From an uncultured Frankineae bacterium (lineage in GTDB: Bacteria; Actinomycetota; Actinomycetes; Mycobacteriales; SCTD01), in contig CADCUB010000001.1 of the NCBI GenBank assembly GCA_902805775.1, positions 30,234-94,233 of the forward strand: a DNA stretch of 64,000 nucleotides, in the 5' to 3' direction. Made by a program: the position numbers and the translations under genes. The notes beneath the pieces are model-generated. The model searched no databases. It had not been told where the DNA came from and saw nothing but the letters and a program-made list of their open reading frames with translations. How positions within the stretch are numbered: position 1 is the stretch's first letter; the number at the start of each line of letters is the position of its first letter. This document shows positions 1-64,000 of the stretch, one piece after another.

Positions 1-1158
1 CGCCTGCTCGCTCAGCAGCCAGCGGACCTCGAGCAGGTCGCAGTAGGCCTGCACGGGATCGCCGATGCGTCCGACCGCCTCGTAGGCGCGCTCCATGCCG
101 GGCTTGAGGAGCTTGTCCATCCACAGCTGGACCGCCTTGGCCTGCGTGAGGCCGCCGCTGGTGCGCTTGTACAGCCCGCCCGTGAACTCGAGCAGCGTCG
201 CCTCGTAGGCCCGCAGGTCGCTCAGCAGCACCTGCGCCTGGCCCTCGCCGACCTCGAGCCCGGTCAGGCTGAACAGCTCGGTGGCGTGGTAGCGCCGGGC
301 GGCGACCGTGACCTTCAGGCGCAGGCGCTCGTTGCCGGCGCCCGTCGGCTCCAGCTCGACCTCGTCGACGGCGAACCCGAGGTCGTTGAGCTTGCGGATG
401 CGCCCCTCGATGTCGCGCCGGTCCGCGAAGGAGAACAGCGGCTGCTCGTGCAGGATCTCCCACAGGGCGGCGTAGCGGGGGGCGACCCCGGCGGCCTCCT
501 CCATGAGCTGCGGGTAGATCTCCGGCGGCCGGTCCAGCATCACCGCGAGGTCGAGCAGGCCTCCGGCGACGTTCTCGACCATGATCTCGAGGTCGTACCG
601 TCGCTGGCCGTCGGTGAGCTGGGGGTGGATCTCGCTGGTCTCCGCGTCGACCAGCCAGGCCTGCAGGCGCTGCCCGTCCCGGGAGAACAGGGTGTTGGCC
701 AGCGAGCAGTCCCCCCAGTAGACCCCGTTGCGGTGCAGGTCGACGAGCAGGCTGGCCATGGCGTCGAGCAGACGGGCGCGCTGCAGCGGACGGTTGGGAG
801 GCAGGCGCATGAGCAGCCGGCGGAACTGCCACGAGCCGTCGAGGTAGCGCGTGACGAGCAGCGCGTTGGAGGTGTCGTGCTGCAGTGCCAGCCCGGCGGC
901 CTTCACGGCGGGCAGCGAGCGCGACTCCAGCTCACGCAGCACGGCGTACTCGCGGGCGGCGACCCGCTCCGGCAGCTCCTTGATGGCCCAGAGCTGGTCG
1001 TCGGCCTGCACGAAGCGCACGAGGTGGCGACTGGGCCCCACGGGCAGCTCGCGCAGGTCGGCGGAGTCGGTGTCCCACAGCTCGAGGGGACGGTCCCACG
1101 GCAGGGCGAGCAGTCCGGGCGAGGGAACCCGCAGGCGCAGGTCCGTGGTCGCCGGCAT
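1..1158 (-). CDS. DUF4032 / Kdo-type kinase-like protein; N-terminal 386 codons, C-terminus lies left of the window
   Basis: Absent from the ORF track because it is open at the window edge. My translation from the ATG (complement of 1156-1158) reads MPATTDLRLRVPSPGLLALPWDRPLELWDTD...WAIKELPERVAAREYAVLRELE...DLHRNGVYWGDCSLANTLF... with no stop down to position 1. GC3 is high and a GGAG lies about 5 nt upstream. Family name recalled from the kinase-like motif. Confidence 0.7.
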   Translation of the reverse strand, partial: MPATTDLRLRVPSPGLLALPWDRPLELWDTDSADLRELPVGPSRHLVRFVQADDQLWAIKELPERVAAREYAVLRELESRSLPAVKAAGLALQHDTSNALLVTRYLDGSWQFRRLLMRLPPNRPLQRARLLDAMASLLVDLHRNGVYWGDCSLANTLFSRDGQRLQAWLVDAETSEIHPQLTDGQRRYDLEIMVENVAGGLLDLAVMLDRPPEIYPQLMEEAAGVAPRYAALWEILHEQPLFSFADRRDIEGRIRKLNDLGFAVDEVELEPTGAGNERLRLKVTVAARRYHATELFSLTGLEVGEGQAQVLLSDLRAYEATLLEFTGGLYKRTSGGLTQAKAVQLWMDKLLKPGMERAYEAVGRIGDPVQAYCDLLEVRWLLSEQA

Positions 1159-1324
1159 GAGCACTCCGCTCCGTCCAGGGGTGCGTGCCCCGCTCGAGTC
1201 GGACGCGTCCGAAGGCTACCCCGGCCGCGTCGACCGGCGCGTGTCGCCTCCGGCGACGCGCCGCCGCCGTGGGAGGGTCGGTCGCAGCGGTCGACGGGGC
1301 CGTGGGACGAGGAGGTGCTCGGCC

Positions 1325-2893
1325 GTGCCGACCGGCGGACAGGCGCTCGTCGCCGCGCTGCGCGCCCTCGACGTGGAGGTGGCCTTCGGCCTGCCCGGCG
1401 TGCACAACCTCGCGGCCTGGAAGGCGTTCCCCGGCAGCGGGGTGCGCCTCGTCGGTGTGCGTCACGAGCAGACGGCCGGCTACGCCGCCGACGGCTACGC
1501 GCGGGCCACCGGCCGCCTCGGCGTCGCTCTGACGACGACCGGGCCGGGAGCGGCGAACGTCGTCGCCGCCACCGGCGAGGCGTGGTCCTGCCACTCACCC
1601 GTGCTGGTCGTCGCCACGGACATCCCGACCTCGCTGCGGCGGCCCGGGCAGTACCGCGGGGTGCTGCACGAGACCACCGACCAGGCCTCGTTCTTCCGGC
1701 CCGTCACCAAGCAGGTCGTGCGTGTCACACAGGCGCACGAGCTGTTCGAGGCGGTCGTCCGGGCCGGCCGGGCGGCGCTCGCGATGCCGCGCCGACCGGT
1801 GTACGTCGAGATCCCCACGGACCTGCTGGCGGCGCCGGTGCCGGAGCCGACCGCCACGGTCGCCTTCGACGCACCGCCGGCCGTGCCGGAGCTGGGGCCG
1901 GCGCTCGCCCTGCTGTCGGCGGCCCGGCGTCCGCTGCTGTGGGTCGGCGGGGGAGCGACCGCCGCCGGGGCGGGACCGCTCGTGCAGGAGCTCGCCCGGC
2001 GGCTCGGCGCGCCCGTGCTGTCGTCCTACGGCGGTCGCGGTCTGCTCCCGCCGGAGTCCCCCCACCTGGTGAGCCTGCCGCCGCACGACCCCGCGGCGGG
2101 GGCGCTGTGGGACGCCGCCGACGTGGTGCTCGTGCTCGGCAGCGACCTCGACGCCATGAACACCCAGGGCTTCCGTCAGCCCCGGCCACCCCAGGTGGTC
2201 ACGGTCGACCTCGTCGAGCCGGTCAACCTGGTCCCCGACCTGTGGCTGGCGGGGGACGTCGCCCAGGTGTGCGCCGGACTGCTCGCCGGACTCACGGCGC
2301 AGGAGCGCACCCGCTGGGCGCGCACACCTGCGGCCCGCCCCGACGTGCCGGTCCTGGCGGCGCTCGAGCAGGCGCTGCCCGACGACGCGGTCCTCGTGGC
2401 CGACATGTGCGTCGCCGGCTACTGGTACGGCGGCTACGGCCGCGTGTCCCGGCCACGAGGGCTGGCCTACCCCGTCGGGTGGGGGACGCTGGGCTTCGGC
2501 TTCCCCGCCGCGCTCGGAACCGCGCTGTCGGGCCGGCCGACGGTCGCGCTCGTCGGCGACGGCGGCTTCCTGTTCGGCTGCGGCGACCTGGCCACCGCCG
2601 CGCAGGAGCGGCTGCCGGTCACGGTCGTGCTGGTCGACGACGGCGGGTACGGCATGCTGCGCTACGACTTCGTCCAGTCCGGTGAGCGCCCGGTCGGGAC
2701 CGAGCTGGAGCCGCCCGACTTCGTGGCGCTGGCCGGGGCCTTCCGGGTGCGCGCGCGCCAGGTCACCGTCGACGGGCTGGCCGACGCCGTGCGCGAGGGC
2801 ATCGCCAGCCGGGAGCCGAACCTCGTCGTGCTGCCCGCCGTGCTGGACCCGCCGCCCAACACCTCGCCGAACTGGTACCGCGCGCGGGGGTGA
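1325..2893 (+). CDS. thiamine-pyrophosphate-binding enzyme (acetolactate synthase / benzoylformate decarboxylase-like)
   Basis: In-frame part of ORF 851..2893. Motifs: GGQALVAALRALDVEVAFGLPGVHNL, GYAADGYARATGRLGVALTTTGPGAANV and the TPP-binding stretch LVGDGGFLFGCGDLATA...VVLVDDGGYGML. Start set at GTG 1325, with GGAGG at 1311-1315. The upstream part of the ORF is Arg/Gly junk. Confidence 0.85.
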   Translation: MPTGGQALVAALRALDVEVAFGLPGVHNLAAWKAFPGSGVRLVGVRHEQTAGYAADGYARATGRLGVALTTTGPGAANVVAATGEAWSCHSPVLVVATDIPTSLRRPGQYRGVLHETTDQASFFRPVTKQVVRVTQAHELFEAVVRAGRAALAMPRRPVYVEIPTDLLAAPVPEPTATVAFDAPPAVPELGPALALLSAARRPLLWVGGGATAAGAGPLVQELARRLGAPVLSSYGGRGLLPPESPHLVSLPPHDPAAGALWDAADVVLVLGSDLDAMNTQGFRQPRPPQVVTVDLVEPVNLVPDLWLAGDVAQVCAGLLAGLTAQERTRWARTPAARPDVPVLAALEQALPDDAVLVADMCVAGYWYGGYGRVSRPRGLAYPVGWGTLGFGFPAALGTALSGRPTVALVGDGGFLFGCGDLATAAQERLPVTVVLVDDGGYGMLRYDFVQSGERPVGTELEPPDFVALAGAFRVRARQVTVDGLADAVREGIASREPNLVVLPAVLDPPPNTSPNWYRARG

Positions 2894-2965
2894 CGCAGGG
2901 GGCCGCCGCAGTGTGTCGATCACCCGCGTGGGCAGTACCGGGGCATCCTCGCCTCGGGAGTCCTG

Positions 2966-3568
2966 GTGTCAGAGCTCATCGCACCCCTCGTCGTGCTCGT
3001 CCTGTTCCTGGTCGCCGGAGCCGTCCTGGGCGTGCGGGCCCTGCGACGCCGGCGAGCCGCGCGGGAGACGGGGCCCGCTCCCGCCGGAGCTCCGCGCCTG
3101 CGCAAGGTCCCCCGACCGCAGCCCGACCGCGGCCGGGACCTCGCGCGACGGCCCGAGCAGCTCGGGATCCGCCCCCTCACCGAGGACGAGCGCGCCCGCT
3201 TCCGCACCGCCTGGGAGGGCGTGCAGAGCCGGGTCGGCACGCAGCCGGCCCTGGCGCTGTCCGAGGCCGATGCGGTGCTCGACCGCATGCTGCGCGCCTG
3301 CGGCTACCCGCTGGAGGACCCGCGCTCGCCGTCCGACGTGGTGCCGGGCTGGCACGCGACCGTGCTGGCGAGCTTCCGGGCCGGCCACGACGTCGAGCAG
3401 GTGACCAGCACGACCCGGTACGACGCCGAGCAGGTCCGCTCGGCGATGCTGCACCTCGGCCGGGCGTTCAGCGCGGTCATCGGCGACGGCCAGCCCGGCT
3501 ATCCCGAGGCGCCCGTCGCGCTCGCCGGCGACCGCCGGGCCGCCCCGCGCAGCCAGCCGGGTCGCTGA
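2966..3568 (+). CDS. hypothetical membrane-anchored protein (one N-terminal TM helix)
   Basis: 200-aa ORF with GTG start and high GC3. The N-terminal hydrophobic helix LIAPLVVLVLFLVAGAVLGV is followed by a basic stretch. The remainder is non-repetitive (LTEDERARFRTAWEGVQSRV...). No family recognised. Confidence 0.6.
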   Translation: MSELIAPLVVLVLFLVAGAVLGVRALRRRRAARETGPAPAGAPRLRKVPRPQPDRGRDLARRPEQLGIRPLTEDERARFRTAWEGVQSRVGTQPALALSEADAVLDRMLRACGYPLEDPRSPSDVVPGWHATVLASFRAGHDVEQVTSTTRYDAEQVRSAMLHLGRAFSAVIGDGQPGYPEAPVALAGDRRAAPRSQPGR

Positions 3569-3572
3569 GGTC

Positions 3573-4169
3573 CTAGACCGGCCGCAGCGGCTGCCACGCC
3601 CCTGCCGGCAGCGCCACGCCGACGCGGTCGCCGGGCCGTACGGCGCCGCCGGCGACGACCACCGCCATCACTCCGGCCAGCCGCGCCAGCGTGCCGTCCG
3701 GCTCCTCGCGCAGCACGGCGCGCATCAGCCCGTCGGCGAAGCGGTCGAGCTGGACGCAGGGGTTCCGCAGCCCGGTCAGCTCCACGACGGCTGTCGCCCC
3801 CAGGCCCAGCCGCGCACCGGTGGGCAGCGTGAGCAGGTCGACCCCGCGGGTCAGGACGTTCTCGCCGACCCCGCCCGGGGCGACGTCGAACCCGCGGCCG
3901 CGCAGCTCGTCGAGCAGCTCGTCGTGCAGCAGGTGCACCTGGCGGAGGTTCGGCAGGTGCGGCCGCCACCGCTTGCGCGAGCGGTGCTGCACGGTCGGTC
4001 CGGCGTGCGCGTCCCCCTCGACGCCGGACCCCTCGACCAGGACGACCTCGTCGACCGGCTCCTTCGAGAACCGGTGCCGGGGACTGCGACTGACCGCGAC
4101 GACGACCCCGCCCGGCGTCTCCCGGTCAGGCAGTCGTGACACGGCCGGCTCGCTCACCGGGCGTGCCAC
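3573..4169 (-). CDS. MOSC domain-containing protein
   Basis: 198 aa. Pattern VEGDAHAG...RQVHLLHDELLDEL...GENVLTRGVDLLTLPTGARLGLG...VELTGLRNPCVQLD, including the conserved Cys, is typical of MOSC/YiiM-like proteins. Confidence 0.85.
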   Translation of the reverse strand: MARPVSEPAVSRLPDRETPGGVVVAVSRSPRHRFSKEPVDEVVLVEGSGVEGDAHAGPTVQHRSRKRWRPHLPNLRQVHLLHDELLDELRGRGFDVAPGGVGENVLTRGVDLLTLPTGARLGLGATAVVELTGLRNPCVQLDRFADGLMRAVLREEPDGTLARLAGVMAVVVAGGAVRPGDRVGVALPAGAWQPLRPV

Positions 4170-4200
4170 GAATGCGGTGATCGGCGGCTGAGGGGGCGGG

Positions 4201-5742
4201 TCAGAGGCGGAAGTCGGCGTCGTACGGGGCGCTCTCGACGTCCATCTGCGCCTTCTGCAGCTTGCCGGCGTAGTCCCAGTTCATCGACTGCCAGCGGGTG
4301 AACTGGTCGAGCACCCAGACGCCCGACTGGCGCGAGCCGTTGCCGCTCTTGCCGTTGCCGCCGAAGGGCAGGTGGGCCTCCGCGCCCGAGGTCGAGTTGT
4401 TGACCGAGAGCATCCCGGCCGACACCCGCTCCCGGAACCGGAACGCCGCCTGCGCGTCGCGCGTGTAGATGGCGGCGGACAGGCCGTAGCCGTGGCCGTT
4501 CGCCAGGGAGACCGCCTCGTCGAAGGTCGAGAAGCGCATGACCGAGACCAGCGGCCCGAACGTCTCGTTGCGGTAGAGCGCGTCGTCGGGGCGTACGCCG
4601 GACACGACCGTCGGGTGGGCGAAGACGCCCTGCGCCGGGTCACCGACGAAGCCCGCGCGCGGGTTGTCGGCCGTGATGCGGCCGGAGGCGCCGTGCAGCA
4701 CGTGGTGGGGCTGCACCTCGCCGAGCCACTTCTCGAAGCCGTCGAGGAAGCGCTCGCCGAGCATCGGGCCGTACAGCACCGACGGGTCGGTGGGGTCGCC
4801 CACGACGGCGCCGTCGACCCGGGCGAGGAACTTCTCCAGGAAGGCGTCGTGGACGTCGTCGTGCACGATCGCGACGCCCAGCGACGTGCAGCGCTGCCCG
4901 GCGGTGCCGAAGCCGCTGAACAGCGCGCCCTCGGCCGCCAGGTCGAGGTCGGCGTCGGGCATCACGACGAGCGGGTTCTTGCCGCCGAGCTCGAGGCAGG
5001 CGCTCTGCAGGTGACGGCCGGCGAGCTCGCCGATGCGCGCGCCGACCTCGGACGAGCCGGTGAAGCCGATCTTGTTGACGAGCCCCTGCTCGAGGGCGAG
5101 CTGCAGCCCGTCGAACGTCGCCGGGCCGTCGGCGTGGACGGTGTTCAGGACACCGGGCGGCAGGCCGCCGGCCAGGAAGATGCGCGTGAGCGCGTCGCCG
5201 AGGGCGGCTGCGTAGTCGGCGGGCTTCCACACGACGGCGTTGCCGCACAGCAGCGCCGGCACGAGGTACCAGGACGGGACGGCGACGGGGAAGTTGCCGG
5301 CCGTGACGATCCCGGCGACGCCGACGGGCATGCGGAAGGTGAACAGCTGCTTGTCGCGCATCTCGCTCGGGACGGTCTGGCCGTAGAGCCGCCGCCCCTC
5401 GCCGAGGAAGAAGTCACAGGTGTCGACGATCTCCTGCACCTCGCCGCGGGCCTCGGCGATGGGCTTGCCGACCTCACGGGTGACCAGCTGCGCCAGCGCC
5501 TCGAAGTTGGCCTCGACCAACCGGCCGATCTTGGCGATGACCTGACCGCGGACGGGCGCGGGCGTGGCCCCCCAGGCGGGCTGCGCGGCCTTCGCGGCCC
5601 GGAACGCCTCGACGAGCTGCTCCGGCGTCGCGAGCGACACCTCGGCCACGACGTCGGACAGGTGAGCGGGGTTCGTGCTGGCGAACGTGCCGGCGGCGCC
5701 GACCACGGGACGGCCGGCGACGGAGGAGTCGATGCGGGTCAT
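4201..5742 (-). CDS. NAD(P)-dependent aldehyde dehydrogenase, probable piperideine-6-carboxylate (aminoadipate semialdehyde) dehydrogenase
   Basis: 513 aa with ALDH signatures FTGSSEVG, ELGGKNP and GQRCTS. Its start overlaps the stop of the lat gene in an ATGA (5739-5742). The pathway role is inferred from that coupling. Confidence 0.9.
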   Translation of the reverse strand: MTRIDSSVAGRPVVGAAGTFASTNPAHLSDVVAEVSLATPEQLVEAFRAAKAAQPAWGATPAPVRGQVIAKIGRLVEANFEALAQLVTREVGKPIAEARGEVQEIVDTCDFFLGEGRRLYGQTVPSEMRDKQLFTFRMPVGVAGIVTAGNFPVAVPSWYLVPALLCGNAVVWKPADYAAALGDALTRIFLAGGLPPGVLNTVHADGPATFDGLQLALEQGLVNKIGFTGSSEVGARIGELAGRHLQSACLELGGKNPLVVMPDADLDLAAEGALFSGFGTAGQRCTSLGVAIVHDDVHDAFLEKFLARVDGAVVGDPTDPSVLYGPMLGERFLDGFEKWLGEVQPHHVLHGASGRITADNPRAGFVGDPAQGVFAHPTVVSGVRPDDALYRNETFGPLVSVMRFSTFDEAVSLANGHGYGLSAAIYTRDAQAAFRFRERVSAGMLSVNNSTSGAEAHLPFGGNGKSGNGSRQSGVWVLDQFTRWQSMNWDYAGKLQKAQMDVESAPYDADFRL

Positions 5743-7094
5743 GCGGAGTCACCGTTCGCGTGGGAGGAGGTCAGGCGGGTCAGGACGCGGTCGAGCGCGG
5801 CGACGCCGGCCGACAGGTCCTCGACGGAGACGGTCAGGGCGGGGCGGAAGCGGACGCTGCGGGTGCCGCAGCCGAGCAGGAGCACCCTCTCATCGTCGCG
5901 CAGGGCGGCGAGGACGGCGTCGCGCAGGCCCTGGTCGGGCAACGAGAAGGCGCACATCAGGCCGCGGCCGCGCACGTCGGTGACCTCGGGGTGGCGGTCG
6001 GCCAGCCCGCGCAGCAGGTCGAGCAGCACCGGCTCGAGCGCGGCGGCCCGGGCGACGAGACCCTCGGCCTCGACCACCTCGAGGATCCGACGCGCGCGGA
6101 CCATGTCGGTCAGCGAACCGCCCCAGGTGGAGTTGATGCGCGAGCCGACCGCGAAGACGTTGTCGGGCACCTCGTCGACCCGCCCGCCGGCCATGACGCC
6201 GCACACCTGGGTCTTCTTGCCGAACGCCACCACGTCGGGCCGCACACCCAGCTGCTGGTAGGCCCAGGCGGTGCCGGTCAGGCCGCAGCCGGTCTGGACC
6301 TCGTCGAGGACGAACAGCGCGTCGTTCTCGACGCACAGCGCCTGCATCGCCTGCAGGAACTCGGGCCGGAAGTGGTGGTCGCCGCCCTCGCCCTGGATCG
6401 GCTCCATGAGGAAGCAGGCGATGTCGTGGGGGTGCTGCGCGAAGGCGGCGCGTGCGGCCGCCAGTGCCTCCCGCTCGCGCTGCGCGACGTCGCCCTTGCC
6501 GGTGAGGTACGGCGACGGGATGCGCGGCCAGGCGAACTTGGGGAAGCGCGCGGTCTTGACCGGGTCGGTGTTGGTGAGCGACATCGTGTAGCCGCTGCGG
6601 CCGTGGAAGGCGTCGCGCAGGTGCAGGACCTTCGTGCCGAGGGCCGGGTCGATGCCGTGCGCCTCGTTCCAGCGCGACTTCCAGTCGAAGGCGACCTTCA
6701 GCGCGTTCTCCACCGCCAGCGCGCCACCCTCCACGAAGAACAGGTGGGGGAGCGCGGGGTCGCCCAGGACCCGCGCGAAGGTGTCGACGAAGCGCGCCAT
6801 CGCGCCCGAGTAGACGTCGCTGTTGCTCGGCTTGTTGAGCGCCGCCGTGAGCAGCTCCTCGCGGAACACCGGGTCGGCGACCAGCGCCGGGTGGTTCATG
6901 CCCAGGGCGCTGCTGGCGAAGAAGGTGAACAGGTCGAGGTAGGCCGAGCCGTCCCGGGCGTCGACCAGCCGCGAGCCGGCGCTGGCCTCGAGGTCGAGCA
7001 CCATGTCGAAGCCGTCGACGAGCAGGTGGCGACGCAGGACGTCGTGCACCTGGGACGGCGGCACGACGGCCGGAGGCAGGGCGATGGTGGTCAT
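5739..7094 (-). CDS. lat: L-lysine 6-transaminase
   Basis: 451 aa, class-III aminotransferase. The N-terminus VHDVLRRHLLVDGFDMVLDLEASAGSRLVDARDG..YLDLFTFFASSALGMNHP, together with FVEGGALAVENALK and VAFGKKTQVCG (PLP lysine), is characteristic of actinobacterial Lat. Confidence 0.88.
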   Translation of the reverse strand: MTTIALPPAVVPPSQVHDVLRRHLLVDGFDMVLDLEASAGSRLVDARDGSAYLDLFTFFASSALGMNHPALVADPVFREELLTAALNKPSNSDVYSGAMARFVDTFARVLGDPALPHLFFVEGGALAVENALKVAFDWKSRWNEAHGIDPALGTKVLHLRDAFHGRSGYTMSLTNTDPVKTARFPKFAWPRIPSPYLTGKGDVAQREREALAAARAAFAQHPHDIACFLMEPIQGEGGDHHFRPEFLQAMQALCVENDALFVLDEVQTGCGLTGTAWAYQQLGVRPDVVAFGKKTQVCGVMAGGRVDEVPDNVFAVGSRINSTWGGSLTDMVRARRILEVVEAEGLVARAAALEPVLLDLLRGLADRHPEVTDVRGRGLMCAFSLPDQGLRDAVLAALRDDERVLLLGCGTRSVRFRPALTVSVEDLSAGVAALDRVLTRLTSSHANGDSA

Positions 7095-7172
7095 GACCGC
7101 AACGGTAGAGGGACGTCGTCCGGTTGGGAAGCGCCTTCACGGGCGATCCTCCACCGGCCTAGGCTCGCGACC

Positions 7173-8750
7173 GTGACGACGACGCTGTACCGGCGCGGCC
7201 GTGTGCGCTCGCCCGCGGACCCCTTCGCCACCGCGCTGCTCGTCGACGGCGCCGCCGTGGCCTGGGTCGGCAGCGAGGGCGCCGCCGACGCCCTGCCGGC
7301 GGACGCGACGGTGGACCTGGACGGCGCCTGGCTCGCCCCGGCCTTCGTCGACGCCCACGTCCACGCCACCTCCACCGGCCTGGCGCTGACCGGACTGGAC
7401 CTCACCGGCGTCCCGTCGCTGGCCGTGGCGCTGGACCGTGTCGAGCGCGCGGCGCGGGCGGTCCGCGGCGCGGTGCTGCTGGGCACCGGCTGGGACGACA
7501 CCGCCTGGCCCGAGCGCCGCCCGCCGACGGCGGCCGAGCTCGACCGCGCGTCGTACGGCGGCGTCGTCTACCTCGCCCGCACCGACGTGCACAGCGCGGT
7601 GGCCTCGAGCGCGCTGCTGGCCGCGGCGCCGGAGGCCCGCCGGGCGCAGGGCTTCGTCGGCGACGGCCTGGTCCGCTCGCAGGCGCACCACCTCGTGCGG
7701 CGGGCGGCGTACGCCGCAGTCAGCCCGGCCCAGCGCCGGGCGGCGCAGCGCGCCACCCTGGACCGGGCCGCCGCCCTGGGGATCGCCTGCGTGCACGAGT
7801 GCGGCGGCCCCGAGATCGGCGGGGAGGACGACTTCTCGGCGGTGCTCGCGCTGGAGCACGGTGTGCAGGTCGTCGGCTACTGGGGCGAGCTCGACGGCGT
7901 CGAGCGCGCCCGCGAGCTCGGCGCCGTCGGGGCCGGCGGCGACCTGTTCGCCGACGGCGCCCTGGGCAGCCACACCGCCTGCCTGTCCGAGCCGTACCTC
8001 GACGAGCCGACCCGGGGACAGGCCTACCTGTCGAGCGAGCAGGTCGCCCGCCACGTCGCCGCCTGCACCCGGGCCGGTCTGCAGGCCGGCTTCCACGCCA
8101 TCGGGGATGCGGCCCTGACCGCCGTGGTCGACGGGATCGCGCAGGCCGCCGGGCAGGTCGGCACGGCCGCGGTGCGCGCCGCCCGGCACCGGGTCGAGCA
8201 CGCCGAGATGCTGACGCCCCGGCACGTCGCCGCCCTGGCCGAGCACGGCGTCGTCGCCAGCGTCCAGCCGGCCTTCGACGCGCGCTGGGGCGGCGAGTCG
8301 GGGATGTACGTGCAGCGGCTCGGCGCCGAGCGGGCCCGCGCGATGAACCCGTACGCCGCCCTGGCCTCGGCCGGCGTCCCCCTCGCCCTCGGCTCCGACG
8401 CGCCCGTGACCCCGCTGGACCCGTGGGGGACGGTGCGGGCAGCCGTCGACCACCGCACCCCGGGCAGCGGCCTGTCCGCGCGCGCGGCGTTCTCCGCGCA
8501 CACCCGCGGGGGCTGGCGGGCCGCCCGGGTGGAGGGTGCGGGCGAGCTGGCGCCCGGTGCACCGGCCACCTTCGCGGTCTGGGACCTGCCGGGGGAGCTG
8601 GTGGTGCAGACGCCGGACGCGCGCGTCTCGGCCTGGTCGACCGATCCCCGGTCGGGTGTGGCGGGACTGCCGGACCTGGCCGCCCCCGACCCCGCGTGCA
8701 CGCTCACGGTGGTGCAGGGCGAGCCGGTGTGGTCCCGCGGGCCGGGCTGA
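7173..8750 (+). CDS. amidohydrolase family protein (YtcJ-like metal-dependent hydrolase)
   Basis: In-frame 3-prime part of ORF 5760..8750; the 5-prime part is antisense to lat. GTG 7173 gives VTTTLYRRGRV.... Motifs: APAFVDAHVHA, GFHAIGDAA, VEHAEM and ALGSDAPV. Confidence 0.85.
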   Translation: MTTTLYRRGRVRSPADPFATALLVDGAAVAWVGSEGAADALPADATVDLDGAWLAPAFVDAHVHATSTGLALTGLDLTGVPSLAVALDRVERAARAVRGAVLLGTGWDDTAWPERRPPTAAELDRASYGGVVYLARTDVHSAVASSALLAAAPEARRAQGFVGDGLVRSQAHHLVRRAAYAAVSPAQRRAAQRATLDRAAALGIACVHECGGPEIGGEDDFSAVLALEHGVQVVGYWGELDGVERARELGAVGAGGDLFADGALGSHTACLSEPYLDEPTRGQAYLSSEQVARHVAACTRAGLQAGFHAIGDAALTAVVDGIAQAAGQVGTAAVRAARHRVEHAEMLTPRHVAALAEHGVVASVQPAFDARWGGESGMYVQRLGAERARAMNPYAALASAGVPLALGSDAPVTPLDPWGTVRAAVDHRTPGSGLSARAAFSAHTRGGWRAARVEGAGELAPGAPATFAVWDLPGELVVQTPDARVSAWSTDPRSGVAGLPDLAAPDPACTLTVVQGEPVWSRGPG

Positions 8751-8818
8751 CGCCGGGCAGGCCGGCCGGCGGTCGGGGCGGCCGGAGGAGCCTGCCATCT
8801 CGCTGTCCGGGACGGCTG

Positions 8819-8849
8819 TTGACACGCAGGGCGGGTGGCCCCGTACGCT
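8819..8849 (+). promoter_or_regulatory. candidate housekeeping-type promoter upstream of lnt-ppm1
   Basis: TTGACA at 8819-8824 and TACGCT at 8844-8849. The 19-nt spacer is longer than optimal. It sits in the intergenic region about 160 nt upstream of the proposed lnt start. Confidence 0.3.
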
Positions 8850-9006
8850 CCGTCACGGTCCACCCGCGTACAGGCGCCTGGCGCTCCCTAGACAACAGCG
8901 GGCAGGCGGCTCCCAGCCGCTCGCCCGCTGGACCGAAGGGCGCCGGGCGCCTGTCGCGGTGGCCGACGCACCGCGGCGCGCCGCCCGGTCGGGCAGACTG
9001 GAGCCG

Positions 9007-10578
9007 GTGGAGATCGTCCCGTCCTCGGTGCTGGCGCCGGCCGCTCCCGTGGGGTCCCCGGTGCCGGCCGGTCCGCGTCCTGAGCGCGGTCCCGGGCTGC
9101 TGCTCCTGCTCGCCGGCGCCGTCCTGGCGGGCATGCTGCTCTACCTCTCCTTCCCCCCGGTCGGCGCCGAGTGGCTCGCACCGGCGGGCGTCGCGACGTT
9201 CGTGCTCGTCTGCCGCGGTGCGTCCGCCCGGCGCGGCGCGCTGCTCGGCCTGACCACCGGCCTGGCGTTCTTCCTCCCGCTCGTCGAGTGGACGGCGACC
9301 GTCGCCGGGCCGGCCGCGCTGGTCGCGCTCGCCCTGCTGCAGGCGGCCTTCGTCGCGGCTCTGGGGGCGGCGCTGCCCGGCGTGCTGCGCCTGCCGGCGT
9401 GGCCGCTGTGGGCCGCCGCGCTGGTCGTGCTGTCGGAGGCGCTGCGCTCACGGATCCCGTTCGGCGGCTTCCCCTGGGGCCGGCTGGCCTTCAGCCAGGG
9501 CGACAGCCTGCTCACGCCGCTCGCGGCGCTGGGCGGTGCGCCGTTCGTCAGCCTCGTCGTCGCGCTGCTCGGGACGGTGCTGGCCTGGACGCTGCTGCAG
9601 CTGCGCTCCCGCCGGCTGGTCGCTGCAGGAGTGCTCGTCGCGACCGTGGCCGGTGTGCTGGGCGGCAGCGCCCTGGTGCCCCTGCCGGTCGCCGGCGACC
9701 CCGTGCGGGTCGCCGTGGTGCAGGGCAACGTCCCGCGCCTGGGCCTGGCCTTCAACGCGCAGCGTGCGGCGGTCCTGGCCAACCACGTCGCGGCCACGCG
9801 CGCGCTCGCCGCCGACGTGCGGGCCGGCCGGGTGGAGCAGCCCGACCTCGTCCTGTGGCCCGAGAACGCCTCCGACATCGACCCCTTCACCGACGCCGGG
9901 GCGTACCGCCTGATCGACGAGGCGGTCCGCGACGTCGGGGTGCCGGTGCTGGTCGGCGCCGTCCTGCAGGGGCCGGGCGACAGGATCAGCAACGCGGGCG
10001 TGGTGTGGGACCCCGTCGACGGACCGGGAGCGCGCTACGTCAAGCGCCACCCGGTGCCCTTCGGGGAGTACGTCCCGCTGCGCTCCGTCCTGCGCCGCCT
10101 CACCGACAAGGTCGACCTCGTGCCCCGCGACTTCGCGGCCGGCGACGAGGTCGGGGTCCTGGACGTCGGTCCGGTGCGCCTGGGCGACGTCATCTGCTTC
10201 GAGGTGGCCTACGACGACCTCGTCCGCGACGTCGTCACCGGTGGAGGGCGGCTGGTGGTCGTGCAGACCAACAACGCGACCTTCGGCCGCAGCGGGGAGA
10301 CCACGCAGCAGCTGGCCATGGGCCGCCTGCGCGCGGTCGAGCACGGCCGGGCGGTCCTCGTCGCGGCGACCAGCGGCATCAGCGCGGTGATCGCCCCCGA
10401 CGGCGCCCTCGTCGACTCCGCGCCCGTGTTCACGCGCGAGGTGCTGTCCGCACAGGTGCCGACCCGCACCGGTACGACGCCGGCCACCCGCCTGGGAGCG
10501 CTGCCGGAGCTGGCCATCTGCCTGGCCGCCCTGGCGTCGGTGCTCCTGGCGGCCCGCCGGCGGCGGTCACCGACGTGA
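9007..10578 (+). CDS. lnt: apolipoprotein N-acyltransferase
   Basis: In-frame part of ORF 8536..10578. Multiple TM helices (LLLLLAGAVLAGMLLYLSFPP...), then RIPFGGFPWGRLAFSQ and a C-N hydrolase domain (VAVVQGNV, LVLWPENASD, VICFEVAYDDL). The start (GTG 9007) is uncertain by tens of codons. Confidence 0.85.
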   Translation: MEIVPSSVLAPAAPVGSPVPAGPRPERGPGLLLLLAGAVLAGMLLYLSFPPVGAEWLAPAGVATFVLVCRGASARRGALLGLTTGLAFFLPLVEWTATVAGPAALVALALLQAAFVAALGAALPGVLRLPAWPLWAAALVVLSEALRSRIPFGGFPWGRLAFSQGDSLLTPLAALGGAPFVSLVVALLGTVLAWTLLQLRSRRLVAAGVLVATVAGVLGGSALVPLPVAGDPVRVAVVQGNVPRLGLAFNAQRAAVLANHVAATRALAADVRAGRVEQPDLVLWPENASDIDPFTDAGAYRLIDEAVRDVGVPVLVGAVLQGPGDRISNAGVVWDPVDGPGARYVKRHPVPFGEYVPLRSVLRRLTDKVDLVPRDFAAGDEVGVLDVGPVRLGDVICFEVAYDDLVRDVVTGGGRLVVVQTNNATFGRSGETTQQLAMGRLRAVEHGRAVLVAATSGISAVIAPDGALVDSAPVFTREVLSAQVPTRTGTTPATRLGALPELAICLAALASVLLAARRRRSPT

Positions 10579-11327
10579 GCCGAGCCCTGGGGCGGGTGCT
10601 CGTCGTCGTGCCGACCTACGACGAGCGGGACAACCTCGCGCCGCTGGTCACCCGGCTGTTCGCAGCGGTGCCGGAGGCCGACCTGCTGGTCGTGGACGAC
10701 GCCAGCCCCGACGGGACCGGGGAGCTGGCCGACGAGCTGGCCGCTGCCGATCCGAGGATCTCCGTGCTGCACCGCGAGGGCAAGGCCGGGCTGGGCGCCG
10801 CCTACACCGCGGCCTTCGCCTGGGCGCGCGAGCACGGCTACGACGTCGTCGTGGAGATGGACGCCGACGGCTCCCACCTGCCCGAGCAGCTGCCCCGGCT
10901 GCTCACGGCGCTGCAGGACGCCGACCTCGTGCTCGGCTCCCGCTGGGTCCCGGGCGGGTCAGTCGTCAACTGGCCGCGCTCGCGCGAGCTGCTCAGCCGC
11001 GGGGGCAACGCCTACACCCGCACGCTGTTGGGGATGCCGCTGAAGGACGCCACGGGCGGCTTCCGCGCCTACCGCCGCAGCGTGCTCGACGAGCTGCCGC
11101 TGGCGCAGGTCGCCTCGCAGGGCTACTGCTTCCAGGTCGACCTCGCCTGGCGCACGTGGAAGGCCGGCTACGACGTCGTCGAGGTGCCGATCACCTTCGT
11201 CGAGCGGGAGCGGGGGGTGTCCAAGATGAGCCGCGACATCGTGCTCGAGGCGCTGTGGAGGGTGAGCTGGTGGGGACTGCGGCGGAGCCGCGGCCGTCGG
11301 GCGGTCCGCGTCCGGACGCAGGCCTAG
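10575..11327 (+). CDS. ppm1: polyprenol monophosphomannose synthase (GT2)
   Basis: GTG 10575 overlaps the lnt stop as GTGA. Motifs: VVVPTYDERDNL, VVDDASPDGT, EMDADGSH and GGFRAYRR. Position directly after lnt matches the known actinobacterial lnt-ppm1 pairing. Confidence 0.88.
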   Translation: MSRALGRVLVVVPTYDERDNLAPLVTRLFAAVPEADLLVVDDASPDGTGELADELAAADPRISVLHREGKAGLGAAYTAAFAWAREHGYDVVVEMDADGSHLPEQLPRLLTALQDADLVLGSRWVPGGSVVNWPRSRELLSRGGNAYTRTLLGMPLKDATGGFRAYRRSVLDELPLAQVASQGYCFQVDLAWRTWKAGYDVVEVPITFVERERGVSKMSRDIVLEALWRVSWWGLRRSRGRRAVRVRTQA

Positions 11328-11329
11328 CC

Positions 11330-11869
11330 GTGCCGGCCCTGCTCGTGGCGGCCCTGGTGGTCGTCCCCCTCGTCGAGATCTACGTGCTGCTGCAGGTCGG
11401 GCAGCTGCTCGGTGTGCTGCCGACCGTGCTCCTGCTGGTCGTCATGTCGCTGCTCGGGGCGTGGCTGCTGCGGCGCGAGGGCGCACGCACGTGGCGGGCG
11501 TTCGCCGAGGCGCTGGCCCGAGGTCGACTGCCCGCGGCGGAGGTGGCCGACGGTGCACTGGTCATCTTCGGCGGGGCGCTGCTGCTCACCCCCGGCTTCG
11601 CGACCGACGCCCTGGGGCTGCTGTGCGTGGTGCCGCTGAGCCGAGCGGTCCTGCGCCGCCTGCTCACGCGCGTCGTCGCCCGACGCCTGACCGGCTACGG
11701 GCTCCTCGGTGGGTTGGCGGCCGGCGGGCTCTCGGGCGGCAGCCGCCCGGGCGGGAGCCGGGTCCGCCCGCCGCGACGCCGTCCCGGTCCCGGCCCGGGC
11801 CCGGGTGAGGTGGTCGACGGCGAGGTCGTCCGCGGTCCCGACGACCCGCCCGCGCCCCACGGGCGGTGA
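11330..11869 (+). CDS. fxsA: FxsA family membrane protein
   Basis: GTG 11330, in-frame part of ORF 11156..11869. PLVEIYVLLQVGQLLG...LLGAWLLRREG...ALVIFGGALLLTPGFATDALGLLCVVP is the FxsA signature. The C-terminal tail is Gly/Pro/Arg-rich. Confidence 0.8.
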   Translation: MPALLVAALVVVPLVEIYVLLQVGQLLGVLPTVLLLVVMSLLGAWLLRREGARTWRAFAEALARGRLPAAEVADGALVIFGGALLLTPGFATDALGLLCVVPLSRAVLRRLLTRVVARRLTGYGLLGGLAAGGLSGGSRPGGSRVRPPRRRPGPGPGPGEVVDGEVVRGPDDPPAPHGR

Positions 11870-11898
11870 GCGGCCGCTCGCGTCCCGTGGGCGGCCGC
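11870..11898 (+). terminator. possible stem-loop terminator after fxsA
   Basis: GCGGCCGC (11870-11877) and GCGGCCGC (11891-11898) are self-complementary, giving an 8-bp GC stem with a 13-nt loop immediately after the TGA. There is no T-tract, which is common in high-GC actinobacteria. Confidence 0.3.
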
Positions 11899-11969
11899 GG
11901 TGCAGCGAGGCACACGGCGTCATGTCATGCTGACCGTGGGCGACCGGGACGAGCAGCGACGGGAGGACC

Positions 11970-13112
11970 GTGCCCTCCAGCGACGACCGAGCGGACGACT
12001 GCTCCGCAGGGCCTCCGGACCTGCTGCGTGACCGGGCCCGGCTCCGCGCGCTCCTCGACTACCGCGCGGCCGGTCCCCTGGCCGACCCCGGGCTCGACGT
12101 CGACCGGCTGCTGGAGCGGTTGAGCCTCGAGCTGCGCACGCAGCTCAACGCCGTCCTCGGGTTCGCGCAGCTGCTGCGGCTCGACGTCAGCGAGGGTGAC
12201 CGCCAGGCGGCCGTCGACGAGATCCTGCGGGCGGGCGGCGAGCTGCAGGTGGTGCTGGCCCGGCTGGTCGGCGGCGGGGAGCTGCCGGCCCCGCTGGCCG
12301 CCGCCGCGCCCGTCGACCTGCGGGAGGTGACCCGCAGCGCGGTGGCGGGGACGACGTCCGCCGCCGGACCGCGGGTCGAGGTGCGGGAGGACCCGACACC
12401 CGGCCCGGACGTGCTGATCTCCGCCGACCCGGACCTGCTCGACGCGGTCGTGCGGGAGGCGGTGCAGGCCGCCGTCCGCCGGGCGCGTTCCACCGTCTCC
12501 TGGTCCTGCGTGCCCGGGCAGGGCCGTGCCGTGCTGACGCTGGTCGCCGACGGCCCGCCCGCGCACGGCGCCTCGGCGCCGACGGACCTGGGCCTGGCCG
12601 TCGCCCGTCGGCTGGCCGGCCTGCTCGAGGGCAGCCTGTCGACGGTGCCGCGGCCGGACGGCGAGCCGGTCCTGGTGCTCGAGCTGCCGGGCGCCGGAGC
12701 CGAGCCGTCGGCCGCTGCTCCGGCGCCGGCCGACCTGTCGGTGCTCTACGTCGAGGACAACGACTCCAACGTGCGGCTGGTCGAGCGGCTGCTCGCGCGC
12801 CGGCCGGGCACCTCGCTGCACGTGGCCCGCACGGGGGAGGAGGGCCTGGCCCTCGCGCGCTCCCGGCGGCCCGACCTGGTCCTGCTCGACCTGCACCTGC
12901 CCGACCTGCCCGGCGAGGAGGTCCTGGACCGGCTGCTCGCCGAGCAGGGCCTGCCGGTCGCGGTCCTGAGCGCGGACGCCCTGCCGGCCAGGGTCGACGA
13001 GGTGCTCGGCCGCGGCGCCGTCGCCTACCTCACCAAGCCGCTGGTCGTCGCAGAGCTCTACGCCGTGCTCGACGCCGTGCAGGCGCGGCGCCACGGGGAG
13101 CAGGCGTCCTGA
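11970..13112 (+). CDS. degenerate histidine-kinase-like domain fused to an intact receiver domain
   Basis: 380 aa. The HisKA-like helix LSLELRTQLNAVLGFAQLL has Leu where the phospho-His sits in the neighbouring kinase (MSHELRTPLNAILGFGQLL). The N-box Asn and G1/G2 glycines are also missing. The C-terminal REC looks intact (VLYVEDND, LVLLDLHLPD, VLSAD, YLTKP). Confidence 0.8.
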   Translation: MPSSDDRADDCSAGPPDLLRDRARLRALLDYRAAGPLADPGLDVDRLLERLSLELRTQLNAVLGFAQLLRLDVSEGDRQAAVDEILRAGGELQVVLARLVGGGELPAPLAAAAPVDLREVTRSAVAGTTSAAGPRVEVREDPTPGPDVLISADPDLLDAVVREAVQAAVRRARSTVSWSCVPGQGRAVLTLVADGPPAHGASAPTDLGLAVARRLAGLLEGSLSTVPRPDGEPVLVLELPGAGAEPSAAAPAPADLSVLYVEDNDSNVRLVERLLARRPGTSLHVARTGEEGLALARSRRPDLVLLDLHLPDLPGEEVLDRLLAEQGLPVAVLSADALPARVDEVLGRGAVAYLTKPLVVAELYAVLDAVQARRHGEQAS

Positions 13113-13117
13113 CCGCG

Positions 13118-14161
13118 TTGCTGAGCGCGGCCCACCCGACCGCGCAGCTGCTCGTCGTCGACGACGAGCCGGCCAACCTCGACCTGATGCGCCAGGTGCT
13201 GACGCGCGCGGGGTACGAGCGCGTGACCTGCTCGGGCGACCCGCGGGACGCGCTGGAGCGCCTGGACGACCTGGCGCCCGACCTCGTCCTGCTCGACCTG
13301 CACATGCCCGTCCTGGACGGCTTCGCGGTGCTCGAGCAGCTGGCCGAGCGGGTGCCGGCCGAGCAGTACCTGCCCCGGCTGGTCATCACCGCCGACTCGA
13401 CGCCGCAGACGCGCCGCCGCGCCCTGTCGCTCGGCGCGCACGACTTCCTCACCAAGCCGATCGACGTGGTCGAGACCACGCTGCGGGTCGCGAACCTGCT
13501 GCACACCCGTGCGCTGCACACCAGCCTGCAGGAGCACAACGCCCAGCTCGAGCAGGCGGTCCGGCTCCGCACCTGGGAGCTCGAGCGCGCGCAGCACGAC
13601 GTGACGGTGCGCCTGGGCCGGGTCGCGGAGTACCGGGACGACGACACCGCCGAGCACACCAACCGCGTCGGCGCGACGGCCGCCGCACTCGCCCGGGCCG
13701 TCGGCCTGCCGCCGGACGAGGTGGAGCTGGTGGCCGCCGCGGCCCCGCTGCACGACATCGGCAAGGTCGCCGTCCCCGACGCCGTCCTGCTCAAGCCCGG
13801 CCCGCTGACCGACGACGAGCGCGCCGTCATGCGCACGCACGCCCTCATCGGCGCGCGCATCCTCAGCGGCGGCAGCTCGCGGCTGGTGCGGCTCGCGGAG
13901 GAGATGGCGCTGTCGCACCACGAGCGGTGGGACGGCGGCGGCTACCCGTCCGGCCTGGCGGGGGAGGCGATCCCGCTCGGTGGCCGACTGGTGGCGGTGG
14001 CGGACGTCTTCGACGCGCTGATCAGCCCCCGCCCGTACAAGGACGCCTGGCCGGTCGAGCGGGCGGTCGCCACGATGCGGTCCGAGCGCGGGCGGCACTT
14101 CGACCCGCAGCTGCTCGACCTGTTCCTGGCCGAGCTGCACCACCACAGCCCCGGGGAGTGA
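13118..14161 (+). CDS. response regulator with HD-GYP output domain (RpfG-like, probable c-di-GMP phosphodiesterase)
   Basis: 347 aa with TTG start. REC motifs: LLVVDDEP, LVLLDLHMPVLDG, TKP. HD-GYP motifs: HTNRV, PLHDIGKVAVPD, THALIGARIL, HHERWDGGGYP. Confidence 0.88.
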   Translation: MLSAAHPTAQLLVVDDEPANLDLMRQVLTRAGYERVTCSGDPRDALERLDDLAPDLVLLDLHMPVLDGFAVLEQLAERVPAEQYLPRLVITADSTPQTRRRALSLGAHDFLTKPIDVVETTLRVANLLHTRALHTSLQEHNAQLEQAVRLRTWELERAQHDVTVRLGRVAEYRDDDTAEHTNRVGATAAALARAVGLPPDEVELVAAAAPLHDIGKVAVPDAVLLKPGPLTDDERAVMRTHALIGARILSGGSSRLVRLAEEMALSHHERWDGGGYPSGLAGEAIPLGGRLVAVADVFDALISPRPYKDAWPVERAVATMRSERGRHFDPQLLDLFLAELHHHSPGE

Positions 14162-14167
14162 GCCCGG

Positions 14168-15544
14168 TCAGGACGGCGGCGGAGGTGCTTCCGGCAGGGC
14201 CACGGTGAAGGTCGTGCCGAGCCCGGGCCGGCTGTCGACCTCGAGCTGACCGCCCATGGCGACGACGAGGTGCCGGGCGACGACCAGTCCCAGGCCGGTC
14301 CCGCCGACCCCGGTGGTCGGCGCGCTCAGCCTCTCGAACGGGGTGAACAGCCGGTCGACGTCGTCGGCGGACATCCCGGCCCCGGTGTCGCGCACGGCCA
14401 GGCGGACGGCGTCGGGACTGCGGCTGACCGACAGCACCAGCTCGCCCCCCGGCCGGTTGTACTTGACGGCGTTCGACACGAGGTTGACGAGGACCTGCCG
14501 GAGCCGGGAGCGGTCGGCGAGCACTCTCGTGCGCTCGCCTGCGGTCCTGTCCTCCACCGTCAGGGAGCGGGCCTGCGCGAGCGGCTGCATCATGGCGAGC
14601 ACCTCGGCGCACAGGTCGGCGACCGGCAGCGCCGCGACCTCCAGGTGCAGCTCACCCGCCTCGATCCGGCCGATGTCGAGCAGCTCGTCCACGAGGGTGA
14701 CCAGGTGCCGGCCGGCCGCCAGGATCTGCTCCACGGACTCGGCGGTGCCGGCGTCCGACGCCTCCAGCTCGAGGAGCTGGCCGAAGCCGAGGATCGCGTT
14801 CAGCGGCGTCCGCAGCTCGTGGCTCATCCGCGACAGGAACGTGCTCTTCTCCTGGCTCACCGCTGCCAGCCCGCGCTTCTCGCGCAGCCGCACGGTCTCC
14901 ATGCGCTCCACCATGCCGGACAGCAGCGTGTCCGCGGCTGCGGCGGCCTCCGCTGCCGTCGGCGGACGGACGCCGGACGACGGCGCCAGGCGGGCGGCCA
15001 CGGCCGCCGCGTCCGGGTGCGCGCTGCGCTCCACCGCCTCTCGTACGACCTGCGCGGCCGCCGACGCCACCTGCGGGTCGACGCTCCACACGACGTCGAA
15101 CAGCCGGTCGGCCTCCAGCAGCGGCTCGTCGCGGCGGCCGTGCGCGTCCCCGTCGAGGCCGCACAGGGTGATCGCCAGGCCCGGACCGACCGCGAGCACG
15201 AACCACTCCTGTGCCAGCGGGTCGCCGGTGCGCAGCCGCAGCCCGACGTGGTCGACGTCGTCGCTCAACGGCTCCTGCCCGGCGAAGACCGCGATGACGT
15301 CGTTGTCGCCGGCGAGCCCGAGGTAGCGGTCGCGCTCGACCGCCCAGTGCCGGCCGTGCTGGAAGCCCGACACGAGCACGCAGCGCTCCGGCGAGCGCTC
15401 CACCAGCGTCTCCACCAGGTGGCTGCAGGCGACCAGCGTCGCCTTGGTCGCCCGCATCACCGGCAGGTCGGGGTGCACCTCGCGCAGGCGGTCGAACAGG
15501 GAGTCCTCGACGGGGAGCCGGCCGCGCGCCGGCATGCGGGTCAT
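14168..15544 (-). CDS. cytoplasmic sensor histidine kinase with N-terminal DICT-like sensory domain
   Basis: 458 aa with no TM helix. The N-terminal VLVSGFQHGRHWAVERDRYLGLA pattern resembles the DICT domain (recalled, not verified). HisKA SHELRTPLNAILG and HATPase motifs NLVSNAVKY, DTGAGM, GTGLGL are present. It is convergent with the HD-GYP gene across a 6-nt gap. Confidence 0.88.
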   Translation of the reverse strand: MTRMPARGRLPVEDSLFDRLREVHPDLPVMRATKATLVACSHLVETLVERSPERCVLVSGFQHGRHWAVERDRYLGLAGDNDVIAVFAGQEPLSDDVDHVGLRLRTGDPLAQEWFVLAVGPGLAITLCGLDGDAHGRRDEPLLEADRLFDVVWSVDPQVASAAAQVVREAVERSAHPDAAAVAARLAPSSGVRPPTAAEAAAAADTLLSGMVERMETVRLREKRGLAAVSQEKSTFLSRMSHELRTPLNAILGFGQLLELEASDAGTAESVEQILAAGRHLVTLVDELLDIGRIEAGELHLEVAALPVADLCAEVLAMMQPLAQARSLTVEDRTAGERTRVLADRSRLRQVLVNLVSNAVKYNRPGGELVLSVSRSPDAVRLAVRDTGAGMSADDVDRLFTPFERLSAPTTGVGGTGLGLVVARHLVVAMGGQLEVDSRPGLGTTFTVALPEAPPPPS

Positions 15545-15660
15545 GCTCGGCAGTCTGACGCCTGATGCGCAGCGCAGTCACCTCGGCACGCTGCGACACC
15601 GGAGCTGCGGCACCGGCGGGCGCAGGACGGGTGGCCGTCCCCCTGCCGCGACAGCACGAC

Positions 15661-15686
15661 GGGCCGCCCCCGGAAGGGGGCGGCCC
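15661..15686 (-). terminator. stem-loop terminator downstream of rbpA
   Basis: Perfect hairpin GGGCCGCCCCC-GGAA-GGGGGCGGCCC (11-bp stem, 4-nt loop), 23 nt after the rbpA stop codon. Confidence 0.7.
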
Positions 15687-15708
15687 GTCGATGACGTGCG
15701 CGGAGCTG

Positions 15709-16095
15709 CTAGGCGCTCTTCTTGTCCTTGGCGCGCTCGCTCTTCAGCGCGGCCTTGACCTTGCCCTGGTGCTCGTGCAGGACGGCCAGGCGCTCGGCGA
15801 GGACCTCCTCGAGCTCCTCGGTGGAGCGGCGCTCGAGCAGCATGTCCCAGTGGGTGCGGGCCGGCTTGCCCTTCTTCTCCTCGGGCGGCGCACCGTCGCG
15901 CAGCAGCGCGGGGGCGCCGCACACCTTGCACTCCCACGTCGAGGGGATGTCGGCCTCTGCGGCGAAGGGCACCGCGGTCTCGTGGCCGCTCGGGCAGTCG
16001 TACACCGTGCGCAGACGAGGCGCGAACTCGGTGTGGCGGTCGCTCTCGTAGCTCACAGCTCCGAGGCGAGTGCCTCGCAGAACGCGGTCGCTCAT
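15709..16095 (-). CDS. rbpA: RNA polymerase-binding protein RbpA
   Basis: Internal ATG of ORF 15709..16161 gives MSDRVLRGTRLGAVSYESDR...YDCPSGHETAVPFAAEADIPSTWECKVCG...RTHWDMLLERRS.EELEE.L, the RbpA core and sigma-interaction region. GGGAGG lies 5-10 nt upstream of this ATG. Confidence 0.92.
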   Translation of the reverse strand: MSDRVLRGTRLGAVSYESDRHTEFAPRLRTVYDCPSGHETAVPFAAEADIPSTWECKVCGAPALLRDGAPPEEKKGKPARTHWDMLLERRSTEELEEVLAERLAVLHEHQGKVKAALKSERAKDKKSA

Positions 16096-16128
16096 GGTGC
16101 CTCCCGGGTCAGGACGTCTGCTCGTGTC

Positions 16129-16154
16129 AACGTCCAGAGCCCCCTTGCGATTCC
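16129..16154 (-). promoter_or_regulatory. candidate sigma-R/sigma-H-type (ECF) promoter of rbpA
   Basis: On the minus strand, GGAAT (16154-16150), 18 nt, then GTT (16131-16129) exactly fits the GGAAT-N18-GTT consensus. The GTT lies about 33 nt upstream of the rbpA ATG. Confidence 0.55.
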
Positions 16155-16410
16155 CCCTCACCTGCGGCCGAACACTGCCCCAGCCGGGTGAGAGCCGGGC
16201 CGGGCGGCTCGAGGGACGGCTCTGCGGACCGTCGCTGCGCAGCCGGGCTCGTGAGCAGCGCCGACGCCCAGAACGCGCCGTCCCGGCCTCGCGCGACGGT
16301 GGCGGAGGTCACGTGCGCCGGGGATGCCGCTCCCGGCCGCGCTGGAACAATGGTCTTCGCGCAGCGCGTTCTGGCTGTGGAGTCGTGCCGTCGATCGTGG
16401 GGAGTGCCCG

Positions 16411-17907
16411 GTGTCCGACCAGCAGACGAGCGGGCGGCCGTTGCGGGTCGCCATCGTCGGCGCAGGGCCTGCGGGCATCTACGCCGCCGACGTCCTGATG
16501 AAGTCCGGCACCGACGTGTCCATCGACCTGTTCGAGCGCCAGCCGGCACCGTTCGGCCTGATCCGCTACGGGGTCGCCCCGGACCACCCGCGCATCAAGG
16601 GCATCGTCAAGGCCCTGCACCAGGTGCTGTCGAAGCCGCAGGTCCGGCTGCTCGGCAACATCGAGTACGGCGTCGACGTCAAGCTCGACGAGCTGCGGCG
16701 CTACTACGACGCTGTCGTGTTCACGACCGGCGCCGAGAAGGACCGCGACCTCGACGTGCCGGGGGTCGACCTGCCCGGCAGCTTCGGCGGCGCGGAGTTC
16801 GTCTCCTGGTTCGACGGCCACCCGGACGTGCCGCGCGAGTGGCCCCTGGAGGCGGAGTCGATCGCTGTCGTCGGTGCCGGCAACGTCGGCCTCGACGTCG
16901 CCCGGATGCTCTCGAAGACCGCCGACGAGCTGCTCGTCACCGAGATCCCGGACAACGTCTACCAGGGCCTCAGGGCCAGCCCCGTGCGGGAGGTCCACGT
17001 CTTCGCCCGACGCGGTCCGGCGCAGGCCAAGTTCACGCCGCTCGAGCTGCGCGAGCTGGACCACTCGCCCAACGTCGAGGTGCTCGTCAACCCCGAGGAC
17101 ATCGAGTACGACGACGGCTCCATCGCCGCGATCAACTCCGACAACCAGACCAAGCTGGTCGTCCGCGAGCTCGAGAAGTACGCGATGCGCACCGCCGACA
17201 AGGGCGAGGGCGAGCGCCCCCGCAAGCTGTGGCTGCACTTCTTCGAGTCGCCCGTCGAGATCCTCGGCGACGGCAAGGTCGAGGCCTTCCGGACCGAGCG
17301 CACCGAGCTCACCGGCGACGGCGGCGTCCAGGGCACCGGCGTCACTCGGGACTGGCCGGTGCAGGCGGTCTACCGGTGCGTCGGCTACCGCTCGACCGAG
17401 CTGCCGGGCCTGCCCTGGGACAGCCGCAACCACGTCGTGCCGCACGCCGCCGGACGGGTGCTGGACCTGGACGGGGCACCGCTGCCGGGCGTCTACGTCA
17501 ACGGTTGGGTCAAGCGCGGTCCGGTCGGCCTGATCGGCCACACCAAGGGTGATGCCATCGAGACGGTCGGCTCGATGCTCGAGGACCTCGGCAGCCTGCC
17601 GGCGGCCGCCGAGCCCGCTCCCGAGGCGGTGCTGGAGTTCTTGCACGCCCGCGGCATCGAGTACACGACGTGGGAGGGCTGGCAGCTGCTCGACGCGCAC
17701 GAGCTGGCGCTCGGTGAGGCGTACGGGCTGGTCGGCGAGCAGGCGCGCGAGCGGATCAAGGTCGTCGACCGACGGACGATGATCGACGTCTCGCGCGCCG
17801 TCGAGGCGGTGCAGGCGGGGGAGCCCGGCGCCGAGCGTCAGCTCGACGAGGCGCTGGAGCGGGCCGACGAGCAGATCGAGGCCGCTCTGGAGGCCTCGCA
17901 GGCCTGA
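16411..17907 (+). CDS. fprA: NADPH-ferredoxin reductase (adrenodoxin-reductase-like)
   Basis: GTG 16411, in-frame part of ORF 16324..17907, with GGGGAG upstream. Motifs: VAIVGAGPAGIYAA, FGLIRYGVAPDHPRIK, IAVVGAGNVGLDVARML and NGWVKRGPVGLIGHTK. Confidence 0.88.
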   Translation: MSDQQTSGRPLRVAIVGAGPAGIYAADVLMKSGTDVSIDLFERQPAPFGLIRYGVAPDHPRIKGIVKALHQVLSKPQVRLLGNIEYGVDVKLDELRRYYDAVVFTTGAEKDRDLDVPGVDLPGSFGGAEFVSWFDGHPDVPREWPLEAESIAVVGAGNVGLDVARMLSKTADELLVTEIPDNVYQGLRASPVREVHVFARRGPAQAKFTPLELRELDHSPNVEVLVNPEDIEYDDGSIAAINSDNQTKLVVRELEKYAMRTADKGEGERPRKLWLHFFESPVEILGDGKVEAFRTERTELTGDGGVQGTGVTRDWPVQAVYRCVGYRSTELPGLPWDSRNHVVPHAAGRVLDLDGAPLPGVYVNGWVKRGPVGLIGHTKGDAIETVGSMLEDLGSLPAAAEPAPEAVLEFLHARGIEYTTWEGWQLLDAHELALGEAYGLVGEQARERIKVVDRRTMIDVSRAVEAVQAGEPGAERQLDEALERADEQIEAALEASQA

Positions 17908-17908
17908 G

Positions 17909-17947
17909 CCGTCGCCGGGCGCCCGCAAGGGTGGGCTGCGGCGACGG
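17909..17947 (+). terminator. possible stem-loop after fprA
   Basis: CCGTCGCC (17909-17916) pairs with GGCGACGG (17940-17947). The 23-nt loop is long and there is no T-tract. Confidence 0.25.
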
Positions 17948-17988
17948 GAGGAAGAAGTGGCCTGCAGGAAAGCCCGCAGGCCGGCTGG

Positions 17989-20900
17989 ATGAGGGACCGT
18001 CGTGCGGTGCGTCACGCCCGCCCGGCTCCCGTCCCCGCCCGGCAGGCCGCGAGGCGGGTGGTGCAGGCGCTCACCGCGTGCCTGTCGCTGCTCCTCACGG
18101 CCCTGCTGCCGGCCCCGTCCGCGGTCGCCGCCGTCCCCGCGGGGTTCGCCGAGACGGTCCTGGCCACCGACCTGCGCCTGGGCACCGGCATGGAGTTCGC
18201 GCCGGACGGCCGGCTGTTCGTGCTCTCGCAGGACGGCGTGGTGCGGATCGTCTCGGACGGCCGGCTGCTGCCGACGCCGTTCCTGCGCCTGCCCGGCGTC
18301 GACGCGCGCGGCGAGCGCGGCCTGCTGGGTCTGACCTTCGACCCGGCGTTCGCCGTGAACGGCTACGTCTACCTCTACTACACCGTCGGCGGGACCTCGC
18401 CGCACAACCGCGTCAGTCGGGTCGTCGCCTCGGGCGACGTCGCCCTGACCTCCGGCGGCGCCCTGGTCGAGACGGTGCTGATGGAGCTGGAGCCGCTGCG
18501 CTCGGACAGCTTCATCCACAACGGGGGAGCGCTCGCCTTCGGCCCGGACGGCATGCTCCACATCGCCGTCGGCGACAACGCGGCGGGAGCGCGTGCGCAG
18601 ACGCTCGACAACCGCTTCGGCAAGATCCTGCGGATCGCGCGGAACGGCACGGTGCCGCTCGACAACCCCTTCGTCGGCCGCGGTGCCGAGGGCGCCAACC
18701 GCGCCATCTGGGCGCTCGGGCTGCGCAACCCGTTCGCCCTGACCTTCTCGCGCGCCGGTGTGCTGCACATCAACGACGTCGGCCAGAACGCCTGGGAGGA
18801 GGTCGACGTCGGCCGGGCGGGGGCGAACTACGGATGGCCGACGACCGAGGGACCGACCACCGACAGCCGCTTCACCTCACCGCTGTACGCCTACGCGCAC
18901 AGCGGCACCGGCGTCACCGGGTGCGCGATCACGGGCGGCGCCTTCTACGAGCCACCGGTGCCGGGCTATCCCAGCGACCACGTCGGCGACTACTTCTTCG
19001 CCGACTACTGCTCCAACTGGATCAAGCGCCGGGACGCCTCCGGCACCGTGAGCGACGTCGTCACCTCGTCGGCGGCGAACCCGATCGCCGTCGAGGTGGG
19101 GCCGGACGGCGACGTCCACTACCTCACGCGACGCCCCGACTCGGGCAGCACGCTGGTCCGGGTCGACTTCACCGGCGGCTCGGCCGCGACCATCACCGGC
19201 CAGCCGAGCAGCACGACGGTGAGCGTCGGGGAGCCGGCGGTCTTCAGCGTCACGGCCGTCGGGGCGGCGCCGCTGAGCTACCAGTGGCAGCGCAACGGGG
19301 TCGACGTGCCGGGCGCGACGGCAGCCACCTACCGGCTGGCGTCGGCGACGTCGACCGACAGCGGCGCGCGCTTCCGCGTCGTGGTCCGCAACGCGACGAG
19401 CACCGCCACGAGCGCCGCAGCGACGCTGACCGTGACGTCGGACCGGCGGCCCAGCGCCGTCATCAGCACGCCGGCGGCGGGTGCGACCTACGCCGGCGGT
19501 ACCACGATCACCTTCGCCGGCTCCGGCAGCGACCCGGAGGACGGCACCCTGCCGGCGACCGCGCTGACCTGGCGGATCGACTTCCACCACGCCGACCACA
19601 CCCACCCGTTCCTGCCCCCGGTCAGCGGGGTGAGCAGCGGCAGCGCTGCGGTGCCGGTCAGCGGGCACGTCGACAGCAACGTCTGGTACCGGATCCACCT
19701 GCAGGTGCGCGACAGCGCCGGCCTGGTCGGGGAGTCCTTCCGCGACGTCGTCCCGCGCACCGCGGGGCTCACGGTCACGACGGTCCCCGCCGGGCTGCGG
19801 GTCGACGTCGACGGGCAGCCCCGGACCGCGCCGTACACCGAGTCGGCCGTCGTGGGACTGCGGCGCTCGCTGGCCGCCCCGCTCGTGCAGCAGGCGGGCG
19901 GCGTCGAGTACGAGTTCGCGGGGTGGTCCGACGGCGGCGCGGCGAGCCACGACATCACGACGGCGGCCACCGCCACGACGTACACCGCGACCTACCGCGC
20001 GCGGGGACGCATCCTGACGCTGACCCCGGCGGCCGACACCACCGCCCGGCAGCAGGCGCCGACGACCGCCGGGGGCGCGCTGAGCTCGCTGGCCGCCGAC
20101 ACCCAGTCGGTGACGGGAGACCCGGCCACCCGCGTCACGTCGTACCTGCGCTTCAGCGTGCCGGCGCTCGCCGCGGGCGAGTCGATCGCCAGCGCCGCGC
20201 TGAGCCTGCAGGTCACGAACGCCACTGGAGACGGTCCGGAGCTGTGGCGCACGGCCGACTCGTGGTCCGAGAGCGCCCTGACCTGGGCCGCAGGGCAGCC
20301 CGCGCGCACGGGGACCGCTGCCGTCGGGGACTTCGGGAGCATGGCGACCGGCCGGGTCAGCACGCCGGTGACCGGGGTCACCGGCGCCGGCCAGGTCTCC
20401 CTGCAGCTGTTCGCCGACAGCGGTGACGGTGTCACGGTCGCCTCCCGCGAGGCGGTCGCGGAGAGCCGGCCGCAGCTGCGGCTGCTCGTCCGGACGGCGT
20501 CCGGGCCGTCGGCGCCGACGTCGGTGACCGCGGTGCGCAGTGATGCCGCGCGCACGGCGACGCTGCGGTGGGCGCCGCCGACCACGGACGGCGGGACGGC
20601 GATCACGGGCTACCGGGTCTCCCGCGACGGGTTCGACACCGCAGCGGTGGGGCCGTGGTCGACGACCGTGGCGGCGACCGCACGGGAGCTCACCTTCACC
20701 GGCCTGGCCCCCGGCTCGACCTACCTGCTCGCCGTGCAGGCGGTCACCGCCGGCACGACGGGACCGGCAGGGACGGCCCTGGTGACGATGGCCGGCCGGA
20801 CGCTGACGCTGGTGGCCACCGCCGACACGATGGCGCGCGAGCAGGTCCCGACGACGGCGTACGGCAGCGCGACGACGCTGCTGGCCGACGGGCAGGAGGT

Positions 20901-21294
20901 CTCCGGCGTCCCCTCGCGCGTGTCGTCCTACCTGCGCTTCCCGGTCCCGGCGCTGGCAGCGGGGGAGTCCGTGGCGGCGAGCCGCCTCGTCCTGCGGGTC
21001 ACCAACCCCACCACGGACGGCCCGGTCCTCTGGCGCACGGCGACGTCCTGGTCGGAGAGCGCCCTCACCTGGAGCTCCGGGCAGCCGGTGCGCACGGGGA
21101 CGGCTGCCGTCGGGGACTTCCCCGCCCTGGCCAACGGGCGGGCCACCACCCAGGTGGCCGGTGTCACGGGGGCCGGAGAGGTCTCGCTGCAGCTCCACGC
21201 CCCCACGGGCGACGGCGTGGCCTTCAGCTCCCGGGAGGTCCCCGCCGCAGCCGACCGTCCGACCCTGGTGGTCAGCGTCGCTCCGCCACCCTGA
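17989..21294 (+). CDS. secreted multidomain protein: PQQ/sorbosone-dehydrogenase-like beta-propeller, Ig-like module, beta-rich middle region, and two DNRLRE/CBM96-like modules flanking an FN3
   Basis: 1101 aa with a signal-peptide-like N-terminus (LTACLSLLLTALLPAPSAVAA). Propeller motifs: GERGLLGLTFDP, HNGGALAFGPDGMLHIAVGDN, RNPFALTF, INDVGQNAWEEVD, GANYGWP. Ig-like segment: PLSYQWQRNGVDV. FN3: LRWAPPTTDGGTAITGYRVS. Two 162-aa paralogous modules are listed separately. Confidence 0.85.
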   Translation: MRDRRAVRHARPAPVPARQAARRVVQALTACLSLLLTALLPAPSAVAAVPAGFAETVLATDLRLGTGMEFAPDGRLFVLSQDGVVRIVSDGRLLPTPFLRLPGVDARGERGLLGLTFDPAFAVNGYVYLYYTVGGTSPHNRVSRVVASGDVALTSGGALVETVLMELEPLRSDSFIHNGGALAFGPDGMLHIAVGDNAAGARAQTLDNRFGKILRIARNGTVPLDNPFVGRGAEGANRAIWALGLRNPFALTFSRAGVLHINDVGQNAWEEVDVGRAGANYGWPTTEGPTTDSRFTSPLYAYAHSGTGVTGCAITGGAFYEPPVPGYPSDHVGDYFFADYCSNWIKRRDASGTVSDVVTSSAANPIAVEVGPDGDVHYLTRRPDSGSTLVRVDFTGGSAATITGQPSSTTVSVGEPAVFSVTAVGAAPLSYQWQRNGVDVPGATAATYRLASATSTDSGARFRVVVRNATSTATSAAATLTVTSDRRPSAVISTPAAGATYAGGTTITFAGSGSDPEDGTLPATALTWRIDFHHADHTHPFLPPVSGVSSGSAAVPVSGHVDSNVWYRIHLQVRDSAGLVGESFRDVVPRTAGLTVTTVPAGLRVDVDGQPRTAPYTESAVVGLRRSLAAPLVQQAGGVEYEFAGWSDGGAASHDITTAATATTYTATYRARGRILTLTPAADTTARQQAPTTAGGALSSLAADTQSVTGDPATRVTSYLRFSVPALAAGESIASAALSLQVTNATGDGPELWRTADSWSESALTWAAGQPARTGTAAVGDFGSMATGRVSTPVTGVTGAGQVSLQLFADSGDGVTVASREAVAESRPQLRLLVRTASGPSAPTSVTAVRSDAARTATLRWAPPTTDGGTAITGYRVSRDGFDTAAVGPWSTTVAATARELTFTGLAPGSTYLLAVQAVTAGTTGPAGTALVTMAGRTLTLVATADTMAREQVPTTAYGSATTLLADGQEVSGVPSRVSSYLRFPVPALAAGESVAASRLVLRVTNPTTDGPVLWRTATSWSESALTWSSGQPVRTGTAAVGDFPALANGRATTQVAGVTGAGEVSLQLHAPTGDGVAFSSREVPAAADRPTLVVSVAPPP
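20005..20490 (+). repeat. intragenic repeat copy 1 (162 codons, DNRLRE/CBM96-like module)
   Basis: GRILTLTPAADTTARQQAPTT...SYLRFSVPALAAGESI...WRTADSWSESALTWAAGQPARTGTAAVGDF...VTGVTGAGQVSLQL aligns colinearly with copy 2, at more than half identical residues by eye. Confidence 0.8.
20794..21279 (+). repeat. intragenic repeat copy 2 (162 codons)
   Basis: GRTLTLVATADTMAREQVPTT...SYLRFPVPALAAGESV...WRTATSWSESALTWSSGQPVRTGTAAVGDF...VAGVTGAGEVSLQL. Same length as copy 1, with the FN3 module between the two. Confidence 0.8.
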
Positions 21295-21928
21295 CGTCGG
21301 CGGCGGGCGGGGCGTCGGGGCCCTGCACGCCGCGGGCGGCCTGGGAGGCGTCGTAGGAGCGGGCCCTCAGCGCGCGGAACAGCTCGGTGTGCCGCAGGTC
21401 GTCCGCGCCGACCGTCGGGGCGAAGGCGAGGTCCTCGCCGTCGACGGGCGCGCCGAGGACGAGCGTCCCCCACTGCTGCCAGCGCCCCAGCGGCGAGGCG
21501 ACGAGCATCGTGAAGCCGCCGCTGGTCGGCCGGGCGCCGAGCAGCACGAGCCGGCCCGAGCCGGTGCGGTGGGGGAGCACCGCCGACCACGTGCCGGCCA
21601 CGACGGACGGGGCGAAGGTGTAGCGCCAGGCGCTGTTGACCAGCAGGTCGAGGGGCGCGCCGTCGACGCCGAGGCCGGGCAGGCGCAGCGCGAGGCCGTC
21701 GACGTCGGGCAGGGGAGCGGGCAGTCCGGCGCCTCGGGAGAGCCGGACCACGCCGGGATGCACGGCCGGCTCGTCGAGCAGGCGGGCGCCGGTGCCGAGC
21801 CCGCCACTGACGGTCAGGGTGGCCGTACGGGTGGTGCCCCGCGGGTGGAAGACGCGGGCACCGCGCAGGGCGGTCCCGGCCGCGAGGGTCGTCGCGATCA
21901 CGGTACGGGGCAGGCTCAGCACGTCCAC
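21272..21928 (-). CDS. hypothetical protein with catalase-core-like N-terminal pattern
   Basis: GTG 21928 within ORF 21272..22324; upstream of it is Arg-rich junk. RVFHPRGTT...GVVRLSRGAGLP..LPDVDGLALRL...DLLVNS recalls the catalase-family FH.KG / VRFS / D.RG.A.K / DLV.NN layout. The protein is only 218 aa. Its 3-prime end overlaps the convergent large gene by 23 nt. Confidence 0.5.
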   Translation of the reverse strand: MDVLSLPRTVIATTLAAGTALRGARVFHPRGTTRTATLTVSGGLGTGARLLDEPAVHPGVVRLSRGAGLPAPLPDVDGLALRLPGLGVDGAPLDLLVNSAWRYTFAPSVVAGTWSAVLPHRTGSGRLVLLGARPTSGGFTMLVASPLGRWQQWGTLVLGAPVDGEDLAFAPTVGADDLRHTELFRALRARSYDASQAARGVQGPDAPPAADVRVAERR

Positions 21929-22008
21929 GCGACGGGCGTACCCGGTGGGAGGCCGCGCACCGGACCCGGCGCGCGTGCCAGCGGCCACATCGGAGGGGGC
22001 CGGGCGGG

Positions 22009-22959
22009 TCAGCCCCCCGTGCGCTCCAGGTCGGTCGGCTCCCAGGTCGGGCCGTCGACCCGCGGGCCGTCCTCGGTCCAGACCAGCGGGTCCACGCACA
22101 TGCGCCGGGCCGTCTGCGCGACGTCCCAGGCGTGGTAGACGAGCACGTCCGCCCCGTGCGGTCCGGTGACGACGCTGTTGTGGCCGGGCCCCACGACCTG
22201 CCCGGGGACGGTCGCCAGGATCGGGCCGTCCCCGTGACCGGTCCAGGGCCCGAGGGGGGTGTCGGCGACCGCGACGCCCACCCCGTAGGTCGGCTCGAGC
22301 CAGGAGCCGCCGGAGTAGAAGCACCAGTAGCGACCGTCGTGGTGGCGGACGAACGGGCCTTCCAGGGTGTGCCAGTCGTAGGTCTGGCCGTACATCTGCC
22401 GACCGCGCAGGAACAGCTGCCAGTCGTCGCTGGGCGTCAGCACCGACCGTGGCTCACCGGCGAGGCGGCTCATCGTCTCCAGCCGGTCGACGGCGAGCAT
22501 GGTCCCGACGCGCTCGCCCTCGAGCACGTCACGGGCGTAGAACAGGTACCAGGTGCCGTCGTCGTCGCGGAACGGGTGCGGGTCGATGGCGAAGCGCTCG
22601 GTCGGGGTGAGGTCGACGCCCTGGTCGACGTACGGCCCGACGGGCGAGTCGGCGACCGCCACCCGCAGCGAGTGCCCGACGTCGCCCTCGCCGCAGGAGT
22701 AGTACATCCACCAGCGCCCGTCGTGCTCGGCGACCTCGGGGGCCCAGAAGTCGCTGCCGCAGCCGGAGGGGCGCTCGAGCGCGCCGCCGACCGAGCGCCA
22801 GGAGACCAGGTCGTCGGAGACGAGCACCTCGAAGGCGCGCTCGTCCTGCACCGAGCCGGTGCCGATCGCGACGTAGCGGCTGCCGGAGGACGGCGCCTGC
22901 ATCACGAAGGGGTCGGCGAAGTAGCCCTCGTGGACGGGGTTGCGGTAGGGGAGGCTCAC
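22009..22959 (-). CDS. glycoside hydrolase family 43-like (five-bladed propeller)
   Basis: GTG 22959 within ORF 22009..24285. YFADPFVM, FWAPEVAEHDGRWWMYYS, AIDPHPFRDDDGTWYLFY and LEGPFVRHHDGRYWCFYSGG are typical GH43 blades with catalytic Asp/Glu contexts. No signal peptide. Confidence 0.82.
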   Translation of the reverse strand: MSLPYRNPVHEGYFADPFVMQAPSSGSRYVAIGTGSVQDERAFEVLVSDDLVSWRSVGGALERPSGCGSDFWAPEVAEHDGRWWMYYSCGEGDVGHSLRVAVADSPVGPYVDQGVDLTPTERFAIDPHPFRDDDGTWYLFYARDVLEGERVGTMLAVDRLETMSRLAGEPRSVLTPSDDWQLFLRGRQMYGQTYDWHTLEGPFVRHHDGRYWCFYSGGSWLEPTYGVGVAVADTPLGPWTGHGDGPILATVPGQVVGPGHNSVVTGPHGADVLVYHAWDVAQTARRMCVDPLVWTEDGPRVDGPTWEPTDLERTGG

Positions 22960-22988
22960 AGCGGCGCCCTTCCCCGGCTCGTCGCGCC

Positions 22989-24269
22989 CTACCGTCCCCG
23001 CGCGGTCCTGCGGGAGCTCCTCAGCCGCAGCCAGCGCAGGACGACGCCGACCGCGTAGACGGCTGCGCCGCCCAGCACCGACTGCCAGGGCAGCGTCAGG
23101 ACGAGCGCCGTGCAGCCGAGGACGCCCACGGCCTGCAGCGCACGCGGGGTGCGCCGGTGGGGCGGGGTCTGGGTGAAGGCGGCGAGGTTGGCCACCAGGT
23201 AGTAGACGAGCACGCCGAACGACGAGAAGCCGATGACCTCGCGCAGGTCGCCCAGCAGCACGACGACGCTGACGACGAGCCCGAGCGTCGCGACCGCGGC
23301 GTGCGGCACCTGCCGGGCGGGGTGGACGGTGGCCAGCCAGCGCGGCAGGTCGCCGGTGCGGGCCATCGCCAGCGTCGTGCGCCCGACGCCGGCCACCAGG
23401 GCCAGCAGGGCGCCCAGGGCAGCCGCGGCAGCGCCCAGCCGGACCACCGGGACGGTGGCGTCCCAGCCGGCGGCGTCGACGGCCGCCGTCAGCGGCTCGG
23501 TGCTGCGGGCGATCCCGTCCGGACCCAGGACGCTCAGCAGGCTGAGCGCCACGAGCAGGTAGACGACCAGGACGATCCCGAGGGCGGTGGCGACGGCCCG
23601 GGGGATGGTCCGGGGAGGGTCGCGGACCTCCTCGGCGAGGGTGGTGACGCGGGCGTAGCCGGCGAAGGCGAAGAACAGCAGCCCGGCGGACTGCAGCACG
23701 CCGTACCAGCCCGCCTCCAGCAGAGCGCCTCCGGGGACGAGGTCGCTGCGGGCCGTCCCGCCGGCCAGGCCGGCGAGCACGACCACCAGCAGCGAGGCGA
23801 GCACGCCGGCGACGAGCCACCGGGTGAGCCGCGCGGTGCGGGTGATGCCCGCGAGGTCGACCGCGGTCAGCGCCAGGACGGCCGCCACGGCGGTCGGTCG
23901 CACCCAGCCCTCGGGCGCGACGTAGGTGGCGAAGGTCAGCGCCATGGCCGCGCAGCTGGCGGTCTTGCCGACGACGAAGCCCCAGCCGGCCAGGAAGCCG
24001 GTCCACTCGCCGAGCCGCTCGCGGGCCGGCACGTACGTCCCGCCCGAGGTCGGGTACTGCGCGGCCAGCTGGGCGGAGGACATCGCGTTGCACAGGGCCA
24101 CCGCAGCGGCGATCGCCAGCCCGAGGAGCAGACCGGAGCCGGCCGCCCGGGCAGCCGGCGCGAAGGCCGCGAACACCCCCGCGCCCAGCATCGAGCCGAG
24201 CCCGAGCAGCACGGCGTCGGAGAGGCCGAGGCGCCGGGCCAGCTCGGGCGGCGGGGGCGAGGCGCTCAC
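22989..24269 (-). CDS. APC-family amino acid permease
   Basis: 426 aa with about 12 hydrophobic segments. N-terminal LGLSDAVLLGLGSMLGAGVFAAFAPAA and QYPTSGGTYV are typical of APC transporters. Confidence 0.85.
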   Translation of the reverse strand: MSASPPPPELARRLGLSDAVLLGLGSMLGAGVFAAFAPAARAAGSGLLLGLAIAAAVALCNAMSSAQLAAQYPTSGGTYVPARERLGEWTGFLAGWGFVVGKTASCAAMALTFATYVAPEGWVRPTAVAAVLALTAVDLAGITRTARLTRWLVAGVLASLLVVVLAGLAGGTARSDLVPGGALLEAGWYGVLQSAGLLFFAFAGYARVTTLAEEVRDPPRTIPRAVATALGIVLVVYLLVALSLLSVLGPDGIARSTEPLTAAVDAAGWDATVPVVRLGAAAAALGALLALVAGVGRTTLAMARTGDLPRWLATVHPARQVPHAAVATLGLVVSVVVLLGDLREVIGFSSFGVLVYYLVANLAAFTQTPPHRRTPRALQAVGVLGCTALVLTLPWQSVLGGAAVYAVGVVLRWLRLRSSRRTARGR

Positions 24270-24353
24270 GGGGCTGCTCTACCACGCACGGGCGGTGTCG
24301 CGACCTGCGCGAACACCCCCGCGCACGCCGCGCAGCGCTCTAGCATCGCCCGC

Positions 24354-25226
24354 ATGGCCGGCTGGCAGCGGCGAGCGAAGGACCTCCTCCGCATCAAGGC
24401 GCATCCCGTGTGGGAGGCGGCCTACGTGTTCAAGCACCCGTGCAACCGCGGACATCGCCTGCGTGCCGTCGCGCGCGCCGCGCGGTTCCGGGTGGCGAGC
24501 CGCTGGCTCAAGCGGCCGTGCGTGGCGCAGGTCGGTGCGCACTCCAGGATCATCGCCTATCCGGGGGAGACCAACTCCCGGCACGCCTTCCGGCACAACC
24601 CCCCCAACTGGCCGCAGATGGGCGTCTGGCAGCAGTACCTCGAGCCTGGCGACCTCTTCGTGGACGTCGGCGCGAACATCGGCATCTACACGATCTTCGC
24701 CAAGGACCTGGGCGCGGAGGTCGTCGCCGTGGAGCCGACGCCCAACGCCGACCGTGTCCGCGAGAACCTCGCGCTGAACGGCTACGGCGCGACGGTCCTG
24801 CAGAAGGCGGTCGCCGACCGGCCGGGACGCCTGCGCATGACCGACGATCTCGACAGCTTCAACCACCTCATCGACGACCCGGACCGGGGCATCGTGGTCG
24901 AGGCGACGACCCTCGACGACGTCCTGGCCGATCGCACCGCGCGCGTGAAGATCGACGTCGAGGGTGCTGAGCGCCTCGTCCTCGAGGGAGCCGGGCGCGC
25001 CCTGTCCGAGCACCGCATCACGATGATGCAGATCGAGTGGGCCCCTCGGCGAGCGATGCTGACGCTGGGCGGGACGCTCACCCCGGTGGCGGACATCCTG
25101 CGGAAGCACGACTACGTCCTCTACTGGGCGGACAGGGCTGCTGGGCTGCACGCCCTGCAGGGCGACACCTCGCCGACGACGGACGTGTTCGCCTTCCCGC
25201 GAGAGCTGGCTCCCGCAGTGTCCTGA
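24354..25226 (+). CDS. FkbM-family SAM-dependent methyltransferase
   Basis: ATG 24354 within ORF 23157..25226. GDLFVDVGANIGIYT...VVAVEPTPN...IKIDVEGAE..VLEG is the FkbM motif set. Confidence 0.82.
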   Translation: MAGWQRRAKDLLRIKAHPVWEAAYVFKHPCNRGHRLRAVARAARFRVASRWLKRPCVAQVGAHSRIIAYPGETNSRHAFRHNPPNWPQMGVWQQYLEPGDLFVDVGANIGIYTIFAKDLGAEVVAVEPTPNADRVRENLALNGYGATVLQKAVADRPGRLRMTDDLDSFNHLIDDPDRGIVVEATTLDDVLADRTARVKIDVEGAERLVLEGAGRALSEHRITMMQIEWAPRRAMLTLGGTLTPVADILRKHDYVLYWADRAAGLHALQGDTSPTTDVFAFPRELAPAVS

Positions 25227-25292
25227 CCGACTGCCGGGCAGCGTGCGGCGGCGAGGTCCGGAGGTCACGGACCGCCGATAATCGACATTATG

Positions 25293-25667
25293 TCAGGAAG
25301 CGGATCCCTGGGCTCTGTCCACCGCTGCTGCCCCGCGACTCTCCGCGGCCGGCGAGACGGACCGCCACCCCGGTCTGTCGAGGCGCGCGCCGACGGTCTG
25401 CGCAGCGGGTCCGGACGGCTGGATCTCGGCCCACACGGCATCCAGGGACAGGCCGAGGACGTCGGCGATGGCCGCGACGGTCGGGAACGCGGGGGTCGCG
25501 ACGCGGCCCGTCTCGATCTTCCGGAGGGTCTCCGGTGAGACCCGCGCGTCGAGGGCGGTCTGGAGCATCGAGCGCTCCCCCCTGGCGCGTCGCAGGACGG
25601 CGCCCAGGCGCTGTCCGCGCTCGACCTCCGCAGCGGAGAGCGGCAACCTGACCATGCTCCCGAACAT
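25293..25667 (-). CDS. XRE-family helix-turn-helix transcriptional regulator
   Basis: 124 aa. LGAVLRRARGERSMLQTALDARVSPETLRKIETGRVATPAFPTVAAIADVLGLSLD is a Cro/C1-type HTH. Alternative start at ATG 25655. Confidence 0.8.
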   Translation of the reverse strand: MFGSMVRLPLSAAEVERGQRLGAVLRRARGERSMLQTALDARVSPETLRKIETGRVATPAFPTVAAIADVLGLSLDAVWAEIQPSGPAAQTVGARLDRPGWRSVSPAAESRGAAAVDRAQGSAS

Positions 25668-25668
25668 A

Positions 25669-25692
25669 GTACCGGTATGGTCTGACCGGTAT
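25669..25692. promoter_or_regulatory. paired ACCGGTAT boxes in the XRE/map divergent intergenic region
   Basis: The 50-nt gap is unusually AT-rich. TACCGGTA (25670-25677, palindromic) and ACCGGTAT (25685-25692) lie 14-15 bp apart. Candidate operator for the adjacent XRE regulator. Confidence 0.4.
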
Positions 25693-25717
25693 AGCAGTTG
25701 GAGCGCCGGAGGCAGCC

Positions 25718-26500
25718 ATGGTCGAGATCCTGACCCCCACCGGCGTGAGCCGGGCGCGAGAGACAGGTGCCCTGGTCGCCCGCATCCTGCAGGCGCTGAA
25801 GGAGCGCACCGAGGTCGGCACGAACCTGCTGGACATCGACCGGTGGACGCGAGACATGATCGTCGAGGCCGGCGCGCAGTCCTGCTACGTCGACTACGCG
25901 CCGTCCTTCGGACGCGGGCCGTTCGGCCACTACATCTGCACGTCCGTCAACGACGCGGTGCTCCACGGCCTGCCCTACGACTACCGGCTCGCCGACGGCG
26001 ACCTGCTGTCGCTCGACCTGGCCGTCAGCAGGAACGGGATCGCCGCCGACTCCGCCATCAGCTTCCTCGTCGGCGACGCGACGCACCCGGAGAGCGTCGC
26101 CATGATCGACACCACCCGACGCGCCCTCAGCGCGGGTGTCGCCGCCGCCCGACCCGGGGCCCGCGTCGGGGACGTCTCGTACGCCATCGGCTCGGTCCTC
26201 AGCCAGGCCGGGTATCCGATCAACACCGAGTTCGGCGGTCACGGCATCGGCTCGACGATGCACCAGGACCCGCACGTCTCCAACACGGGACGGCCCGGCC
26301 AGGGGTACGAGCTCCGGCCCGGGCTGCTGCTGGCACTGGAGCCCTGGGTCATGGCGGACACCGCCCGGCTCGTCACGGACGCCGACGGATGGACCCTCCG
26401 CAGTGCGACGGGCTGCCGGACAGCACACAGCGAGCACACGATCGCCATCACCCTCTACGGCGCCGAGATCCTCACCCTGCCGAAGCAGGTGCAGGTGTGA
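25718..26500 (+). CDS. map: type I methionyl aminopeptidase
   Basis: 260 aa. Motifs: ICTSVNDAVLHGLP, DGDLLSLDLA, GGHGIGSTMHQDP, LALEP and AHSEHTIAIT (metal ligands D, D, H, E, E all present). Confidence 0.9.
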   Translation: MVEILTPTGVSRARETGALVARILQALKERTEVGTNLLDIDRWTRDMIVEAGAQSCYVDYAPSFGRGPFGHYICTSVNDAVLHGLPYDYRLADGDLLSLDLAVSRNGIAADSAISFLVGDATHPESVAMIDTTRRALSAGVAAARPGARVGDVSYAIGSVLSQAGYPINTEFGGHGIGSTMHQDPHVSNTGRPGQGYELRPGLLLALEPWVMADTARLVTDADGWTLRSATGCRTAHSEHTIAITLYGAEILTLPKQVQV

Positions 26501-26578
26501 TGTAGGAGGACGCCACGCACTCCGCCTCGACACGGTCGCGGCCCCCGACGTCCAGCGGCAGGCCGGGCCGCGAGTCGC

Positions 26579-27715
26579 TCAGGTGCTCGGCGACCGCTCG
26601 GCCGACGTCGCCCGATCCTCCGACCGGCTGGGTCCGGAGGTCCTGCGCCGCCGATGATCTCGTGTCGGGACGCGGTCCCCGCCCCGCTCAGCCGCTGCTG
26701 CCCCGCAGCTCTCCCGCACGACCAGCTCGTAGCCGCAGGTGAGCTGCTCCTCGCTCGAGCGCTCACCGGCGACCAGCGCCAGGAGCCGGTCGACGGCTGT
26801 ACGCGCGATCGCCAGCTTGTCCGGGCGCACGGTGGTCAGCGCCGGCGTGTAGTACGCCGCCTCGGCGATGTCGTCCCAGCCGACGACGGCGATGTCGTCG
26901 GGCACCCGCAGCCCGGCGGCGTGGATCGCCCGCATGGCGCTGAGCGCGAGGACGTCGTTGAAGCAGAACATCGCGTCGACCGGCGGGCCGCTGGTCAGCA
27001 GCGCCTCGACCGCGGCGTAGGCGGAGCGGTGCGACCACCTGCCGGTCCTGCCGGTGGTGATCTCGAGCTCCGGCTGCCGCGGCAGCCCGGCGTCGTCCAG
27101 CGCCTGCCGGTGACCGGCGAGGCGACGCACCGCCGGTCCGAGGTTGTCGGTCGCGAGGTCGGCGCCGACGGCCGCCACGCGTCGGCGCCCCAGCCGCAGC
27201 AGGTGGGCCGTCGCCTCCCGGGCCGCGGCGACGTTGTCCATGGAGACGTGCAGAAGGCCGCCGCCGGTCTCGATGCGCTCACCCAGCAGGACCGTGGGGA
27301 TCTCCGGCGCGCGGGCCCGCAGGTCGGCTGCGGTGAGCGCCATCGGGCTCAGGACCAGCCCGTCGATGACGTTGGAGTGGTAGCCCTCGAGCACGAGCTT
27401 CTCGCGCTCGCGGGTGGCGCCGGTCTGCTCGACGAGCAGGGTCACGCCGCGCTCGCTGGCGGCCTGCTCGACGAGGTCGGCCAGCTCGGCGAAGTACGGC
27501 GCGGCGATCTCCGGCACCGCCAGCCCGATGATGCCGGTGCGTCCCTGGCGCAGCGACTGCGCGCTGACGTTCGGCCGGTACCGCAGCTCGTCGATCGCCG
27601 ACTGCACGCGCCGCCGGGTGTCGTCGCTGACGTGCACGTAGCCGCTGACGACGTTCGACACGGTGCGCGGCGACACCCCGGCGCGCGCGGCGACGTCGCG
27701 CATGCTCACCGCCAC
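26579..27715 (-). CDS. LacI-family transcriptional regulator
   Basis: Within ORF 26579..27751. HTH: SMRDVAARAGVSPRTVSNVVSG...VSDDTRRRVQSAIDELRYRPNVSAQSLRQGRTG, followed by a periplasmic-binding-protein-like core. Start uncertain (27715/27709/27703). About 45 aa of Arg/Ser-rich C-terminal tail. Confidence 0.88.
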   Translation of the reverse strand: MAVSMRDVAARAGVSPRTVSNVVSGYVHVSDDTRRRVQSAIDELRYRPNVSAQSLRQGRTGIIGLAVPEIAAPYFAELADLVEQAASERGVTLLVEQTGATREREKLVLEGYHSNVIDGLVLSPMALTAADLRARAPEIPTVLLGERIETGGGLLHVSMDNVAAAREATAHLLRLGRRRVAAVGADLATDNLGPAVRRLAGHRQALDDAGLPRQPELEITTGRTGRWSHRSAYAAVEALLTSGPPVDAMFCFNDVLALSAMRAIHAAGLRVPDDIAVVGWDDIAEAAYYTPALTTVRPDKLAIARTAVDRLLALVAGERSSEEQLTCGYELVVRESCGAAAAERGGDRVPTRDHRRRRTSGPSRSEDRATSAERSPST

Positions 27716-27787
27716 GAGGGACCCCCTGTCGAGACGCTGGTCCGGGCACACTAGCCAGTCCGCTCCGTCCGCGGGCCGGGCTCGTCG

Positions 27788-30472
27788 TCACTGCTCGGCG
27801 ACCTCCAGCAGCGCCCTGGTGAGGGCGGCCGCGGCGGCGTCCTCCGGGCCGGCGGTGCGCAGCCGGAACGTCGTGATGGTCACCGCTCCTCCGCTCCACG
27901 GGACCGTGATCGTCGTGCTGGCCCGGTGCTGCAGCCAGCCGGCGAACACCGCCGAGTGCAGGTGCGCCGGCCGCAAGGGGGCGGGCAGGAAGTCGATGAC
28001 CAGGTCGCCGATGACGCGCTCGTACGCCAGGTCGAGCAGCGGCCCGCCCGGCAGCGCGGCCAACGGACCGCGCCGCCGGATCCAGTCGAAGCGCGGCACC
28101 CAGTCGCCGTCCCCCTCGCGTGGTGACAGCCGGGCCAGCAGCGGCGCGGCGAAGGCCCCGCCGAGTGCCGAGGCGTCCTCCGCGACGACGAGCACCCGGC
28201 CGCCGCGGCGGGCGTGCGCCTGCGCCGGTTCGTCGAAGCAGCGGGTGACGAGCAGCACGTCGTCGCCGGCCGCCGTCAGCGTCGGCACCTCGAGCCCGGT
28301 CAGCCAGCTCGCGAGCACCGCGTCGGCGGTCTGCACCGGGCGCTCCCGCGCGACCACCGGAGGCAGCACGGCGAGCTCGGCGACGTCGCGTCCCTGCAGG
28401 GATCCCCCGATGTGCAGCTCGGCGCGCACCTCGGCCATCGACACCTGCTCGGGCAGGCGCACGGTGACGGTCAGCGTCGACCGGCGGGACAGGTCCACCG
28501 GCAGGCGGACCGGCTCCCGGCCGGGGGCGCCCACCTGCACCTCCCCCGGTCCGGAGCTGCCCGGCTCGGGCACCACGTCCAGGGTGAGCGACATCTCCTG
28601 GCCCGGGAAGCCGGCGTACGCCGCCGGCCGCAGCACGACGCAGGACGGTCCGTTGACCAGCGCCAGCTCGTCGGCGAACGCCCGCGGGCGACGGTCCATG
28701 TCGAACAGGCCGTTGGCCTCCCACTGCACGTCGCTGAGCTGCGTCAGCACGTACCCGGCGATCTCCGGCCGGCGCCGGAGCGACCCGATCTGGTAGCGGG
28801 TGGCCAGCAGCTGCTGGCGCTGGGTGGCCGCGACGAACTGCGACCACGAGCCGAACACCTCGCCGAGGCCGAGCCGGGTGAACCGGGCCACCACGCCGGT
28901 GGCGTGCGCCGCGCCGAACGCCCACTCGAGCCCGGCCTCGGCCCACCACGGGTCGGCGCCGTCGGGGCCGAGGGCGTTGGTCATGTCGGGCAGTCCCCAG
29001 TTGCCGAACTCCGAGACGACCAGCGGCTCCTCCCCCGTGCGCTCGGCGTCGCCGTACGGGCTGAACGTCCACGGCGGCCGGCCGGCGAACTCGTCGACCC
29101 ACTCGTCCCAGGCCGCCCGCCGCTCGGGGATGCCGCGGTAGACGTGGAAGTCGTCGAGGTCGCTGCGCACGTGGAAGTTGGACTCGCACGCCGAGTTGTC
29201 GACGACCAGCGTGTCCGGCGCCAGCTCCTGAGCCCACTGCTGTGTACGGCGCAGCCACGCGCGCTGGTCGGCGTCGCGGACGTCGATGCCCCACGACTCG
29301 TTGACGACGGTCCACGCCACGATGCTCGGGTGGTGGCCGTCGAGCCGCACCATCTGCTCGAGCAGGGACTCCGCGGCCGCGGCGGACCGCGGTGTGAAGC
29401 GCTGCCAGCTCGGCAGCTCGGCCCACACCATCATGCCGATCCGGTCGGCGATCTCGTAGTAGACCGGGTCAGGGCGCTTGATGTGGCAGCGCAGCAGGTT
29501 GAAGCCGAGCCGCTGAGCCGCCGAGAACAGCTCCTCGAGCTCCTGGCCGTCACCGCTGCGCAGGGTGCTGCCCGGGTGGATGTCCTGGTCCAGGACCCCG
29601 CGCAGCTCGACCGGCGCGCCGTTCAGCAGGACCCGGCCGTCCTTTGTCGACACGGTGCGCAGACCGGTCGTCACGGTGACGCCGTCGACGACGGTGTCCC
29701 CGTCGAGCAGGTGGACCAGCACGTCGTAGCGGAACGGTGCAGCCGGCGACCACAGCCGCGGGTCGGGGACGACGGCGGACAGCTCGATCGTCGTGCCCGG
29801 GCCCGGGCCTGCCAGCGGCCCGCCGGCGCGGGCGACCACCCGCCCGTCCCCTTGGGGGGCGTGCTCGCGCACCTCCAGCTCGACGCCGCAGCCGTCCTCG
29901 GCGGGTGCGGACAGGCGGACCTGCGCCGTCACGCGGCCGGTACCCGCTTCGGTCTGCACGGCCACGTCCGCGATGTGCAGGCGGGGACGGTGCTCGAGCG
30001 TGACGGGCTGCCAGATGCCGGCGTTGGTGCCGTACCAGGTCTGCTTGCCGTGCGGGACCTCCTGCAGGCTCACCGCATCAGGGCCCTCGGGCAGCAGCGG
30101 CGGGTAGGAGACGACGACGTCGAGCCGCTGCTCCTCCTGGTCGAGCAGGTCCTGCTCGACGATGACCTCGAACGGGGTCCAGCCACCCTCGTGAGCGCCC
30201 ACGAGCCGGCCGTTGACGTGGACCTGCGCGGCGTGGTTCACCGCCCCGAAGCGCAGGACGAGGGCGCCGTCGAGCGGCCAGGGTTCGGGGACGCGGAAGG
30301 TGCGGGAGTAGCGGACGGTCCCGTGCGCCAGCTCGCAGCCCGGGACCTGCAGGGTCCAGGAGCCCGGGACCGCCACCTCGGCGGTCGGCGGGTGCACGGC
30401 GTCGGGGACGTCGACGAGCTCGAGCTGCCAGCGGCCGTCCAGGGACAGCGGGGGCCGGCGGGTGAAGCGCAC
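27788..30472 (-). CDS. glycoside hydrolase family 2 protein (beta-galactosidase/beta-mannosidase-like)
   Basis: 894 aa. The sugar-binding N-domain (LDGRWQL...VPGSW...LRFGAVNHAAQVHVNGRLVGAHEGGWTPFE) and TIM barrel (FNLLRCHIKRPDP, WTVVNESWG, EFGNWG) fit GH2. No signal peptide. Confidence 0.85.
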   Translation of the reverse strand: MRFTRRPPLSLDGRWQLELVDVPDAVHPPTAEVAVPGSWTLQVPGCELAHGTVRYSRTFRVPEPWPLDGALVLRFGAVNHAAQVHVNGRLVGAHEGGWTPFEVIVEQDLLDQEEQRLDVVVSYPPLLPEGPDAVSLQEVPHGKQTWYGTNAGIWQPVTLEHRPRLHIADVAVQTEAGTGRVTAQVRLSAPAEDGCGVELEVREHAPQGDGRVVARAGGPLAGPGPGTTIELSAVVPDPRLWSPAAPFRYDVLVHLLDGDTVVDGVTVTTGLRTVSTKDGRVLLNGAPVELRGVLDQDIHPGSTLRSGDGQELEELFSAAQRLGFNLLRCHIKRPDPVYYEIADRIGMMVWAELPSWQRFTPRSAAAAESLLEQMVRLDGHHPSIVAWTVVNESWGIDVRDADQRAWLRRTQQWAQELAPDTLVVDNSACESNFHVRSDLDDFHVYRGIPERRAAWDEWVDEFAGRPPWTFSPYGDAERTGEEPLVVSEFGNWGLPDMTNALGPDGADPWWAEAGLEWAFGAAHATGVVARFTRLGLGEVFGSWSQFVAATQRQQLLATRYQIGSLRRRPEIAGYVLTQLSDVQWEANGLFDMDRRPRAFADELALVNGPSCVVLRPAAYAGFPGQEMSLTLDVVPEPGSSGPGEVQVGAPGREPVRLPVDLSRRSTLTVTVRLPEQVSMAEVRAELHIGGSLQGRDVAELAVLPPVVARERPVQTADAVLASWLTGLEVPTLTAAGDDVLLVTRCFDEPAQAHARRGGRVLVVAEDASALGGAFAAPLLARLSPREGDGDWVPRFDWIRRRGPLAALPGGPLLDLAYERVIGDLVIDFLPAPLRPAHLHSAVFAGWLQHRASTTITVPWSGGAVTITTFRLRTAGPEDAAAAALTRALLEVAEQ

Positions 30473-30641
30473 GGAAGGTCTCCTCCAGGGGGTGCAGCGG
30501 GCAGGGCTGAGCGCGCGGGGCGCAGGGCGGACGGCCTGCGGCGGCTCGGGCCGGTCCGCGGAGGTCAGCGGACCGGCCCGGCGGTCCCGCGGGCCGCCGT
30601 CCCGGACCGCCGCGCAAGGCGGCAGTCCGGGGACGGTCGGG

Positions 30642-32036
30642 CTACTGCTGGGCCAGGACCGTGTCGACCTGGCGGTCGGCCTCGCTCAGTGCCTTGTCGA
30701 CCGGGGTGTCCTGGAACCAGATGGAGTCGATCTGCTTGACCAGCGTGTCCTGGACCGCCGGCCAGTTGCTGATGCTCGGGACCAGGTTCGCGTTCGTCGT
30801 GCCGGTCGCGACGTAGTTCGCGCGCTGCGGTGCCTTCTCGTACTCCGGGCTCTCCAGCACCGACGTGCGTGCGGCGAGGTGGCCGGTGTGGATGGCCCAG
30901 TCACCGGAGTGGTCGTAGAGGTAGTTCACGAACTCCAGGGCCGCGCGGTACTTGACCGGGTCGGCCTCCTTCTGGCGCGGCACGACCCAGGTGTGGGAGT
31001 CGGCCCAGATGGCGGGCTCCTCGTACAGCGTCGGGAAGTCGGCGGTCTGGTAGGTGAAGGGTGCCTCCTTGTCGTACTGGTCGACCACCCAGGTGCCGTT
31101 GAAGAGCATCGCGGTGTCGCCCTTCAGGAAGGCCGCCTGCGCCGCGTCGTAGGTCTGCGCGGGGTCGGCGTACGTGCCGAAGACCTGGTCCATGAACTCC
31201 AGCGCGTTGCGCGCCTCCGGCGTGTCGACGGAGGCCTTGGTCCCGTCCTCGTTCAGGACGCTGCCGCCCTGCTGCTCGACCAGGCTGCGCCACATGTGCA
31301 CGCCGAGCCCGTCCTTGACCCGGGCGGTGCCGAAGTAGTTCTTGCCCGTCTTGGCCTTCATCTGCTCGGCCTGGGCGAGGAACTCCTCCGTCGAGGTCGG
31401 CATGACCGGCTTGCCCGCACCGTCGACGAGCCCGGCCTTCTTGAAGAGGTCGACGTTGAGGTGCACCAGTGCGGCGTGCAGGTCGAAGGGCAAGCCGAAG
31501 GTCTTGTCCTGGTAGGTGACCGCGCTGCGGGCGGCGGGAGCGGCATCGTCGATGTCGGTCTTCGTGACCGACAGCGACTCGTCGAGCGGCAGCAGCAGGT
31601 TGCGCTTGGCGTAGTTGGTGATGCTCGACCCGTGCATGACCGCGACGTCCGGCGGGTTGCCGCCCGCATAGGCGGCGTTGAGGGTGTCGTAGTAGGTGTT
31701 CCACTCCGCGCCGCCGAGCCGCTCGACCTTGATGCCGTTCTCGTTGTCGGCGTTGAAGGCGTTGGTGAGGATCTGGATGGTCTCGCACTCGGTGGTCGCC
31801 TTCGCGACGTCGGTGACGCCCTGCGTGGTGTCCTCGCAGTCACCGAAGAAGCGGGCGAAGCGCAGGGTGGTGCCCTCGAGGTCCGCCGCGCTCACGGCAG
31901 CCAGGTCCTCACCGCCACCAGCAGCGCCGCCTCCTCCTCCGCCGCCTCCGCCGCCTCCGCAGGCCGCGAGCAGGCCGAGAGCGGCCACGGGGGCGAGGAC
32001 GCGCACGAGAGCGCCGCGCCGGGGGTTGGTGTGCAT
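30642..32036 (-). CDS. ABC sugar transporter solute-binding lipoprotein
   Basis: ATG 32036 within ORF 30642..32918. Signal peptide plus lipobox (LGLLAAC), then an 11-Gly linker and a family-1 SBP body (KVERLGGAEWNTYYDTLNAAYAGGNPPDVAVMH..., MLFNGTWVVDQY). Confidence 0.88.
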   Translation of the reverse strand: MHTNPRRGALVRVLAPVAALGLLAACGGGGGGGGGGGAAGGGEDLAAVSAADLEGTTLRFARFFGDCEDTTQGVTDVAKATTECETIQILTNAFNADNENGIKVERLGGAEWNTYYDTLNAAYAGGNPPDVAVMHGSSITNYAKRNLLLPLDESLSVTKTDIDDAAPAARSAVTYQDKTFGLPFDLHAALVHLNVDLFKKAGLVDGAGKPVMPTSTEEFLAQAEQMKAKTGKNYFGTARVKDGLGVHMWRSLVEQQGGSVLNEDGTKASVDTPEARNALEFMDQVFGTYADPAQTYDAAQAAFLKGDTAMLFNGTWVVDQYDKEAPFTYQTADFPTLYEEPAIWADSHTWVVPRQKEADPVKYRAALEFVNYLYDHSGDWAIHTGHLAARTSVLESPEYEKAPQRANYVATGTTNANLVPSISNWPAVQDTLVKQIDSIWFQDTPVDKALSEADRQVDTVLAQQ

Positions 32037-32149
32037 GCGAGATCTCCTTGGGTGGGCGGTGCGGGCGAGCGGTGGGCGGACGGGCGGGACGGGCGGGGGA
32101 ACGGGCAGGCGGGCAGCGTGGGCCGGCGGGCAGGGTGGGCCGGCGGCGG

Positions 32150-33049
32150 TCACTTCTCGCCGCTGCCGAGGGTGATCCCGCGGATCAGCTGGCGCTGGAA
32201 CAGCAGGAACAGCACGATCAGCGGCAGGCTGCCGACCAGGCCGCGGGCCATCAGCGAGCCGACCTCGGTGGCGGCGGCGAAGTTCGACTGCAGCGACGCC
32301 AGGCCGGTCGTGACGGTGAACATCTCCCGCTCTGTCGAGATGACCAGCGGCCAGAGGTAGTCGTTCCAGGTCAGCACGAACGTGAAGATGGCCAGCGACG
32401 CCATGGCGGGGCGCGCCAGGGGCAGCATGATCGACCAGAAGGTCCGCCAGCGGCCCGCCCCGTCGATCCGGGCAGCCTCGGCGTACTCGCTCGGCACGCG
32501 GGCGAAGAACTGCGTCATGATGAAGACCCCGAGCGGAAAGGCGATCCGCGGCAGGAACAGTGCCTGGTAGGTGTTCTGCTGACCCGCGTCGGAGAAGGTC
32601 AGGAACAGCGGGATGAACAGCGCCTCCTTCGGCACCATCAGCCCCGCGATGACCACAGCGAACAGCAGCGCTCGGCCGGTGAACTGGATCTTGGCGAACG
32701 CGTAGCCTGCCATGGAGCAGAACAGAACGGTGAGGACCGTGGTCACCGTCGTGACGAGGAAGCTGTTGAAGAACCAGCGCGGCATGTTGCCGACGCGGAA
32801 GACGTCCACGAAGTTGCTCCACGTCAGCCCGGCGGGCACCAGGCCGACCGTCTCGCGCTGCAGCGCGTCGTTGGGTGTCAGCGCCATCGACAGCATCCAC
32901 AGAACGGGGGCCAGCCACACGAACGCCGCCGCGAGCATGACCGCGTGGTACAGCCCTGGCCGCAGCCGGCGGCGCAGCGGCTGTCGCTCCGCCGCCCGGG
33001 CCGGCGCCCGCAGGGCCGCCCCGGGCGGGGTCGCACTGGTGGTCGCCAT
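32150..33049 (-). CDS. carbohydrate ABC transporter permease (MalG-like)
   Basis: ATG 33049 within ORF 32150..34189. EAA loop: PSEYAEAARIDGAGRWRTFWSIMLPLARPA. Six TM segments. ATGA overlap with the upstream permease gene. Confidence 0.88.
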   Translation of the reverse strand: MATTSATPPGAALRAPARAAERQPLRRRLRPGLYHAVMLAAAFVWLAPVLWMLSMALTPNDALQRETVGLVPAGLTWSNFVDVFRVGNMPRWFFNSFLVTTVTTVLTVLFCSMAGYAFAKIQFTGRALLFAVVIAGLMVPKEALFIPLFLTFSDAGQQNTYQALFLPRIAFPLGVFIMTQFFARVPSEYAEAARIDGAGRWRTFWSIMLPLARPAMASLAIFTFVLTWNDYLWPLVISTEREMFTVTTGLASLQSNFAAATEVGSLMARGLVGSLPLIVLFLLFQRQLIRGITLGSGEK

Positions 33050-34173
33050 CAGGCCTCCCGTGAGACGAGCTTGAACTGCACCGCGGACACGACGGCCATG
33101 ACGGTGAACAGGAACAGCGAGACCGCGGCGGCGTAGCCGAGCTGCAGGTCGCGGAAACCGGCTTCGTAGATGTGCTGGATGAGCACCCGCGTCGAGTCGC
33201 CGGGGCCGCCGCGGGTCATGATGTAGACCTGTCCGAAGACCTGGAACGACGCGATGAGCTGGGTGACCGAGACCAACACCGACACCTGGGTCAGGCCGGG
33301 GACGGTGATGTGCCGGAACGTCTGCCAGCGACCGGCGCCGTCCAGCGAGGCGGCCTCGTACAGGCTGGGGTCGATGTCCTGCAGGCCGGCCAGGAACAGC
33401 ACGAGGTTGAAGCCGGCCGACCACCAGACGGTCGTCAGGACGATGCCCCACATGGCGAGGTCGGGGTCGCTCAGCCAGGCGATGGGGTCGACGCCGACGA
33501 CACCGACCACGCGGGCGATGAGCCCGCGGTCCGGATTGAGCAGGTAGCTCCAGATCAGCGTCACCGCGGAGATCGGCAGCACGTACGGCAGGAAGAACGC
33601 CGCCTGGTAGAAGCCGGTCCCCCGGTGGCTGCCGTGCAGGGCCAGCGCCATCGCCAGGCCCATCCCCACGAGGATCGGGGTGGAGATGGCCGTGAACGCG
33701 AGCGTGTGGCGCACCGACGCCCAGAACGCCGGGTCGTTCCACGCTCCGCCCGCGCCGGGGTGGAAGCCCAGGACGAGGACGAGCGCGAGGCCCGCAGCCG
33801 CGACGGCGATCAGGCTGCGCCGGGCGGAGCCGCGCTGCAGGCCGCGCGCGACGACCGCGGCGGTCGCGGCGAGCAGCAGCACCCGGACCAGGGCGAGGTG
33901 CCCGATGGTCCAGGTCATCTCGGTGCCCCAGAGCATCCGGCGGTAGTTGGCCAGGCCGACGAACTGGCGGGTGAAGCCGAGCAGGTCCCAGTCGTACAGG
34001 CTCATCCGCAGGGCCTGCAGCACCGGCCAGACGACGAACGCGGCGTACACGAGCAGGAACGGGGCGAGGAAGCCCAGTCCCGCGGCCAGCGGACGGGACC
34101 GTGGTCGGCGCGGCCGTCCGGCGGTGGCGGGCACGCTGGTGGAGCTCTGGACGGGCAGCGCGGTCGTCGTCAT
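33049..34173 (-). CDS. carbohydrate ABC transporter permease (MalF-like)
   Basis: ATG 34173 within ORF 33049..34263. EAA loop: DPSLYEAASLDGAGRWQTFRHITVPGL. GAGG lies 5 nt upstream of the ATG. Confidence 0.85.
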   Translation of the reverse strand: MTTTALPVQSSTSVPATAGRPRRPRSRPLAAGLGFLAPFLLVYAAFVVWPVLQALRMSLYDWDLLGFTRQFVGLANYRRMLWGTEMTWTIGHLALVRVLLLAATAAVVARGLQRGSARRSLIAVAAAGLALVLVLGFHPGAGGAWNDPAFWASVRHTLAFTAISTPILVGMGLAMALALHGSHRGTGFYQAAFFLPYVLPISAVTLIWSYLLNPDRGLIARVVGVVGVDPIAWLSDPDLAMWGIVLTTVWWSAGFNLVLFLAGLQDIDPSLYEAASLDGAGRWQTFRHITVPGLTQVSVLVSVTQLIASFQVFGQVYIMTRGGPGDSTRVLIQHIYEAGFRDLQLGYAAAVSLFLFTVMAVVSAVQFKLVSREA

Positions 34174-34182
34174 GGGCCTCGT

Positions 34183-34196
34183 TTTCCACGTGGCAA
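34183..34196. promoter_or_regulatory. candidate LacI-family operator 1 (TTTCCACGTGGCAA)
   Basis: 13 of 14 positions match the perfect palindrome TTGCCACGTGGCAA. It lies 10-23 nt upstream of the first permease ATG. Confidence 0.5.
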
Positions 34197-34238
34197 ACCG
34201 GGGAGCCGCATCATCCGTACGTCGGAGGCCGGATGTCA

Positions 34239-34252
34239 ATGCCACGTGGCAA
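34239..34252. promoter_or_regulatory. candidate LacI-family operator 2 (ATGCCACGTGGCAA)
   Basis: 13 of 14 positions match the same palindrome, 56 bp centre-to-centre from operator 1. I saw no other copies in the window. Confidence 0.5.
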
Positions 34253-34360
34253 TCGTGTTGCACCGGTGACCTTGCGGGGGTCGTCGAGCGGACGGTCGGC
34301 GGTCCCGCTCGTACGGCGGGCGGCGGGAGGAGGTCGACCGGACGTCGCTAGGCTGCGGGC

Positions 34361-34867
34361 GTGGCCGGGGACCCTGCGCAGGGCGCCCAGGTCCGGCCGC
34401 TGGCCGTCTTCGACATCGACGGGGTGCTGGCCGACGTGCGCCACCGCCTGCACCACGTCGAGCGCCGGCCCAAGCGCTGGGACGCCTTCTTCGCGGCCGC
34501 GATCGACGACCCGCCGCTGCGCCAGGGCGTCGCTCTGGCGCAGGCCAGCGCACAGGACTGCGACGTCGTCTACGTCACCGGCCGGCCCGAGCGCTGCCGC
34601 GCCGACACGCTGGCGTGGTTCGCCCGGCACGGCCTGCCGGAGGGCGAGCTGCGGATGCGGGACGACCGCGACCGGCGCCCGGCCCGGCTCGCCAAGCCGG
34701 GGCTGCTGCGCCGGCTGGCCGCCGGGCGACCGGTCGCCGTGGTCGTCGACGACGACGCCCAGGTCTGCGCCGCGTACGAGGCGGCCGGCTACCGCGTGCT
34801 GCGGGCCGACTGGATGCCCGCCGGACCGGCGCTCACCTCGGCGCAGGAGGCCGAGGGCCGCACCTGA
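34361..34867 (+). CDS. HAD-superfamily phosphatase-like protein (PNK 3-prime-phosphatase-like)
   Basis: 168 aa with GTG start. Motif I AVFDIDGVLAD, then VVYVTGRPE and VVVDDD. Small, cap-less HAD fold. Confidence 0.7.
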   Translation: MAGDPAQGAQVRPLAVFDIDGVLADVRHRLHHVERRPKRWDAFFAAAIDDPPLRQGVALAQASAQDCDVVYVTGRPERCRADTLAWFARHGLPEGELRMRDDRDRRPARLAKPGLLRRLAAGRPVAVVVDDDAQVCAAYEAAGYRVLRADWMPAGPALTSAQEAEGRT

Positions 34868-35116
34868 GCGGTCCCGGTCCGCCACCCGGCGGGGCGGTGG
34901 GGCCGGTCACGGGTCCCTGTCGATCACGCTGCGCGTCAAGGCAGTCACGGTCGGATCACCCCGGCCGGGAGTCGGCGTGGCGGGGGCTGTCCACAGCCAT
35001 CTGGGGCATGCTGAGCGGTGCACGATCCCCCTTTCGAGCCGTGCACGATCCGCCTCATCTGCGCGACGATGGCAGTGCCGTGAAGACCTCGCGGCCGTTC
35101 CCTCCTGGAGCACCCG

Positions 35117-35326
35117 ATGGGCCAGACCTGCCCCCACACCCCCCCGTGTCCCCGTGCCGAGGCCCCGGACCACGACGCGGCGCGGGTCGTCTCGACCCAC
35201 CCGGAGCAGGGCTGGAACCTGCTCTGCAACGGGGTGGTGACCTTCGAGGACACCGGAGAGCTGCTGCCCGACGGCCGGATCATCGCTCCGCACCGCCCGC
35301 TGTGCCGGGTGCACGGCGCCGCCTGA
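35117..35326 (+). CDS. DUF5999-like small conserved actinobacterial protein
   Basis: 69 aa. C.H.PPCP....PD..AARVV..HPEQGW.LLCNGV..FEDTGELLPDGRIIAPHR matches a small protein I recall as conserved in actinomycetes. GGAG lies 7 nt upstream of the ATG. Confidence 0.7.
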   Translation: MGQTCPHTPPCPRAEAPDHDAARVVSTHPEQGWNLLCNGVVTFEDTGELLPDGRIIAPHRPLCRVHGAA

Positions 35327-35336
35327 GAGCGGGAGC

Positions 35337-38213
<2,877 letters not shown>

Positions 38214-38261
38214 GAGGGCTCCAGGCATGGGCGGGTGGCGTGCCGGGACGGCCACCGGACG

Positions 38262-38482
38262 GCGACCGCTGCCCTCCCCGCTCTGTCCTGGGACCTGAGA
38301 GCTTCGCCCGGCCGTGGCGACCGGGCTTGCACCGTCGGTGGGCCGGCGCCGGCAGCGAAGCCGGTCCGACCGCTTTCCAGAGTCGCCTGACCCGCGCGGT
38401 CCGGGTGCCTGAGAGGTTGGGTGGTGGGGAGGCTTGCTCCTTCGGCGCCCCTCACTGGCGGTGGGGGGACTCTCCCGCGCGG
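38262..38482 (-). promoter_or_regulatory. tandem glycine riboswitch in the gcvP leader
   Basis: Minus strand. Aptamer 1: GGGAGAG...GCGCCGAAGGAGCAAGCC...CTCTCAGGCA..GGAC. Aptamer 2: CTCTGGAAAGCGG...CCCACCGACGGTGCAAGCCCGG...CTCTCAGGTCCCAGGACAGAGCGGGGAGG. All hallmark boxes are in canonical order, ending about 50 nt before the gcvP ATG. Confidence 0.88.
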
Positions 38483-38620
38483 GGTTGTCGGCCCGACCAT
38501 CGTACCGGCCGGTGACCGCCACTGTCATGATCACGCCGGGACGCGCCGGCGAGTCGCGCGTGACCACGACGATCGCGGTCGGCGGCGGTGCGTGGCGGGG
38601 TGAGCCATGAGGACCGGGCC

Positions 38621-38700
38621 TGGGGCGGGCGGCCGGCGCCTGAGGCGGGCGGCCGGCGTCCGGGGCAGGCGGTCGGCGTCCGGGGCAGGCGGCCGGGGTG
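38621..38700. repeat. imperfect 20-bp tandem repeat, four copies
   Basis: Units: TGGGGCGGGCGGCCGGCGCC, TGAGGCGGGCGGCCGGCGTC, CGGGGCAGGCGGTCGGCGTC, CGGGGCAGGCGGCCGGGGTG. The array sits between the MerR gene stop (38709) and the riboswitch. Confidence 0.7.
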
Positions 38701-38708
38701 CGAGGCCG

Positions 38709-39344
38709 TCAGGCGGGGGTGCGGCGACGGCGGCGGGTGGCCAGCTCGTCAGGGGCAGCGGCCTCGGCGGCCTCGGCAGCGGCCGGCGTGGCGCGCTCCC
38801 CCGGCAGCGCGGCGAGCGTGCCCTCGACGTCGCGCACGTGCCGGCCGACGGCGATGGCGAACACGGCCTGCCCGCCCTGCAGCAGGTCGACCACCTCGTC
38901 GGTGGAGGTGCACTCGTAGACGGTGGTGCCGTCGCTCATCAGCGTGATCTGGGCGAGGTCGGCGACGCCGCGGTCGCGCAGGGTGGAGATGGCGGTACGG
39001 ATGTTCTGCAGGCTGATGCCCGCGTCGAGCAGCTTCTTGACGATCTTCAGGACGAGGATGTCGCGGAAGGAGTAGAGCCGCTGCGTGCCCGAGCCGGACG
39101 CCTCCCGCACGCTCGGCTCGACCAGTCCGGTCCGGGCCCAGTAGTCGAGCTGGCGGTAGGTGATGCCGGCGGCGCTGCAGGCCGTCGGACCGCGGTAGCC
39201 GATGTCGACCGGAGAGGCACCGGGGCGCTCGTCCTCGGGAAGGTCGTCGAACAGGGTGCCCTGCAGCACGAGCTCGGCGCGGCCGGCGTCGGCATCGGCG
39301 AGGGACAGCGCTCCGCCGGGCTCCGCTGAGCTGTCGTCCACCAC
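38709..39344 (-). CDS. MerR-family transcriptional regulator (Rv1830-like position)
   Basis: GTG 39344 (AGGAG 6 nt upstream) within ORF 38709..39419. HTH: ACSAAGITYRQLDYWARTGLVEPS...GSGTQRLYSFRDILVLKIVKKLLDAGISLQNIR. Confidence 0.85.
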   Translation of the reverse strand: MVDDSSAEPGGALSLADADAGRAELVLQGTLFDDLPEDERPGASPVDIGYRGPTACSAAGITYRQLDYWARTGLVEPSVREASGSGTQRLYSFRDILVLKIVKKLLDAGISLQNIRTAISTLRDRGVADLAQITLMSDGTTVYECTSTDEVVDLLQGGQAVFAIAVGRHVRDVEGTLAALPGERATPAAAEAAEAAAPDELATRRRRRTPA

Positions 39345-39499
39345 GTCGAGCTCCTGTCGTCGGTCCGGGTGGGGTCCCCGGCACGGGTGGCGGTCGTCGG
39401 GCGCTCCGCCGAGCGCCACGGGACGCTAGGGAGTGCGGTGTGCAGGGTCAACCACCGCACGACGGCGCGTCGAAAGCCTCGACCTCACGTCGAGGTCGA

Positions 39500-39997
39500 T
39501 CACGAGCCGCTCTCGAAGTCCTCCGGGCTGATCTGGTCGAGGAACTCGCGGAACTTCTCGACCTCGTCCTCCTGCTCGTCGGGGATGGCGATCCCCGCCT
39601 CCTCGAGGACGGCCGCCTGCGAGCGGATGGTGGCGCCGCTGCGCATGGCCAGCGCGATGGCGTCCGAGGGGCGGGCGCTGACCGTCACGCCGCCCTCGAA
39701 CGCCAGCTCGGCGTAGAAGACGCCCTCGCGCAGCTCGGTGATCGTGACGGTCTGCAGCGTGCGGTCGAAGGCCGCCAGCAGGTCCCGCATGAGGTCGTGG
39801 GTCATCGGCCGGGCGGTGACCACCCCTTGCTGGGCGAAGGCGATGGCCGTCGCCTCGACGGCCCCGATCCAGATCGGGAGGTAGCGGTCGCCGTCGACCT
39901 CCTTGAGCAGGACGATCGGCTGCTGACTGGGCAGCTCGACGCGGACGCCGACCACGCTCAGCTCGGACAGCGACGTGCCCTCACCGGCCTCGTCCAC
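39500..39997 (-). CDS. bifunctional-nuclease-family (DUF151) protein
   Basis: GTG 39997 (GGAGGAG upstream). VVGVRVELPSQQPIVLLKEVDGDRYLPIWIGAVEATAIAFAQQGV...RPMTHDLM is the DUF151 signature. Confidence 0.85.
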   Translation of the reverse strand: MDEAGEGTSLSELSVVGVRVELPSQQPIVLLKEVDGDRYLPIWIGAVEATAIAFAQQGVVTARPMTHDLMRDLLAAFDRTLQTVTITELREGVFYAELAFEGGVTVSARPSDAIALAMRSGATIRSQAAVLEEAGIAIPDEQEDEVEKFREFLDQISPEDFESGS

Positions 39998-40120
39998 GGG
40001 TCTCCTCCTCGACTGCACACGGGTCCTGGGAGCGCTCGCAGCCAGGGGTCGAGCCTACTCCGACCGTGCCCACCCCGTCGCCGCCCGACCGCGCAGCGGA
40101 CGGCGCGACCGACGGCCGGC

Positions 40121-40879
40121 TCAGCGCCGCAGACCCGGCCCGAGGCCGGCGCGGACCAGCGTCGCGTGCAGCTTGACGGACAGCGCGGCCAGCTCCCGCG
40201 CCACCTCCTCGGCGCGGGCCCGGGCCTCGGGGTTGCGCTGGCGCACCAGCGGGGTGACCACCTGCTCGACCAGGCCGATCTCGCGCTCGGCGGCCGACTT
40301 GAACATGCGCAGGTGGCGGGCCTCGATGCCGAAGCGGGACATCTCGGCGACCGTCTTGGCCACCACCAGCGCGTCACCGTCGTAGTGGCTGCCGCCCGCG
40401 CGCGGGGTGATCAGGCCGAACTGCTCGAGCTGGTCGAGCTGCTCGGGCTGCAGCCCCGCGGCCGACAGCAGCTCCTTGCGCGACAGCCGCACCTCGCTGA
40501 GCTCGGGCGCGAACGCCTCGGCGCTCGGCAGCCCCTCGGCCGCGACGAGCGCCCGCGGCACCTTCGGCCCGCCCGGACCGGCCGCCGGCGGCTCCAGGCC
40601 GCGGTCGATCGCCTCGAGGTGCTCCTTGATCACCCGCAGCGGCAGGTAGTGGTCACGCTGGGCGGTCAGCACGTAGCGCAGGCGGCTGAGGTCCTCGCGG
40701 GAGAACTTGCGGTAGCCCGACGCCGTGCGCTCGGGCTCGACCAGTCCCTCAGCCTCGAGGAAGCGGATCTTCGAGATGGTGATGTCGGAGAAGTCGGGGC
40801 GGAGCTGCCCCAGCACCTCGCCGATGCTCATGAACGCCCGGGCCGGTGCGGCCCCGGCAGCGCCGAGGCCTGCGCTCAC
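40121..40879 (-). CDS. MerR-family regulator, FtsR/Rv1828-like
   Basis: 252 aa. MSIGEVLGQLRPDFSDITISKIRFLEAEGLVEPERTASGYRKFS.EDL.RLRYVL..QRD.YLPLRVIK is the conserved HTH of this family. GTG 40879 overlaps the upstream stop as GTGA. Alternative start at ATG 40831. Confidence 0.85.
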   Translation of the reverse strand: MSAGLGAAGAAPARAFMSIGEVLGQLRPDFSDITISKIRFLEAEGLVEPERTASGYRKFSREDLSRLRYVLTAQRDHYLPLRVIKEHLEAIDRGLEPPAAGPGGPKVPRALVAAEGLPSAEAFAPELSEVRLSRKELLSAAGLQPEQLDQLEQFGLITPRAGGSHYDGDALVVAKTVAEMSRFGIEARHLRMFKSAAEREIGLVEQVVTPLVRQRNPEARARAEEVARELAALSVKLHATLVRAGLGPGLRR

Positions 40880-41397
40880 CCTTCGCCTCCGCGCCCGCCC
40901 ACGAGGAACACCAGCCGGTACTTGCCGATCTGCACCTCGTCGCCGCCCGCCAGGGCCGCCACCTCGATCCGCTCCCGGTTGAGGTAGGTGCCGTTGAGGC
41001 TGCCGACGTCCCGCACCACGAAGCTCCCGCGCTCGCGCACGAACTCCGCGTGCCGGCGCGAGACCGTCACGTCGTCGAGGAAGATGTCGGACTCGGGGTG
41101 GCGACCGGCCGTGGTCGTCTCGTCGTCGAGCAGGAAGCGGCTGCCGGCGTTCGGGCCGCGCTTGACGACGAGCAGAGCGCTGCCCGGAGGCAGAGCCTCG
41201 AGGGCGCCGGTGTCCGGGGCCCCCTCGACCGGCGCCTGCGGCGGCTCGTGCTCGAGGGCCCCCTCGAGCGCGGACAGCGAGATGGTCGAGGTGGTCTCGA
41301 CGGCACGCTCACCGCCCGTCCGGGACAGCGCCGCACCGCAGCTGGCGCAGAACCGGCTGCCGTCAGGGTTCTGATGGCCGCACTGGGTGCAGAACAC
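40876..41397 (-). CDS. FHA-domain protein of the GarA/OdhI type with an added N-terminal zinc ribbon
   Basis: 173 aa. CTQCGHQNPDGSRFCASCG (CxxC-x10-CxxC), then an ETTS motif (AVETTSTIS), then the FHA core (GRHPESDIFLDDVTVSRRHAEF..., VRDVGSLNGTYLN). Confidence 0.88.
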   Translation of the reverse strand: MFCTQCGHQNPDGSRFCASCGAALSRTGGERAVETTSTISLSALEGALEHEPPQAPVEGAPDTGALEALPPGSALLVVKRGPNAGSRFLLDDETTTAGRHPESDIFLDDVTVSRRHAEFVRERGSFVVRDVGSLNGTYLNRERIEVAALAGGDEVQIGKYRLVFLVGGRGGEG

Positions 41398-41528
41398 GGT
41401 CTGGACCGCCTCCCGACAGGGGTTGGAGCCCGGAGGACCCGGGAGTGGCAGCGAACCTAGTCGGCCCGGTCACGGAGGGTCAATCGAGCATGGAGACTTC
41501 GCCCGTACCCTCAGGCAGAGGTCGAGAC

Positions 41529-41933
41529 TCAGGCCTGGGCGAGCAGCGCGGCGTACGCGTCGGCGTCCAGCAGGCCGTCCGCCGCCAGCGCGGTCGAGAC
41601 GCCGCCGGTCGGCGCGATCTCCACCAGCCAGCCCTCGCCCAGGGGGTCGGCGTTGACCACCTCGGGCGAGGTGTCGAGCTGGTCGTTCGTCGCCGTGACG
41701 GTGCCCGCGACCGGCGCGTAGACGTCGGAGACGCTCTTGGTGCTCTCCACCTCGCCGAAGGCCTGACCCGCGGTCACCTCCGTGCCGACCGCGGGCAGCG
41801 TCACGAAGACGATGTCGCCCAGCGCCTCCTGCGCGTAGGGCGTGATGCCCACCCGCAGCACCGCGTCGTCGCCCTCGCCCACCACCGCGATCCACTCGTG
41901 CTCGGCGGTGTAGCGCAGGTCCTCGGTCGGCAC
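41529..41933 (-). CDS. gcvH: glycine cleavage system H protein
   Basis: 134 aa. YTAEHEWI, GITPYAQEALGDIVFV and the lipoyl-lysine motif GEVESTKSVSDVYAPV are present. Confidence 0.93.
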   Translation of the reverse strand: MPTEDLRYTAEHEWIAVVGEGDDAVLRVGITPYAQEALGDIVFVTLPAVGTEVTAGQAFGEVESTKSVSDVYAPVAGTVTATNDQLDTSPEVVNADPLGEGWLVEIAPTGGVSTALAADGLLDADAYAALLAQA

Positions 41934-41968
41934 GGGAGCTCCTCTGAACGGCCGGGCGGGCGCCCCGG

Positions 41969-42715
41969 TCAGGGCGTCGGGCGAGCGTAACGAGGCGGTT
42001 CGAGCCGTCGCAAGGCGCCCACCTCCACCGCCGAGCTGCGGTCGACGATCGCCCGGCCGCCCAGCTGCTCGACGACGTCGACGACGCCGCCGGGGATGCG
42101 CAGCGCGGACACCAGGGTCGCCGGGTCGCCGATGACGACGAAGCGGTACGGCGGCAGCAGGCGCTCACCGTCGACGGCGATGCCGCCCTCGTCCCCCGCG
42201 ACGAAGGAGGTGCTGGCCACGACCCGCACCTGCACGTCCCGGGTGCCCTCGCCGGCGCGGCCCTCGACCTGCACCGCCTCGGCCCCGGCCGCCCGCAGCT
42301 CCTGCAGCGCGCTGAGCAGGACGTCGGGGCCGAGGATGCCGTCGGGGTCGGTCATCGTCAGCCGGATGCCCGGCCCGGTCGCGGGCACGGTCCCGGCCAG
42401 CACGCCCAGCAGCTGCGTGCGACGGCGGGCCTCCTCCAGCGCGGCGGAGGTGCGGCCGGTGCCGCTGGTCAGCTCCTGGCGGGTCTGCTCGAGGGCGGCC
42501 ACCTCCGCACGCAGGCGCGCGTCCCGGTTGTCGAGGTCGTCGATGATCTGCACCAGGTCCTCCTGGCGGGCGGCCGCGAGCGGTCCCTCCTCCTGGGTGG
42601 TGCGGACCTGCACCACCGCGGCGAAGCCGAGCAGCCCGAGCAGCAGCGCCACCGCGACGTCGACCCGGCGCATGCGCGGCACGAGCAGGCCGCCGGGTCG
42701 CCCGGGCCGGCTCAC
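41969..42715 (-). CDS. DUF881 domain-containing membrane protein
   Basis: 248 aa. One TM helix, a coiled-coil stretch, then GPGIRLTMTD...LLSALQELRAAGAEAVQV...PPYRFVVIGDP. GTGA overlap with the upstream gene. Confidence 0.85.
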   Translation of the reverse strand: MSRPGRPGGLLVPRMRRVDVAVALLLGLLGFAAVVQVRTTQEEGPLAAARQEDLVQIIDDLDNRDARLRAEVAALEQTRQELTSGTGRTSAALEEARRRTQLLGVLAGTVPATGPGIRLTMTDPDGILGPDVLLSALQELRAAGAEAVQVEGRAGEGTRDVQVRVVASTSFVAGDEGGIAVDGERLLPPYRFVVIGDPATLVSALRIPGGVVDVVEQLGGRAIVDRSSAVEVGALRRLEPPRYARPTP

Positions 42716-43044
42716 GCGGAGAACACCCGTCGGCGGATGGCGGCGGCGTTGCTGAAGATCCGGATGCCGAGGACGACCACGACACCCGTCGAGAGCTGGC
42801 CGCCCACGCCCAGCTGGTCACCCAGGAACACGACCAGCGCGGCGACCAGGACGTTGCTCACGAAGGAGACGACGAAGACCTTGTCGTCGAAGATCCCTTC
42901 CAGCTGGGCCCGGACCGCGCCGAAGACCGCGTCGAGCGCGGCGACCACGGCGATGGGCAGGTAGGGCTGCAGAGCCACCGGAACGGTGGGCTCGAGGACC
43001 AGCCCGAGCGCCACGCCGAGCACCAGTGCGAGCGCCGGGATCAC
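42712..43044 (-). CDS. small basic membrane protein (DUF1290-like)
   Basis: Only the last 110 codons of track ORF 42712..45843 are credible: VIPALALVLGVALGLVLEPTVPVALQPYLPIAVVAALDAVFGAVRAQLEGIFDDKVF.... GTG 43044 overlaps the upstream stop as GTGA. Confidence 0.8.
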   Translation of the reverse strand: MIPALALVLGVALGLVLEPTVPVALQPYLPIAVVAALDAVFGAVRAQLEGIFDDKVFVVSFVSNVLVAALVVFLGDQLGVGGQLSTGVVVVLGIRIFSNAAAIRRRVFSA

Positions 43045-44060
43045 GACGGCGGCTCCTCGACCGTGGACGCGGACGGCTGCGGTCGCCCGGCAGCGGTCAG
43101 GGACGGCTGGGGCCCGTCGACAGCCGACCCGGACGCCTGCGGGTCCGGAGCCGCCGCGACGGACGGCCGCGGTGTGGCCTCGCGCAGCCGTGGGGTGCCG
43201 GCGGCGCGCAGTGCGAGCTCGTCGGCGCGGCGCACCTCGGACCGCAGGCCGTACAGCGAGGTCAGCGTCGTGAGTCGCCGTCCGCTCGGCCCGTCGACGA
43301 AGCCGACCTCGAGGCGGGCGGGGTCGCCGACGGCCTCCACGACGTACGGCGGGGACAGCGGACGCAGGTCGACCAGGATCGACTCGCCGGCGTTGCGGAT
43401 GGCCGACAGCGTCGTCAGGCGCTGACGGTTGACCGCCACCGCCTCCGCCCCGGCCGCCCACAGGCCGTTGACGACGTCCTGCAGGTCGGCGTCGCTCACC
43501 CGGCCCTCGGGCACGGTGCCGCCCCGCAACGGGTCGGGCCCCTCCGGGTCCGGCTCGTCGGCGTCGTCGACGGTCACGACGACGCCCGGCCCCCGCACGG
43601 CGGTGGTCGCGCTGGCGGCGCCGACCGCCTCGAGGCGGCGTACGGCGGCCCGGCCGGCGGCGTCGGCGCCGAGCGCCTGCTCGCGCACCGCAGCGACCTC
43701 GTCCCGCAGCCGGGCGACCTGGGCCGCCAGGGCGTCGCTGCGGGCGGTGCGCTCGGCGACCTCGGCGGCGAGCTCCCCCCGCAGGCCCTGGTCGGCGGAG
43801 GAGCGGTCCCGGACCTGCGCGACGGCGGTTCCGGTCACGACGCCGAGGACCACCAGTGCGACGAGCGACACCGGACCGGAGCGCCGCCCCGTCGGCGGTC
43901 CGGTCGCGGGAGCCGGCGCCCCGCGCGCCGCCCGCTCGGCGTAGCCCGCGTCGAGCGTGTCCTGCATCATGTCGACCAGCAGGGACATCGAGCTGTCGGG
44001 CCGGTGCGGCCGCGACCCGGCGGCGGGCGGCCGTGCGCTCGCGGGTGCCTCGGTCCTCAC
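43041..44060 (-). CDS. DUF881 domain-containing membrane protein (second paralog)
   Basis: 339 aa. TM helix LVALVVLGVVTGTAV, coiled coil, then GPGVVVTVDD...DLQDVVNGLWAAGAEAVAVN...PPYVVEAVGDP. Ala/Pro-rich C-terminal tail. The start could be ATG 43988. Confidence 0.82.
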   Translation of the reverse strand: MRTEAPASARPPAAGSRPHRPDSSMSLLVDMMQDTLDAGYAERAARGAPAPATGPPTGRRSGPVSLVALVVLGVVTGTAVAQVRDRSSADQGLRGELAAEVAERTARSDALAAQVARLRDEVAAVREQALGADAAGRAAVRRLEAVGAASATTAVRGPGVVVTVDDADEPDPEGPDPLRGGTVPEGRVSDADLQDVVNGLWAAGAEAVAVNRQRLTTLSAIRNAGESILVDLRPLSPPYVVEAVGDPARLEVGFVDGPSGRRLTTLTSLYGLRSEVRRADELALRAAGTPRLREATPRPSVAAAPDPQASGSAVDGPQPSLTAAGRPQPSASTVEEPPS

Positions 44061-44147
44061 GGGCCCATCCTGCCCCAGGAGGGCAGCGGCGGGCGGTCCC
44101 GCGAGTGCTGCGCGCGCCGGGCCGCCGGGCTCGTCCGGCCGACCTGC

Positions 44148-46646
44148 TCAGGGCGCCGTCGCCTCCACGACCTCGGCCCACTGCGTCATCAGCTCGGTCG
44201 CCTGCCCGAGGTCGCTGCCCTCCGCCCAGACGTGGGTGAGCGCCTCGGCGGGGTCGGGCAGGACGAGCGCCCATCCTCCGGCGGCCTCGACGACGCGCAC
44301 GCCGTCGGTCGTGTCGACCTCCCGGTCGCCCGCGGCGGCCACCACGGTCCGCATGACCGCCCCCTTGACCGCCCACGGCGTCGGCACCGAGCGGCGGACC
44401 AGGTGGGCCTGCGGGATGCGGGCGTCGATCTGCGACAGCGTGAGTCGCGTGCGGGCCACCAGCCCCAGCAGGCGGACGAGCGCCGCGATGCCGTCGACGG
44501 CGGCCGAGAACTCCGGCAGGACGAAGCCGCCGCGGCCGTCGCCGCCGAACACGACCCCCGGGCCCGCCGCGGCCCGGGTGAGGTCGTCGGGGGTCGTCGA
44601 GGTCCACAGGATCTCGGTGCCGTGGAAGCGCGTCACCTGCTCGGCGACGCGGGTCGTCGTGACGGGCAGGGCGATGCGTCCGCCGCGCCGCTCCGCGGCG
44701 ACGAGGTCCAGCAGCACGAGCAGGGCGCGGTCGTCGGAGATGGCCCGACCGCGCTCGTCGACCAGCGAGAGCCGCTCCCCGACGTGGTCGAACCGGACCC
44801 CGAACGCCGCCCTGGAGCTCGAGACGAGCTCCCCCAGCCGCTCGAGGTCGCGCATCCGGTCGACGACGGTCTCGCTGCTGGCGGTCTCGCTCAACCTGTT
44901 GTTGACGGTGAGGACCTCGACGTCGAGTCGGCCGAGCAGCGAGGGCAGGACCAGGGAGACCGCTCCGCCGGCGGTGTCGAGCACGACCTTCATGCCCGCG
45001 CCCTGCAGCCCGCGCACGTCGATGGTCCGCAGGAGCTCCTGCACGTAGGTCTCCACCGTGCGGGAGGGGAAGCTGAGCTCGGCGATCTCGCCCGGGAACG
45101 CACGGCGGAACTCCTGGCGGCTGACCACCCGCTCGAGCGCGCGCCGTCGAGCCGGCGAGAGGTCCGCGCCGTCGGCGTCGAGGAAGACGATGTCGATCGA
45201 CTCGGGGTCGCCCGGGCTGGTGCGCAGCACCACCCCGCCGACCGCGCCGGTCTCGCGGGTCTGGAAGCGGGTCACCGGCAGGGGCGTGACCTCGAGGTCC
45301 TGCACGTCGATGGCGCTGGCGGTCAGGGCCGAGACGACCGCGCGCTTGAGGGCCCGCCCTGCCCGGGAGGCGTCGCGGGCGGTGATCACGGTGCTGCCCT
45401 TGGGCAGGGTCGTCGCGTACGCGGACGCCAGGCGCACCACGAACTCGGGAGTGATCTCGACGTTGACCAGCCCCGACACCCCCCGCGGGCCGAACAGCGA
45501 GGACGAGCCGCGGCTCTCCCAGATGACGCTGGTGTGGACGACCGCGCCGGCCTCGATCGTCTTGAACGGGTAGACCTTGACGCCGTCGGCGAGGTAGGCC
45601 TCCTCCTCCACGACGCACTCGTCGCCGACGACCGCCCCCTCCTCGATCCGCGCAGCGCGCATGACGTCGGTGTTCTTGCCGATCACGCAGCCGCGCAGCC
45701 CGACCTGCGGGCCGACGAAGACGTTGTCGTGGACGACGGCCCGCTCCAGCACCGCGCCGCCCTTGACCACGACGTTGTCGCCCAGGACCGTCAGCGGGCG
45801 CAGCTGCACGCCGGCCTCCACCTTCACGTGCCGGCCGATGCACAGCGGGCCGGTCAGCTTCGCCTCGGGGTCGATGTCGGCGCCCTCCCCCACCCAGACC
45901 CGGGGCGCCACCTCGAAGCCGTCGATCTCGACGTCGACCCGACGGTGCAGGACGTCGCCCTGCGCCCGCACGTAGGAGTCGAGGCTGCCGATGTCCTCCC
46001 AGTAGCCCTCGGCGACGTGGCCGTACACCGGAGCTCCGCGGGCCAGCAGCGCCGGGAACACCTCCCCCGACCAGTCCACCGGGCGGCCGGGCTCGACGTG
46101 CGCGAAGACCTCGGGCTCCATGACGTAGATGCCGGTGTTGACGGTGTCGCTGAAGACCTGGCCCCAGGTCGGCTTCTCCAGGAAGCGCTCGATGCGCCCG
46201 TCGTCGGTCTGGATGACGATGCCGAACTCGAGGGGGTCGGGCACCCGGGTGAGGCAGACGGTGACCAGGGCGCCGGCGGAGCGGTGGGCCCGTACGAGCT
46301 CTCCGAGGTCGATGTCGGTCAGGGCGTCGCCGGAGATCACCAGGAAGGCGTCGTCGTGCAGGGCGGAGGAGGCGTTGCGGACCGACCCGGCCGTGCCGAG
46401 CGGGCTCTCCTCGGTGGCGTACGACAGGTGCATGCCGAGCTCCTCGCCGTCACCGAAGTAGGTGCGCACGAGGCTGGCGAGGAACTGCACGGTCACGACG
46501 GTCTCGTCGAAGCCGTGCCGCTTCAGCAGCCGCAGGACGTGCTCCATGATCGGCCGGTTGGCGACGGGGAGCAGCGGCTTGGGCTGGTTGGCGGTCATCG
46601 GCCGCAGGCGGGTGCCCTCGCCCCCCGCCATGACGACGGCCTTCAC
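44148..46646 (-). CDS. fusion protein: sugar-1-phosphate nucleotidyltransferase (ManC-like) plus left-handed beta-helix plus phosphohexomutase-like domain
   Basis: 832 aa. N-terminus VKAVVMAGGEGTRLRPMT..QPKPLLPV, followed by hexapeptide repeats and a PGM/PMM-like C-terminal half. Confidence 0.85.
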   Translation of the reverse strand: MKAVVMAGGEGTRLRPMTANQPKPLLPVANRPIMEHVLRLLKRHGFDETVVTVQFLASLVRTYFGDGEELGMHLSYATEESPLGTAGSVRNASSALHDDAFLVISGDALTDIDLGELVRAHRSAGALVTVCLTRVPDPLEFGIVIQTDDGRIERFLEKPTWGQVFSDTVNTGIYVMEPEVFAHVEPGRPVDWSGEVFPALLARGAPVYGHVAEGYWEDIGSLDSYVRAQGDVLHRRVDVEIDGFEVAPRVWVGEGADIDPEAKLTGPLCIGRHVKVEAGVQLRPLTVLGDNVVVKGGAVLERAVVHDNVFVGPQVGLRGCVIGKNTDVMRAARIEEGAVVGDECVVEEEAYLADGVKVYPFKTIEAGAVVHTSVIWESRGSSSLFGPRGVSGLVNVEITPEFVVRLASAYATTLPKGSTVITARDASRAGRALKRAVVSALTASAIDVQDLEVTPLPVTRFQTRETGAVGGVVLRTSPGDPESIDIVFLDADGADLSPARRRALERVVSRQEFRRAFPGEIAELSFPSRTVETYVQELLRTIDVRGLQGAGMKVVLDTAGGAVSLVLPSLLGRLDVEVLTVNNRLSETASSETVVDRMRDLERLGELVSSSRAAFGVRFDHVGERLSLVDERGRAISDDRALLVLLDLVAAERRGGRIALPVTTTRVAEQVTRFHGTEILWTSTTPDDLTRAAAGPGVVFGGDGRGGFVLPEFSAAVDGIAALVRLLGLVARTRLTLSQIDARIPQAHLVRRSVPTPWAVKGAVMRTVVAAAGDREVDTTDGVRVVEAAGGWALVLPDPAEALTHVWAEGSDLGQATELMTQWAEVVEATAP

Positions 46647-46685
46647 GCGCCGTTCCTCAAGGACCCGCCACCCGCGGCCCGGCCG

Positions 46686-47378
46686 TCATCGTCCCGGGGT
46701 CCCCGTCCCGGTGCGCGGCGAGCCTGCGCCTCCGGCGTCCGCCGACCGCGGCGTCGTCGTCACGGCGGCGGCCTCGGCGCGCTCGGCGAGGACCAGCTGG
46801 CGGACCTGCACGACGTACAGGACGCCGGACCACAGGTAGAGCGCGCTCCCCCAGGCGGCGAACGCCCAGCCCATGGGGCGGAAGACGGTCGCGAGCAGGT
46901 CGTCGTTGGACGGCAGGGCCGCCAGCAGCATCGGGAACGCGTAGAGCAGGTTGAAGGTGGCCGCCTTGCCGAGGAAGTGCACCGGCAGCGGCCCGTAGCC
47001 GTGGCGCCGCAGGAACGGGATGGTCGGGGTGAGCGCGACGTCGCGTCCGATGAGCACCAGCGCCCACCACAGCGGCAGCCCGTCACGGGCCACCAGGGCC
47101 AGCAGGGTCGCGAGGATGTAGAGCCGGTCGGCGAGCGGGTCGAGCAGCTGCCCCAGGCGGGTGAAGCTGTTCCAGCGGCGGGCGATCATCCCGTCGAAGT
47201 AGTCGCTGGCGCCCGCCGCCATGAGCAGCAGGATGGCGCGGCCGTCGTGCTGCGCGACCAGCGCCCAGTAGAGGAACAGCGGGACACCGGCGAGCCGGAG
47301 CATCGACAGGACGTTGGGGACCGTCCAGACGCGGTTCGACAGGTGCGCGGCGGGAGGAGCCACCAGCCGCTCCGCCAT
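46686..47378 (-). CDS. CDP-alcohol phosphatidyltransferase (PgsA2/cardiolipin-synthase-like position)
   Basis: 230 aa. Motif DYFDGMIARRWNSFTRLGQLLDPLADR matches D(x)2DG(x)2AR...G(x)3D(x)3D. Multiple TM segments. Confidence 0.88.
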   Translation of the reverse strand: MAERLVAPPAAHLSNRVWTVPNVLSMLRLAGVPLFLYWALVAQHDGRAILLLMAAGASDYFDGMIARRWNSFTRLGQLLDPLADRLYILATLLALVARDGLPLWWALVLIGRDVALTPTIPFLRRHGYGPLPVHFLGKAATFNLLYAFPMLLAALPSNDDLLATVFRPMGWAFAAWGSALYLWSGVLYVVQVRQLVLAERAEAAAVTTTPRSADAGGAGSPRTGTGTPGR

Positions 47379-47524
47379 GCCGGCACTTCCTTCCGGTCTC
47401 CCGCCGACCGCGTCCGGTCGCCGTGAGGCGACCCTATCGGGGCCGACGGCACCGCGTGCCGCTGCGCAGCGGGGCGTGCGTCACCACTCCGCCTCGCGCG
47501 CGGAGCGTGCGGGAGTCCGGCGGC

Positions 47525-47710
47525 TCAGCTGGCGAGGACGCCGCGCTCGCCCAGCTCGTCGAGCAGGCCCAGCGCCGCGAGCAGCTCGCGGGCGTCGTCG
47601 ACGTCGGTGGCGTAGCCGCAGACGGCCAGAGCAGCGCGCCGCAGGTCCGCCGGCGTCAGTCCGGTGGCCGGGTCGGCGACGAGCGAGGTGGTGCGGTCGA
47701 GGTCCTGCAT
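47525..47710 (-). CDS. hypothetical small protein (61 aa)
   Basis: Internal ATG 47710 of ORF 47525..47872, with GGAGGA 6 nt upstream. Sequence: MQDLDRTTSLVADPATGLTPADLRRAALAVCGYATDVDDARELLAALGLLDELGERGVLAS. No family recognised. Confidence 0.45.
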   Translation of the reverse strand: MQDLDRTTSLVADPATGLTPADLRRAALAVCGYATDVDDARELLAALGLLDELGERGVLAS

Positions 47711-47810
47711 GGTGTCCTCCGGTGTCGGTGTGCGGATCGCCTGGTGCAACCTGTCGGTCGATGCGCCGATGCCCTTGACCGACGTGTCGCGCGACACGTC
47801 CGCCGGCCGG

Positions 47811-48287
47811 TCACAGCCTGGCCCGCCGACCGCCTCGGACGAGCGCGAGACCGGCCGCGACCAGGGCCGCACCGAGCGCGGTGTACCCCCAGTCGTAGAG
47901 CTGGTAGTCCTCCGTCATCCGGATGTGGTGGGCGCCCAGGAGCATGTGGAAGACGACCTGGTCGGTGATGTTGAACGCTCCCCACCCGACCAGCAGCGGG
48001 CCGACCAGGCTGCGCCACGGCAGGGTGCGCAGCTCGTCCCGGCTGCGCGCGGTCCACAGCAGGCCGACCAGCACGACCGTCCACGCCGCCAGGTGGAACA
48101 CCCCGTCCCACAGCGTGTTCGCGCGCAGCCCGGCGAGGTCGTCGGCGGAGCGGAAGTCCACGACCAGGTGGTGCCACTGCAGGATCTGGTGCAGCACGAT
48201 GCCGTCGAGGAACGCGCCGAGGCCGAAGCCGGTGAGGACGAGCGGTCGCACCGACGGGGACGGGCTCCTGCGGGCGGTGTCCGTCAC
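47811..48287 (-). CDS. DUF2243 domain-containing membrane protein
   Basis: 158 aa. GFGLGAFLDGIVLHQILQWHH...W.G.FNI.D.VVFH.LLG.HH pattern with four TM segments. Confidence 0.78.
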   Translation of the reverse strand: MTDTARRSPSPSVRPLVLTGFGLGAFLDGIVLHQILQWHHLVVDFRSADDLAGLRANTLWDGVFHLAAWTVVLVGLLWTARSRDELRTLPWRSLVGPLLVGWGAFNITDQVVFHMLLGAHHIRMTEDYQLYDWGYTALGAALVAAGLALVRGGRRARL

Positions 48288-48353
48288 GGGACGGCGGCTA
48301 CCCGGTGGGAGCCCGAGGCAACCGGGGCGGGCCGGACGCGGCGGCGGGCGGGG

Positions 48354-48572
48354 TCAGCCGACCAGGCGGCGCAGGACGTCGTCGGCGGCCAGGGCCGCCG
48401 GGGCCGTCGCGGCTCCCAGCGCGACGCGGCGCACGACCCGGGCGGCAGAGGCGGGGGACGCGTGCACGGCCGCTCGCCCGCGCAGGTCCGGGCGCCGGGC
48501 CCGGCAGCGCGGACAGGCCTCGTGCCGGCGCCACAGCACGACCTCGCACTCACGGCACAGGCTCACGGCCAC
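48354..48572 (-). CDS. possible small zinc-ribbon protein (72 aa)
   Basis: GTG start and very high GC3. CRECEVVLWRRHEACPRC gives CxxC-x12-CxxC. The rest is Ala/Arg-rich, so the call is weak. Confidence 0.35.
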   Translation of the reverse strand: MAVSLCRECEVVLWRRHEACPRCRARRPDLRGRAAVHASPASAARVVRRVALGAATAPAALAADDVLRRLVG

Positions 48573-48640
48573 CAGTGCAGCCGCCGCAGGTGACGGCGCG
48601 CCCTCCGGGCGGACAACGCCGGGCGAAAGCCCCGCGGCCG

Positions 48641-48719
48641 GACCCGTGCGCCCTCAGACCCGTGCGCCCTCAGACCCGTGGGCGCTCAGACCCGTGACGC
48701 TCAGACCCGTACGCCCTCC
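48641..48719. repeat. 16-bp tandem repeat, five copies, spanning the esterase stop codon
   Basis: Units: GACCCGTGCGCCCTCA twice, GACCCGTGGGCGCTCA, GACCCGTGACGCTCA (15 nt, its TCA is the esterase stop at 48701-48703), and GACCCGTACGCCCTCC (the last codons of the CDS). Confidence 0.85.
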
Positions 48720-50197
48720 CACACCTTCCGCTGCGCGCCCCGCGGGTCGGGGGTGACGGAGGTCAGCGTGCCGAAGACCTGCACCGGACGCCCGGTGAGG
48801 TCGTAGGCGGGCCAGCCGGGGTCGCCCGTGGTGACGAAGTCGACCCATGCCCGGTGCACCACGTCGGCCAGCTCCTGCGGGGCGTCCGGTCCGCCGAGCG
48901 CCTCGCTGCCCGGGGCCCCCAGCGTGTCGAAGACGAAGGGGATCTCCAGCGCGTGGCAGGCACCCAGGCGGCCGCCGAACTGCGGGCTGGGCCAGGCGAA
49001 CTCGTACACGTGCGTGGTGCCGGGCGCGCCGGCGCGCGCCTCGGCGAGCCGCAGCGCCGGGATGCGGAAGAACCAGTCCGTGGCCACCGCGACCATGAGC
49101 TCGCCGGGTGTGGCCGCCGGCGCGTCGCTGCGGTACGGGCGCAGCGCGTCGGGCGTCAGGCCGTACCCGCCGAGGACCATGGCGAGGACGGGCTCGCCGA
49201 CGAGGTCGACGAACCCGTTCGGGACGAGGAAGAGGGCGTGCTCGTCGGTGTTGGTGCCGATGAGCAGGTCGACCGAGCTGCCCGCGCCGGCCTGCACCGC
49301 CCGGACCGGCAGCACCGGCAGCACGTCGCCGTCGACGACCGGCTCGAACGCCATCGCGTTGAGGACGAGCTCGCCCCAGCGGCCGGGGTCGGGCGTCGCG
49401 GAGATCTCCTGGCTCAGCGCCTGCTGCGCCGCCACGAGCACGGCCGGGTCGACGGCGGCCAGCGCCTCACGGGTGAGCGGCACGCCGAGCCGCGCCGCGA
49501 GGGCCTCGGCGACCCTGCTCGCCGTCGCGGGCTGGAGGGCGAAGTGCCCCGACCCGCTCTGCGCCACGGCCCGGCCGAACAGCCCCTCGGCGCGCGGCAT
49601 GCTCAGCAGCGACACCACGCTCATCGCCCCGGCCGACTCCCCCGCGACCGTCACGCGAGCGGGATCGCCGCCGAAGGCCGCGATGTTGTCCCGCACCCAC
49701 TCGAGCGCGGCGACCTGGTCGAGCAGACCCCGGTTCGCCGGCCCGTCGTCCCCGAAGTGCAGGAAGCCGTCGACCCCGAGCCGGTAGTTGAAGGTCACCG
49801 TCACGACGCCGTCGCGGGCGAAGGCGGTGCCGTCGTACTGCGGGACGGCGCCGGAGCCGTTGACGAACGCGCCGCCGTGCACCCACACCAGGACCGGCAG
49901 GCCGTCGGCGCCGTCCGGCGTCCACACGTTGACGGTGAGCACGTCCTCGCCCGGGATCACCGGCTCCGGCAGCAGGACGTCCACCGGCACCGGGTACGGC
50001 GGCTTGAGCGCGGTGGGGCCGAAGTCGGTGCAGGTGCGGACCCCGTCCCACGGCGCCGGCGGGGCGGGCGCGGCGAAGCGCAGGTCGCCGAAGGGCGGTG
50101 CGGCGTACGGGACCCCCTTGAACGCGCGGACCGACCCCTGCGCCGAGCCGCGGACCGCACCGGACGTGGTCGTCACCTCGAGCTGCATGGGCGGCAC
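48701..50197 (-). CDS. type-B carboxylesterase/lipase family protein
   Basis: 498 aa. FKGVPYAAPP, VWVHGGAF and the nucleophile elbow GESAGAMSV are present. No signal peptide. Confidence 0.9.
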   Translation of the reverse strand: MPPMQLEVTTTSGAVRGSAQGSVRAFKGVPYAAPPFGDLRFAAPAPPAPWDGVRTCTDFGPTALKPPYPVPVDVLLPEPVIPGEDVLTVNVWTPDGADGLPVLVWVHGGAFVNGSGAVPQYDGTAFARDGVVTVTFNYRLGVDGFLHFGDDGPANRGLLDQVAALEWVRDNIAAFGGDPARVTVAGESAGAMSVVSLLSMPRAEGLFGRAVAQSGSGHFALQPATASRVAEALAARLGVPLTREALAAVDPAVLVAAQQALSQEISATPDPGRWGELVLNAMAFEPVVDGDVLPVLPVRAVQAGAGSSVDLLIGTNTDEHALFLVPNGFVDLVGEPVLAMVLGGYGLTPDALRPYRSDAPAATPGELMVAVATDWFFRIPALRLAEARAGAPGTTHVYEFAWPSPQFGGRLGACHALEIPFVFDTLGAPGSEALGGPDAPQELADVVHRAWVDFVTTGDPGWPAYDLTGRPVQVFGTLTSVTPDPRGAQRKVWEGVRV

Positions 50198-50252
50198 CCT
50201 GTCACGGGGACGAGCGGCGAGGACGCGTGCCCCCGGCCACGGGGACGGGAGC

Positions 50253-50912
50253 TCAGCGACCGAGCCCGGCGTCGCGGGCCCGGACGATCGCCTCGGCCCG
50301 CCCGGCCACCTGCAGCTTGGCGAAGATCGCCGACACGTTGTTGCGGACGGTCTTGGGCGACAGGTACAGCGCCGCCGCGATCTGCGCGTTGCTGCGCCCG
50401 GCGGCGACCAGTGCGAGGACCTCCCGCTCGCGCTCGGTCAGCTCCGGGAACGCCGGGCCGTCGCTCGCCGCCGGCGCCGGCGACCGCGCGGCCGTGCTGA
50501 AGTAGGCGGCCGCCCGGCGCGCCAGAGCCGGGCCGAGGATGAGCTCGCCGCCGGCGACCGCGCAGATGGCGCGGGCGATGTCGTCCTGTCCGGCCCCCTT
50601 GAGCAGGTAGCCGCGGGCGCCGGCACGCATGGCGGCGAACACGCTCTCGTCGTCCTCGTACATCGTGAGGACGAGCACGGCGAGGTCCGGCGCGTCGGCG
50701 ACGACGGCTGCGGTCGCGTCGATGCCGTTCAGGCCGGGCATCTGCAGGTCCATGACGACGACGTCGGGCCGCAGCTCGCGGGCGCGCTCGACGGCCTGGC
50801 GTCCGTCCGCCGCGACACCGACCACCTCGATGCCGGACAGGCTGCCCAGCAGCATGCTCAGGCCGTCGCGGTAGACCGGGTGGTCGTCGCAGACCAGCAC
50901 GCGCAGCGTCAT
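50253..50912 (-). CDS. NarL/FixJ (LuxR-type) response regulator
   Basis: 219 aa. REC motifs: VLVCDDHP, VVVMDLQMPGLNG, YLLKG. LuxR HTH: LTEREREVLALVAAGRSNAQIAAALYLSPKTVRNNVSAIFAKL. ATGA overlap with the upstream kinase reading frame. Confidence 0.9.
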   Translation of the reverse strand: MTLRVLVCDDHPVYRDGLSMLLGSLSGIEVVGVAADGRQAVERARELRPDVVVMDLQMPGLNGIDATAAVVADAPDLAVLVLTMYEDDESVFAAMRAGARGYLLKGAGQDDIARAICAVAGGELILGPALARRAAAYFSTAARSPAPAASDGPAFPELTEREREVLALVAAGRSNAQIAAALYLSPKTVRNNVSAIFAKLQVAGRAEAIVRARDAGLGR

Positions 50913-52423
50913 GCGTGCACCCGGGCGTGCGGGCCGGCCTGCTCGGGCACCGTCGGCCGCAGCGGCAGGCGGACCCGTACGACCGTGCCGCCCGACGGCG
51001 GGCAGGCGACGCTGACGTCGCCCCCGAGCTCGTCGGCCCGCTCCCGCAGCGACACCAGCCCCACGCCCACCGTCGTCTGCTCCGGGATGCCGACCCCGTC
51101 GTCGCGCACCTCGACCGTCAGGGCCGCGCCCCGCTCGAGGACGACGGTGGCGGTGGACGCGCGCGCGTGCCGGACGACGTTGGCCAGCGCCTCCGACACG
51201 ATCCGGTAGGCGGCGACCTCGACCGCGGCCGGCAGGCCGGTGAGGTCGTCCCGGCTGAGGACCTCCACGTCGAGCCGGTGCTCGCCCTCGTCGCGGCGCA
51301 GCCGCGCGGCGAGCTGCTCGAGCGCCCCGACCAGACCCAGCTCGTCCAGCGCCGGCGGGCGCAGGCCGTGCACCAGGCGGCGGACGTCGGCGAGCACCGC
51401 CCCGACGTCGGCGACGGTGTCGGCGAGCAGCGCGTCAGCCCGCTCCGGTGCGCGGGAGTAGAGGTTGCGGGCCGTCTCCACCCGCAGGGACAGCGCGCCC
51501 AGGGCCGGGCCCAGGCCGTCGTGCAGGTCCCGGCGCAGCCGGCGCCGCTCCTCCTCCCGGGCCTGCACGAGAGCCTCCCGGCCGGTCTGCAGCTCCTCGG
51601 CCAGCAGCGCGGCCCGGTGCGCCCCGCCGCCTGCCGGACGACGTCGGCGAGCAGCCGCTGGTCGTCGTCGGACAGGCGCAGCCCGGCGGGCGGCGAGAGC
51701 ACCAGGCGACCGATCTGCTCACCCCGGTAGGTGACCGGCAGGTCGAGAGTGCGCCCGCCGGGATCGCCGTGCTCGGCGACGACCAGCGAGCCGTCGCTGC
51801 GCTCCAGCTCGACGCGGACGTAGCGGGAGGAGAAGGCGGCTCCGACCGACCGGGCCACTGCCAGCAGCTGCGCGTCGGGGTCCGAGCTGTCCTCCAGCCG
51901 CTCCGCCAGCGCCGAGACGACCTCGTACGGGTCGTCCCGGCGTCCGCGCAGCAGCCGCCGCACCCCGTGCTGCAGGCGCACGCGCAGCGGGCCGTAGAGC
52001 ACCCCGACGACGGCCACCGCGACCAGGGCCGACTCCCGGCCGGTGACCAGGGAGCCGGCCAGGGAGAACACGGCGATGTCGATGCCGACCACGAGCGCCG
52101 CGAGGGCGCCGTAGAGCAGCGTCCAGCCCAAGCGGCACGGGCAGCATGAGCACCGACCCCACACCCAGCGCGAAGAAGTACGCCGCCGCTGCGCCGAGCG
52201 TGCCGGGGGCGGTGTGCAGGGAGTGCACCTGCCAGCCGGCGGCGACCGCGTCGACGCACCACAGCAGGCCGCCGACGGCCATCACCCAGCCGACCGGATG
52301 GCTGCCGAGCCGGCGCAGGAGCAGGCACCCGGGGAGGGCCAGCGCGAGCCCTTGCAACGCGGAGGACCAGGCCGGGTAGCTCTCCCCGGGGACCACCGTG
52401 GCCCGGTTGAGCAGGTCGAGCAC
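50909..52423 (-). pseudogene. HisKA_3-type sensor histidine kinase split over three reading frames by two frameshifts
   Basis: Frame A (track ORF 51719..52423) has credible TM helices up to ...GVGSVLMLPVPLG. Frame B (51118..52164) is credible from WTLLYGALAALVVGIDIAVF to ...LLADVVRQAAG. Frame C (50909..51568, extendable upstream as AHRAALLAEELQTGREALV) carries QAREEERRRLRRDLHDGLGP plus the HATPase domain. The junctions lie near 52110-52150 and at a C4/G4 run at 51622-51625. The true N-terminus is unresolved. Confidence 0.6.
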
Positions 52424-52530
52424 GACGGCGGTCGCCGCCAGGACCAGGCAGCTGCCGAGCAGGAGCGGAACACCCCGGGCGGCACGGCGGTCCGGGAGGG
52501 CAGTCGTGACGCGGAGATCGTCTCAGGGGC

Positions 52531-52577
52531 GGTGTCCCGCCGTCAGCAGGACAGCGGTCCTGCCCCTGCGCGGGACA
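52531..52577 (-). terminator. possible nested stem-loop downstream of the BNR-like gene
   Basis: GTGTCCCGC (52531-52539) pairs with GCGGGACAC (52569-52577) and encloses the perfect hairpin CAGGAC-AGCG-GTCCTG (52546-52561). No T-tract. Confidence 0.35.
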
Positions 52578-52703
52578 CGGGACAGGACGGCGGCCCCTGC
52601 CGGACCGGGTCGCGGGCGCGGCACCCGCTCATCCGCAGCGCACCGTGCGCCCCACTCCACCACTGGAGCAGACGTGACGATCGCGCCGCTGGTCTGCCCG
52701 GCG

Positions 52704-54194
52704 TCAGCCGTCCTGCTCCTGCGCGCCGGGCACCGGGCTGCCGGTGTAGACGAAGATCCGGCCGCTGTCGTGACGCTGGTACAGCCGGCCGCCGGACGCC
52801 GCGATGTCCACCGTCGCGGGGTTGTCGTCCAGCTCCTGCCAGCCCGTCCCGGGAGTGCCGGTGGAGGAGTAGACGCGGCCGCTGCTGTGCCGCTGGTACA
52901 GCGCACCGCCGTCCGCGACGATCTGCACGGTCGCCGGGTTGTCGTCCAGCTGCTGCCACCGCGGCTGCGAGGCCTCGCGCCGGAAGCGCACGACGCGTGG
53001 CACCACCTCGTTGCGCGTCCCGCCGCCCTCGAGCGTGAAGCCGGCGGCGACCCACCCGCTCCCGTCGGGTGCGTCCCGTCGGCAGGTGAGGTAGTCGCCC
53101 CACTTCGGCTCGCCCGGAGCATGGGTGCCCGGGCTGGTCACGACGCTGGTCCACGCTCCGGCGGCGTCGTCGCGCACCCCCACCACGTGCCCCGGAGGTC
53201 GGTCCGCCCCACCGTGGAACGCGGTGAAGGCCAGCACGCCGTCGGCGTTGGCAGCGGCGGCGGGATAGGCCCAGGCACGGCTGTCGTGCCAGATGTCCGG
53301 CTCGTCGACGACCTGCTTGGACGCCTCGCCGATCCGCACGCAGCGGCAGTACGCGTGCGGGCGGCCCGGCTTGCTGCCTGCCGTCCACAGGAAGGTGATC
53401 GTGCCGTTGCCGACAGCGCCACCGGTGATGCGGGAGTCGGCCCTGCCGAGCCAGTCGACGCCGTTGGGCCCTGTCGAGGAGATGTCACCGCTCCAGGCGC
53501 CCACGGGCACGTCCCACCAGGACAGGCCGGTCGCCGCGTCCGGCCAGGCGAACAGCCGCAGCTGGTCCAGCCTGTTGTGGCTCGCCCAGTACATCGTGTG
53601 GGTCGCGCCCTGCGTCAGCCGCAGCGAGCCGTTGCTGGTGGTGGACCAGTGGGAGAACGACAGGTTGCCGCCGGCGGCGAGGGCGTCCAGGGGGAAGCGC
53701 ATGACCGACGCGCGCTTCCAGGCGTCGGAGGCGTCGAACATGTTGAAGGTGACCACCAGGTGCTGGTCGGTGAGGGCGGCGTCCGGGTAGTCGAACCACT
53801 GCCCGGCGAAGGCCGCGTCGAGATGGGTGGGCGCGATGTCCCACCAGCCCCAGCTCCCGCTCGCGAAGTCACCGTCGGAGGTCACCGCGATCCGGAAGAC
53901 GTTGGCGCCGTCCTGCGCGATGTACTGCAGGATCCAGATCCACAGCCCGCGCGCGTCGTCGTGCAGGGTGACCTGGTCGCAGCAGAACCCGCCCGCGGCG
54001 GCGGGCAGAGCGGTGAAGGGGTCCACGTGGGTCCACGACGCTCCCCCGTCCGTCGAGCGGCTGGCGTACCAGTTGCCGGTGACGAACAGCTGGTCGCCGG
54101 AGGATCCGAGGGACGGCTCGCCGACCGTCGAGGTCCTGCCGCCGGTCGCGGCGTCCTGCAGCCCGGCGTTGACGGCGAGGGTGATGGCGGACAT
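52704..54194 (-). CDS. BNR/Asp-box beta-propeller-like protein with two C-terminal 39-aa repeats
   Basis: 496 aa with no signal peptide. Asp-box SRSTDGGASW. The C-terminus has WQQLDDNPATVQIVADGGALYQRHSSGRVYSSTGTPGTG followed by WQELDDNPATVDIAASGGRLYQRHDSGRIFVYTGSPVPG (117-nt period, 52725-52958). Confidence 0.75.
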   Translation of the reverse strand: MSAITLAVNAGLQDAATGGRTSTVGEPSLGSSGDQLFVTGNWYASRSTDGGASWTHVDPFTALPAAAGGFCCDQVTLHDDARGLWIWILQYIAQDGANVFRIAVTSDGDFASGSWGWWDIAPTHLDAAFAGQWFDYPDAALTDQHLVVTFNMFDASDAWKRASVMRFPLDALAAGGNLSFSHWSTTSNGSLRLTQGATHTMYWASHNRLDQLRLFAWPDAATGLSWWDVPVGAWSGDISSTGPNGVDWLGRADSRITGGAVGNGTITFLWTAGSKPGRPHAYCRCVRIGEASKQVVDEPDIWHDSRAWAYPAAAANADGVLAFTAFHGGADRPPGHVVGVRDDAAGAWTSVVTSPGTHAPGEPKWGDYLTCRRDAPDGSGWVAAGFTLEGGGTRNEVVPRVVRFRREASQPRWQQLDDNPATVQIVADGGALYQRHSSGRVYSSTGTPGTGWQELDDNPATVDIAASGGRLYQRHDSGRIFVYTGSPVPGAQEQDG

Positions 54195-54203
54195 GGGGCG
54201 CTC

Positions 54204-54470
54204 CTACGGCTCTGTCGGCTCGGTCGGGGGGACGTCGTCGGCGGCGGCGCTCTCGCGAGCGGCGCCTGCCGGTGCTGACGACGGCGCCAGGGGTGGGCCC
54301 GCGGGCTTGCGCGTCGTCGACAGGCTCCGCTGCCTGTCGTCGAGGTCGGGCGTCGCGTCGGACTGGGCGCCGGTGGACTCGCGGGCCTGGCGGGTGGCCT
54401 CGCCGAGGTGCACGAGCTCGCTGGCCTCCTGCCCGTCGGGCGCTGCAGGGTCGTCGGTGGGTCGCGTCAC
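54204..54470 (-). CDS. small acidic, Pro/Ala-rich hypothetical protein (88 aa)
   Basis: GTG start with a perfect AGGAGG 6 nt upstream. It ends 9 nt before the BNR-like gene. Composition suggests an intrinsically disordered protein. Confidence 0.55.
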   Translation of the reverse strand: MTRPTDDPAAPDGQEASELVHLGEATRQARESTGAQSDATPDLDDRQRSLSTTRKPAGPPLAPSSAPAGAARESAAADDVPPTEPTEP

Positions 54471-54527
54471 GGTGGACCTCCTGTGTGGGTCGAGGGCGAG
54501 GGGCGGAGCTGGGGCGACCGGTGGAGC

Positions 54528-54550
54528 CGAGGGCCCACGCAGGGCCCTCG
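54528..54550 (-). terminator. stem-loop downstream of the TauE/SafE gene
   Basis: CGAGGGCC (54528-54535) pairs with GGCCCTCG (54543-54550) around a 7-nt loop, 24 nt after the stop codon. Confidence 0.45.
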
Positions 54551-54573
54551 CCGCTCACCGGACGCAGGTGGCG

Positions 54574-55296
54574 TCACAGCCCGACCAGCAGCCGGGCGGA
54601 GTAGCCGGCCATGACCGTCCAGAACAGACCGGCGTAGCCGCGCTCGCCGAGCTGCCGGTTCAGGTGCCGGCCGAGCAGGCTGGCGCCCAGCATCAGCGGC
54701 ACGGCCGCCAGGGCGAGGCGGTACCCGTCGGCGCCGATCAGCTGTGCCTCCGTCCAGACCGCCGTCTTGGTCAGGTCACCGACGAGCGAGGCCAGCGACA
54801 GCGCACCGACGAGGTGCTGCCGGTCCAGGCCCAGCCGGCGCACCGCCAAGCCCTTGAGCGGGCCGGACGTCCCGGAGAAGCCCGACGTCGCGCCTGCGCC
54901 GAAGGCCAGGACGCGGGGGTCGAGCCGCGGAACGCTCCGGCGCTCGACGCGCTCGTTGACGTACGCCAGCGCGAACGTCACCAGGACGGCGGCGACGACC
55001 AGCCGCTCCGGCGCTGCGACGAGCAGGACGGCGCCGGCGAAGGCGCCGACGGTCATCAGCACGACGACCGGTGCCGCCTTGCGGTAGGGGATGGTGCGCC
55101 GGTACAGGACCACCTTCACGATGTTGTTCGCCGCCAGCAGCAGCGCGGCCAGGGCGATGCCCGGCTTCACGCCCAGGACGAGCCCGAGCGCAGGGACGAG
55201 GACCAGGCTGCCGCCGAAGCCCGCCGACGCCGACACGGTGAACGACACGGCCACCGCGACGAGCACCAGCAGCACGAGCACGGGCTCCACGAGCAC
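54574..55296 (-). CDS. TauE/SafE (TSUP) family anion exporter
   Basis: GTG 55296 within ORF 54574..55755. 240 aa, about 7-8 TM segments. G.GGS.V.VP and AGATSGFSGTSGPLKG repeats are typical of TSUP. Confidence 0.8.
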   Translation of the reverse strand: MLVEPVLVLLVLVAVAVSFTVSASAGFGGSLVLVPALGLVLGVKPGIALAALLLAANNIVKVVLYRRTIPYRKAAPVVVLMTVGAFAGAVLLVAAPERLVVAAVLVTFALAYVNERVERRSVPRLDPRVLAFGAGATSGFSGTSGPLKGLAVRRLGLDRQHLVGALSLASLVGDLTKTAVWTEAQLIGADGYRLALAAVPLMLGASLLGRHLNRQLGERGYAGLFWTVMAGYSARLLVGL

Positions 55297-55513
55297 CCCC
55301 AGCGACGGTGGGTCCGTGCCGTCTCCGCGCGCGGGGAGCAGGCGCGCCGGGCGTGCACACGGCCGTCCGACGGCACCACGTCCCCGACCACCCGGGACGC
55401 GACGACTGTCCGTGACGGCGTCGGAATGCTGATCCTGGGAAGTGCGGCTGTCAAGCGCTTGTCGGCGCGCGCAGACGCCCGTCGTGCACAAAGCGGACGT
55501 GCTGCCAAACCTC

Positions 55514-55543
55514 TTGACGGGCCTGTCGCGGCGCGAGTAGACC
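55514..55543 (+). promoter_or_regulatory. weak candidate promoter for the five-gene operon
   Basis: TTGACG (55514-55519), an 18-nt spacer, then TAGACC (55538-55543, a poor -10). It sits in a comparatively GC-poor 270-nt divergent intergenic region. Confidence 0.25.
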
Positions 55544-55564
55544 TGATCGTCTCTACGCAGAGCG

Positions 55565-56572
55565 ATGACGGAGTCGCCGGCGAGTAGTCGCCCCCGTGAC
55601 GGCCTGTCGTCGCCCGGACTCGTGGACGTGAGGAAGCGGATGGCACCCTCGCTCGTGTACGTCCACGGCATCGGCAACAAGCTGCCGCGTGTCCCGTTGA
55701 CGCGCCTGTGGGACGCCGCCCTCTTCGGCGACGACTCCCGGTCCTCCTCGCGCATGGCCTACTGGGCGGACCTGCGCTACCCGCGGCCGTTGCCCGAGAG
55801 CGCGACGTCCGCACCGCCGTCCGACGGCGTCGTGTCGGTGCCCGAGAGCGCCGGCGGCGGCAGCGATCCGACGGCCCCGGAGGAGTTCGTCGAGGCAGTC
55901 CTGCGGGAGGCGGCGGGCTCGTCCGGGCGCCGGGCGCCGGAGTCGGCTGAGCCCGAGGCAGCCGCTGTCCCCCCTCCGGGCCTGGTCGCCTGGGGGCAGC
56001 GGATGACCTACGTCGCGGATGCGCTGGCTCGCGGCGCGGCGCCGGCCGCATCACAGCAGGAGGTCTTCCCGGGACCGAGGGCGGTCCGGCAGGCCGTGTT
56101 CCGCGCGCTGGTCGAGCGGGCCCTGAAGGACGTCCACGCCTACTTCTTCGGTGGGCAGCGGGAGCCGGTGCAGGACCGGCTGCGCGAGGTCCTGCAGGCG
56201 GTGGACGGGCCCGTGGTGCTCGTCGCCCACAGCCTCGGCTCCGTCGTGGCCTACGACGTGCTCCGGTCGTGGCAGGGCCCGGCACGGGAGGTCCCCCTGC
56301 TGGTCACCCTTGGCTCTCCACTGGGCACCGAGGAGATCCAGGACCTGCTGGTACGGCCGCTCCAGGTGCCCGACGGCACCGACCGCTGGCTCAACGCCTG
56401 CGACACCCGGGACGTCGTCGCCCTCGACCCGACGCTCCGGCGGGAGTTCCCGCCGGCGGAGCGGGTCTCGGACAGCATCGTCGACAACGACAGCGACAAC
56501 CACCACGGCATCGAGCCGTACCTGCGTGCAGCGGTGGTGCAGCAGGCCGTGCACGCCGCGCTGGCCGGCTGA
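55565..56572 (+). CDS. alpha/beta-hydrolase (lipase/esterase-like) protein, operon gene 1
   Basis: 335 aa. Beta-1 LVYVHGIGNK, nucleophile elbow VVLVAHSLGSVVAYDVL, then LVTLGSPLG, DTRDVVA and NHHGIEPY as candidate Asp/His. A low-complexity insert of about 110 aa follows the first strand. Alternative start at ATG 55640 (GAGGAAG upstream). Confidence 0.8.
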   Translation: MTESPASSRPRDGLSSPGLVDVRKRMAPSLVYVHGIGNKLPRVPLTRLWDAALFGDDSRSSSRMAYWADLRYPRPLPESATSAPPSDGVVSVPESAGGGSDPTAPEEFVEAVLREAAGSSGRRAPESAEPEAAAVPPPGLVAWGQRMTYVADALARGAAPAASQQEVFPGPRAVRQAVFRALVERALKDVHAYFFGGQREPVQDRLREVLQAVDGPVVLVAHSLGSVVAYDVLRSWQGPAREVPLLVTLGSPLGTEEIQDLLVRPLQVPDGTDRWLNACDTRDVVALDPTLRREFPPAERVSDSIVDNDSDNHHGIEPYLRAAVVQQAVHAALAG

Positions 56573-56604
56573 GCCGGCTGCTCCTGAGCCCCGAGGAGGC
56601 CCCC

Positions 56605-57537
56605 GTGCCCGACCGGACGGACCGCGACGACCCCCACGCCCCGGTGACCAACGTCGTCCGCACGCAGGACAGCACCGTGCAGACGCGGCTCGCCGTACCG
56701 CCGGTGCTGGGCTCGGCCCGCCCGGTCGACCCGACCGATGCAGGTGCGGAGGCGGTCGGGGACTCCGGCCTCCGGCTGGAGGCGGCGGTCGAGACCACCG
56801 CTCCCGACGTCCACCTGCCGGACATCGGCGCGGCGTCGTTCGGCGGCGCGGACGTCCAGCTGGAGACCGTCCACGGCAGCGACGACCGCAGGCAGGTGCA
56901 GGAGACGGCGCGCTACCCGTGGTCCGCGACCGCGTCGCTGCTCATCACGACCCGGGACGGGGCGCAGTGGATCGGCACGGGGTGGTTCGTCAGTCCGCGC
57001 ACGCTCGTGACCGCGGGGCACTGCGTGTACATCACCGGCAGCGGGGTCCCGGGACGCGACGGCTGGGTCCTGAGCATGCAGGTCCTGCCCGGCCGCAACG
57101 GCACGTCCCTGCCGTTCGGCGCCGTCACCGCCTCGCAGTTCTGGACCGTGCGCGGCTGGGTCGACGGCGGCGACGAGAACTACGACTACGGCGCCATCGT
57201 CCTGCCGTCCCCGCTGGGCGAGACCGTCGGCACCTACGGCTTCGCCGTCCTGCCCGACGACGAGCTGGCGGGACGGGTGCTCAACGTCGCCGGCTATCCG
57301 GGGGACCAGCCCCCCGGCACGCTGTGGTACGGGTCGCGGACGGTCGCGGCGCTGGGGCCGTCGAAGGTGCACTACGACATCGACACGGCCGGTGGCCAGA
57401 GCGGCGCGGCCGTCTACGTCATCGAGGACGGCAAGCGCCTGGGGGTGGCGGTGCACGCCTACGGCGGCCCGACCACCAACTCCGGGACCCGCATCTCGCC
57501 CGAGGTCTTCCGCAACCTCTCGGACTGGCAGGTGTGA
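56605..57537 (+). CDS. S1B (glutamyl-endopeptidase/V8-like) serine protease without signal peptide, operon gene 2
   Basis: GTG 56605 (GAGGAGG 5 nt upstream) within ORF 56269..57537. 310 aa. Catalytic triad contexts: TLVTAGHCV, NYDYGAIVL, DTAGGQSGAAV. The N-terminal region of about 95 aa is polar with no hydrophobic leader. Confidence 0.85.
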   Translation: MPDRTDRDDPHAPVTNVVRTQDSTVQTRLAVPPVLGSARPVDPTDAGAEAVGDSGLRLEAAVETTAPDVHLPDIGAASFGGADVQLETVHGSDDRRQVQETARYPWSATASLLITTRDGAQWIGTGWFVSPRTLVTAGHCVYITGSGVPGRDGWVLSMQVLPGRNGTSLPFGAVTASQFWTVRGWVDGGDENYDYGAIVLPSPLGETVGTYGFAVLPDDELAGRVLNVAGYPGDQPPGTLWYGSRTVAALGPSKVHYDIDTAGGQSGAAVYVIEDGKRLGVAVHAYGGPTTNSGTRISPEVFRNLSDWQV

Positions 57538-57595
57538 ACCGCCGCCGCCGCCGCCGTCGGCCGCCTCCCCTCGGCCGCGCCCGGGGAGCGGCGCC

Positions 57596-58657
57596 GTGCT
57601 GACCGACGACGAGCGCCACCTCGTCACCGCCGGCCTCCTGCGCGTCGTCGCGCTGGCCACCTCGCCACGGCAGACGCTCGTGGTGGCCCTGCACGAGACG
57701 CTGCAGGAGCGGCTCGGCGAGGGCGAGCCGCGCGTGCTCGTCGAGCGCGCTGTCGACCTGTGCCTGGAGGACGGCTACCGACAGGATCCTCCCGCCCTCG
57801 TGCACCTCCTGCAGACGCTCCTCGTCGCACTCGACCCCGAGGTTGAGCGGATCGCCAGCCGCCTGCGCGAGCCGCCGCCGGAGCTCGACGACCCCTTCGA
57901 CGCGGTCGTCCTCGTGAGCAAGCTGCCGTTCCTCGACCGGCAGTCGACGCGCGCCGCGCTGCGGCAGTTCCTGCAGCGGACGCCCCTGCAGCCGGTCGTC
58001 GTCGTCAACGGACCGGCACACGGCAAGACCTTCACCGGGGACTTCGTCGACCACGTCCTGTCCCCCTGGCCGAAGGTCCGGCACTGCCGCGTGCACCTCG
58101 AGGAGCGCCAGGGCGGGTCGACCGGCCCCGCCGAGCTCGCCTCGGACCTCGTCGCCACCATGGGCGGGAGTCCCGCGAGCGCTCCGCCCGCCAACACCAA
58201 CCTCGACCGCTGGGTCCAGGACCTCGTCAACTGGGCGCTGAGCGTGGCGAACGCGTCCGACTGCAGCTGGTGGTTCGTGCTTGACGGCTTCAACGCCGAG
58301 GAGCTGCGCCCCGACACCCAGCTGCTCATCGCCAAGCTGGCCAAGAGCCTGACCACCGGGGTGGCACGGGAGCGCCACCGTCTCGTCCTCACGGACTTCG
58401 ACCGGACCGTGCTGCCGCTGCAGCCGGGGCTCATCGCGGTGGAGACGACCGCCCCCATCCCCCGCGCCTCGGTGGCGACCGCGGTCGCCCAGGTGCTCTC
58501 GCGGGCGCCCGCGCCGGTGGACCCGGCGCCCGTCCTCGAGCGCGTGCTGCGGGACCTGGGCGATCCGGTCAGCGACCTGCGTGAGCTCGGCCTGCGGCTC
58601 ACCGACCTCATCGCGAGCGTCGGCGAGCCCCTGCCGGCCAGGCCCGGCCCGCCGTGA
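57596..58657 (+). CDS. N-terminal helical adaptor-like domain plus degenerate P-loop NTPase-like domain, operon gene 3
   Basis: GTG 57596 (GGGGAG upstream) within ORF 57392..58657. 353 aa. Walker-A-like VVVNGPAHGKTF has Asn in place of the first Gly. Walker-B-like WWFVLDGFN. The N-terminal 100 aa share the AVDLCLEDGY...LVHLLQ motif with genes 4 and 5. Confidence 0.78.
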   Translation: MLTDDERHLVTAGLLRVVALATSPRQTLVVALHETLQERLGEGEPRVLVERAVDLCLEDGYRQDPPALVHLLQTLLVALDPEVERIASRLREPPPELDDPFDAVVLVSKLPFLDRQSTRAALRQFLQRTPLQPVVVVNGPAHGKTFTGDFVDHVLSPWPKVRHCRVHLEERQGGSTGPAELASDLVATMGGSPASAPPANTNLDRWVQDLVNWALSVANASDCSWWFVLDGFNAEELRPDTQLLIAKLAKSLTTGVARERHRLVLTDFDRTVLPLQPGLIAVETTAPIPRASVATAVAQVLSRAPAPVDPAPVLERVLRDLGDPVSDLRELGLRLTDLIASVGEPLPARPGPP

Positions 58658-61536
58658 GCGAGCCGCCCACGACGACCGAGTCGCTGCTGCAGGCGCTGGA
58701 CGCGCGGATCGGCGCCCGGCAGGAGAGGGCCGCCGGCGCGCCGTCCCGCCGCACCTCCGTGAACCCCCTGCTGCAGGCGGCCGCGGTCCTGCACGTCTTC
58801 GACCCCACTGCGTTGCGGTCCGTGGGGACCGGTGGCTCCGCGTCGGACGCGGCCCTGGTCGAGGTGCTGCACGCGTCGGTGCCTGCGATCGGCTGGCGCG
58901 GCGCGGGGCTGCGCACCCTGCGGCTGCAGGTCCGCCGCACCGCCCTGCGCGAGCTGGGGTCGCGGACGGCCATGCGGGCGGCGCTCACGGCGAACCCGGA
59001 CCGGGTGCAGACCGAGCTGCAGCAGCAGTTCGAGCGGTGGCTGGGCGACGACGGGTTCGCGCTCGACCGCATGGCCTACGTCGAGCTGGAGGCGCTGCGC
59101 CAGCTCTACGACTGGGGTCTGGCGAGCTCCGACGGCGCCCTGCCGCCGGTCGAGCTCGTCGAGCGGGCGCGGGCCCGTCGCTCGACCGTCGCCGTCTTCG
59201 AGCACCTGGTCGACGAGGACTTCGTCGGCCGGGCGGAAGAGCTCGCGCTCCTCGAGGGACACGTGCGCTCGCCGGGCGGCGTGCCGCTGGTCATCTGGGG
59301 TCCGGGCGGCGCCGGCAAGACCGCCCTCGTGGGGCGCTTCCTCATCCGCTACGCCGAGGACCCGGAGGCCGGCTGGTTCCCCTTCGCCTACCTCCCCTTC
59401 GACTCCGAGACCCTGGACGTGCGTGAGCCGTTCACGCTGCTGCTCCCCGCCGCGACGCAGCTGGGCAACCAGGCGGGGGCCGCCCAGGGGCCGTCGGCGC
59501 CGACGGAGGCCGCGCGCCTCCGGGACGCGCTCCAGCGCTTCACCTCTGCCGTGGGCGACTACCGCGACCGTCGAGGGGCACTGCGCCGGCGGGCCAGCGA
59601 CGTCGAGCAGCGCGTCGCGCGGCTGGACAGCCTCTCGAGCGCCGACGTCGCGCTGTACGACGCGTTCGCCGACGTGCTCGAGACCGCCGCCGAGATCACG
59701 GTGCCGCCGTGGGACACGGTCCTGCTCGTGTTCGACACCTTCGAGGAGGTCGTCTACCGGGCAGCGGAGGACCTGCTCGGCTTCTGGTCGATGCTCGAGC
59801 ACCTGCAGCGCCGCCTGCCGCGCCTGCGTGTCGTCATCGCCGGCCGCGGCCGGCCCGACCCCGCCTCCACCGCGGCGATCCCCCTGCGCCAGGTCGTGCT
59901 CGGCGATCTGGACGAGGACGACGCCGTACGCCTGCTGGGCAAGCTGGGCGTCGACGACCCGGCCCTGGCACGTCGGGTGGCGCACCAGGTCGGAGGCAGC
60001 CCGATGTCGCTGCGGCTCGCGGCGAGCGTCGTGACCGCCGAGGGGGCCGGGGACCACGGCCTGCAGGGGCTGTCGGTGCACAAGATCGGACCCGAGCTCG
60101 TCCGCGGCCACCTCTACCGGCGGCTGCTCGACCACATCCACGACGAGGACGTCAGGGCGCTGGCGCATCCCGGCATGGTGCTGCGGCGGGTGACGCCGAC
60201 GATCATCGAGCGCGTCCTCGCGCCGGCGTGCGACCTGCCGGGCGTGTCGAGCGCTCGGGCGGTCGAGCTGTTCGAGGAGCTGCAACGGGAGCAGTCCCTG
60301 GTGAGCCTGGACAAGGACGGCTCGCTGCACTACCGGGAGGACGTCCGCCGCCCGGTGCTCCAGCTGCTGGCCCACGACGCGCCGGCCTCCGTCCGGCTGC
60401 TCCACGCCTACGCCGTGGAGCACTACCTGCACTCCGCAGCGCCCGCGCACCGGGCGGAGGAGCTGTACCACCGGATGATGCTCGCTCAGCCGCCGGAGCA
60501 GCTGGACGACCGCTGGCTGCCCGGCGTCGAGAGGTTCCTCGCCTCCGCCATCGAGGAGCTGCCCCTCGAGCAGCGCCGCTGGCTGGCCGGCAGGATGAGC
60601 ATCGAGCTGCCCGCGGAGGTCTACCGGCTGGCCCACCTCGGCGAGTGGGAGCGCCTGGTCGGACGCCGAGCGCTGCAGCTGCTGCGCTACGGGGGGCCGG
60701 CGGCCGTGCTGGACCTGCTGTCGGAACGGCCGGAACGGACACCGGGCAGCCCGTTGTCCGCCGTCGAGGCGCGGGTCCTGCTCGACCTGCAGCGGCCGCA
60801 GGACGCTGCTTCGCTGCTGGACGGGGCCCTCGCCGAGTTCCCCGCACTCGGCAATCCGGGACGCCTGGCCGAGCTGCTCTGGCTGCGCACGCAGGCGGCG
60901 GCGGTGCTCGGCGAGAGCTCGACGCGCCTCGCGCTCCTGCACCGGCTCGTCGACGTCACGGCCGGCATGCACTCGTCGCTGGCGCACGTCCAGGCCCTCA
61001 CCGAGCTGCTGGGGGCCCTGGACCCCGACAGCCGTCCCGACGCCGTGGGCGAGGCGGGGCGCGTCCGTCCGGCGCTCGCCCAGGCCCTGGGTCGGCTGAC
61101 GCAGGACGAGATCGCGACCGAGAGGTCACTGGTCCGCCTGGCGCTGGTCCGGCTCGGGCCGCACTACCCGTCGCTGGTGGCCCAGCTGGCGCCGCTCGTC
61201 CTGTTCGACCTGACCTACCTCGCCGACTCGGGCCTGGTCGACCTGCTCCCCGCCCTGCCCCGGGTCCGTGAGCTGCTCGCCGACCTGCTGCCGTCGGACG
61301 GCGCGCCCGCAGGCGACGGGCGCGCGACGGCCGGTGTCGTCGCCGAGCGCATCGTGTCGGCGCTCGCACGCAGGACGCGGGCGGAGGAGGGCGGAGCCCC
61401 GCTCGCGCGCCTCGCGGCGGGCGTCCTGCTCCTGCTGCGCGCGGAAGGGGCCTCCCTGTCGGGCTCCTCCCTCGCCGGGCTCGAGGACTACCGGGAGACC
61501 TGGGAGCTGGAGACGACACGAGAGGTGGCGGGCTGA
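58654..61536 (+). CDS. STAND-class P-loop NTPase (AAA_16/NB-ARC-like) with N-terminal adaptor-like region and C-terminal helical-repeat domain, operon gene 4
   Basis: 960 aa. GTG overlaps the gene 3 stop as GTGA. FVGRAEELALLEGHV...PLVIWGPGGAGKTALV is Walker A and VLLVFDTFEEV is Walker B. It continues with RVVIAGR, LGDLDEDDAVRLL, GGSPMSLRLAA, then about 450 aa of Leu/Ala-rich helical repeats. Confidence 0.88.
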   Translation: MSEPPTTTESLLQALDARIGARQERAAGAPSRRTSVNPLLQAAAVLHVFDPTALRSVGTGGSASDAALVEVLHASVPAIGWRGAGLRTLRLQVRRTALRELGSRTAMRAALTANPDRVQTELQQQFERWLGDDGFALDRMAYVELEALRQLYDWGLASSDGALPPVELVERARARRSTVAVFEHLVDEDFVGRAEELALLEGHVRSPGGVPLVIWGPGGAGKTALVGRFLIRYAEDPEAGWFPFAYLPFDSETLDVREPFTLLLPAATQLGNQAGAAQGPSAPTEAARLRDALQRFTSAVGDYRDRRGALRRRASDVEQRVARLDSLSSADVALYDAFADVLETAAEITVPPWDTVLLVFDTFEEVVYRAAEDLLGFWSMLEHLQRRLPRLRVVIAGRGRPDPASTAAIPLRQVVLGDLDEDDAVRLLGKLGVDDPALARRVAHQVGGSPMSLRLAASVVTAEGAGDHGLQGLSVHKIGPELVRGHLYRRLLDHIHDEDVRALAHPGMVLRRVTPTIIERVLAPACDLPGVSSARAVELFEELQREQSLVSLDKDGSLHYREDVRRPVLQLLAHDAPASVRLLHAYAVEHYLHSAAPAHRAEELYHRMMLAQPPEQLDDRWLPGVERFLASAIEELPLEQRRWLAGRMSIELPAEVYRLAHLGEWERLVGRRALQLLRYGGPAAVLDLLSERPERTPGSPLSAVEARVLLDLQRPQDAASLLDGALAEFPALGNPGRLAELLWLRTQAAAVLGESSTRLALLHRLVDVTAGMHSSLAHVQALTELLGALDPDSRPDAVGEAGRVRPALAQALGRLTQDEIATERSLVRLALVRLGPHYPSLVAQLAPLVLFDLTYLADSGLVDLLPALPRVRELLADLLPSDGAPAGDGRATAGVVAERIVSALARRTRAEEGGAPLARLAAGVLLLLRAEGASLSGSSLAGLEDYRETWELETTREVAG

Positions 61537-62633
61537 TGGCGACCGAGCAGCTCCCTGCGCAGCAGCTGGACGCCGTGCGCACCGCCCTGCTGGAGGTGCT
61601 GGGCTACGACGCCGCGACCCGGGGAGCGCTGCTCACGGGCCTGCCCGTGGCGGTGCGGGGACTGCTGCCCGGCGGGCAGGCCGCCCCTGCCATCGGGCTC
61701 GCGCTCGACCTCGGATTCCTGAACGGGATCGGCCGGCTGGCGGACGGCACCGTCCCGATCAAGGTCCTCCTCGAGCGCGCGGTCTCGCTCGCCGGGCCGA
61801 TCGAGGCGGCGGACGTCGTGCGCGACGCGCTGTCGGAGGTCGAGGCGCGGACGAGCGGGGCGCCGCCCGTGGTCGTCGCCGGACTGCCCGAGCTGAAGGA
61901 GGCGGTGGTCCTGCGCGACGACATGGTCCCGTTCGGCTTCCTGCACGGCGGCCTGGCCGCCGCGCGGGCGGTGGCCAAGCTGATGGTGACGCGGCACGAC
62001 GACGGCCGGCCCACGCTGGTCTCCGGCAAGCCCGTCGTCCACCTGGGCACCGGATGGCTCGTCGCTCCGGGTCTGCTCATGACCAACCACCACGTCGTCG
62101 CCGCACGGGCGCAGGGCGACGCTCCCCCGAGCGCGGCCGACCTGCGTGCGCAGGCCGTCGGCATGACGGTGCTGTTCGACTACGACGACGACGCCACCAC
62201 GGGCACCGCCGTCGAGGCGGTCGAGCTCGTGGCCGCCGACCCCGGTCTGGACTACGCGCTGGTGCGGCTGGCGGACGCGGGGCGCCCGCCGCTCACGCTG
62301 TCGACCGAGCCGGTCGCCGCCGTGAGCCCCGGCCAGGAGATCGCGATCAACGTCATCCAGCACCCCGACGGCCGGTCGAAGCGCTTCGCTCTCCGCAACA
62401 ACGTGCTCACGGCCGCCACGCCGACCGAGCTCCGCTACCTCACCGACACGCTGGGGGGCTCGTCCGGCTCGCCGCTGCTCGACGACACCTGGCAGGTGGT
62501 GGGACTGCACCGCGGCAGCACCTTCGTCAGCGGAGTGCAGTTCCAGGGCCGCAGGGTCGCGTGCGTCAACGTCGGCACCCCCATCACGGCGGTCCTCGCG
62601 CACGCCGGGCCCCACCTGCCGGGCCCCGTCTAG
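61536..62633 (+). CDS. N-terminal adaptor-like domain fused to trypsin-like (S1/DegP-like) serine protease, operon gene 5
   Basis: 365 aa. The ATG overlaps the gene 4 TGA by 1 nt. Triad contexts: LLMTNHHVV, GLDYALVRL, TLGGSSGSPLL. The N-terminal 110 aa are helical with ALDLGFLNGI...ADGTVPIKVLLERA. No signal peptide. Confidence 0.88.
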   Translation: MATEQLPAQQLDAVRTALLEVLGYDAATRGALLTGLPVAVRGLLPGGQAAPAIGLALDLGFLNGIGRLADGTVPIKVLLERAVSLAGPIEAADVVRDALSEVEARTSGAPPVVVAGLPELKEAVVLRDDMVPFGFLHGGLAAARAVAKLMVTRHDDGRPTLVSGKPVVHLGTGWLVAPGLLMTNHHVVAARAQGDAPPSAADLRAQAVGMTVLFDYDDDATTGTAVEAVELVAADPGLDYALVRLADAGRPPLTLSTEPVAAVSPGQEIAINVIQHPDGRSKRFALRNNVLTAATPTELRYLTDTLGGSSGSPLLDDTWQVVGLHRGSTFVSGVQFQGRRVACVNVGTPITAVLAHAGPHLPGPV

Positions 62634-62651
62634 GGAGCACCTGCCGGGTCC

Positions 62652-63191
62652 TCAGCTGCCGGCGGCGTCGGCCTTCCTGGCCAGAGCGTCGACCGCCGCC
62701 GCCAGGAGCACGGCCCCCACCACCGCCACCATGACCCTCACCAGGGACGAGGTCTCCAGACCGAGCGCGTCGAAGGCCGTGCTCGGCTGGATCATCGTCC
62801 ACAGCACGAAGGCCGCCGCAGCGATCGCGCCCCGCAGCAGGTGGAGGCCCTCCACGCTCTTCGCTCCCACGAGGTAGAGGCCGAACGCCAGCAGGACCAG
62901 GACGACGAACACGACGCGCATCTCGTCGGGCGCGGTGATGACGGTGGTCCGTCCCTCGCCCGTGCCCGACGTCGTCGTGCCGATGGTCATGGCGACCGCG
63001 TGCAGCCCGAGCACCTCGGCGGGCACGAGCGCGGTCAGCGCGTCCTGCCAGTGGCTGACGGTCCCGGTCGCAGTGCCGGCGATCGGAGCGCCGGACGTGC
63101 CGCCGGGCGCCGACTCGGCCATCGCGAGCCGTGACCGGGGGCTCGTCGCCTGTCGCCGGCGCGACAGCGACCCGTACAGCAAGGAGCTCAT
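62652..63191 (-). CDS. hypothetical integral membrane protein (3-4 TM)
   Basis: ATG 63191 (GGAGG 5 nt upstream) within ORF 62652..63224. TM segments include VVFVVLVLLAFGLYLVG, AIAAAAFVLWTMI and VMVAVVGAVLLAAAV. Convergent with gene 5 across an 18-nt gap. Confidence 0.65.
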   Translation of the reverse strand: MSSLLYGSLSRRRQATSPRSRLAMAESAPGGTSGAPIAGTATGTVSHWQDALTALVPAEVLGLHAVAMTIGTTTSGTGEGRTTVITAPDEMRVVFVVLVLLAFGLYLVGAKSVEGLHLLRGAIAAAAFVLWTMIQPSTAFDALGLETSSLVRVMVAVVGAVLLAAAVDALARKADAAGS

Positions 63192-63313
63192 GCGGACCTC
63201 CGTCGCACGTCGCTGGTCGGGCATCCATGCACGCGTGATCGAACGTCGTCAAGGGGTTACGCAGCGGGGTCGGCAGGAGTACCTTCCCCCACGCCGAGCT
63301 CTGGGGGGAGCAC

Positions 63314-64000
63314 ATGACGGCATGGGACAGCCTGCCGGCGGCGTTGCGGAGCGCCGGGCCTGTCGAGGGCCTGCGGCCCCTGCTGCAGGACGTCGAGGTC
63401 CAGCAGCACCCGGACGGCCCACTGCCCGGTGAGTCCGGCACCTGGCGTCGGTGGACCGGCCGGCTCGGCGGGACTGCAGGGCCGCTCGCCTTCGACCCCT
63501 CCACCGGGTCGTTCGGGAGGGCGCCCGCCGGCGCGGCCACTGCGGTCGAGCTGCCCGACCCGGCTGTCGAGGTCGAGGTGGCGGTGCTGCTGGACAGCGC
63601 GCAGGACCTGACCGACACCGTGCGGGTCCGGGCGACGACTCCGCGCGCGTCGGTGCGGCTGCCGTTCCTGCGCGGCGCGATGCTCGCGCAGGGCGCGGGA
63701 GCTCGGCAGGGGACGCTGGTGGCGGACCCGGACCACGCCGACGTCCGGTTCTGGCTGCCGAGCGTCACCCTGGAGGTCAGGCACACGCCCGCGGCAGGGG
63801 TCGCGGCGCGCCTGGTCGGCACGAGCACGACCGGCACGCCCGTGGACCAGATCGCCGACTTCGTCCGGATGGAGCCGCCGTACGCCCTGATCGGCCCGGG
63901 TGACGTCGTCGGGTTCGCCTTCCGCACTGCGGTCCTGGACCTGTCCGGTACGGCGGGACCGACCGTGCCCGCACAGGCGCGGGCGATGCCGGCGGCCTGG
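63314..64000 (+). CDS. hypothetical protein, N-terminal 229 codons (runs off the right edge)
   Basis: Absent from the ORF track because it is open-ended. ATG 63314 is the first start after the in-frame TGA at 63236, with GGGGGAG upstream. My translation: MTAWDSLPAALRSAGPVEGLRPLLQDVEVQQHPDGPLPGESGTWRRWTGRLGG...VRMEPPYALIGPGDVVGFAFRTAVLDLSG.... High GC3. No family recognised. Confidence 0.55.
   Translation, partial: MTAWDSLPAALRSAGPVEGLRPLLQDVEVQQHPDGPLPGESGTWRRWTGRLGGTAGPLAFDPSTGSFGRAPAGAATAVELPDPAVEVEVAVLLDSAQDLTDTVRVRATTPRASVRLPFLRGAMLAQGAGARQGTLVADPDHADVRFWLPSVTLEVRHTPAAGVAARLVGTSTTGTPVDQIADFVRMEPPYALIGPGDVVGFAFRTAVLDLSGTAGPTVPAQARAMPAAW

Follow-up and report, generated by a model that had tools for sequence, protein, structure and literature searches.

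By sequence homology, the operon described here is an uncharacterized variant of the bacterial CARD-NLR immune and cell-death systems, and falls in the CARD-NLR, EAD-coupled STAND class, known from the computational work of Kaur et al. (2020, 2021) and the experiments of Wein et al. (2023) and Banks et al. (2026). By analogy, serine proteases are probably switched on by an NLR-like ATPase sensor and in turn activate a lipase-like enzyme that kills the cell, and we think it rather likely that the five genes make up a cytoplasmic, NLR-triggered protease system of this class, assembled from a core module and an effector module. The evidence consists of homologies, domain architectures, conserved synteny, intact catalytic motifs and modular exchange of effectors. 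A preliminary description of the same DNA had held that the combination was not a named system. The operon belongs instead to a catalogued adaptor-linked NTPase class, the outcome which that description had set against its own proposal. The core logic proposed there—a STAND sensor, adaptor-recruited proteases, caspase-like activation and a hydrolase effector—is supported by homology and architecture.

Organization of the operon

The window analyzed here is a 64,000-nucleotide stretch of a metagenome-assembled genome. It carries the five genes on the plus strand, each with coding support from a third-codon-position GC of 0.93–0.96.

55565–56572, plus strand: g1, predicted cytoplasmic α/β-hydrolase, lipase/phospholipase-like; variable effector
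56605–57537, plus strand: g2, predicted S1B (V8/glutamyl-endopeptidase-like) serine protease
57596–58657, plus strand: g3, predicted adaptor-NBD protein
58654–61536, plus strand: g4, NLR-like STAND ATPase of 960 aa
61536–62633, plus strand: g5, EAD5 adaptor plus trypsin-like protease
58654–58657, plus strand: GTGA, overlap of the g3 stop and g4 start as read in the sequence; predicted translational coupling
61534–61538, plus strand: TGATG, overlap of the g4 stop and g5 start as read in the sequence; predicted translational coupling

This layout of five same-strand genes, with its two overlaps and its gaps of 32 and 58 nt, is the one reported in the preliminary description. The 32-nt gap lies between the g1 stop (56572) and the GTG start of g2 (56605) and holds the g2 ribosome-binding site (GAGGAGG, 56593–56599); the 58-nt gap lies between the g2 stop (57537) and the GTG start of g3 (57596), with GGGGAG at 57583–57588 on the 5′ side of g3. 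Overlapping or nearly abutting junctions of the g3/g4 type are present in many related loci, and 1-nt or 4-nt overlaps of the g4/g5 type also recur (L001, L002, L003, L005, L008 and others). The motifs noticed earlier, AHSLGS, GPGGAGKT and LLVFDTFEE, are found at g1 221–226, g4 216–223 and g4 357–365, and the catalytic and nucleotide-binding residues are intact and conserved across the operon. In a hydropathy scan no 19-residue segment of the five proteins exceeded 1.5, and no signal-peptide-like N-terminus was seen in any of them, as had been stated before.

The conserved core

Wherever the contig permits, the genes g3, g4 and g5 are adjacent and keep one order, which is the case in about 30 of 34 related loci. 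These loci span at least seven phyla among about 30 genomes (Actinomycetota, Alpha- and Gammaproteobacteria, Bacteroidota, Acidobacteriota, Deinococcota and Desulfobacterota, with proteins from Myxococcota too), and none of the relatives was found on a viral contig. The co-conservation of all five genes posited in the preliminary description does not hold: only g3–g4–g5 are co-conserved, g2 being present in 11 and g1 in 3 of the 34 loci. Sequence comparison identifies g1–g2 as an accessory, swappable effector module. The domains of the core proteins are as follows.

57596–57880, plus strand: CARD/EAD1-like six-helix domain of g3 (residues 1–95, AlphaFold2 model)
57941–58621, plus strand: minimal STAND-type NBD of g3 (residues 116–342; Walker A NGPAHGK144T, Walker B FVLD230G)
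g4, in order: conserved helical N-terminal domain (residues 1–190), NBD, C-terminal helical region (presumed sensor)
61551–61946, plus strand: EAD5 domain of g5 (residues 6–137; Pfam, E 6.5e-24, 84.7 bits)
62028–62531, plus strand: trypsin-like protease domain of g5 (residues ~165–332; Pfam Trypsin_2, E 2.6e-22)

The AlphaFold2 model of g3 (pLDDT 88.6) consists of six helices followed by the NBD, and R115 and R119 are invariant. Its best Foldseek matches are Avs3, the Apaf-1 apoptosome, CED-4 and ORC/Cdc6, with alignments of 365 columns for Apaf-1 and 404 for CED-4 against ∼250 for NBD-only matches. The resemblance to Apaf-1 and CED-4 extends to the CARD-then-NBD layout but is a likeness of fold only, at 12 per cent identity. 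By profile comparison the NBDs of g3 and g4 are paralogous (hhalign probability 95 per cent, E 4e-8), and a natural g3–g4 fusion exists (P0336). The g3 family comprises 1778 clusters, and EAD1, caspase or CHAT N-termini occur among its relatives. The P-loop had been called degenerate; NGPAHGKT is non-canonical but not decayed, being conserved across 151 family representatives (G139 and G143 in 100 per cent, K144 in 91 per cent, S/T145 in 99 per cent). Likewise, the label of a second minimal P-loop protein understates g3, leaving out the CARD-like adaptor and the LypA-type homology. Judged by these comparisons, g3 joins a CARD-like adaptor to a STAND-type NBD that is homologous to the C-terminal ATPase-like domain of the LypA type.

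The g4 protein, for which 112 homologues were found, matches Pfam AAA_16 (37.8 bits against a cut-off of 32.6). With a STAND ATPase taken to carry a Walker A of the form GxxGxGK[ST] and a Walker B hhhhD plus further acidic residues, g4 has GPGGAGK222T and LLVFD361TFEE, and G216, G218, G219, K222, D361, E364 and E365 are invariant in the 27-sequence alignment in which motif conservation was judged. Candidate hhGR, lid GxP and winged-helix His (MHD-like) motifs are FVGR190–193, GGSP447–450 and LAH505PGM; G447, P450 and LAH505PGM are invariant in the aligned homologues. The C-terminal region is conserved in the homologue alignment. The preliminary description had put about 450 aa of helical repeats in g4. 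Pfam TPR gave no match in g4 of the window, although the source records call its homologues TPR proteins and two of these have TPR Pfam matches. Profile comparison detected no similarity of the g4 N- or C-terminus to the adaptor of either g3 or g5, and no CARD-like C-terminus in g4.

The AlphaFold2 model of g5 (pLDDT 90.3) shows a six-helix bundle at residues 8–107 and then a trypsin fold, whose triad H186/D239/S310 does not vary in alignments of 25 and 39 sequences. Among solved structures the nearest folds are FAM111A, Rv3671c/MarP, Esp/V8 and DegS, the whole-model Foldseek search being dominated by the protease; solved CARD-like domains gave no sequence match to the g5 N-terminus. In the AlphaFold2 models the N-termini of g3 and g5 are both predicted six-helix domains with the same helix pattern, and their relation is weak and reproducible (hhalign 62–75 per cent, E ∼7e-5; hmmsearch 13 bits). 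Under the EAD principle of Kaur et al., one adaptor copy sits on the core NTPase component and one on a neighboring effector. In the operon, the EAD5 of g5 is a strong match (84.7 bits), whereas the g3 N-terminus is related to it only at the weak level just given. A g3-type adaptor is found on a stand-alone trypsin in Paracoccus (22.9 bits), L024 (15.8 bits) and L030 (30.6 bits), and in these three the core and trypsin adaptors are clearly of the same type, as the EAD principle predicts. Neither EAD5 nor the g3 N-terminal domain has a further copy in the six frames of the window.

The effector module

The g2 protein aligns with PDB 1p3c (E 1.4e-18, residues 89–298 on residues 2–202 of the mature enzyme) and with V8 (E ∼2e-9), matches Pfam Trypsin_2 and Trypsin, and has a triad, H139/D194/S266, that is conserved in 12 orthologues. 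On the sequence match, the chymotrypsin fold, catalytic triad and V8/GluBI homology of S1B glutamyl endopeptidases are thus all found in g2. The secreted pre-pro-enzyme pattern of these endopeptidases does not fit it, as no signal peptide is present (maximum 19-residue hydropathy 0.38 over the first 40 window starts). The N-terminus of the mature V8-type enzyme corresponds to residue ∼89 of g2, which keeps a polar 88-residue pro-region. With a pro-region of this length and no signal peptide, g2 is therefore predicted to be a cytoplasmic zymogen.

The true start of g1 is probably the ATG at 55640 (Met26), because 80 of 80 metagenomic and 3 genomic homologues align only from residue ∼26. Candidates for the nucleophile elbow (G/A-x-S-x-G) and the conserved Asp and His of an α/β-hydrolase are AHS223LGS, the D280/D283 region and NH313H314G, all unchanged across 4 homologues. 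Pfam Abhydrolase_6, Ser_hydrolase, PGAP1 and LCAT match at about residues 204–286, all below their gathering thresholds, and group XV phospholipase A2 matches weakly at the elbow. A search of PADLOC-DB v2.0.0 returned no significant match for g1, g3 or g4.

Hydrolases of the g1 type keep company with proteases. One is fused in front of a g2-type protease in L038, and orthologues lie directly 5′ of g3 in L028, L029 and L032. Among 58 informative metagenomic loci, the hydrolase is fused to or beside a serine protease or the core in 45; it is fused to an S1 protease in 3 metagenomic loci, adjoins S1 protease genes in 16 (10 of which have the g3/g4 core), and is fused to a subtilase in 25 that have no g3/g4 core on the contig. 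The effector slot of related loci is occupied by PLD (10), trypsin–Endonuclease_NS fusions (4) and trypsin–Endonuclease_1 (3). A subtilase gene lies 3′ of the core in L001, and g4 homologues are fused to TIR (L024) and to EAD1 plus trypsin (L030), in one locus each. The exchange of effectors that marks CARD-NLR systems was therefore found in this family also, with PLD, trypsin-nucleases, subtilase and TIR in the relatives and the α/β-hydrolase in the window. Subtilases are a CARD-NLR effector type too in the DefenseFinder subtypes.

Relation to known systems

The pPNAP01 operon of Polaromonas naphthalenivorans, whose CARD-NLR status is assigned by architecture, encodes three proteins: a CARD-trypsin-ATPase of 601 aa, an NLR of 984 aa and an endonuclease of 311 aa. 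On the C-terminal domain (363–600) of its LypA-like protease the g3 NBD profile reaches 77.7 bits, on its NLR the g4 profile reaches 214 bits over profile positions 28–657, and the g5 trypsin domain scores 46 bits in the same comparison. For the NLRs of Paracoccus and Caulobacter rhizosphaerae the g4 profile gives 484 and 181 bits, respectively. By profile score, g4 groups with the ATPases of the CARD-NLR clade, the reference operon being one assigned by architecture, and the Polaromonas and Paracoccus ATPases are among the structural homologues of LypB (Banks et al. 2026, supplementary file 7). Where the proteases of CARD-NLR systems have a CARD-like N-terminus, g5 has a confidently predicted six-helix domain joined to a trypsin fold, under the Pfam label EAD5. 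[quoted passage not shown]

The three-gene CARD-NLR systems (Azospirillum type, LypABC of Caulobacter crescentus, pPNAP01) resemble the operon in their homologous NLR ATPase with a conserved helical N-terminal domain, in the small ATPase-like domain homologous to the g3 NBD, in a trypsin-like, adaptor-tagged protease, and in the order adaptor/ATPase protein, NLR, protease-bearing protein. LypC-like trypsin–Endonuclease_NS fusions are likewise found in loci related to the operon. However, LypA holds CARD, trypsin and ATPase-like domains in one polypeptide, whereas here they are divided between g3, which has no protease domain, and g5, which has no NBD, on either side of the NLR gene. In addition, the P-loop GK[ST] of g3 is conserved while LypA is reported to lack conserved Walker residues, and the effector there is an endonuclease in contrast to the α/β-hydrolase and V8-type protease found here.

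The four-gene CARD-NLR systems (Lysobacter enzymogenes gasdermin, Pedobacter rhizosphaerae phospholipase-endonuclease; Wein et al.) share a STAND/NLR-like ATPase with an unassigned helical N-terminal domain of ∼150–190 aa, two trypsin-like proteases of which one has an N-terminal six-helix adaptor, and an exchangeable death effector (gasdermin, endonuclease or phospholipase). Their logic of effector activation by protease may apply to g1 and g2 by analogy. They differ in that a separate adaptor-NBD gene such as g3 is not described there, in gene order, in the adaptor (here Pfam EAD5), in the effector (here an α/β-hydrolase) and in the CARD-like C-terminus, which was not detected in g4.

The EAD-coupled NTPase and NucA-trypsin systems (Kaur, Burroughs, Iyer, and Aravind 2020, 2021) count EAD5 among their effector-associated domains; their operons have multiple peptidases, NucA and occasionally STAND, and a pairing of α/β-hydrolase with peptidase was noted. 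On the other hand, the g3 N-terminus is closer to EAD1 than to EAD5, and the α+β prediction made for EAD5 by Kaur et al. differs from the predicted all-helical core in g5. The original context of EAD5 is the MoxR-vWA-VMAP ternary system. Pfam matches to MoxR, vWA or VMAP were absent from the operon and from the 30 other window genes scanned, so that the MoxR-vWA ternary architecture (VMAP/iSTAND) is not seen among these genes.

In AVAST type I and Hachiman, STAND-linked trypsins have been demonstrated to un-gate effectors by proteolysis (PMC12799240). AVAST type I (Avs1a/Avs1b) and the nuclease-protease pairs (Science 2025) are alike in that a STAND-linked trypsin-like protease cleaves a separately encoded proenzyme, and in that the effector-protease pair is a mobile module common to several systems. 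In Avs1b, however, the protease is fused to STAND and the effector is an MBL-fold nuclease (PMC12799240), whereas recruitment in the operon would be mediated by adaptors and the effector is an α/β-hydrolase. The preliminary description had named AVAST type I as a possible match. PADLOC and this published architecture set it aside: g4 has no PADLOC Avs match, the operon has no MBL gene, and the sole Avs1b signal is a 23-residue PADLOC match in g2 (E 0.058).

Proposed mechanism

We infer the following for what triggers the system, the order in which its proteins meet, the cleavages, the substrate of g1 and a phenotype of defense. The C-terminal helical region of g4 would bind a trigger, most likely a phage protein, and the NBD would then oligomerize in an ATP-dependent manner. 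As a helper or adaptor, g3 could co-assemble with g4 through its STAND-type NBD, so that its CARD-like six-helix domain would be displayed on the oligomer. By means of EAD5, its own related six-helix domain, the protease g5 would be recruited to g3 and/or the g4 N-terminal domain, and activated by induced proximity. This sequence of oligomerization, adaptor-mediated protease recruitment and proximity activation is that of Apaf-1/CED-4, although the proteases are of the trypsin fold as opposed to caspases, and the presumed sensor repeats are on a separate paralogous NLR, g4, rather than on the CARD-bearing protein. Both g1 and g2 would be substrates of the cascade, cleavage un-gating g1 and/or releasing active g2, a V8-type zymogen expected to become active on loss of its 88-residue pro-region. 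Un-gated g1 might then damage the cell, probably at its membrane lipids, and the cell would die or stop growing before the invader completes its cycle.

Alternative readings

[quoted passage not shown] LypABC is precedent that such systems can serve host-controlled lysis instead of defense: this homologous system is required for GTA-mediated lysis, lies outside a defense island and has a dedicated regulator that represses it tightly. The neighbors of the operon are similarly only housekeeping or metabolic. No defense gene was found among 30 scanned of the ∼49 window genes outside the operon, and location in a defense island, which the preliminary description had proposed as a check, is not seen in the 64-kb window. 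The stretch had also been called accessory-looking, which fits the histidine kinase beside the operon, split over three frames, but not the scanned genes, which are housekeeping, metabolic or without a Pfam match. Kaur et al. moreover found these systems enriched in multicellular bacteria, with Frankia the record holder (EAD1 proteins). However, the patchy distribution over many phyla and the swapped effectors are typical of conflict systems, the Lysobacter and Pedobacter relatives act in phage defense, and GTA or prophage genes are absent among the scanned window genes. Some related loci also adjoin OLD nuclease, DRT-type reverse transcriptase or AbiEii genes; in the flanks of 12 related loci, counted without a control, defense-family matches were few.

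It is improbable that g1–g2 is an independent hydrolase-protease pair, degradative or processing for example, with g3–g4–g5 alone as the functional system. The absence of g1 from 31 and of g2 from 23 of the 34 related loci would suit such a pair, as would the 25 subtilase fusions lacking the core. Yet the same-strand gaps of 32 and 58 nt are too short to hold a separate, normal-sized promoter region. In several different gene orders, g1 orthologues lie beside the core in at least 11 metagenomic loci and in 3 genomic ones, and in 11 loci, drawn from four phyla, a g2 orthologue is the first gene of the operon. Both proteins lack a signal peptide, and the slot is taken elsewhere by PLD, nuclease, TIR or subtilase.

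We give little credence to g5 as a satellite effector of a MoxR-vWA ternary system (VMAP/iSTAND with its own EAD5) encoded elsewhere in the genome, in which case its adjacency to g3–g4 would be no sign of direct partnership. In its favor, VMAP ternary systems are where EAD5 was defined, additional effectors with an EAD tag are often encoded at a distance from their core, and the visible genome is 64 kb. Against this, g5 overlaps the g4 stop codon and, across phyla, lies 3′ of g4 in about 29 loci; in relatives the g3 adaptor and that of the trypsin partner vary together; and the scanned window genes include no MoxR or vWA gene, nor do the six frames of the window hold a second EAD5 or g3-type adaptor.

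Finally, it is highly improbable that g4 is a STAND transcription regulator (MalT, LAL or AfsR type) of the neighboring protease and hydrolase genes, for although many actinobacterial regulators are STAND ATPases with helical repeats and one distant homologue has a weak TPR_MalT match, no DNA-binding domain was detected in g4 or its 27 aligned homologues, its partners are adaptor-tagged proteases, and its homology is to the LypB/CARD-NLR clade, which Banks et al. set apart from MalT and SWACOS.

As a probable CARD-NLR protease system, the operon thus belongs to a known class of system. What differs here is that the LypA-like protein appears split over g3 and g5, and that the effector module is of the hydrolase/V8 type.

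Operon layout and gene models

Five genes on the forward strand at 55565-62633, in a window of 74% G+C, are backed by third-codon-position GC profiles (GC3) and an ORF filter.

Genes of the operon
g1: 55565-56572, +, predicted alpha/beta-hydrolase
g2: 56605-57537, +, V8-like S1B protease; GTG start, ribosome-binding site GAGGAGG 6 nt upstream
g3: 57596-58657, +, predicted CARD-like adaptor with a small nucleotide-binding domain (NBD); GTG start preceded by GGGGAG
g4: 58654-61536, +, NLR-like STAND ATPase
g5: 61536-62633, +, adaptor of the effector-associated domain family EAD5 with a trypsin-like protease

The tight packing claimed in the preliminary description, with GTGA and TGATG overlaps and gaps of 32 and 58 nt, matches the sequence exactly, and stop/start overlaps recur across related loci. 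It had also been claimed that signal peptides are absent, and indeed none of the five proteins has a signal-peptide-like N-terminus or a transmembrane-grade hydrophobic segment; a secreted protease and lipase pair is rejected on this ground. The start of g1 is more likely ATG 55640 than 55565, because its homologues align from Met26 and no earlier. A scan for promoter and terminator consensus sequences found nothing, as expected at such GC content. A metagenome-assembled genome labelled 'uncultured Frankineae bacterium' encodes a protein with 100% identity to g4.

A three-gene core with interchangeable effectors

In a survey of one genome per species, which yielded 34 loci with a g4 relative, g3 directly precedes g4 in every one of the 31 with enough contig on that side, and a g5 orthologue lies directly downstream in 29 of the 34; in two of the others (L014 and L022) the contig or fetched stretch stops right after g4. 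The remaining genes vary. Orthologues of g2 stand at the head of 11 loci, a 500-585-aa PLD protein is inserted directly before g3 in 10 Bacteroidota or Acidobacteriota loci, trypsin-Endonuclease_NS fusions of 617-687 aa occur in four and a subtilase in one, and a trypsin-Endonuclease_1 fusion, accompanied by a g1 orthologue and an additional trypsin, is found in both Streptomyces loci and in a related Actinomycetota metagenome-assembled genome. Given that the g3, g4 and g5 neighbours are kept while the other genes change, the conserved core is g3-g4-g5 and g1-g2 is one of several interchangeable effector modules, so that the five-gene unit originally proposed shrinks to three of its members. 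Adaptor HMMs found no match in the accessory effectors (PLD proteins, trypsin-nuclease fusions, subtilase), which look like substrates rather than recruited partners.

The genomic hosts comprise Actinomycetota, Alpha- and Gammaproteobacteria, Bacteroidota, Acidobacteriota, Deinococcota and Desulfobacterota, with Myxococcota among the matches of the protein search; no g4 relative was found in the viral contigs scanned.

Three of the surveyed loci depart from the common form. The g4 homologue of Bradyrhizobium manausense (L033:10001-11546) is frameshifted into two overlapping pieces in different frames with no g5 after it; the system seems to be decaying there. Two distant g4 homologues carry C-terminal fusions, one to a CAP12/Pycsar-type TIR (L024:9905-13585) and the other to EAD1 and trypsin (L030:9773-13612), and both loci have a stand-alone adaptor-trypsin gene upstream instead of a downstream g5.

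The hydrolase-protease module

The g1 protein gives sub-threshold Pfam matches to alpha/beta-hydrolases (Abhydrolase_6, Ser_hydrolase, PGAP1, LCAT) near its AHS223LGS elbow and a weak match to lysosomal phospholipase A2. Its partner g2 is a relative of S1B glutamyl-endopeptidase (PDB 1p3c, E 1.4e-18) with conserved H139, D194 and S266; alignment to the mature 1p3c enzyme begins at residue 89, after a polar pro-region of 88 residues, and profile comparison found no adaptor similarity in the g2 N-terminus. A metagenome scan with the g1 alignment returned 143 relatives, from which 80 loci were kept.

Setting of g1-type hydrolases in 80 metagenomic loci
25 of 80: fused to a C-terminal subtilase (~800 aa)
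3 of 80: fused to an S1 protease
16 of 80: adjoining an S1 protease gene
1 of 80: g1-g3-g4-g5(EAD5)-trypsin arrangement (L065)
22 of 80: contig too short to tell
13 of 80: no protease or core seen

The hydrolase is therefore tied to a serine protease or to the core in 45 of 58 informative loci, and the g3/g4 core is on the same contig in 10 of the 16 with an adjacent S1 protease gene. V8-type enzymes (GluV8, Esp) require a processed N-terminus, and in the hydrolase-protease fusions the hydrolase precedes the protease pro-region, which together suggest a zymogen/pro-effector arrangement for g1-g2. There is a direct precedent for such an arrangement: in AVAST I a STAND-linked trypsin un-gates MBL pro-nucleases by proteolysis, as does Hachiman, and the authors of that work explicitly suggest that further proenzyme classes are possible (PMC12799240).

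The S1 protease fusions are single ORFs (L038:3054-5051, L054:1490-3469, L059:2170-4875) with the domain order of the separate g1 and g2 of the window, and the partner in L038 is a close g2 homologue (355 bits with the g2 HMM). The ~800-aa proteins with a C-terminal Peptidase_S8 come from about 25 soil and freshwater metagenome loci (L079, L084-L117; for example, L102:7866-10259), whose contigs show no g3/g4 core, and may form an independent family of hydrolase-protease pro-effectors.

Predicted shared adaptors and paralogous NBDs

The g3 protein has no match in Pfam, NCBIfam or PADLOC-DB v2. Its AlphaFold2 model (pLDDT 88.6) has six N-terminal helices (4-90) followed by a P-loop domain (116-342), and the closest structures are Avs3, the Apaf-1 apoptosome, CED-4 and ORC/Cdc6. 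Alignments to Apaf-1 and CED-4 run about 100-150 columns beyond matches to the NBD only, which fits a layout of CARD then NBD. The g3 P-loop is unusual yet conserved, with G139 and G143 at 100%, K144 at 91% and S/T145 at 99% of 151 representatives; in the same set the Walker B residue D230 is 99% conserved, and the next position is G or N, not another acidic residue. These features suggest that g3 binds nucleotide with little hydrolysis.

The 960-aa g4 protein exceeds the Pfam AAA_16 threshold, and its STAND motifs (FVGR, GPGGAGK222T, LLVFD361TFEE, GGSP and LAH505PGM) are invariant in 27 homologues. Its NBD and that of g3 are paralogues, as judged by hhalign (probability 95%, E 4e-8). A natural fusion makes a Rosetta-stone argument that g3 and g4 act as one unit: the metagenomic protein P0336 (1012 aa, cut by the contig end) is a single chain made of EAD1, a mini-NBD of the g3 type and an NLR of the g4 type. 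Proteins of the g3 type fall into ~1800 clusters at 50% identity, and other members carry Pfam EAD1, caspase or CHAT at the N-terminus. A CARD-like domain in g4 itself is unsupported, because neither end of the protein (1-190 and 800-960) resembles the g3 or g5 adaptors in hhalign comparisons (probability <1%).

The g5 protein combines Pfam EAD5 (E 6.5e-24) with Trypsin_2 (E 2.6e-22), and its catalytic triad H186/D239/S310 is invariant. In the predicted models its N-terminal helices (8-21, 26-32, 38-41, 51-63, 74-86 and 90-107; pLDDT 90.3) mirror those of g3 in length and spacing. Profile-profile comparison of these two N-terminal six-helix domains (g3N and g5N) gives a probability of 62-75% and an E-value of ~7e-5 over 46-58 columns in two independent alignment sets, and the g3N HMM scores 13 bits on the g5 N-terminus. 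At the profile level the kinship is clear in more distant operons: g3N scores 35 bits on a Paracoccus plasmid protein named by NCBI 'EAD1-containing protein' and 22.9 bits on the N-terminus of the adjoining trypsin, and 30.6 and 15.8 bits on the stand-alone trypsins of L030 and L024. The predicted arrangement is the 'EAD principle', whereby copies of an adaptor on the core NTPase component and on an adjacent effector are proposed to pair (Kaur et al.). No further adaptor copy was found in the six frames of the window, and PDB sequence searches with the g3, g4 and g5 profiles returned no structure of a bacterial CARD-like domain, only ORC/Cdc6 and proteases.

EAD5 was predicted to be mixed α+β (Kaur et al.). 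The AlphaFold2 core of the g5 EAD5 region (residues 8-107; window 61551-61946) is purely a six-helix bundle, with one short strand in the linker, and on this prediction EAD5 may belong among the helical, Death-like adaptors. By sequence profile and by fold alike, the g5 protease domain is nearest, among solved structures, to human serine protease FAM111A. Many EAD5-trypsin homologues (P0136-P0221) are called 'endonuclease G, mitochondrial' by JGI, probably an annotation transfer from trypsin-NucA fusion proteins.

Relation to known systems

The closest experimentally studied relatives of the operon are the CARD-NLR systems (Wein et al.; Banks et al. 2026). The Lysobacter and Pedobacter systems combine an NLR-like ATPase and a pair of trypsin-like proteases, one of which begins with a CARD-like domain proven by crystallography, with an effector that can be exchanged (gasdermin or phospholipase-endonuclease); they provide phage defense that requires CARD, protease and ATPase. 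[quoted passage not shown]

A tblastn search of plasmids with g4 brought up such an operon on Polaromonas naphthalenivorans pPNAP01; its three products are a 'serine protease' of 601 aa, an ATP-binding protein of 984 aa and a non-specific endonuclease of 311 aa. The ATPases of P. naphthalenivorans and Paracoccus sp. SMMA_5_TC are listed structural homologues of LypB (Banks et al. 2026, supplementary file 7). Homology to the class was measured on the Polaromonas proteins, themselves matched to it by architecture: the g4 profile scores 214 bits on the NLR (profile positions 28-657), the g3 NBD profile 77.7 bits on protease residues 363-600 and the g5 trypsin profile 46 bits on residues 133-322. 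These scores argue that the operon is homologous to the CARD-NLR class, and the system first taken to be unrecognized and unnamed finds its place in a described one. What is new is the layout and the effector: whereas LypA-type proteins are one polypeptide, the same parts are split here into adaptor-NBD (g3) and adaptor-protease (g5), and the effector is an alpha/beta-hydrolase-protease pair. The parts are split in the same way on plasmids of Paracoccus and Caulobacter rhizosphaerae, where the genes run protease, g3-like, NLR. The main text of a 2026 STAND survey (PMC13581612) does not discuss this architecture.

Other assignments fare worse. AVAST type I was rejected after a PADLOC search and comparison with its published architecture; PADLOC-DB v2 has no match for g1, g3 or g4 and weak generic trypsin matches for g2 and g5, and NCBIfam none of meaning for the operon proteins. 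A MoxR-vWA ternary system is rejected because none of its genes is present in the operon or in 30 other scanned window genes, and a MalT/LAL-type regulator because no DNA-binding domain was detected in g4 or its 27 aligned homologues.

Genomic surroundings

The Pfam scan of the window covered 30 of the ~49 genes outside the operon, 5 of the 30 had no Pfam match, and no recognizable defense island was seen among them.

Window genes identified by the Pfam scan
glycine-cleavage P and H proteins; MerR regulators; FHA protein; DUF881 and DUF1290 proteins
lipid and sugar-nucleotide enzymes; carboxylesterase; TauE exporter
two-component pair; sugar and amino-acid metabolism

A PADLOC scan of 86 flanking ORFs at 12 related low-GC loci gave a few defense-family matches (OLD/GajA-type, DRT-type reverse transcriptase, subtilases, caspase), which, the scan having no control, are only a hint. 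Among the few clear defense-gene neighbors seen for the family are AbiEii/AbiGii toxin and DUF6088 genes on the C. rhizosphaerae plasmid (L037:11462-12693), ~4 kb from its protease, g3-like and NLR operon.

Several nearby features of the window deserve description. Beside an intact response regulator of the LuxR type (50253-50912), a histidine kinase (50909-52423, -) is spread over three frames, with HisKA_3 and HATPase_c intact at 50909-51568 and the membrane/sensor part in the frames of ORFs 51118-52164 and 51719-52423; it is either a pseudogene or the product of frameshift errors in metagenome assembly. A 496-aa ORF (52704-54194, -) has strong coding signal (GC3 0.95), no Pfam match and two C-terminal tandem repeats of ~45 residues (WQQLDDNPATVQIVADGGALYQRHSSGRVY / WQELDDNPATVDIAASGGRLYQRHDSGRIF), possibly forming a lectin- or propeller-like module. 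Directly downstream of g5 and convergent with it is a 179-aa ORF (62652-63191, -) that has hydrophobic stretches and no Pfam match, and is not conserved beside the system in the other loci checked.

Proposed mechanism and significance

The homologies, architectures, synteny and modularity of the system, and its intact active sites, are matters of observation. The best supported model, which we hold with somewhat more belief than doubt, runs from sensor to protease to hydrolase in five steps. A trigger would be sensed by g4, which would oligomerize; g3 would co-assemble through its paralogous NBD and expose its CARD-like domain; the EAD5 domain would recruit g5, activating it by proximity; the g2 zymogen, the g1 pro-hydrolase or both would be cleaved; and g1 would kill or arrest the cell. 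Here we infer the contacts, the cleavage, the substrate and the phenotype. The main rival keeps the machine and gives it another purpose, lysis under host control, as in LypABC. The preliminary description, in which an oligomerizing STAND sensor turns on proteases with the hydrolase as a further effector, had the logic of the sensor-to-hydrolase model largely right and its observation is confirmed, although the system falls within a class already described, and its core takes in three genes, not five.

A more elaborate reading, which we consider rather unlikely, would make g4 the sensor and g3 the CARD-bearing mini-NLR helper of a co-oligomerizing bacterial sensor-helper pair, analogous to NAIP-NLRC4 or to plant sensor-helper NLRs, coupled to a two-tier serine-protease cascade, with g5 as initiator and the cytoplasmic V8-type zymogen g2 as second tier, that ends by un-gating an alpha/beta-hydrolase pro-effector through proteolysis. 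If this were true, trypsin- and subtilase-linked 'hydrolase-protease pairs' would be a new mobile class of pro-effectors, parallel to the nuclease-protease pairs described recently.

Should the five-step model hold, this widespread family shows that bacterial NLR systems can share the adaptor, ATPase and protease roles among separate proteins, a layout that comes nearer than the fused Avs proteins do to the way eukaryotic apoptosomes and inflammasomes are built from several proteins, and because the proteins are separate the proposed interactions are straightforward to test. Given that the general principle is already published with experimental support, the finding would extend rather than overturn it. 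To our knowledge few NLR-type defenses have been characterized in Actinomycetota, and trigger specificity there would be new information. The family may also add protease-restrained, lipase-like alpha/beta-hydrolases to the few immune effectors that proteolysis activates, alongside gasdermins and MBL nucleases.

Follow-up and report, generated by a model that had tools for sequence, protein, structure and literature searches.

A V8-like serine protease without an export signal, encoded beside a STAND NTPase, is probably an intracellular enzyme switched on by cleavage

Introduction

Glutamyl endopeptidases of the V8 type are classic examples of secretion, whereas a large and very conserved branch described here appears intracellular. 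One member of this branch, gene 2, is encoded in an operon with a STAND NTPase in a 64,000-nt stretch of DNA from an uncultured Frankineae bacterium (the window). The locus raises the question of how such a protease may be held inactive in the cytoplasm and what may release it. We consider, with a probability of roughly 55% and from the sequence, that gene 2 encodes the cytoplasmic zymogen of a Glu-specific S1B endopeptidase, which would serve as an effector or amplifier of the STAND operon.

Results

Gene 2 extends from 56605 to 57537 on the forward strand, with the stop codon TGA at 57535–57537, and its translation of 310 aa contained zero internal stops. The original prediction had placed its start, with the support of a ribosome binding site (RBS), at GTG 56605; indeed, the RBS GAGGAGG (56593–56599, forward strand), read directly, is located 5 nt upstream of this codon, and the N-termini of the homologues coincide with it. 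No other in-frame ATG, GTG, or TTG was found back to 56269, indicating that GTG 56605 is the sole usable start. The GC3 of the in-frame upstream stretch was 0.46 in the gene 2 frame vs 0.93 in the gene 1 frame, indicating that this stretch is noncoding in the gene 2 frame; within gene 2, GC3 was 0.94 for the pro-region and 0.98 for the catalytic part. An upstream start with a hidden leader was consequently rejected, the stretch being part of gene 1, and the expectation that the upstream sequence offers no leader held. Genes 2 and 3 are separated by 58 nt, and genes 3/4 and genes 4/5 overlap by 4 nt and 1 nt, respectively. A hairpin or terminator acting as a regulator in the 58-nt gap was also rejected because its fold was no better than that of shuffled sequences (z 0.39), and consensus scans of this gap found nothing.

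The proposed S1B/V8-like identity of gene 2 was borne out by its triad motifs and by two structural searches. The motifs TAGHCV (residues 136–141), DYGAIVL (194–200), and GGQSGAAV (263–270) were found, and the catalytic residues His139 (CAC, 57019–57021), Asp194 (GAC, 57184–57186), and Ser266 (AGC, 57400–57402), all on the forward strand, were each conserved in 110 of 110 homologues. Pfam assigned Trypsin_2 (1.2e-6) and Trypsin (1.8e-5). In a PDB profile search, the top match was the Bacillus intermedius glutamyl endopeptidase 1p3c (4.9e-22), with Esp and V8 next, and Foldseek with the AF2 model of gene 2 (mean pLDDT 88.3) also placed 1p3c at the top (TM 0.86). Judging from these profiles and the model, gene 2 is an S1B (V8/BIGEP-type) protease with the intact triad H139/D194/S266. 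The catalytic domain delimited by Pfam, the PDB profile search, and Foldseek comprises residues 88–310 (56866–57534, forward strand), and distant relatives with unrelated N-termini align with gene 2 from about residues 83–87 onward.

The S1 pocket was examined next to the triad. Thr261 (57385–57387, forward strand), which corresponds to chymotrypsin position 190 when numbered by counting back from Ser195, is a Glu-type signature kept in 108 of 110 homologues; His284 (57454–57456, forward strand), corresponding to chymotrypsin His213, is a Glu/Gln-type signature (PMC5508998) kept in 110 of 110. By alignment, gene 2 carries the Thr/Ser190 and His213 pair that characterizes the S1 pocket of glutamyl endopeptidase I (PMC5508998). 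Like V8, Esp, and BIGEP (glutamyl endopeptidase I of MEROPS S1B), gene 2 combines the chymotrypsin fold, the ordered His-Asp-Ser triad, and Thr190/His213 with an N-terminal extension ahead of the mature enzyme, and the mature N-terminus of those enzymes matches gene 2 residue for residue, with G91, D93, and R95 as anchors. In contrast, they possess a signal peptide, and the pre-pro layout with a secretion signal, which is a feature of S1B glutamyl endopeptidase I, is absent from gene 2. Gene 2 further differs in being located within an NTPase operon and in having an 87-aa prosegment with conserved motifs of its own.

The gene 2 product had been regarded as cytoplasmic in appearance, with no hydrophobic leader. 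This agreed with our result that none of its possible starts yields a Sec or Tat signal: neither a hydrophobic leader nor a Tat motif was detected in gene 2 and 121 close homologues (Kyte-Doolittle 10-mer, first 70 residues), in addition to the lack of an alternative start. The highest 10-mer value in these 121 homologues was 2.23 (median 1.08), and this maximum comes from a truncated entry, where it falls within the catalytic domain. Signal-like N-termini were observed in 5 of the 148 more distant cluster representatives.

The pro-region consists of residues 1–87 (56605–56865, forward strand), as delimited by family-conserved motifs and AF2 segments. It had been described as a polar pro-region of 95 aa; a zymogen-like N-terminal segment is present as predicted, but its length is 87 residues, ending at E87/T88, and it is not merely polar, with H11, P13, N16, G36, E49, E59, L71-D73-G75-A77-S78-F79, and E87 forming family-wide motifs. 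The prosegment is not represented in Pfam or NCBIfam, and PDB matches start at residue 89. The predicted activation junction is Glu87/Thr88 (GAG ACC, 56863–56868, forward strand). In the HMMER alignment, residue 2 of BIGEP was paired with V89 of gene 2, so that T88, by positional homology, would be residue 1 of the mature enzyme, as in mature BIGEP and V8 (PMC5508998 for the mechanism). The preceding E87 was kept in 110 of 110 homologues and in 80 of 81 in the loci set, and the residue following it was Thr in 91, Ala in 10, and Ser in 6 homologues, and not Val. Distant representatives with a recognizable junction motif had Glu immediately before it in 92 of 105 cases. In the AF2 model, the pro-region segments 11–20, 31–50, and 71–80 had pLDDT values of 86–96, and residues 21–30, 51–62, and 81–90 formed low-confidence linkers, among which those with E59 and E87 had values of 55–66. 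This feature of the model fits the possibility that E59 and E87 are exposed cut sites.

In V8, BIGEP, and Esp, the N-terminal amino group serves as the charge compensator of the S1 pocket, and the enzyme is inactive until it is exactly processed (PMC5508998). V8-type enzymes mostly have a residue other than Glu at position −1 and require another protease for processing, whereas gene 2 has an invariant Glu at −1. V8-type variants in which position −1 is Glu undergo autoactivation (PMC5508998), and this would be a danger in the cytoplasm unless a second lock is present. Both this property and the position after the junction speak against the zymogen reading: the latter is Val in V8 but Thr in gene 2, and replacement of V8 Val1 with Ala or Ser lowers the activity by about 20- and 200-fold (PMC5508998).

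The other genes of the operon are all on the forward strand. Gene 1 (55565–56572; start at ATG 55640 and 310 aa in the database gene call) encodes an alpha/beta hydrolase with a GHSLG nucleophile and a variable acidic insert. It was rejected as a member of a block travelling with gene 2, as tblastn found only one other such locus, on the opposite strand; members of its family recurrently open EAD-trypsin/STAND operons and fill the 5' slot in operons of EAD1-trypsin, EAD1-gene-3-like protein, and STAND that have no gene 2. Gene 3 (57596–58657) encodes a protein of 353 aa, in which an adaptor-like N-terminus is joined to a small P-loop NTPase body. Its homologue in Kitasatospora has an N-terminal Pfam EAD1 matching the EAD1 of the neighbouring EAD1-trypsin. 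A Pfam EAD was sought in 11 gene 3 orthologues and rejected, with no match even at E<=1, and hhalign between the N-termini of gene 5 and gene 3 gave a weak match (probability 45%, E 2e-4, 44 columns).

Gene 4 (58654–61536) encodes a 960-aa STAND NTPase (AAA_16, 3.6e-9) with a helical C-terminal arm, which is homologous lengthwise to the STAND protein of the Kitasatospora EAD1 operon; its N-terminus was dismissed as an EAD5 partner (hhalign probability <1%). Gene 5 (61536–62633) encodes a 365-aa protein comprising an EAD5 adaptor (6.5e-24), the one EAD5 copy in the source genome, and a trypsin-like protease (Trypsin_2, 2.6e-22). Among solved structures, glutamyl endopeptidases are its nearest relatives, and the S1 signature T190 plus H213 was kept in 9 of 9 orthologues. 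The gene 5 adaptor gave no sequence match to CARD-like structures. A 300-aa trypsin upstream in the Kitasatospora locus was considered as a gene 2 relative but proved to be an ordinary secreted S1A trypsin.

The link between gene 2 and the STAND gene, assumed in the original prediction, is not accidental. The order of genes 2-3-4-5 was found in 12 loci of Actinomycetota, Alpha- and Gammaproteobacteria, and Bacteroidota, with concordant identity ranks, and in a variant form in 6 further loci, so that the block occurs in at least four phyla; Pyxidicoccus and Paractinoplanes have the same gene order. On a protease tree of 81 loci, those with a small P-loop protein, a STAND protein, and a trypsin-like protease all fell in one clade (18 of 25 vs 0 of 56 elsewhere), and the trypsin-like protease was EAD5-tagged in 12 of these 18. 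One sub-branch of the family is hence tied to NLR-like STAND sensors. A STAND neighbour is absent in 56 of the 81 members, indicating that activation cannot hinge on the STAND module family-wide. The usual partner is a gene for a CarboxypepD_reg-like protein of about 90 aa (68 of 81 loci), which was found neither at the gene 2 locus nor in the whole 92%-complete genome.

The family comprises 661 clusters at E<=1e-30. Relatives with at least 50% identity are distributed across about ten phyla, and the family is present in 5 of 401 genomes of the phylum, a patchy spread that is typical of mobile accessory systems. Carriage on a plasmid or phage was rejected, as no close relative was found there; the best plasmid match had 45% identity and covered the catalytic domain only. 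Within the operons, gene 2 occupies a variable 5' slot that is held elsewhere by a PLD or an alpha/beta hydrolase (the latter in loci L090–L092), and a PLD follows gene 2 in loci of Bacteroidota and Acidobacteriota. Gene 2 thus sits in a putative effector slot, and both gene 2 and gene 1 are candidate killing effectors.

Discussion

These results suggest that the gene 2 protease is probably intracellular and switched on by cleavage. The 87-residue prosegment would wrap the catalytic domain and keep it inactive. A cut between Glu87 and Thr88 would then free the alpha-amino group of residue 88, which would complete the S1 pocket as in V8, BIGEP, and Esp, so that the enzyme would be active only after the cut. 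In the operon, gene 3 (adaptor and P-loop), gene 4 (STAND sensor), and gene 5 (EAD5-protease) may form an NLR-like core, with gene 2 in the variable 5' effector slot. When the STAND protein senses a trigger and oligomerises, the recruited gene 5 protease or an active gene 2 molecule might cut pro-gene-2, whose activation bond would bear the preferred P1 residue of the enzyme itself; cleavage by gene 5 is plausible, with its S1 signature and its nearest solved relatives as indirect pointers. Active gene 2 might then degrade cytoplasmic proteins and/or unlock the gene 1 hydrolase, so that the infected cell would stop growing or die. Should the zymogen reading be true, this would be a bacterial executioner-protease tier downstream of an NLR-like receptor, with an activation logic legible in the sequence: the P1 Glu is invariant, and the S1 pocket would be completed by the new N-terminus. 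The same reading would suggest lipid hydrolases gated by a protease as effectors.

The original prediction also suggested activation by cleavage within a proteolytic cascade. A more elaborate scheme, which we offer tentatively and think rather doubtful as a whole, is a two-tier cascade like that of initiator and executioner caspases. The STAND platform would gather and activate the EAD5-tagged gene 5 protease, which would make the first cuts at Glu87. As gene 2 is predicted to be Glu-specific and has Glu at its own activation bond, the activation would spread in trans as an all-or-none switch. Bulk proteolysis would kill the cell, together with a lipase-type effector released by a cut in the acidic, Glu-bearing insert that interrupts the gene 1 alpha/beta hydrolase. 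In the majority of relatives, which have no STAND neighbour, the zymogen and its small beta-sandwich partner may instead constitute a stand-alone protease/inhibitor switch.

The pro-region could also be understood as a permanent regulatory or docking domain, the enzyme being switched on allosterically by binding of gene 3 or gene 4, or by loss of an inhibitor, with no cut at E87. Residues 1–87 are domain-like in their conservation and are partly placed against the core with high confidence in the AF2 model, E87 is followed by Thr, Ala, or Ser, whereas V8 prefers Val, and the small beta-sandwich protein encoded beside most relatives could be such an inhibitor. However, the invariant E87 lies at the exact homologue of the maturation site, the same boundary closes the unrelated N-terminal regions of distant relatives, and the S1 pocket of the closest relatives with solved structures depends on a free N-terminus; we therefore regard a permanent domain as unlikely. 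Another explanation concerns location, namely that the protein is exported without a signal, by a specialised secretion system or by lysis, and works extracellularly as V8-type enzymes do. All characterised close structural relatives are secreted and a few distant representatives have signal-like N-termini, as mentioned above, but none of the possible starts gives gene 2 a leader, the partners with which it is conserved are NTPases of the cytoplasm, and secretion genes do not recur in the neighbourhood of this family, which spans Gram-positive and Gram-negative bacteria as well as one archaeal MAG. We regard export as highly improbable.

The biological role is a separate matter, because the protease, normally with its small partner, might be a self-contained, non-immune module for turnover, peptide maturation, or development, to which the proximity of STAND is secondary or coincidental. 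The many loci without a STAND gene, the mixed and in part metabolic neighbours, and the lack of an obvious defence island among the ORFs read around the operon are in line with this. Nevertheless, the confinement of the STAND-linked copies to one clade over at least four phyla, with kept order and concordant divergence, the overlaps of genes 3/4 and 4/5 and the short gap before gene 3, and the patchy distribution of the family argue against it, and we consider a non-immune module improbable. The reading as a zymogen in a STAND operon, with a presumable role in defence, is preferred, although the absence of the usual small partner from this genome and the many family members with no STAND neighbour count against it.

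The core of the operon resembles CARD-NLR (LypAB-like) systems, in which an effector, a protease, and a STAND NTPase occur together (Wein et al., preprint, PMC10312443; Caulobacter LypABC, PMC13236601). Shared features are a STAND NTPase whose C-terminal arm is a repeat or helical sensor (gene 4), a trypsin-like protease with an N-terminal adaptor tag (gene 5), a variable slot for putative effectors with phospholipase-type genes, a small ATPase module, and a second protease without an adaptor. LypA and the Rhizobium locus L003 have the small ATPase as a fusion with the protease, whereas the protease and P-loop modules here are in two genes, the latter as the separate gene 3. The adaptor is EAD5 (Pfam PF19957) instead of a recognized CARD, and the slot is filled by a V8-like pro-protease plus an alpha/beta hydrolase. 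PADLOC v2 and NCBIfam gave no matches for genes 2–4. In Lysobacter CARD-NLR, defence against the tested phages did not require the first protease, which has no adaptor (PMC10312443), and this also speaks against our reading; the zymogen reading would give a role to such adaptor-less "extra" proteases of CARD-NLR-type operons.

A literature search for V8-like proteases in defence or STAND systems found nothing. A mechanistic analogy is offered by the pro-nucleases unlocked by trypsin-like proteases fused to STAND or Hachiman proteins (Tuck et al. 2025, PMC12799240), where an intracellular pro-enzyme effector is likewise encoded beside a sensor-tied protease; there the pro-enzyme is an MBL nuclease, whereas here it would be a protease. 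In EAD-coupled NTPase conflict systems (Kaur, Burroughs, Iyer, Aravind 2020, PMC7159879), an EAD is found on a stand-alone trypsin-like protease beside a STAND core, as in gene 5; term searches of this paper revealed no V8-like pro-protease family. In our operon, the signal for a second EAD5 copy, on gene 3, is weak. The same paper proposes proteolytic cascades as thresholding devices and describes peptidase-rich loci with S8 and NucA genes. Among the relatives of gene 2, fusions of the pro-protease with PLD, of S8 with the pro-protease, and of a phosphoesterase with the pro-protease were observed.

Gene 2 encodes a predicted glutamyl endopeptidase without a leader

Gene 2 (56605-57537) is the second of five tightly packed plus-strand genes in the high-GC DNA of the window. 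Gene 1 (55565-56572; weak Pfam match to alpha/beta hydrolases) precedes it by 32 nt, and gene 3 (57596-58657; small P-loop protein, no Pfam match) follows after 58 nt and overlaps gene 4 (58654-61536; STAND NTPase, AAA_16) by 4 nt, which in turn overlaps gene 5 (61536-62633; EAD5, 6.5e-24, and Trypsin_2, 2.6e-22) by 1 nt. Gene 2 itself matched Trypsin_2/Trypsin in Pfam, and no match to genes 2-4 was obtained in NCBIfam or PADLOC. A perfect (CCG)6 run was observed at 57539-57556, directly after the gene 2 stop, within the 58-nt spacer, which folded no better than shuffled sequence.

When the family profile was compared with the PDB, the Bacillus intermedius glutamyl endopeptidase (1p3c, 4.9e-22) ranked first, ahead of Esp and V8. 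The AlphaFold2 (AF2) model of gene 2 (mean pLDDT 88.3, pTM 0.89) likewise superposed best on 1p3c (TM 0.86), and next on V8, Esp, and pro-Esp. The triad H139, D194, and S266 was invariant across 110 sequences, and T261 (chymotrypsin position 190) and H284 (His213) were kept in 108 and 110 of them, respectively; the Thr190/His213 pair marks the S1 pocket of Glu/Gln-specific proteases (PMC5508998). Judging from the sequence, gene 2 is assigned to the S1B glutamyl endopeptidases, itself a known kind.

The GTG at 56605 lies 5 nt after GAGGAGG, and homologue N-termini coincide with it. The GC3 of the stretch 5' of this codon was 0.46 in the gene 2 frame versus 0.93 in the gene 1 frame; that of gene 2 was 0.94 in the pro-region and 0.98 in the catalytic part. 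The original prediction of an S1B protease starting at this GTG without a leader was confirmed by the 310-residue translation, by the lack of any alternative in-frame start back to 56269, and by the lack of a hydrophobic leader or Tat motif in all 121 homologues, and the cytoplasmic location proposed with it stands on the same grounds. Among more distant cluster representatives, a signal-like N-terminus was found in only 5 of 148.

Linkage to STAND NTPases in one clade of the family

The gene 2 family comprises 661 clusters at E<=1e-30 and is unusually conserved, with full-length identities of 50-69% in Actinomycetota, Pseudomonadota, Bacteroidota, Acidobacteriota, Chloroflexota, Cyanobacteriota, Verrucomicrobiota, Planctomycetota, and Myxococcota, and in one metagenome-assembled genome (MAG) of a Nitrososphaeraceae archaeon. 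The copy in this MAG (locus L077, 9276-10142; 52% identical) has the small CarboxypepD_reg-like partner gene of the family, with subtilase and M14 carboxypeptidase genes nearby; it could be a cross-domain transfer or a binning artefact. The distribution is patchy: the family was present in 5 of the 401 genomes sampled from the window's phylum and in no genome of the same order, and no close copies of gene 2 were found on plasmids or phages.

ORFs of 80 loci and the window were called and clustered, and were scanned with HMMs made from genes 3-5. The maximum-likelihood protease tree was divided into two clades of 25 and 56 rows (SH-aLRT 95). A gene-3-like P-loop protein together with a gene-4-like STAND NTPase was found in 18/25 rows of the window's clade, several of the remaining seven being on short contigs, versus 0/56 in the other clade, so that the STAND link originally proposed holds. 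The order gene 2, an optional small gene, an optional PLD, and then genes 3, 4, and 5 was found in 12 loci (Actinomycetota, Alpha- and Gammaproteobacteria, Bacteroidota), in which the identity ranks of all four proteins were concordant; a variant P-loop protein (cluster c10) with STAND was found in six loci (Bacteroidota, Acidobacteriota, Chloroflexota). Of these four proteins, gene 2 showed the highest conservation, and independent gene calls in Pyxidicoccus and Paractinoplanes records have the first of these two layouts. As a point of caution, the neighbours in the 56-row clade were heterogeneous, with a mild excess only of other peptidases (S8, M14, M4, C13, trypsin), PLD, and Endonuclease_NS. 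In two of these six variant loci, gene-4-related STAND NTPases of about 1190 aa (L022:7029-10625 and L059:697-4269, both minus strand) have an N-terminal trypsin-like domain fused, a layout with no adaptor recruitment.

Prosegment and its predicted junction

The prosegment (residues 1-87) has motifs common to the whole family: H11-x-P13-x-x-N16, G36, E49, E59, L71-x-D73-x-G75-x-A77-S78-F79, and E87. Because these are present in both tree clades, the role of the prosegment is taken to be intrinsic to the enzyme rather than one in docking to STAND. HMMER aligned mature BIGEP residue 2 with V89 of gene 2 (anchors G91, D93, and R95), so mature residue 1 corresponds to T88. The preceding E87 was found in 110/110 homologues and in 80/81 of the loci set. 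In distant relatives with unrelated N-terminal regions, the alignment begins at residues 83-87, and Glu precedes the junction in 92 of the 105 in which it was recognisable. Charge compensation in the S1 pocket of V8, BIGEP, and Esp is provided by the alpha-amino group of residue 1, and for this reason none of the three is active before exact removal of its propeptide; Glu at -1, in natural or engineered variants, leads to autoactivation (PMC5508998). In the AF2 model, blocks 11-20, 31-40, 41-50, and 71-80 of the pro-region scored 86-96 and the linkers 21-30, 51-60, and 81-90, containing E59 and E87, scored 55-66, a pattern that would fit docked segments linked by exposed, cleavable loops. As a caveat to this junction, the predicted new N-terminal residue is Thr, Ala, or Ser, unlike Val, and such replacements of Val at residue 1 reduce the activity of V8 (PMC5508998). 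With a family-conserved prosegment ending in an invariant Glu just before T88, the zymogen-like character claimed for gene 2 is upheld.

Thr190 and His213 were kept in 9/9 gene 5 orthologues, the nearest solved relatives of which are, weakly, glutamyl endopeptidases (1p3c, E 0.0015); these features make it plausible that gene 5 would cut gene 2 after Glu. Since E87 is also the expected P1 residue of gene 2 itself, it is plausible as well that activation would spread in trans. Opening of pro-enzyme effectors by defence-linked trypsin-like proteases is established for nucleases (PMC12799240); for gene 2, the cascade step of the original prediction is one that we infer. M4 thermolysin-type metalloprotease genes adjoin the protease in three loci: L045:5997-7265 (-), L053:11250-12248 (+), and L065:1228-2373 (+). 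Aureolysin, which activates V8 in S. aureus, is likewise an M4 enzyme.

Likeness to CARD-NLR systems and the proposed effector slot

In systems of Lysobacter, Pedobacter, and Caulobacter, a STAND NTPase works with an adaptor-tagged trypsin-like protease, LypA is a trypsin-like protease fused to a small ATPase domain, and the effector is a variable neighbouring gene encoding a gasdermin, phospholipase, or nuclease (PMC10312443, PMC13236601); a further point of caution is that the adaptor-less protease of the Lysobacter system was dispensable (PMC10312443). The window core (genes 3-5) resembles these CARD-NLR systems, CARD-NLR/EAD-type STAND being a known kind, whereas the protease and P-loop parts united in LypA are split between genes 5 and 3. 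An operon of Kitasatospora encodes a gene-1-like hydrolase, an EAD1-trypsin, an EAD1-tagged protein homologous to the gene 3 body (5.8e-17), and a STAND homologous to gene 4 over its entire length, which suggests that gene-3-type proteins share the adaptor type with the partner protease. The N-terminus of the window gene 3 had no Pfam EAD match and a weak hhalign match to EAD5 (45% probability, E 2e-4). Caution is also called for because our literature search yielded nothing tying V8-like enzymes to STAND or phage defence.

Gene 2 is the predicted occupant of the effector slot of this operon. PLD lies directly 3' of gene 2 in Bacteroidota and Acidobacteriota loci, and the whole pro-protease is fused with a double PLD (protein P0123), with a subtilase S8 having its own N-pro domain (P0127, P0130, P0163), or with a phosphoesterase (PF04185; P0133). 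The gene 1 hydrolase family heads three other STAND or CHAT operons without gene 2: L090:7001-7909 is followed by LypA/LypC-like proteases and STAND, L091:7001-7912 by EAD1-trypsin, an EAD1-tagged small protein, and STAND, and L092:7001-7948 by the same layout but with a TPR/CHAT protein. This comparative evidence suggests that gene 1 and gene 2 can stand in for each other as 5' modules of one type of core; the window carries both. GHSLG, Asp, and NHHG are conserved in the gene 1 family, including the window member. Between the first strand and the nucleophile, the family also has a variable, acidic insert in which a Glu recurs (PES/LES/LEA); this insert might be a gate cut by a protease. Two metagenomic 'V8-like' gene calls (P0034 and P0302; 403 and 559 aa) have a gene-1-like C-terminal piece ahead of the protease, so the order gene 1 then gene 2 recurs in relatives; each is either a real fusion or an over-extended gene call.

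The commonest partner of the protease family is a CarboxypepD_reg-like (beta-sandwich) gene of about 90 aa directly after the protease on the same strand (68/81 loci, median gap 29 nt; for example, L014:10906-11193 (+)), which may serve as an inhibitor or a cofactor. As another point of caution, the gene was absent from the window locus, its closest relatives, the Bacteroidota STAND subclade, and the whole genome containing the window. In Rhizobium, such a gene (L003:7276-7533 (-)) heads a divergent PLD-trypsin-trypsin-STAND operon.

What the first reader, a model, noticed from the sequence alone, without database searches (positions are those of the whole stretch)
57749..61781. The same short adaptor-like motif sits N-terminal to three different proteins of the operon
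**Seen in my alignment by eye:**
- Gene 3, residues 52-61 onward: AVDLCLEDGY..DPPALVHLLQTL.
- Gene 5, residues 56-82: ALDLGFLNGIGRLADGTVPIKVLLERA.
- Gene 4, residues 152-172, just before its NTPase domain: YDWGLASSDGALPPVELVERA.
- Shared core: D-[LW]-[GC]-[LF]-...-DG-x-[VL]-P-x-x-[VE]-L-[LV]-[EQ]-R/T-A.

**Interpretation:** Each motif lies in an all-helical-looking region of about 100 aa that precedes a different functional domain (P-loop, STAND, protease). Established comparative-genomic work describes Death-like 'effector-associated domains' that pair effectors with NTPase hubs through homotypic contacts. I infer that these three regions are such modules. The similarity is short and could be over-read.
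Basis: partly seen in the sequence, partly recalled or inferred. Interest (0 to 1): 0.75.

Follow-up and report, generated by a model that had tools for sequence, protein, structure and literature searches.

The report
Adaptor domains linking protease to NTPases
Two of the three proteins (a small NTPase and a trypsin-like protease) carry related N-terminal six-helix adaptor domains of a known bacterial immune-type system, while the third "motif", in the large STAND NTPase, is a chance resemblance.

Summary
All three peptide stretches are at the stated coordinates, but they are not one shared motif.

- **Gene 5:** residues 6-137 are a textbook Pfam EAD5 domain (E 6.5e-24) in front of a trypsin-like protease.
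- **Gene 3:** residues 1-92 hit no Pfam EAD5 model. Profile-profile comparison links them to the operon-type EAD5 (82%, E 1e-5; column-shuffled controls never come near). AlphaFold2 gives both domains the same six-helix pattern.
- **Gene 4:** the motif is at chance level. Its residues are not conserved among orthologues. It lies in a constant N-terminal region and NTPase lead-in that stays the same in sister systems where gene 3 and the protease both carry EAD1 instead.

My reading is a STAND-based conflict system. The gene 3 and gene 5 adaptors would bring the protease to a gene 3/gene 4 NTPase complex.

The closest characterised relatives are the CARD-NLR systems (Lysobacter gasdermin system, Caulobacter LypABC) and the EAD principle of Kaur et al.

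This is a new variant of a known kind and of moderate interest. No interaction has been tested.

The parts
55565..56572 (+). Gene 1, alpha/beta-hydrolase-like (lipase-type weak hits). Possible effector; membership of the system is uncertain.
   Evidence: Only sub-threshold Pfam hits: Abhydrolase_6, Ser_hydrolase, PGAP1, LCAT. No homologue was found next to the operon in the other loci.
56605..57537 (+). Gene 2, trypsin-like (V8-type) serine protease without an adaptor domain. About 85-100 aa of non-helical-looking N-terminal lead. Probable start GTG 56605, preceded by GGAGG.
   Evidence: Trypsin_2 and Trypsin hits. Conserved directly upstream of gene 3 in L001-L005, L009 and L010. Start codon and N-terminal comparison.
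57596..58657 (+). Gene 3, a 353-aa small STAND-type P-loop NTPase with an N-terminal adaptor-like domain.
   Evidence: 22 homologues. Conserved Walker A GK[TS] and Walker B WW[FI]VLDGF. hhalign of g3 81-269 against the g4 NTPase 164-399 gives 95%, E 3e-8.
57596..57871 (+). Gene 3 residues 1-92 ('g3N'): six-helix adaptor-like domain, distantly related to EAD5 and more weakly to EAD1. Not recognised by the Pfam EAD5 model.
   Evidence: AF2 pLDDT 95-98, helices 4-18, 24-31, 34-37, 45-59, 67-75, 81-90. hhalign against operon-type EAD5 82%, E 1e-5; against the broad EAD5 profile 49%, E 1.8e-4. The window's own sequence has no Pfam EAD hit.
58654..61536 (+). Gene 4, a 960-aa STAND NTPase: constant N-terminal region, AAA_16 NTPase (residues 190-392) and a long C-terminal region. 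Its start overlaps the gene 3 stop (GTGA).
   Evidence: AAA_16 37.8 bits against a cut-off of 32.6. Orthologues in all loci. Overlap shown.
58654..59217 (+). Gene 4 N-terminal region (residues 1-188). Family-specific, matches no Pfam family, and is conserved whichever EAD the partners carry.
   Evidence: Alignment of 16 orthologues with invariant A42 A43 V45 F49 R94 L98 N114 P115 Q123 W154 P164. No Pfam family. hhalign against EAD5, g3N and EAD1 at chance level.
61536..62633 (+). Gene 5, a 365-aa EAD5 + trypsin-like serine protease. The catalytic-type residues His186, Asp239 and the GSSGSP serine motif are invariant. Its start overlaps the gene 4 stop (TGATG).
   Evidence: EAD5 E 6.5e-24 (residues 6-137) and Trypsin_2 E 2.6e-22 (residues 171-324). 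Invariant residues. Overlap shown.
61551..61853 (+). EAD5 helical core (residues 6-106).
   Evidence: AF2 pLDDT 96-98 over residues 11-100, helices 8-21, 26-32, 38-41, 51-63, 74-86, 90-106. Family conservation: D58, R67, L68, D70, G71, P74, L79.

Best explanation
Genes 3, 4 and 5, with gene 2 and perhaps gene 1, form a STAND-NTPase conflict (immune or cell-death type) system built on the effector-associated-domain principle.

**Shown**
- Gene 5 is an EAD5-trypsin-like protease.
- Gene 3 is a small paralogue of the gene 4 NTPase module. It carries an N-terminal six-helix domain with the same helix pattern as EAD5 and a distant but non-random profile similarity to it.
- Gene 4 has no EAD copy. 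Its 'motif' lies in a family-constant N-terminal region and NTPase lead-in.
- In sister systems the gene 3 homologue and the protease carry EAD1 together.
- In some organisms genes 3, 4 and 5 are fused into a single polypeptide.

**Inferred**
- The gene 3 N-domain and the gene 5 EAD5 are the cognate adaptor pair.
- Gene 4 senses a trigger through its C-terminal region and oligomerises.
- Gene 3 joins that assembly through its paralogous NTPase module.
- Gene 3's adaptor recruits and concentrates the EAD5 protease.
- The protease then becomes active and cleaves a downstream effector. Candidates are the adaptor-less protease gene 2, the gene 1 hydrolase, or, in Sphingomonas, a trypsin-NucA nuclease fusion.

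The logic resembles Apaf-1 CARD with caspase-9 CARD, and the bacterial CARD-NLR systems.
For: **Domain identities**
- EAD5 and Trypsin_2 on gene 5.
- g3N against operon-type EAD5: hhalign 82%, E 1e-5, score 35, against a permuted mean of 11.1 and max of 17.6.
- A g3N HMM gives 5 hits with E<0.01 and 14 with E<0.1 among 150 EAD5 proteins, where printed always in the same N-terminal register. Reversed and shuffled sets give none.
- AF2 models of both domains have pLDDT about 90 and six helical elements in the same order and spacing.
- Positive control: EAD1 of the g3-like proteins against EAD1 of the proteases gives 98.4%, E 6e-15.

**Pairing across loci**
- g3N-type with EAD5 in 8 distinct loci, EAD1 with EAD1 in 7, and no mixed locus.
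- The gene 4 N-terminus is conserved across both types.

**Links between the components**
- The g3 NTPase is a paralogue of the g4 NTPase.
- Single ORFs P0065 and P0074 hold g3-like + g4-like + EAD5 + Trypsin_2. P0114 and P0154 hold g4-like + EAD5 + Trypsin_2.
- EAD5 sits directly N-terminal to other STAND NTPases elsewhere.
- Overlapping stop and start codons join g3/g4 and g4/g5.
- Every well-covered locus holds at least one extra adaptor-less trypsin-like protease. In L006 it is fused to Endonuclease_NS.

**Precedents**
- EAD principle: Kaur et al. 2020, PMC7159879.
- CARD on a trypsin-like protease, plus a STAND ATPase and a second protease: Wein et al. 2023, PMC10312443.
- LypABC: Banks et al. 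2026, PMC13236601.
Against: - Pfam's EAD5 model does not detect the gene 3 domain in any orthologue.
- With a broad 165-sequence EAD5 profile the hhalign probability drops to 49%, E 1.8e-4. Only the first 42-55 residues align with confidence.
- g3N also resembles EAD1 weakly (E 5.5e-4; 1 of 18 sequences hits Pfam EAD1 at 0.001). It may therefore be a separate EAD family rather than a divergent EAD5.
- The two adaptor types follow two clades of the system, so the co-variation may reflect a single swap event.
- The two AF2 models could not be superposed because no coordinates are returned. Foldseek found no significant PDB match.
- In the one experimentally dissected relative, the protease CARD binds the N-terminal domain of the NLR-like protein, not a second CARD.
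- No interaction, protease substrate or trigger was tested.
Confidence: 0.55

Rival explanations
1. CARD-NLR-like heterotypic docking. The EAD5 of the protease and/or the gene 3 N-domain binds the constant N-terminal region of gene 4, as the LypA CARD binds the LypB N-terminal domain. On this reading the g3N/EAD5 similarity reflects common descent, not mutual binding.
For: [quoted passage not shown]
- Gene 4 has the same layout as LypB: an N-terminal region of about 190 aa, an ATPase at 190-392 and a long C-terminal region.
- The gene 4 N-terminal region is strongly conserved, so it has some essential role.
- In P0114 and P0154, EAD5-trypsin is fused to a g4-like protein within the same ORF, with no g3-like part in that ORF.
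Against: - The same gene 4 N-terminal region is found with EAD1 partners and with EAD5/g3N partners. A specific docking surface for both is less parsimonious than EAD-EAD pairing.
- In every locus the g3-like protein and the protease carry matching adaptor types.
- Homology of gene 4 to LypB could not be tested because no sequence was available.
Confidence: 0.25
2. One reading: one and the same short adaptor motif, a homotypic Death-like module, sits in all three proteins including gene 4.
For: - By eye, g4 DGALPPVELVERA resembles g5 DGTVPIKVLLERA, with 7/14 identities.
- All three regions precede a catalytic or NTPase domain.
Against: - BLASTP E 0.66 for that single pairwise comparison.
- hhalign of the g4 N-terminus, or of full-length g4, against EAD5, g3N or EAD1 gives probabilities of at most 2.6%. 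For g4N against EAD5 the score lies within the permutation range.
- The motif residues are not conserved in gene 4 orthologues and do not match the EAD5 family consensus.
- g4 164-190 aligns with g3 81-115, the lead-in to the NTPase, and not with g3 52-75.
- The gene 4 N-terminus does not change when the partners swap EAD type.
Confidence: 0.04
3. The gene 3 N-domain is unrelated to EAD5 and is not an adaptor. On this reading the similarity comes from helical, Ala/Leu/Arg-rich composition, and the domain acts as, for example, an autoinhibitory or sensor module of the small NTPase.
For: - No Pfam EAD5 hit.
- Only 24% identity over 55 residues.
- Probability 49% with the broad profile.
- Column permutation is a lenient null for helical proteins.
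Against: - Reversed and shuffled controls give no hits, while real EAD5 proteins give 14, where printed in one register.
- Other helical domains of the same operons score much lower against g3N: g4N 11.9 and the protease EAD1 16.5, against 35.0 for EAD5.
- The helix patterns are the same in two independent AF2 models.
- The homologous position in sister proteins is occupied by a bona fide EAD1 that matches the protease's EAD1.
Confidence: 0.1

Closest known systems
Effector-associated domains (EAD1-EAD12) and the 'EAD principle' (Kaur, Burroughs, Iyer, Aravind; eLife 2020 PMC7159879 and eLife 2021 PMC8195603)
   Same: - Small non-catalytic terminal domains.
- One copy sits on a core NTPase-type component and one on an effector encoded by the adjacent gene.
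- EAD5 is listed among the EADs that recruit effectors, and trypsin-like peptidases are among the effectors described.
- Gene 5 is a Pfam EAD5 member.
   Different: - No MoxR, vWA, VMAP, iSTAND or GAP1 core was found in genes 1-5.
- Here the core is a pair of active-looking STAND-type NTPases.
- The copy on the core component (gene 3) is too divergent for the EAD5 model.
- The EAD5 core is predicted all-helical, whereas the 2020 paper predicted mixed alpha+beta.
CARD-NLR anti-phage systems: Lysobacter enzymogenes gasdermin system (Wein et al., PMC10312443) and Caulobacter LypABC (Banks et al. 2026, PMC13236601)
   Same: - A trypsin-like protease with an N-terminal helical bundle of about 80-100 aa.
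- A STAND ATPase with an N-terminal region of about 190 aa, an ATPase at about 190-390 and C-terminal repeats.
- A second, adaptor-less trypsin-like protease.
- Effectors that vary between loci: nuclease, phospholipase or gasdermin there; in L006 a trypsin + Endonuclease_NS fusion like LypC.
   Different: - In LypA the protease and a divergent ATPase are one polypeptide with one CARD. Here they are two proteins (genes 5 and 3), each with its own adaptor domain.
- No gasdermin or nuclease was found in genes 1-5.
- Sequence homology to LypA, LypB or the Lysobacter proteins could not be tested.
- PADLOC 2.0 models give no hit to genes 3 and 4.
- Foldseek similarity to CARD and death domains is not significant.
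Two-gene nSTAND2 system and the NucA-trypsin system (Kaur et al. 2021 and 2020)
   Same: - Two adjacent genes each encode a STAND NTPase module, predicted there to form hetero-multimers.
- Operons with several trypsin paralogues, a NucA nuclease, sometimes EAD1 and a STAND NTPase, mostly in alphaproteobacteria.
   Different: - Genes 3 and 4 give only weak, sub-threshold hits to Pfam nSTAND models.
- Neither description mentions a small EAD-bearing NTPase placed between the protease and the large STAND.
Apoptosome (Apaf-1 CARD with caspase-9 CARD)
   Same: Working logic only: a STAND NTPase oligomer recruits a protease through small helical adaptor domains, and the protease is activated by proximity (established knowledge).
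   Different: - The protease is trypsin-like, not a caspase.
- The adaptor on the NTPase side sits on a separate small paralogue.
- No significant structural match to CARD.

Membership tests
Pfam EAD5 (PF19957) | Match to the family HMM above the gathering score (27 bits) | tested here: met
   Gene 5 residues 6-137: 84.7 bits, E 6.5e-24. The isolated N-terminus gives 87.8 bits. This applies to gene 5 only.
Pfam EAD5 (PF19957), gene 3 N-domain | Match to the family HMM | tested here: not met
   No hit at E<=10 for the window sequence. None of 18 orthologues hit at E<=10. EAD5 was not listed among the families hit by 28 g3-like proteins (only the top 25 of 47 were shown).
Pfam EAD5 (PF19957), gene 3 N-domain | Remote homology by profile-profile comparison, and the same fold | tested here: inconclusive
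   hhalign 82%, E 1e-5 against operon-type EAD5, but 49%, E 1.8e-4 against the broad profile, and only for the first 42-55 residues. The helix patterns are the same in AF2. No superposition was possible.
Pfam EAD5 / any EAD, gene 4 N-terminal region | HMM or profile similarity to an EAD | tested here: not met
   No Pfam family in 16 orthologues. hhalign against EAD5, g3N and EAD1 gives probabilities of at most 2.6%. For g4N against EAD5 the score lies within the permutation range.
EAD principle (Kaur et al. 2020) | The same EAD on a core component and on an effector encoded in the same operon, at a protein terminus | tested here: met
   Clear in sister loci, where EAD1 is on both the g3-like protein and the protease. 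In the window the pair is EAD5 plus a divergent relative. Both are N-terminal.
MoxR-vWA ternary systems (VMAP / iSTAND) | MoxR AAA+ and vWA proteins in the operon | tested here: not met
   No MoxR, vWA, VMAP or iSTAND hits among genes 1-5. Genes further away were not scanned.
Death-like superfamily (CARD/DD/PYD) | Six-helix bundle with a significant structural match to known members | tested here: inconclusive
   Both AF2 models have six helical elements. Foldseek against PDB gives a best E of 0.36 (g3N) and 1.1 (g5N). CARD and death domains make up about 18 of the 50 weak hits for g3N, with TM 0.41-0.52 normalised to the target. The FADD death domain appears in both lists.
STAND NTPase | P-loop NTPase of the AAA_16/NACHT type with Walker A and B, preceded by an F.GR-type lead-in, and C-terminal repeats in the sensor protein | tested here: met
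   Gene 4: AAA_16 37.8 bits against a cut-off of 32.6. Gene 3: hhalign 95% to the gene 4 module, with conserved GK[TS] and hhhhD. C-terminal repeats of gene 4 were not confirmed: no Pfam hit and only a weak TPR_2 hit in the fusion P0065.
CARD-NLR defence system (DefenseFinder; Wein et al., Banks et al.) | Operon with an adaptor-bearing trypsin-like protease, an NLR-like STAND ATPase with an N-terminal domain, and a second protease or effector | tested here: met
   Architecture only: genes 5, 4 and 2. L006 adds trypsin + Endonuclease_NS. Compare.
CARD-NLR defence system (DefenseFinder; Wein et al., Banks et al.) | Sequence or HMM membership (DefenseFinder CARD_NLR models; homology to LypA/LypB or the Lysobacter proteins) | not testable with these tools
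   No sequences or models of these proteins were available. PADLOC 2.0 gives no hit for genes 3 and 4. The PDB sequence search found nothing.
CARD-NLR defence system | Adaptor-mediated physical contact needed for function | not testable with these tools

The most novel reading that the evidence does not exclude
The gene 3 N-domain would define an unrecognised member of the EAD/Death-like adaptor radiation that bridges EAD1 and EAD5. It resembles both, while they do not detectably resemble each other.

The operon would then be a 'split' CARD-NLR system. In LypA-type proteins the protease and the accessory ATPase are covalently joined. Here they are separate proteins held together by a cognate adaptor pair. 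That pair has been exchanged as a unit (EAD1/EAD1 against g3N/EAD5) between sister lineages, and in other lineages it was made redundant by fusion into single polypeptides of about 1,700-1,800 aa.
Probability: 0.35. Interest if true: 0.55.

Novelty: new variant of a known kind. Interest (0 to 1): 0.4.

Why it matters
Adaptor domains that join sensors to proteases are the central wiring of apoptosomes and inflammasomes, and, as found recently, of bacterial CARD-NLR defence.

This operon family offers a natural experiment on that wiring:
- The same NTPase core appears with two different matched adaptor pairs.
- It also appears as single-chain fusions.
- It includes an extra small NTPase that carries the adaptor.

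If the pairing holds, the family gives a compact system for testing adaptor specificity and proximity activation of a trypsin-like protease. It also shows that current domain libraries miss the partner copy of EAD5.

Practically, the result corrects the original claim: two related adaptors, not three.

Tried and rejected
- **Pairwise BLASTP** between the three proteins: nothing significant.
- **Pfam, NCBIfam and PADLOC** on genes 3 and 4 and on their N-terminal pieces: no informative family beyond AAA_16.
- **Word-indexed protein search with the gene 5 N-terminus:** no hits. With the gene 4 N-terminus: only 2 fragments. Homologues were collected from loci and from the exhaustive search instead.
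- **Structure prediction of gene 5 with an alignment of locus-derived sequences:** Redone with hits of the exhaustive search.
- **Foldseek of both domain models against PDB, and of EAD5 against viral structures:** no significant match, and no phage 'EAD-only' decoy found.
- **PDB sequence searches with both domain profiles, with gene 4 and with the gene 3 family:** nothing useful.
- **An apparent 'g3N + EAD5 tandem' in P0093, P0094 and P0124:** this turned out to be EAD1 + EAD5. My full-length gene 3 profile included EAD1-type members, so it was rejected as evidence about g3N.
- **An EAD copy elsewhere in gene 4,** including its C-terminus: none.
- **Further EAD5, g3N or EAD1 copies in the other 60 kb of the window:** none.
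- **LypA/LypB sequences from the paper's supplements,** to test homology: not present.
Full report
**Genes.** The region holds five co-directional genes on the + strand in DNA of about 74% G+C.
- Gene 1: 55565-56572.
- Gene 2: ORF from 56269, probable start GTG 56605 after GGAGG, to 57537.
- Gene 3: GTG 57596-58657, 353 aa.
- Gene 4: 58654-61536, 960 aa.
- Gene 5: 61536-62633, 365 aa.

The gene 3 stop and gene 4 start overlap (GTGA). The gene 4 stop and gene 5 start overlap (TGATG).

**First pass.**
- Pfam calls gene 5 as EAD5 (residues 6-137, E 6.5e-24) plus Trypsin_2 (171-324).
- Gene 4 is AAA_16 at 190-392.
- Gene 2 is trypsin-like.
- Gene 1 is weakly alpha/beta-hydrolase.
- Gene 3 gets nothing.
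- The isolated N-termini of genes 3 and 4 hit no EAD even at E<=10.
- NCBIfam and PADLOC add nothing for genes 3 and 4.
- Pairwise BLASTP between the three proteins is not significant. The best trace is g4 159-172 against g5 69-82, E 0.66.

So one part of the interpretation, that gene 5 carries an effector-associated domain, is simply correct. It is also already catalogued. The rest needed profiles.

**Relatives.**
- Gene 3 has 22 homologues in the large protein collection. The most distant carry Pfam EAD1 in front of the same P-loop domain.
- Scans of genomes and metagenomes gave 28 loci.
- The order g2-g3-g4-g5 recurs in Paractinoplanes, an Actinomycetota MAG, Devosia and a metagenome contig. 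Sphingomonas has g3-g4-g5 without an upstream g2.
- A second group of loci, including one from a Candidatus Acidiferrum MAG, has the order protease, g3-like, g4-like.
- In that second group, similarity to gene 3 starts only at residue ~95 and to gene 5 only at ~170. Similarity to gene 4 starts at residue 33-41.
- Pfam shows why. Seven of the 14 proteases carry EAD5 and the other seven carry EAD1. Thirteen of the 28 g3-like proteins carry EAD1.
- Locus by locus, the g3N-type goes with EAD5 in 8 distinct loci and EAD1 goes with EAD1 in 7. No locus is mixed.
- The gene 4 N-terminal region is conserved throughout.

The N-domains of gene 3 and the protease therefore change together, and that of gene 4 does not. 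One caution: the two types correspond to two clades, so this may be a single swap event.

**Is the gene 3 N-domain related to EAD5?**
- hhalign of 25 g3 N-termini (residues 1-92) against the 7 operon-type EAD5 domains gives Prob 82%, E 1e-5, score 35, aligning g3 2-56 with g5 6-60.
- Column permutation gives 11.1 +/- 1.9, max 17.6, with 0 of 120 reaching the observed score.
- The positive control, the EAD1 pair, gives 98.4%, E 6e-15.
- Other helical domains of the same operons score 11.9-16.5 against g3N. EAD1 of the g3-like proteins scores 23.9, E 5.5e-4.
- An exhaustive phmmer search with the gene 5 EAD5 found 188 relatives. Against a 165-sequence profile built from them, the g3N match weakens to 49%, E 1.8e-4, over residues 2-43.
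- A g3N HMM gives 5 hits below E 0.01 and 14 below 0.1 among 150 EAD5 proteins, where printed always in the same register. Reversed and shuffled copies give none.
- AlphaFold2 models of both domains are confident (pLDDT about 90).
  - g3: helices 4-18, 24-31, 34-37, 45-59, 67-75, 81-90.
  - g5: helices 8-21, 26-32, 38-41, 51-63, 74-86, 90-106.
  - The six elements come in the same order and spacing.

The register agrees with hhalign, but that part of the alignment has low posterior confidence.

I conclude that g3N is a distant relative of EAD5, or a sister EAD family that also touches EAD1 (one of 18 sequences hits Pfam EAD1 at 0.001). I also conclude that the short motif is not what establishes this.

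**Gene 4.**
- Its N-terminal alignment scores at chance against EAD5, g3N and EAD1.
- No part of the full-length protein matches any of them.
- Sixteen orthologues hit no Pfam family.
- hhalign of the gene 3 family against the gene 4 family aligns g3 81-269 with g4 164-399 (95%, E 3e-8).

So g4 'PPVELVERARARR...FVGR' corresponds to g3 'PEVERIASRLRE...PFLDR', the lead-in to the shared STAND-type NTPase module. It does not correspond to the gene 3 adaptor. The three-way motif is therefore not supported.

**Further context.**
- Among the EAD5 relatives are single ORFs combining g3-like + g4-like + EAD5 + Trypsin_2 (P0065, 1832 aa; P0074, 1718 aa) and g4-like + EAD5 + Trypsin_2 (P0114, P0154). These are Rosetta-stone support that the three products work together.
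- The N-termini of the triple fusions resemble both g3N and EAD5, but only faintly.
- EAD5 also sits directly in front of NB-ARC or AAA_16 + TPR STAND NTPases, TIR, a dynamin-like GTPase and an FGE-sulfatase-type domain. In those proteins the Pfam match stops at model position ~100-110. The domain proper is thus the ~100-aa helical bundle seen in the model.
- Another EAD5-trypsin gene, on a repABC plasmid, is followed by a protein whose N-terminus is a divergent EAD5 that the precomputed Pfam annotation also missed. Divergent partner copies therefore seem usual.
- Each well-covered locus has at least one extra adaptor-less trypsin-like protease. In Sphingomonas it is fused to Endonuclease_NS.

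**Comparison with what is known.**
- The EAD concept, EAD5 and its role in recruiting effectors were described by Kaur et al. (PMC7159879; PMC8195603).
- The closest experimentally studied systems are the CARD-NLR systems.
  - In Lysobacter, a CARD-like domain on the second of two trypsin-like proteases is needed for defence together with a STAND ATPase (PMC10312443).
  - In Caulobacter, LypA is CARD-trypsin-divergent ATPase. LypB is an N-terminal domain (1-192), ATPase (193-392) and TPR. LypC is trypsin-endonuclease.
  - Two-hybrid assays show that the LypA CARD binds the LypB N-terminal domain (PMC13236601).
- The present operon has the same parts in a different arrangement. The protease and the small ATPase are separate proteins, each with its own adaptor.
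- I could not obtain Lyp or Lysobacter sequences, so homology is untested.
- Foldseek gives no significant PDB match for either domain model. CARD and death domains are only enriched among the weak hits.

**Mechanism (inferred).** Gene 4 senses and oligomerises. Gene 3 joins through the paralogous NTPase module. The g3N-EAD5 pair tethers the protease. Proximity activates it, and it processes a downstream protease or effector (gene 2; possibly gene 1; the nuclease fusion in Sphingomonas).

The main rival is CARD-NLR-like docking of an adaptor on the gene 4 N-terminal region.

**Verdict.**
- The system is a new variant of a known kind.
- Interest is moderate.

Noticed in passing
P0065 (1832 aa) and P0074 (1718 aa): Single ORFs that combine a g3-like NTPase, a g4-like STAND, EAD5 and Trypsin_2. 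P0114 and P0154 combine g4-like + EAD5 + Trypsin_2. These are natural fusions of the operon's products.
   Followed up: partly
P0093 (208 aa), P0094 (241 aa), P0124 (970 aa), P0041 (1170 aa): Small proteins made only of EAD1 + EAD5 in tandem, in either order. There is also a g4-like STAND ending in EAD1 + EAD5, and a protein with four EAD5 copies. These could be bridging adaptors between EAD1 and EAD5 networks, or decoys.
   Followed up: partly
window 61551-61946 (gene 5 residues 6-137): The AF2 model shows the EAD5 core as all-helical up to residue ~106 and mostly non-helical (coil) after that. In non-trypsin fusions the Pfam EAD5 match ends at model position ~100-110. The last ~30 model positions therefore look like a trypsin-specific linker. 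The 'mixed alpha+beta' prediction in the 2020 paper is not borne out.
   Followed up: partly
window 58004-58030 (gene 3 Walker A): The window's gene 3 and its closest relative P0002 have a one-residue deletion in the P-loop (NGPA-HGKT against G....GK[TS] in the other homologues). Walker B has a single acidic residue (LDGF). The small NTPase may bind nucleotide rather than hydrolyse it.
   Followed up: no
L006 10620-12674 (Sphingomonas lacusdianchii): Directly after the gene 5 orthologue lies a 684-aa Trypsin_2 + Endonuclease_NS protein, the architecture of Caulobacter LypC. On the opposite strand there are a 673-aa protein with a C-terminal trypsin domain and a 932-aa Amidase_2 protein.
   Followed up: partly
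L030 7001-9281 and L031 (repABC-type plasmid records CP072169.1, CP039694.1): An EAD5-trypsin gene lies next to the plasmid replication genes. It is followed by a 383-aa protein with a divergent EAD5-like N-terminus and an unassigned C-terminal domain.
   Followed up: partly
L007 2010-11345: One EAD1-trypsin protease is flanked by two separate g3-like/g4-like pairs. One protease may serve two sensor pairs.
   Followed up: no
window 52704-54194, minus strand: A 496-aa ORF ends in two tandem copies of a ~38-aa unit (W.ELDDNPATV.I...GG.LYQRH.SGR...). Seen by eye in the ORF list and not analysed.
   Followed up: no
window 55565-56572 (gene 1): The alpha/beta-hydrolase-like gene directly upstream has weak lipase-type hits (PGAP1, LCAT). 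No homologue was detected in the related loci (tblastn, E<=1e-3). It could be a lineage-specific effector, since phospholipase effectors replace gasdermin in some CARD-NLR operons, or it could be unrelated.
   Followed up: no
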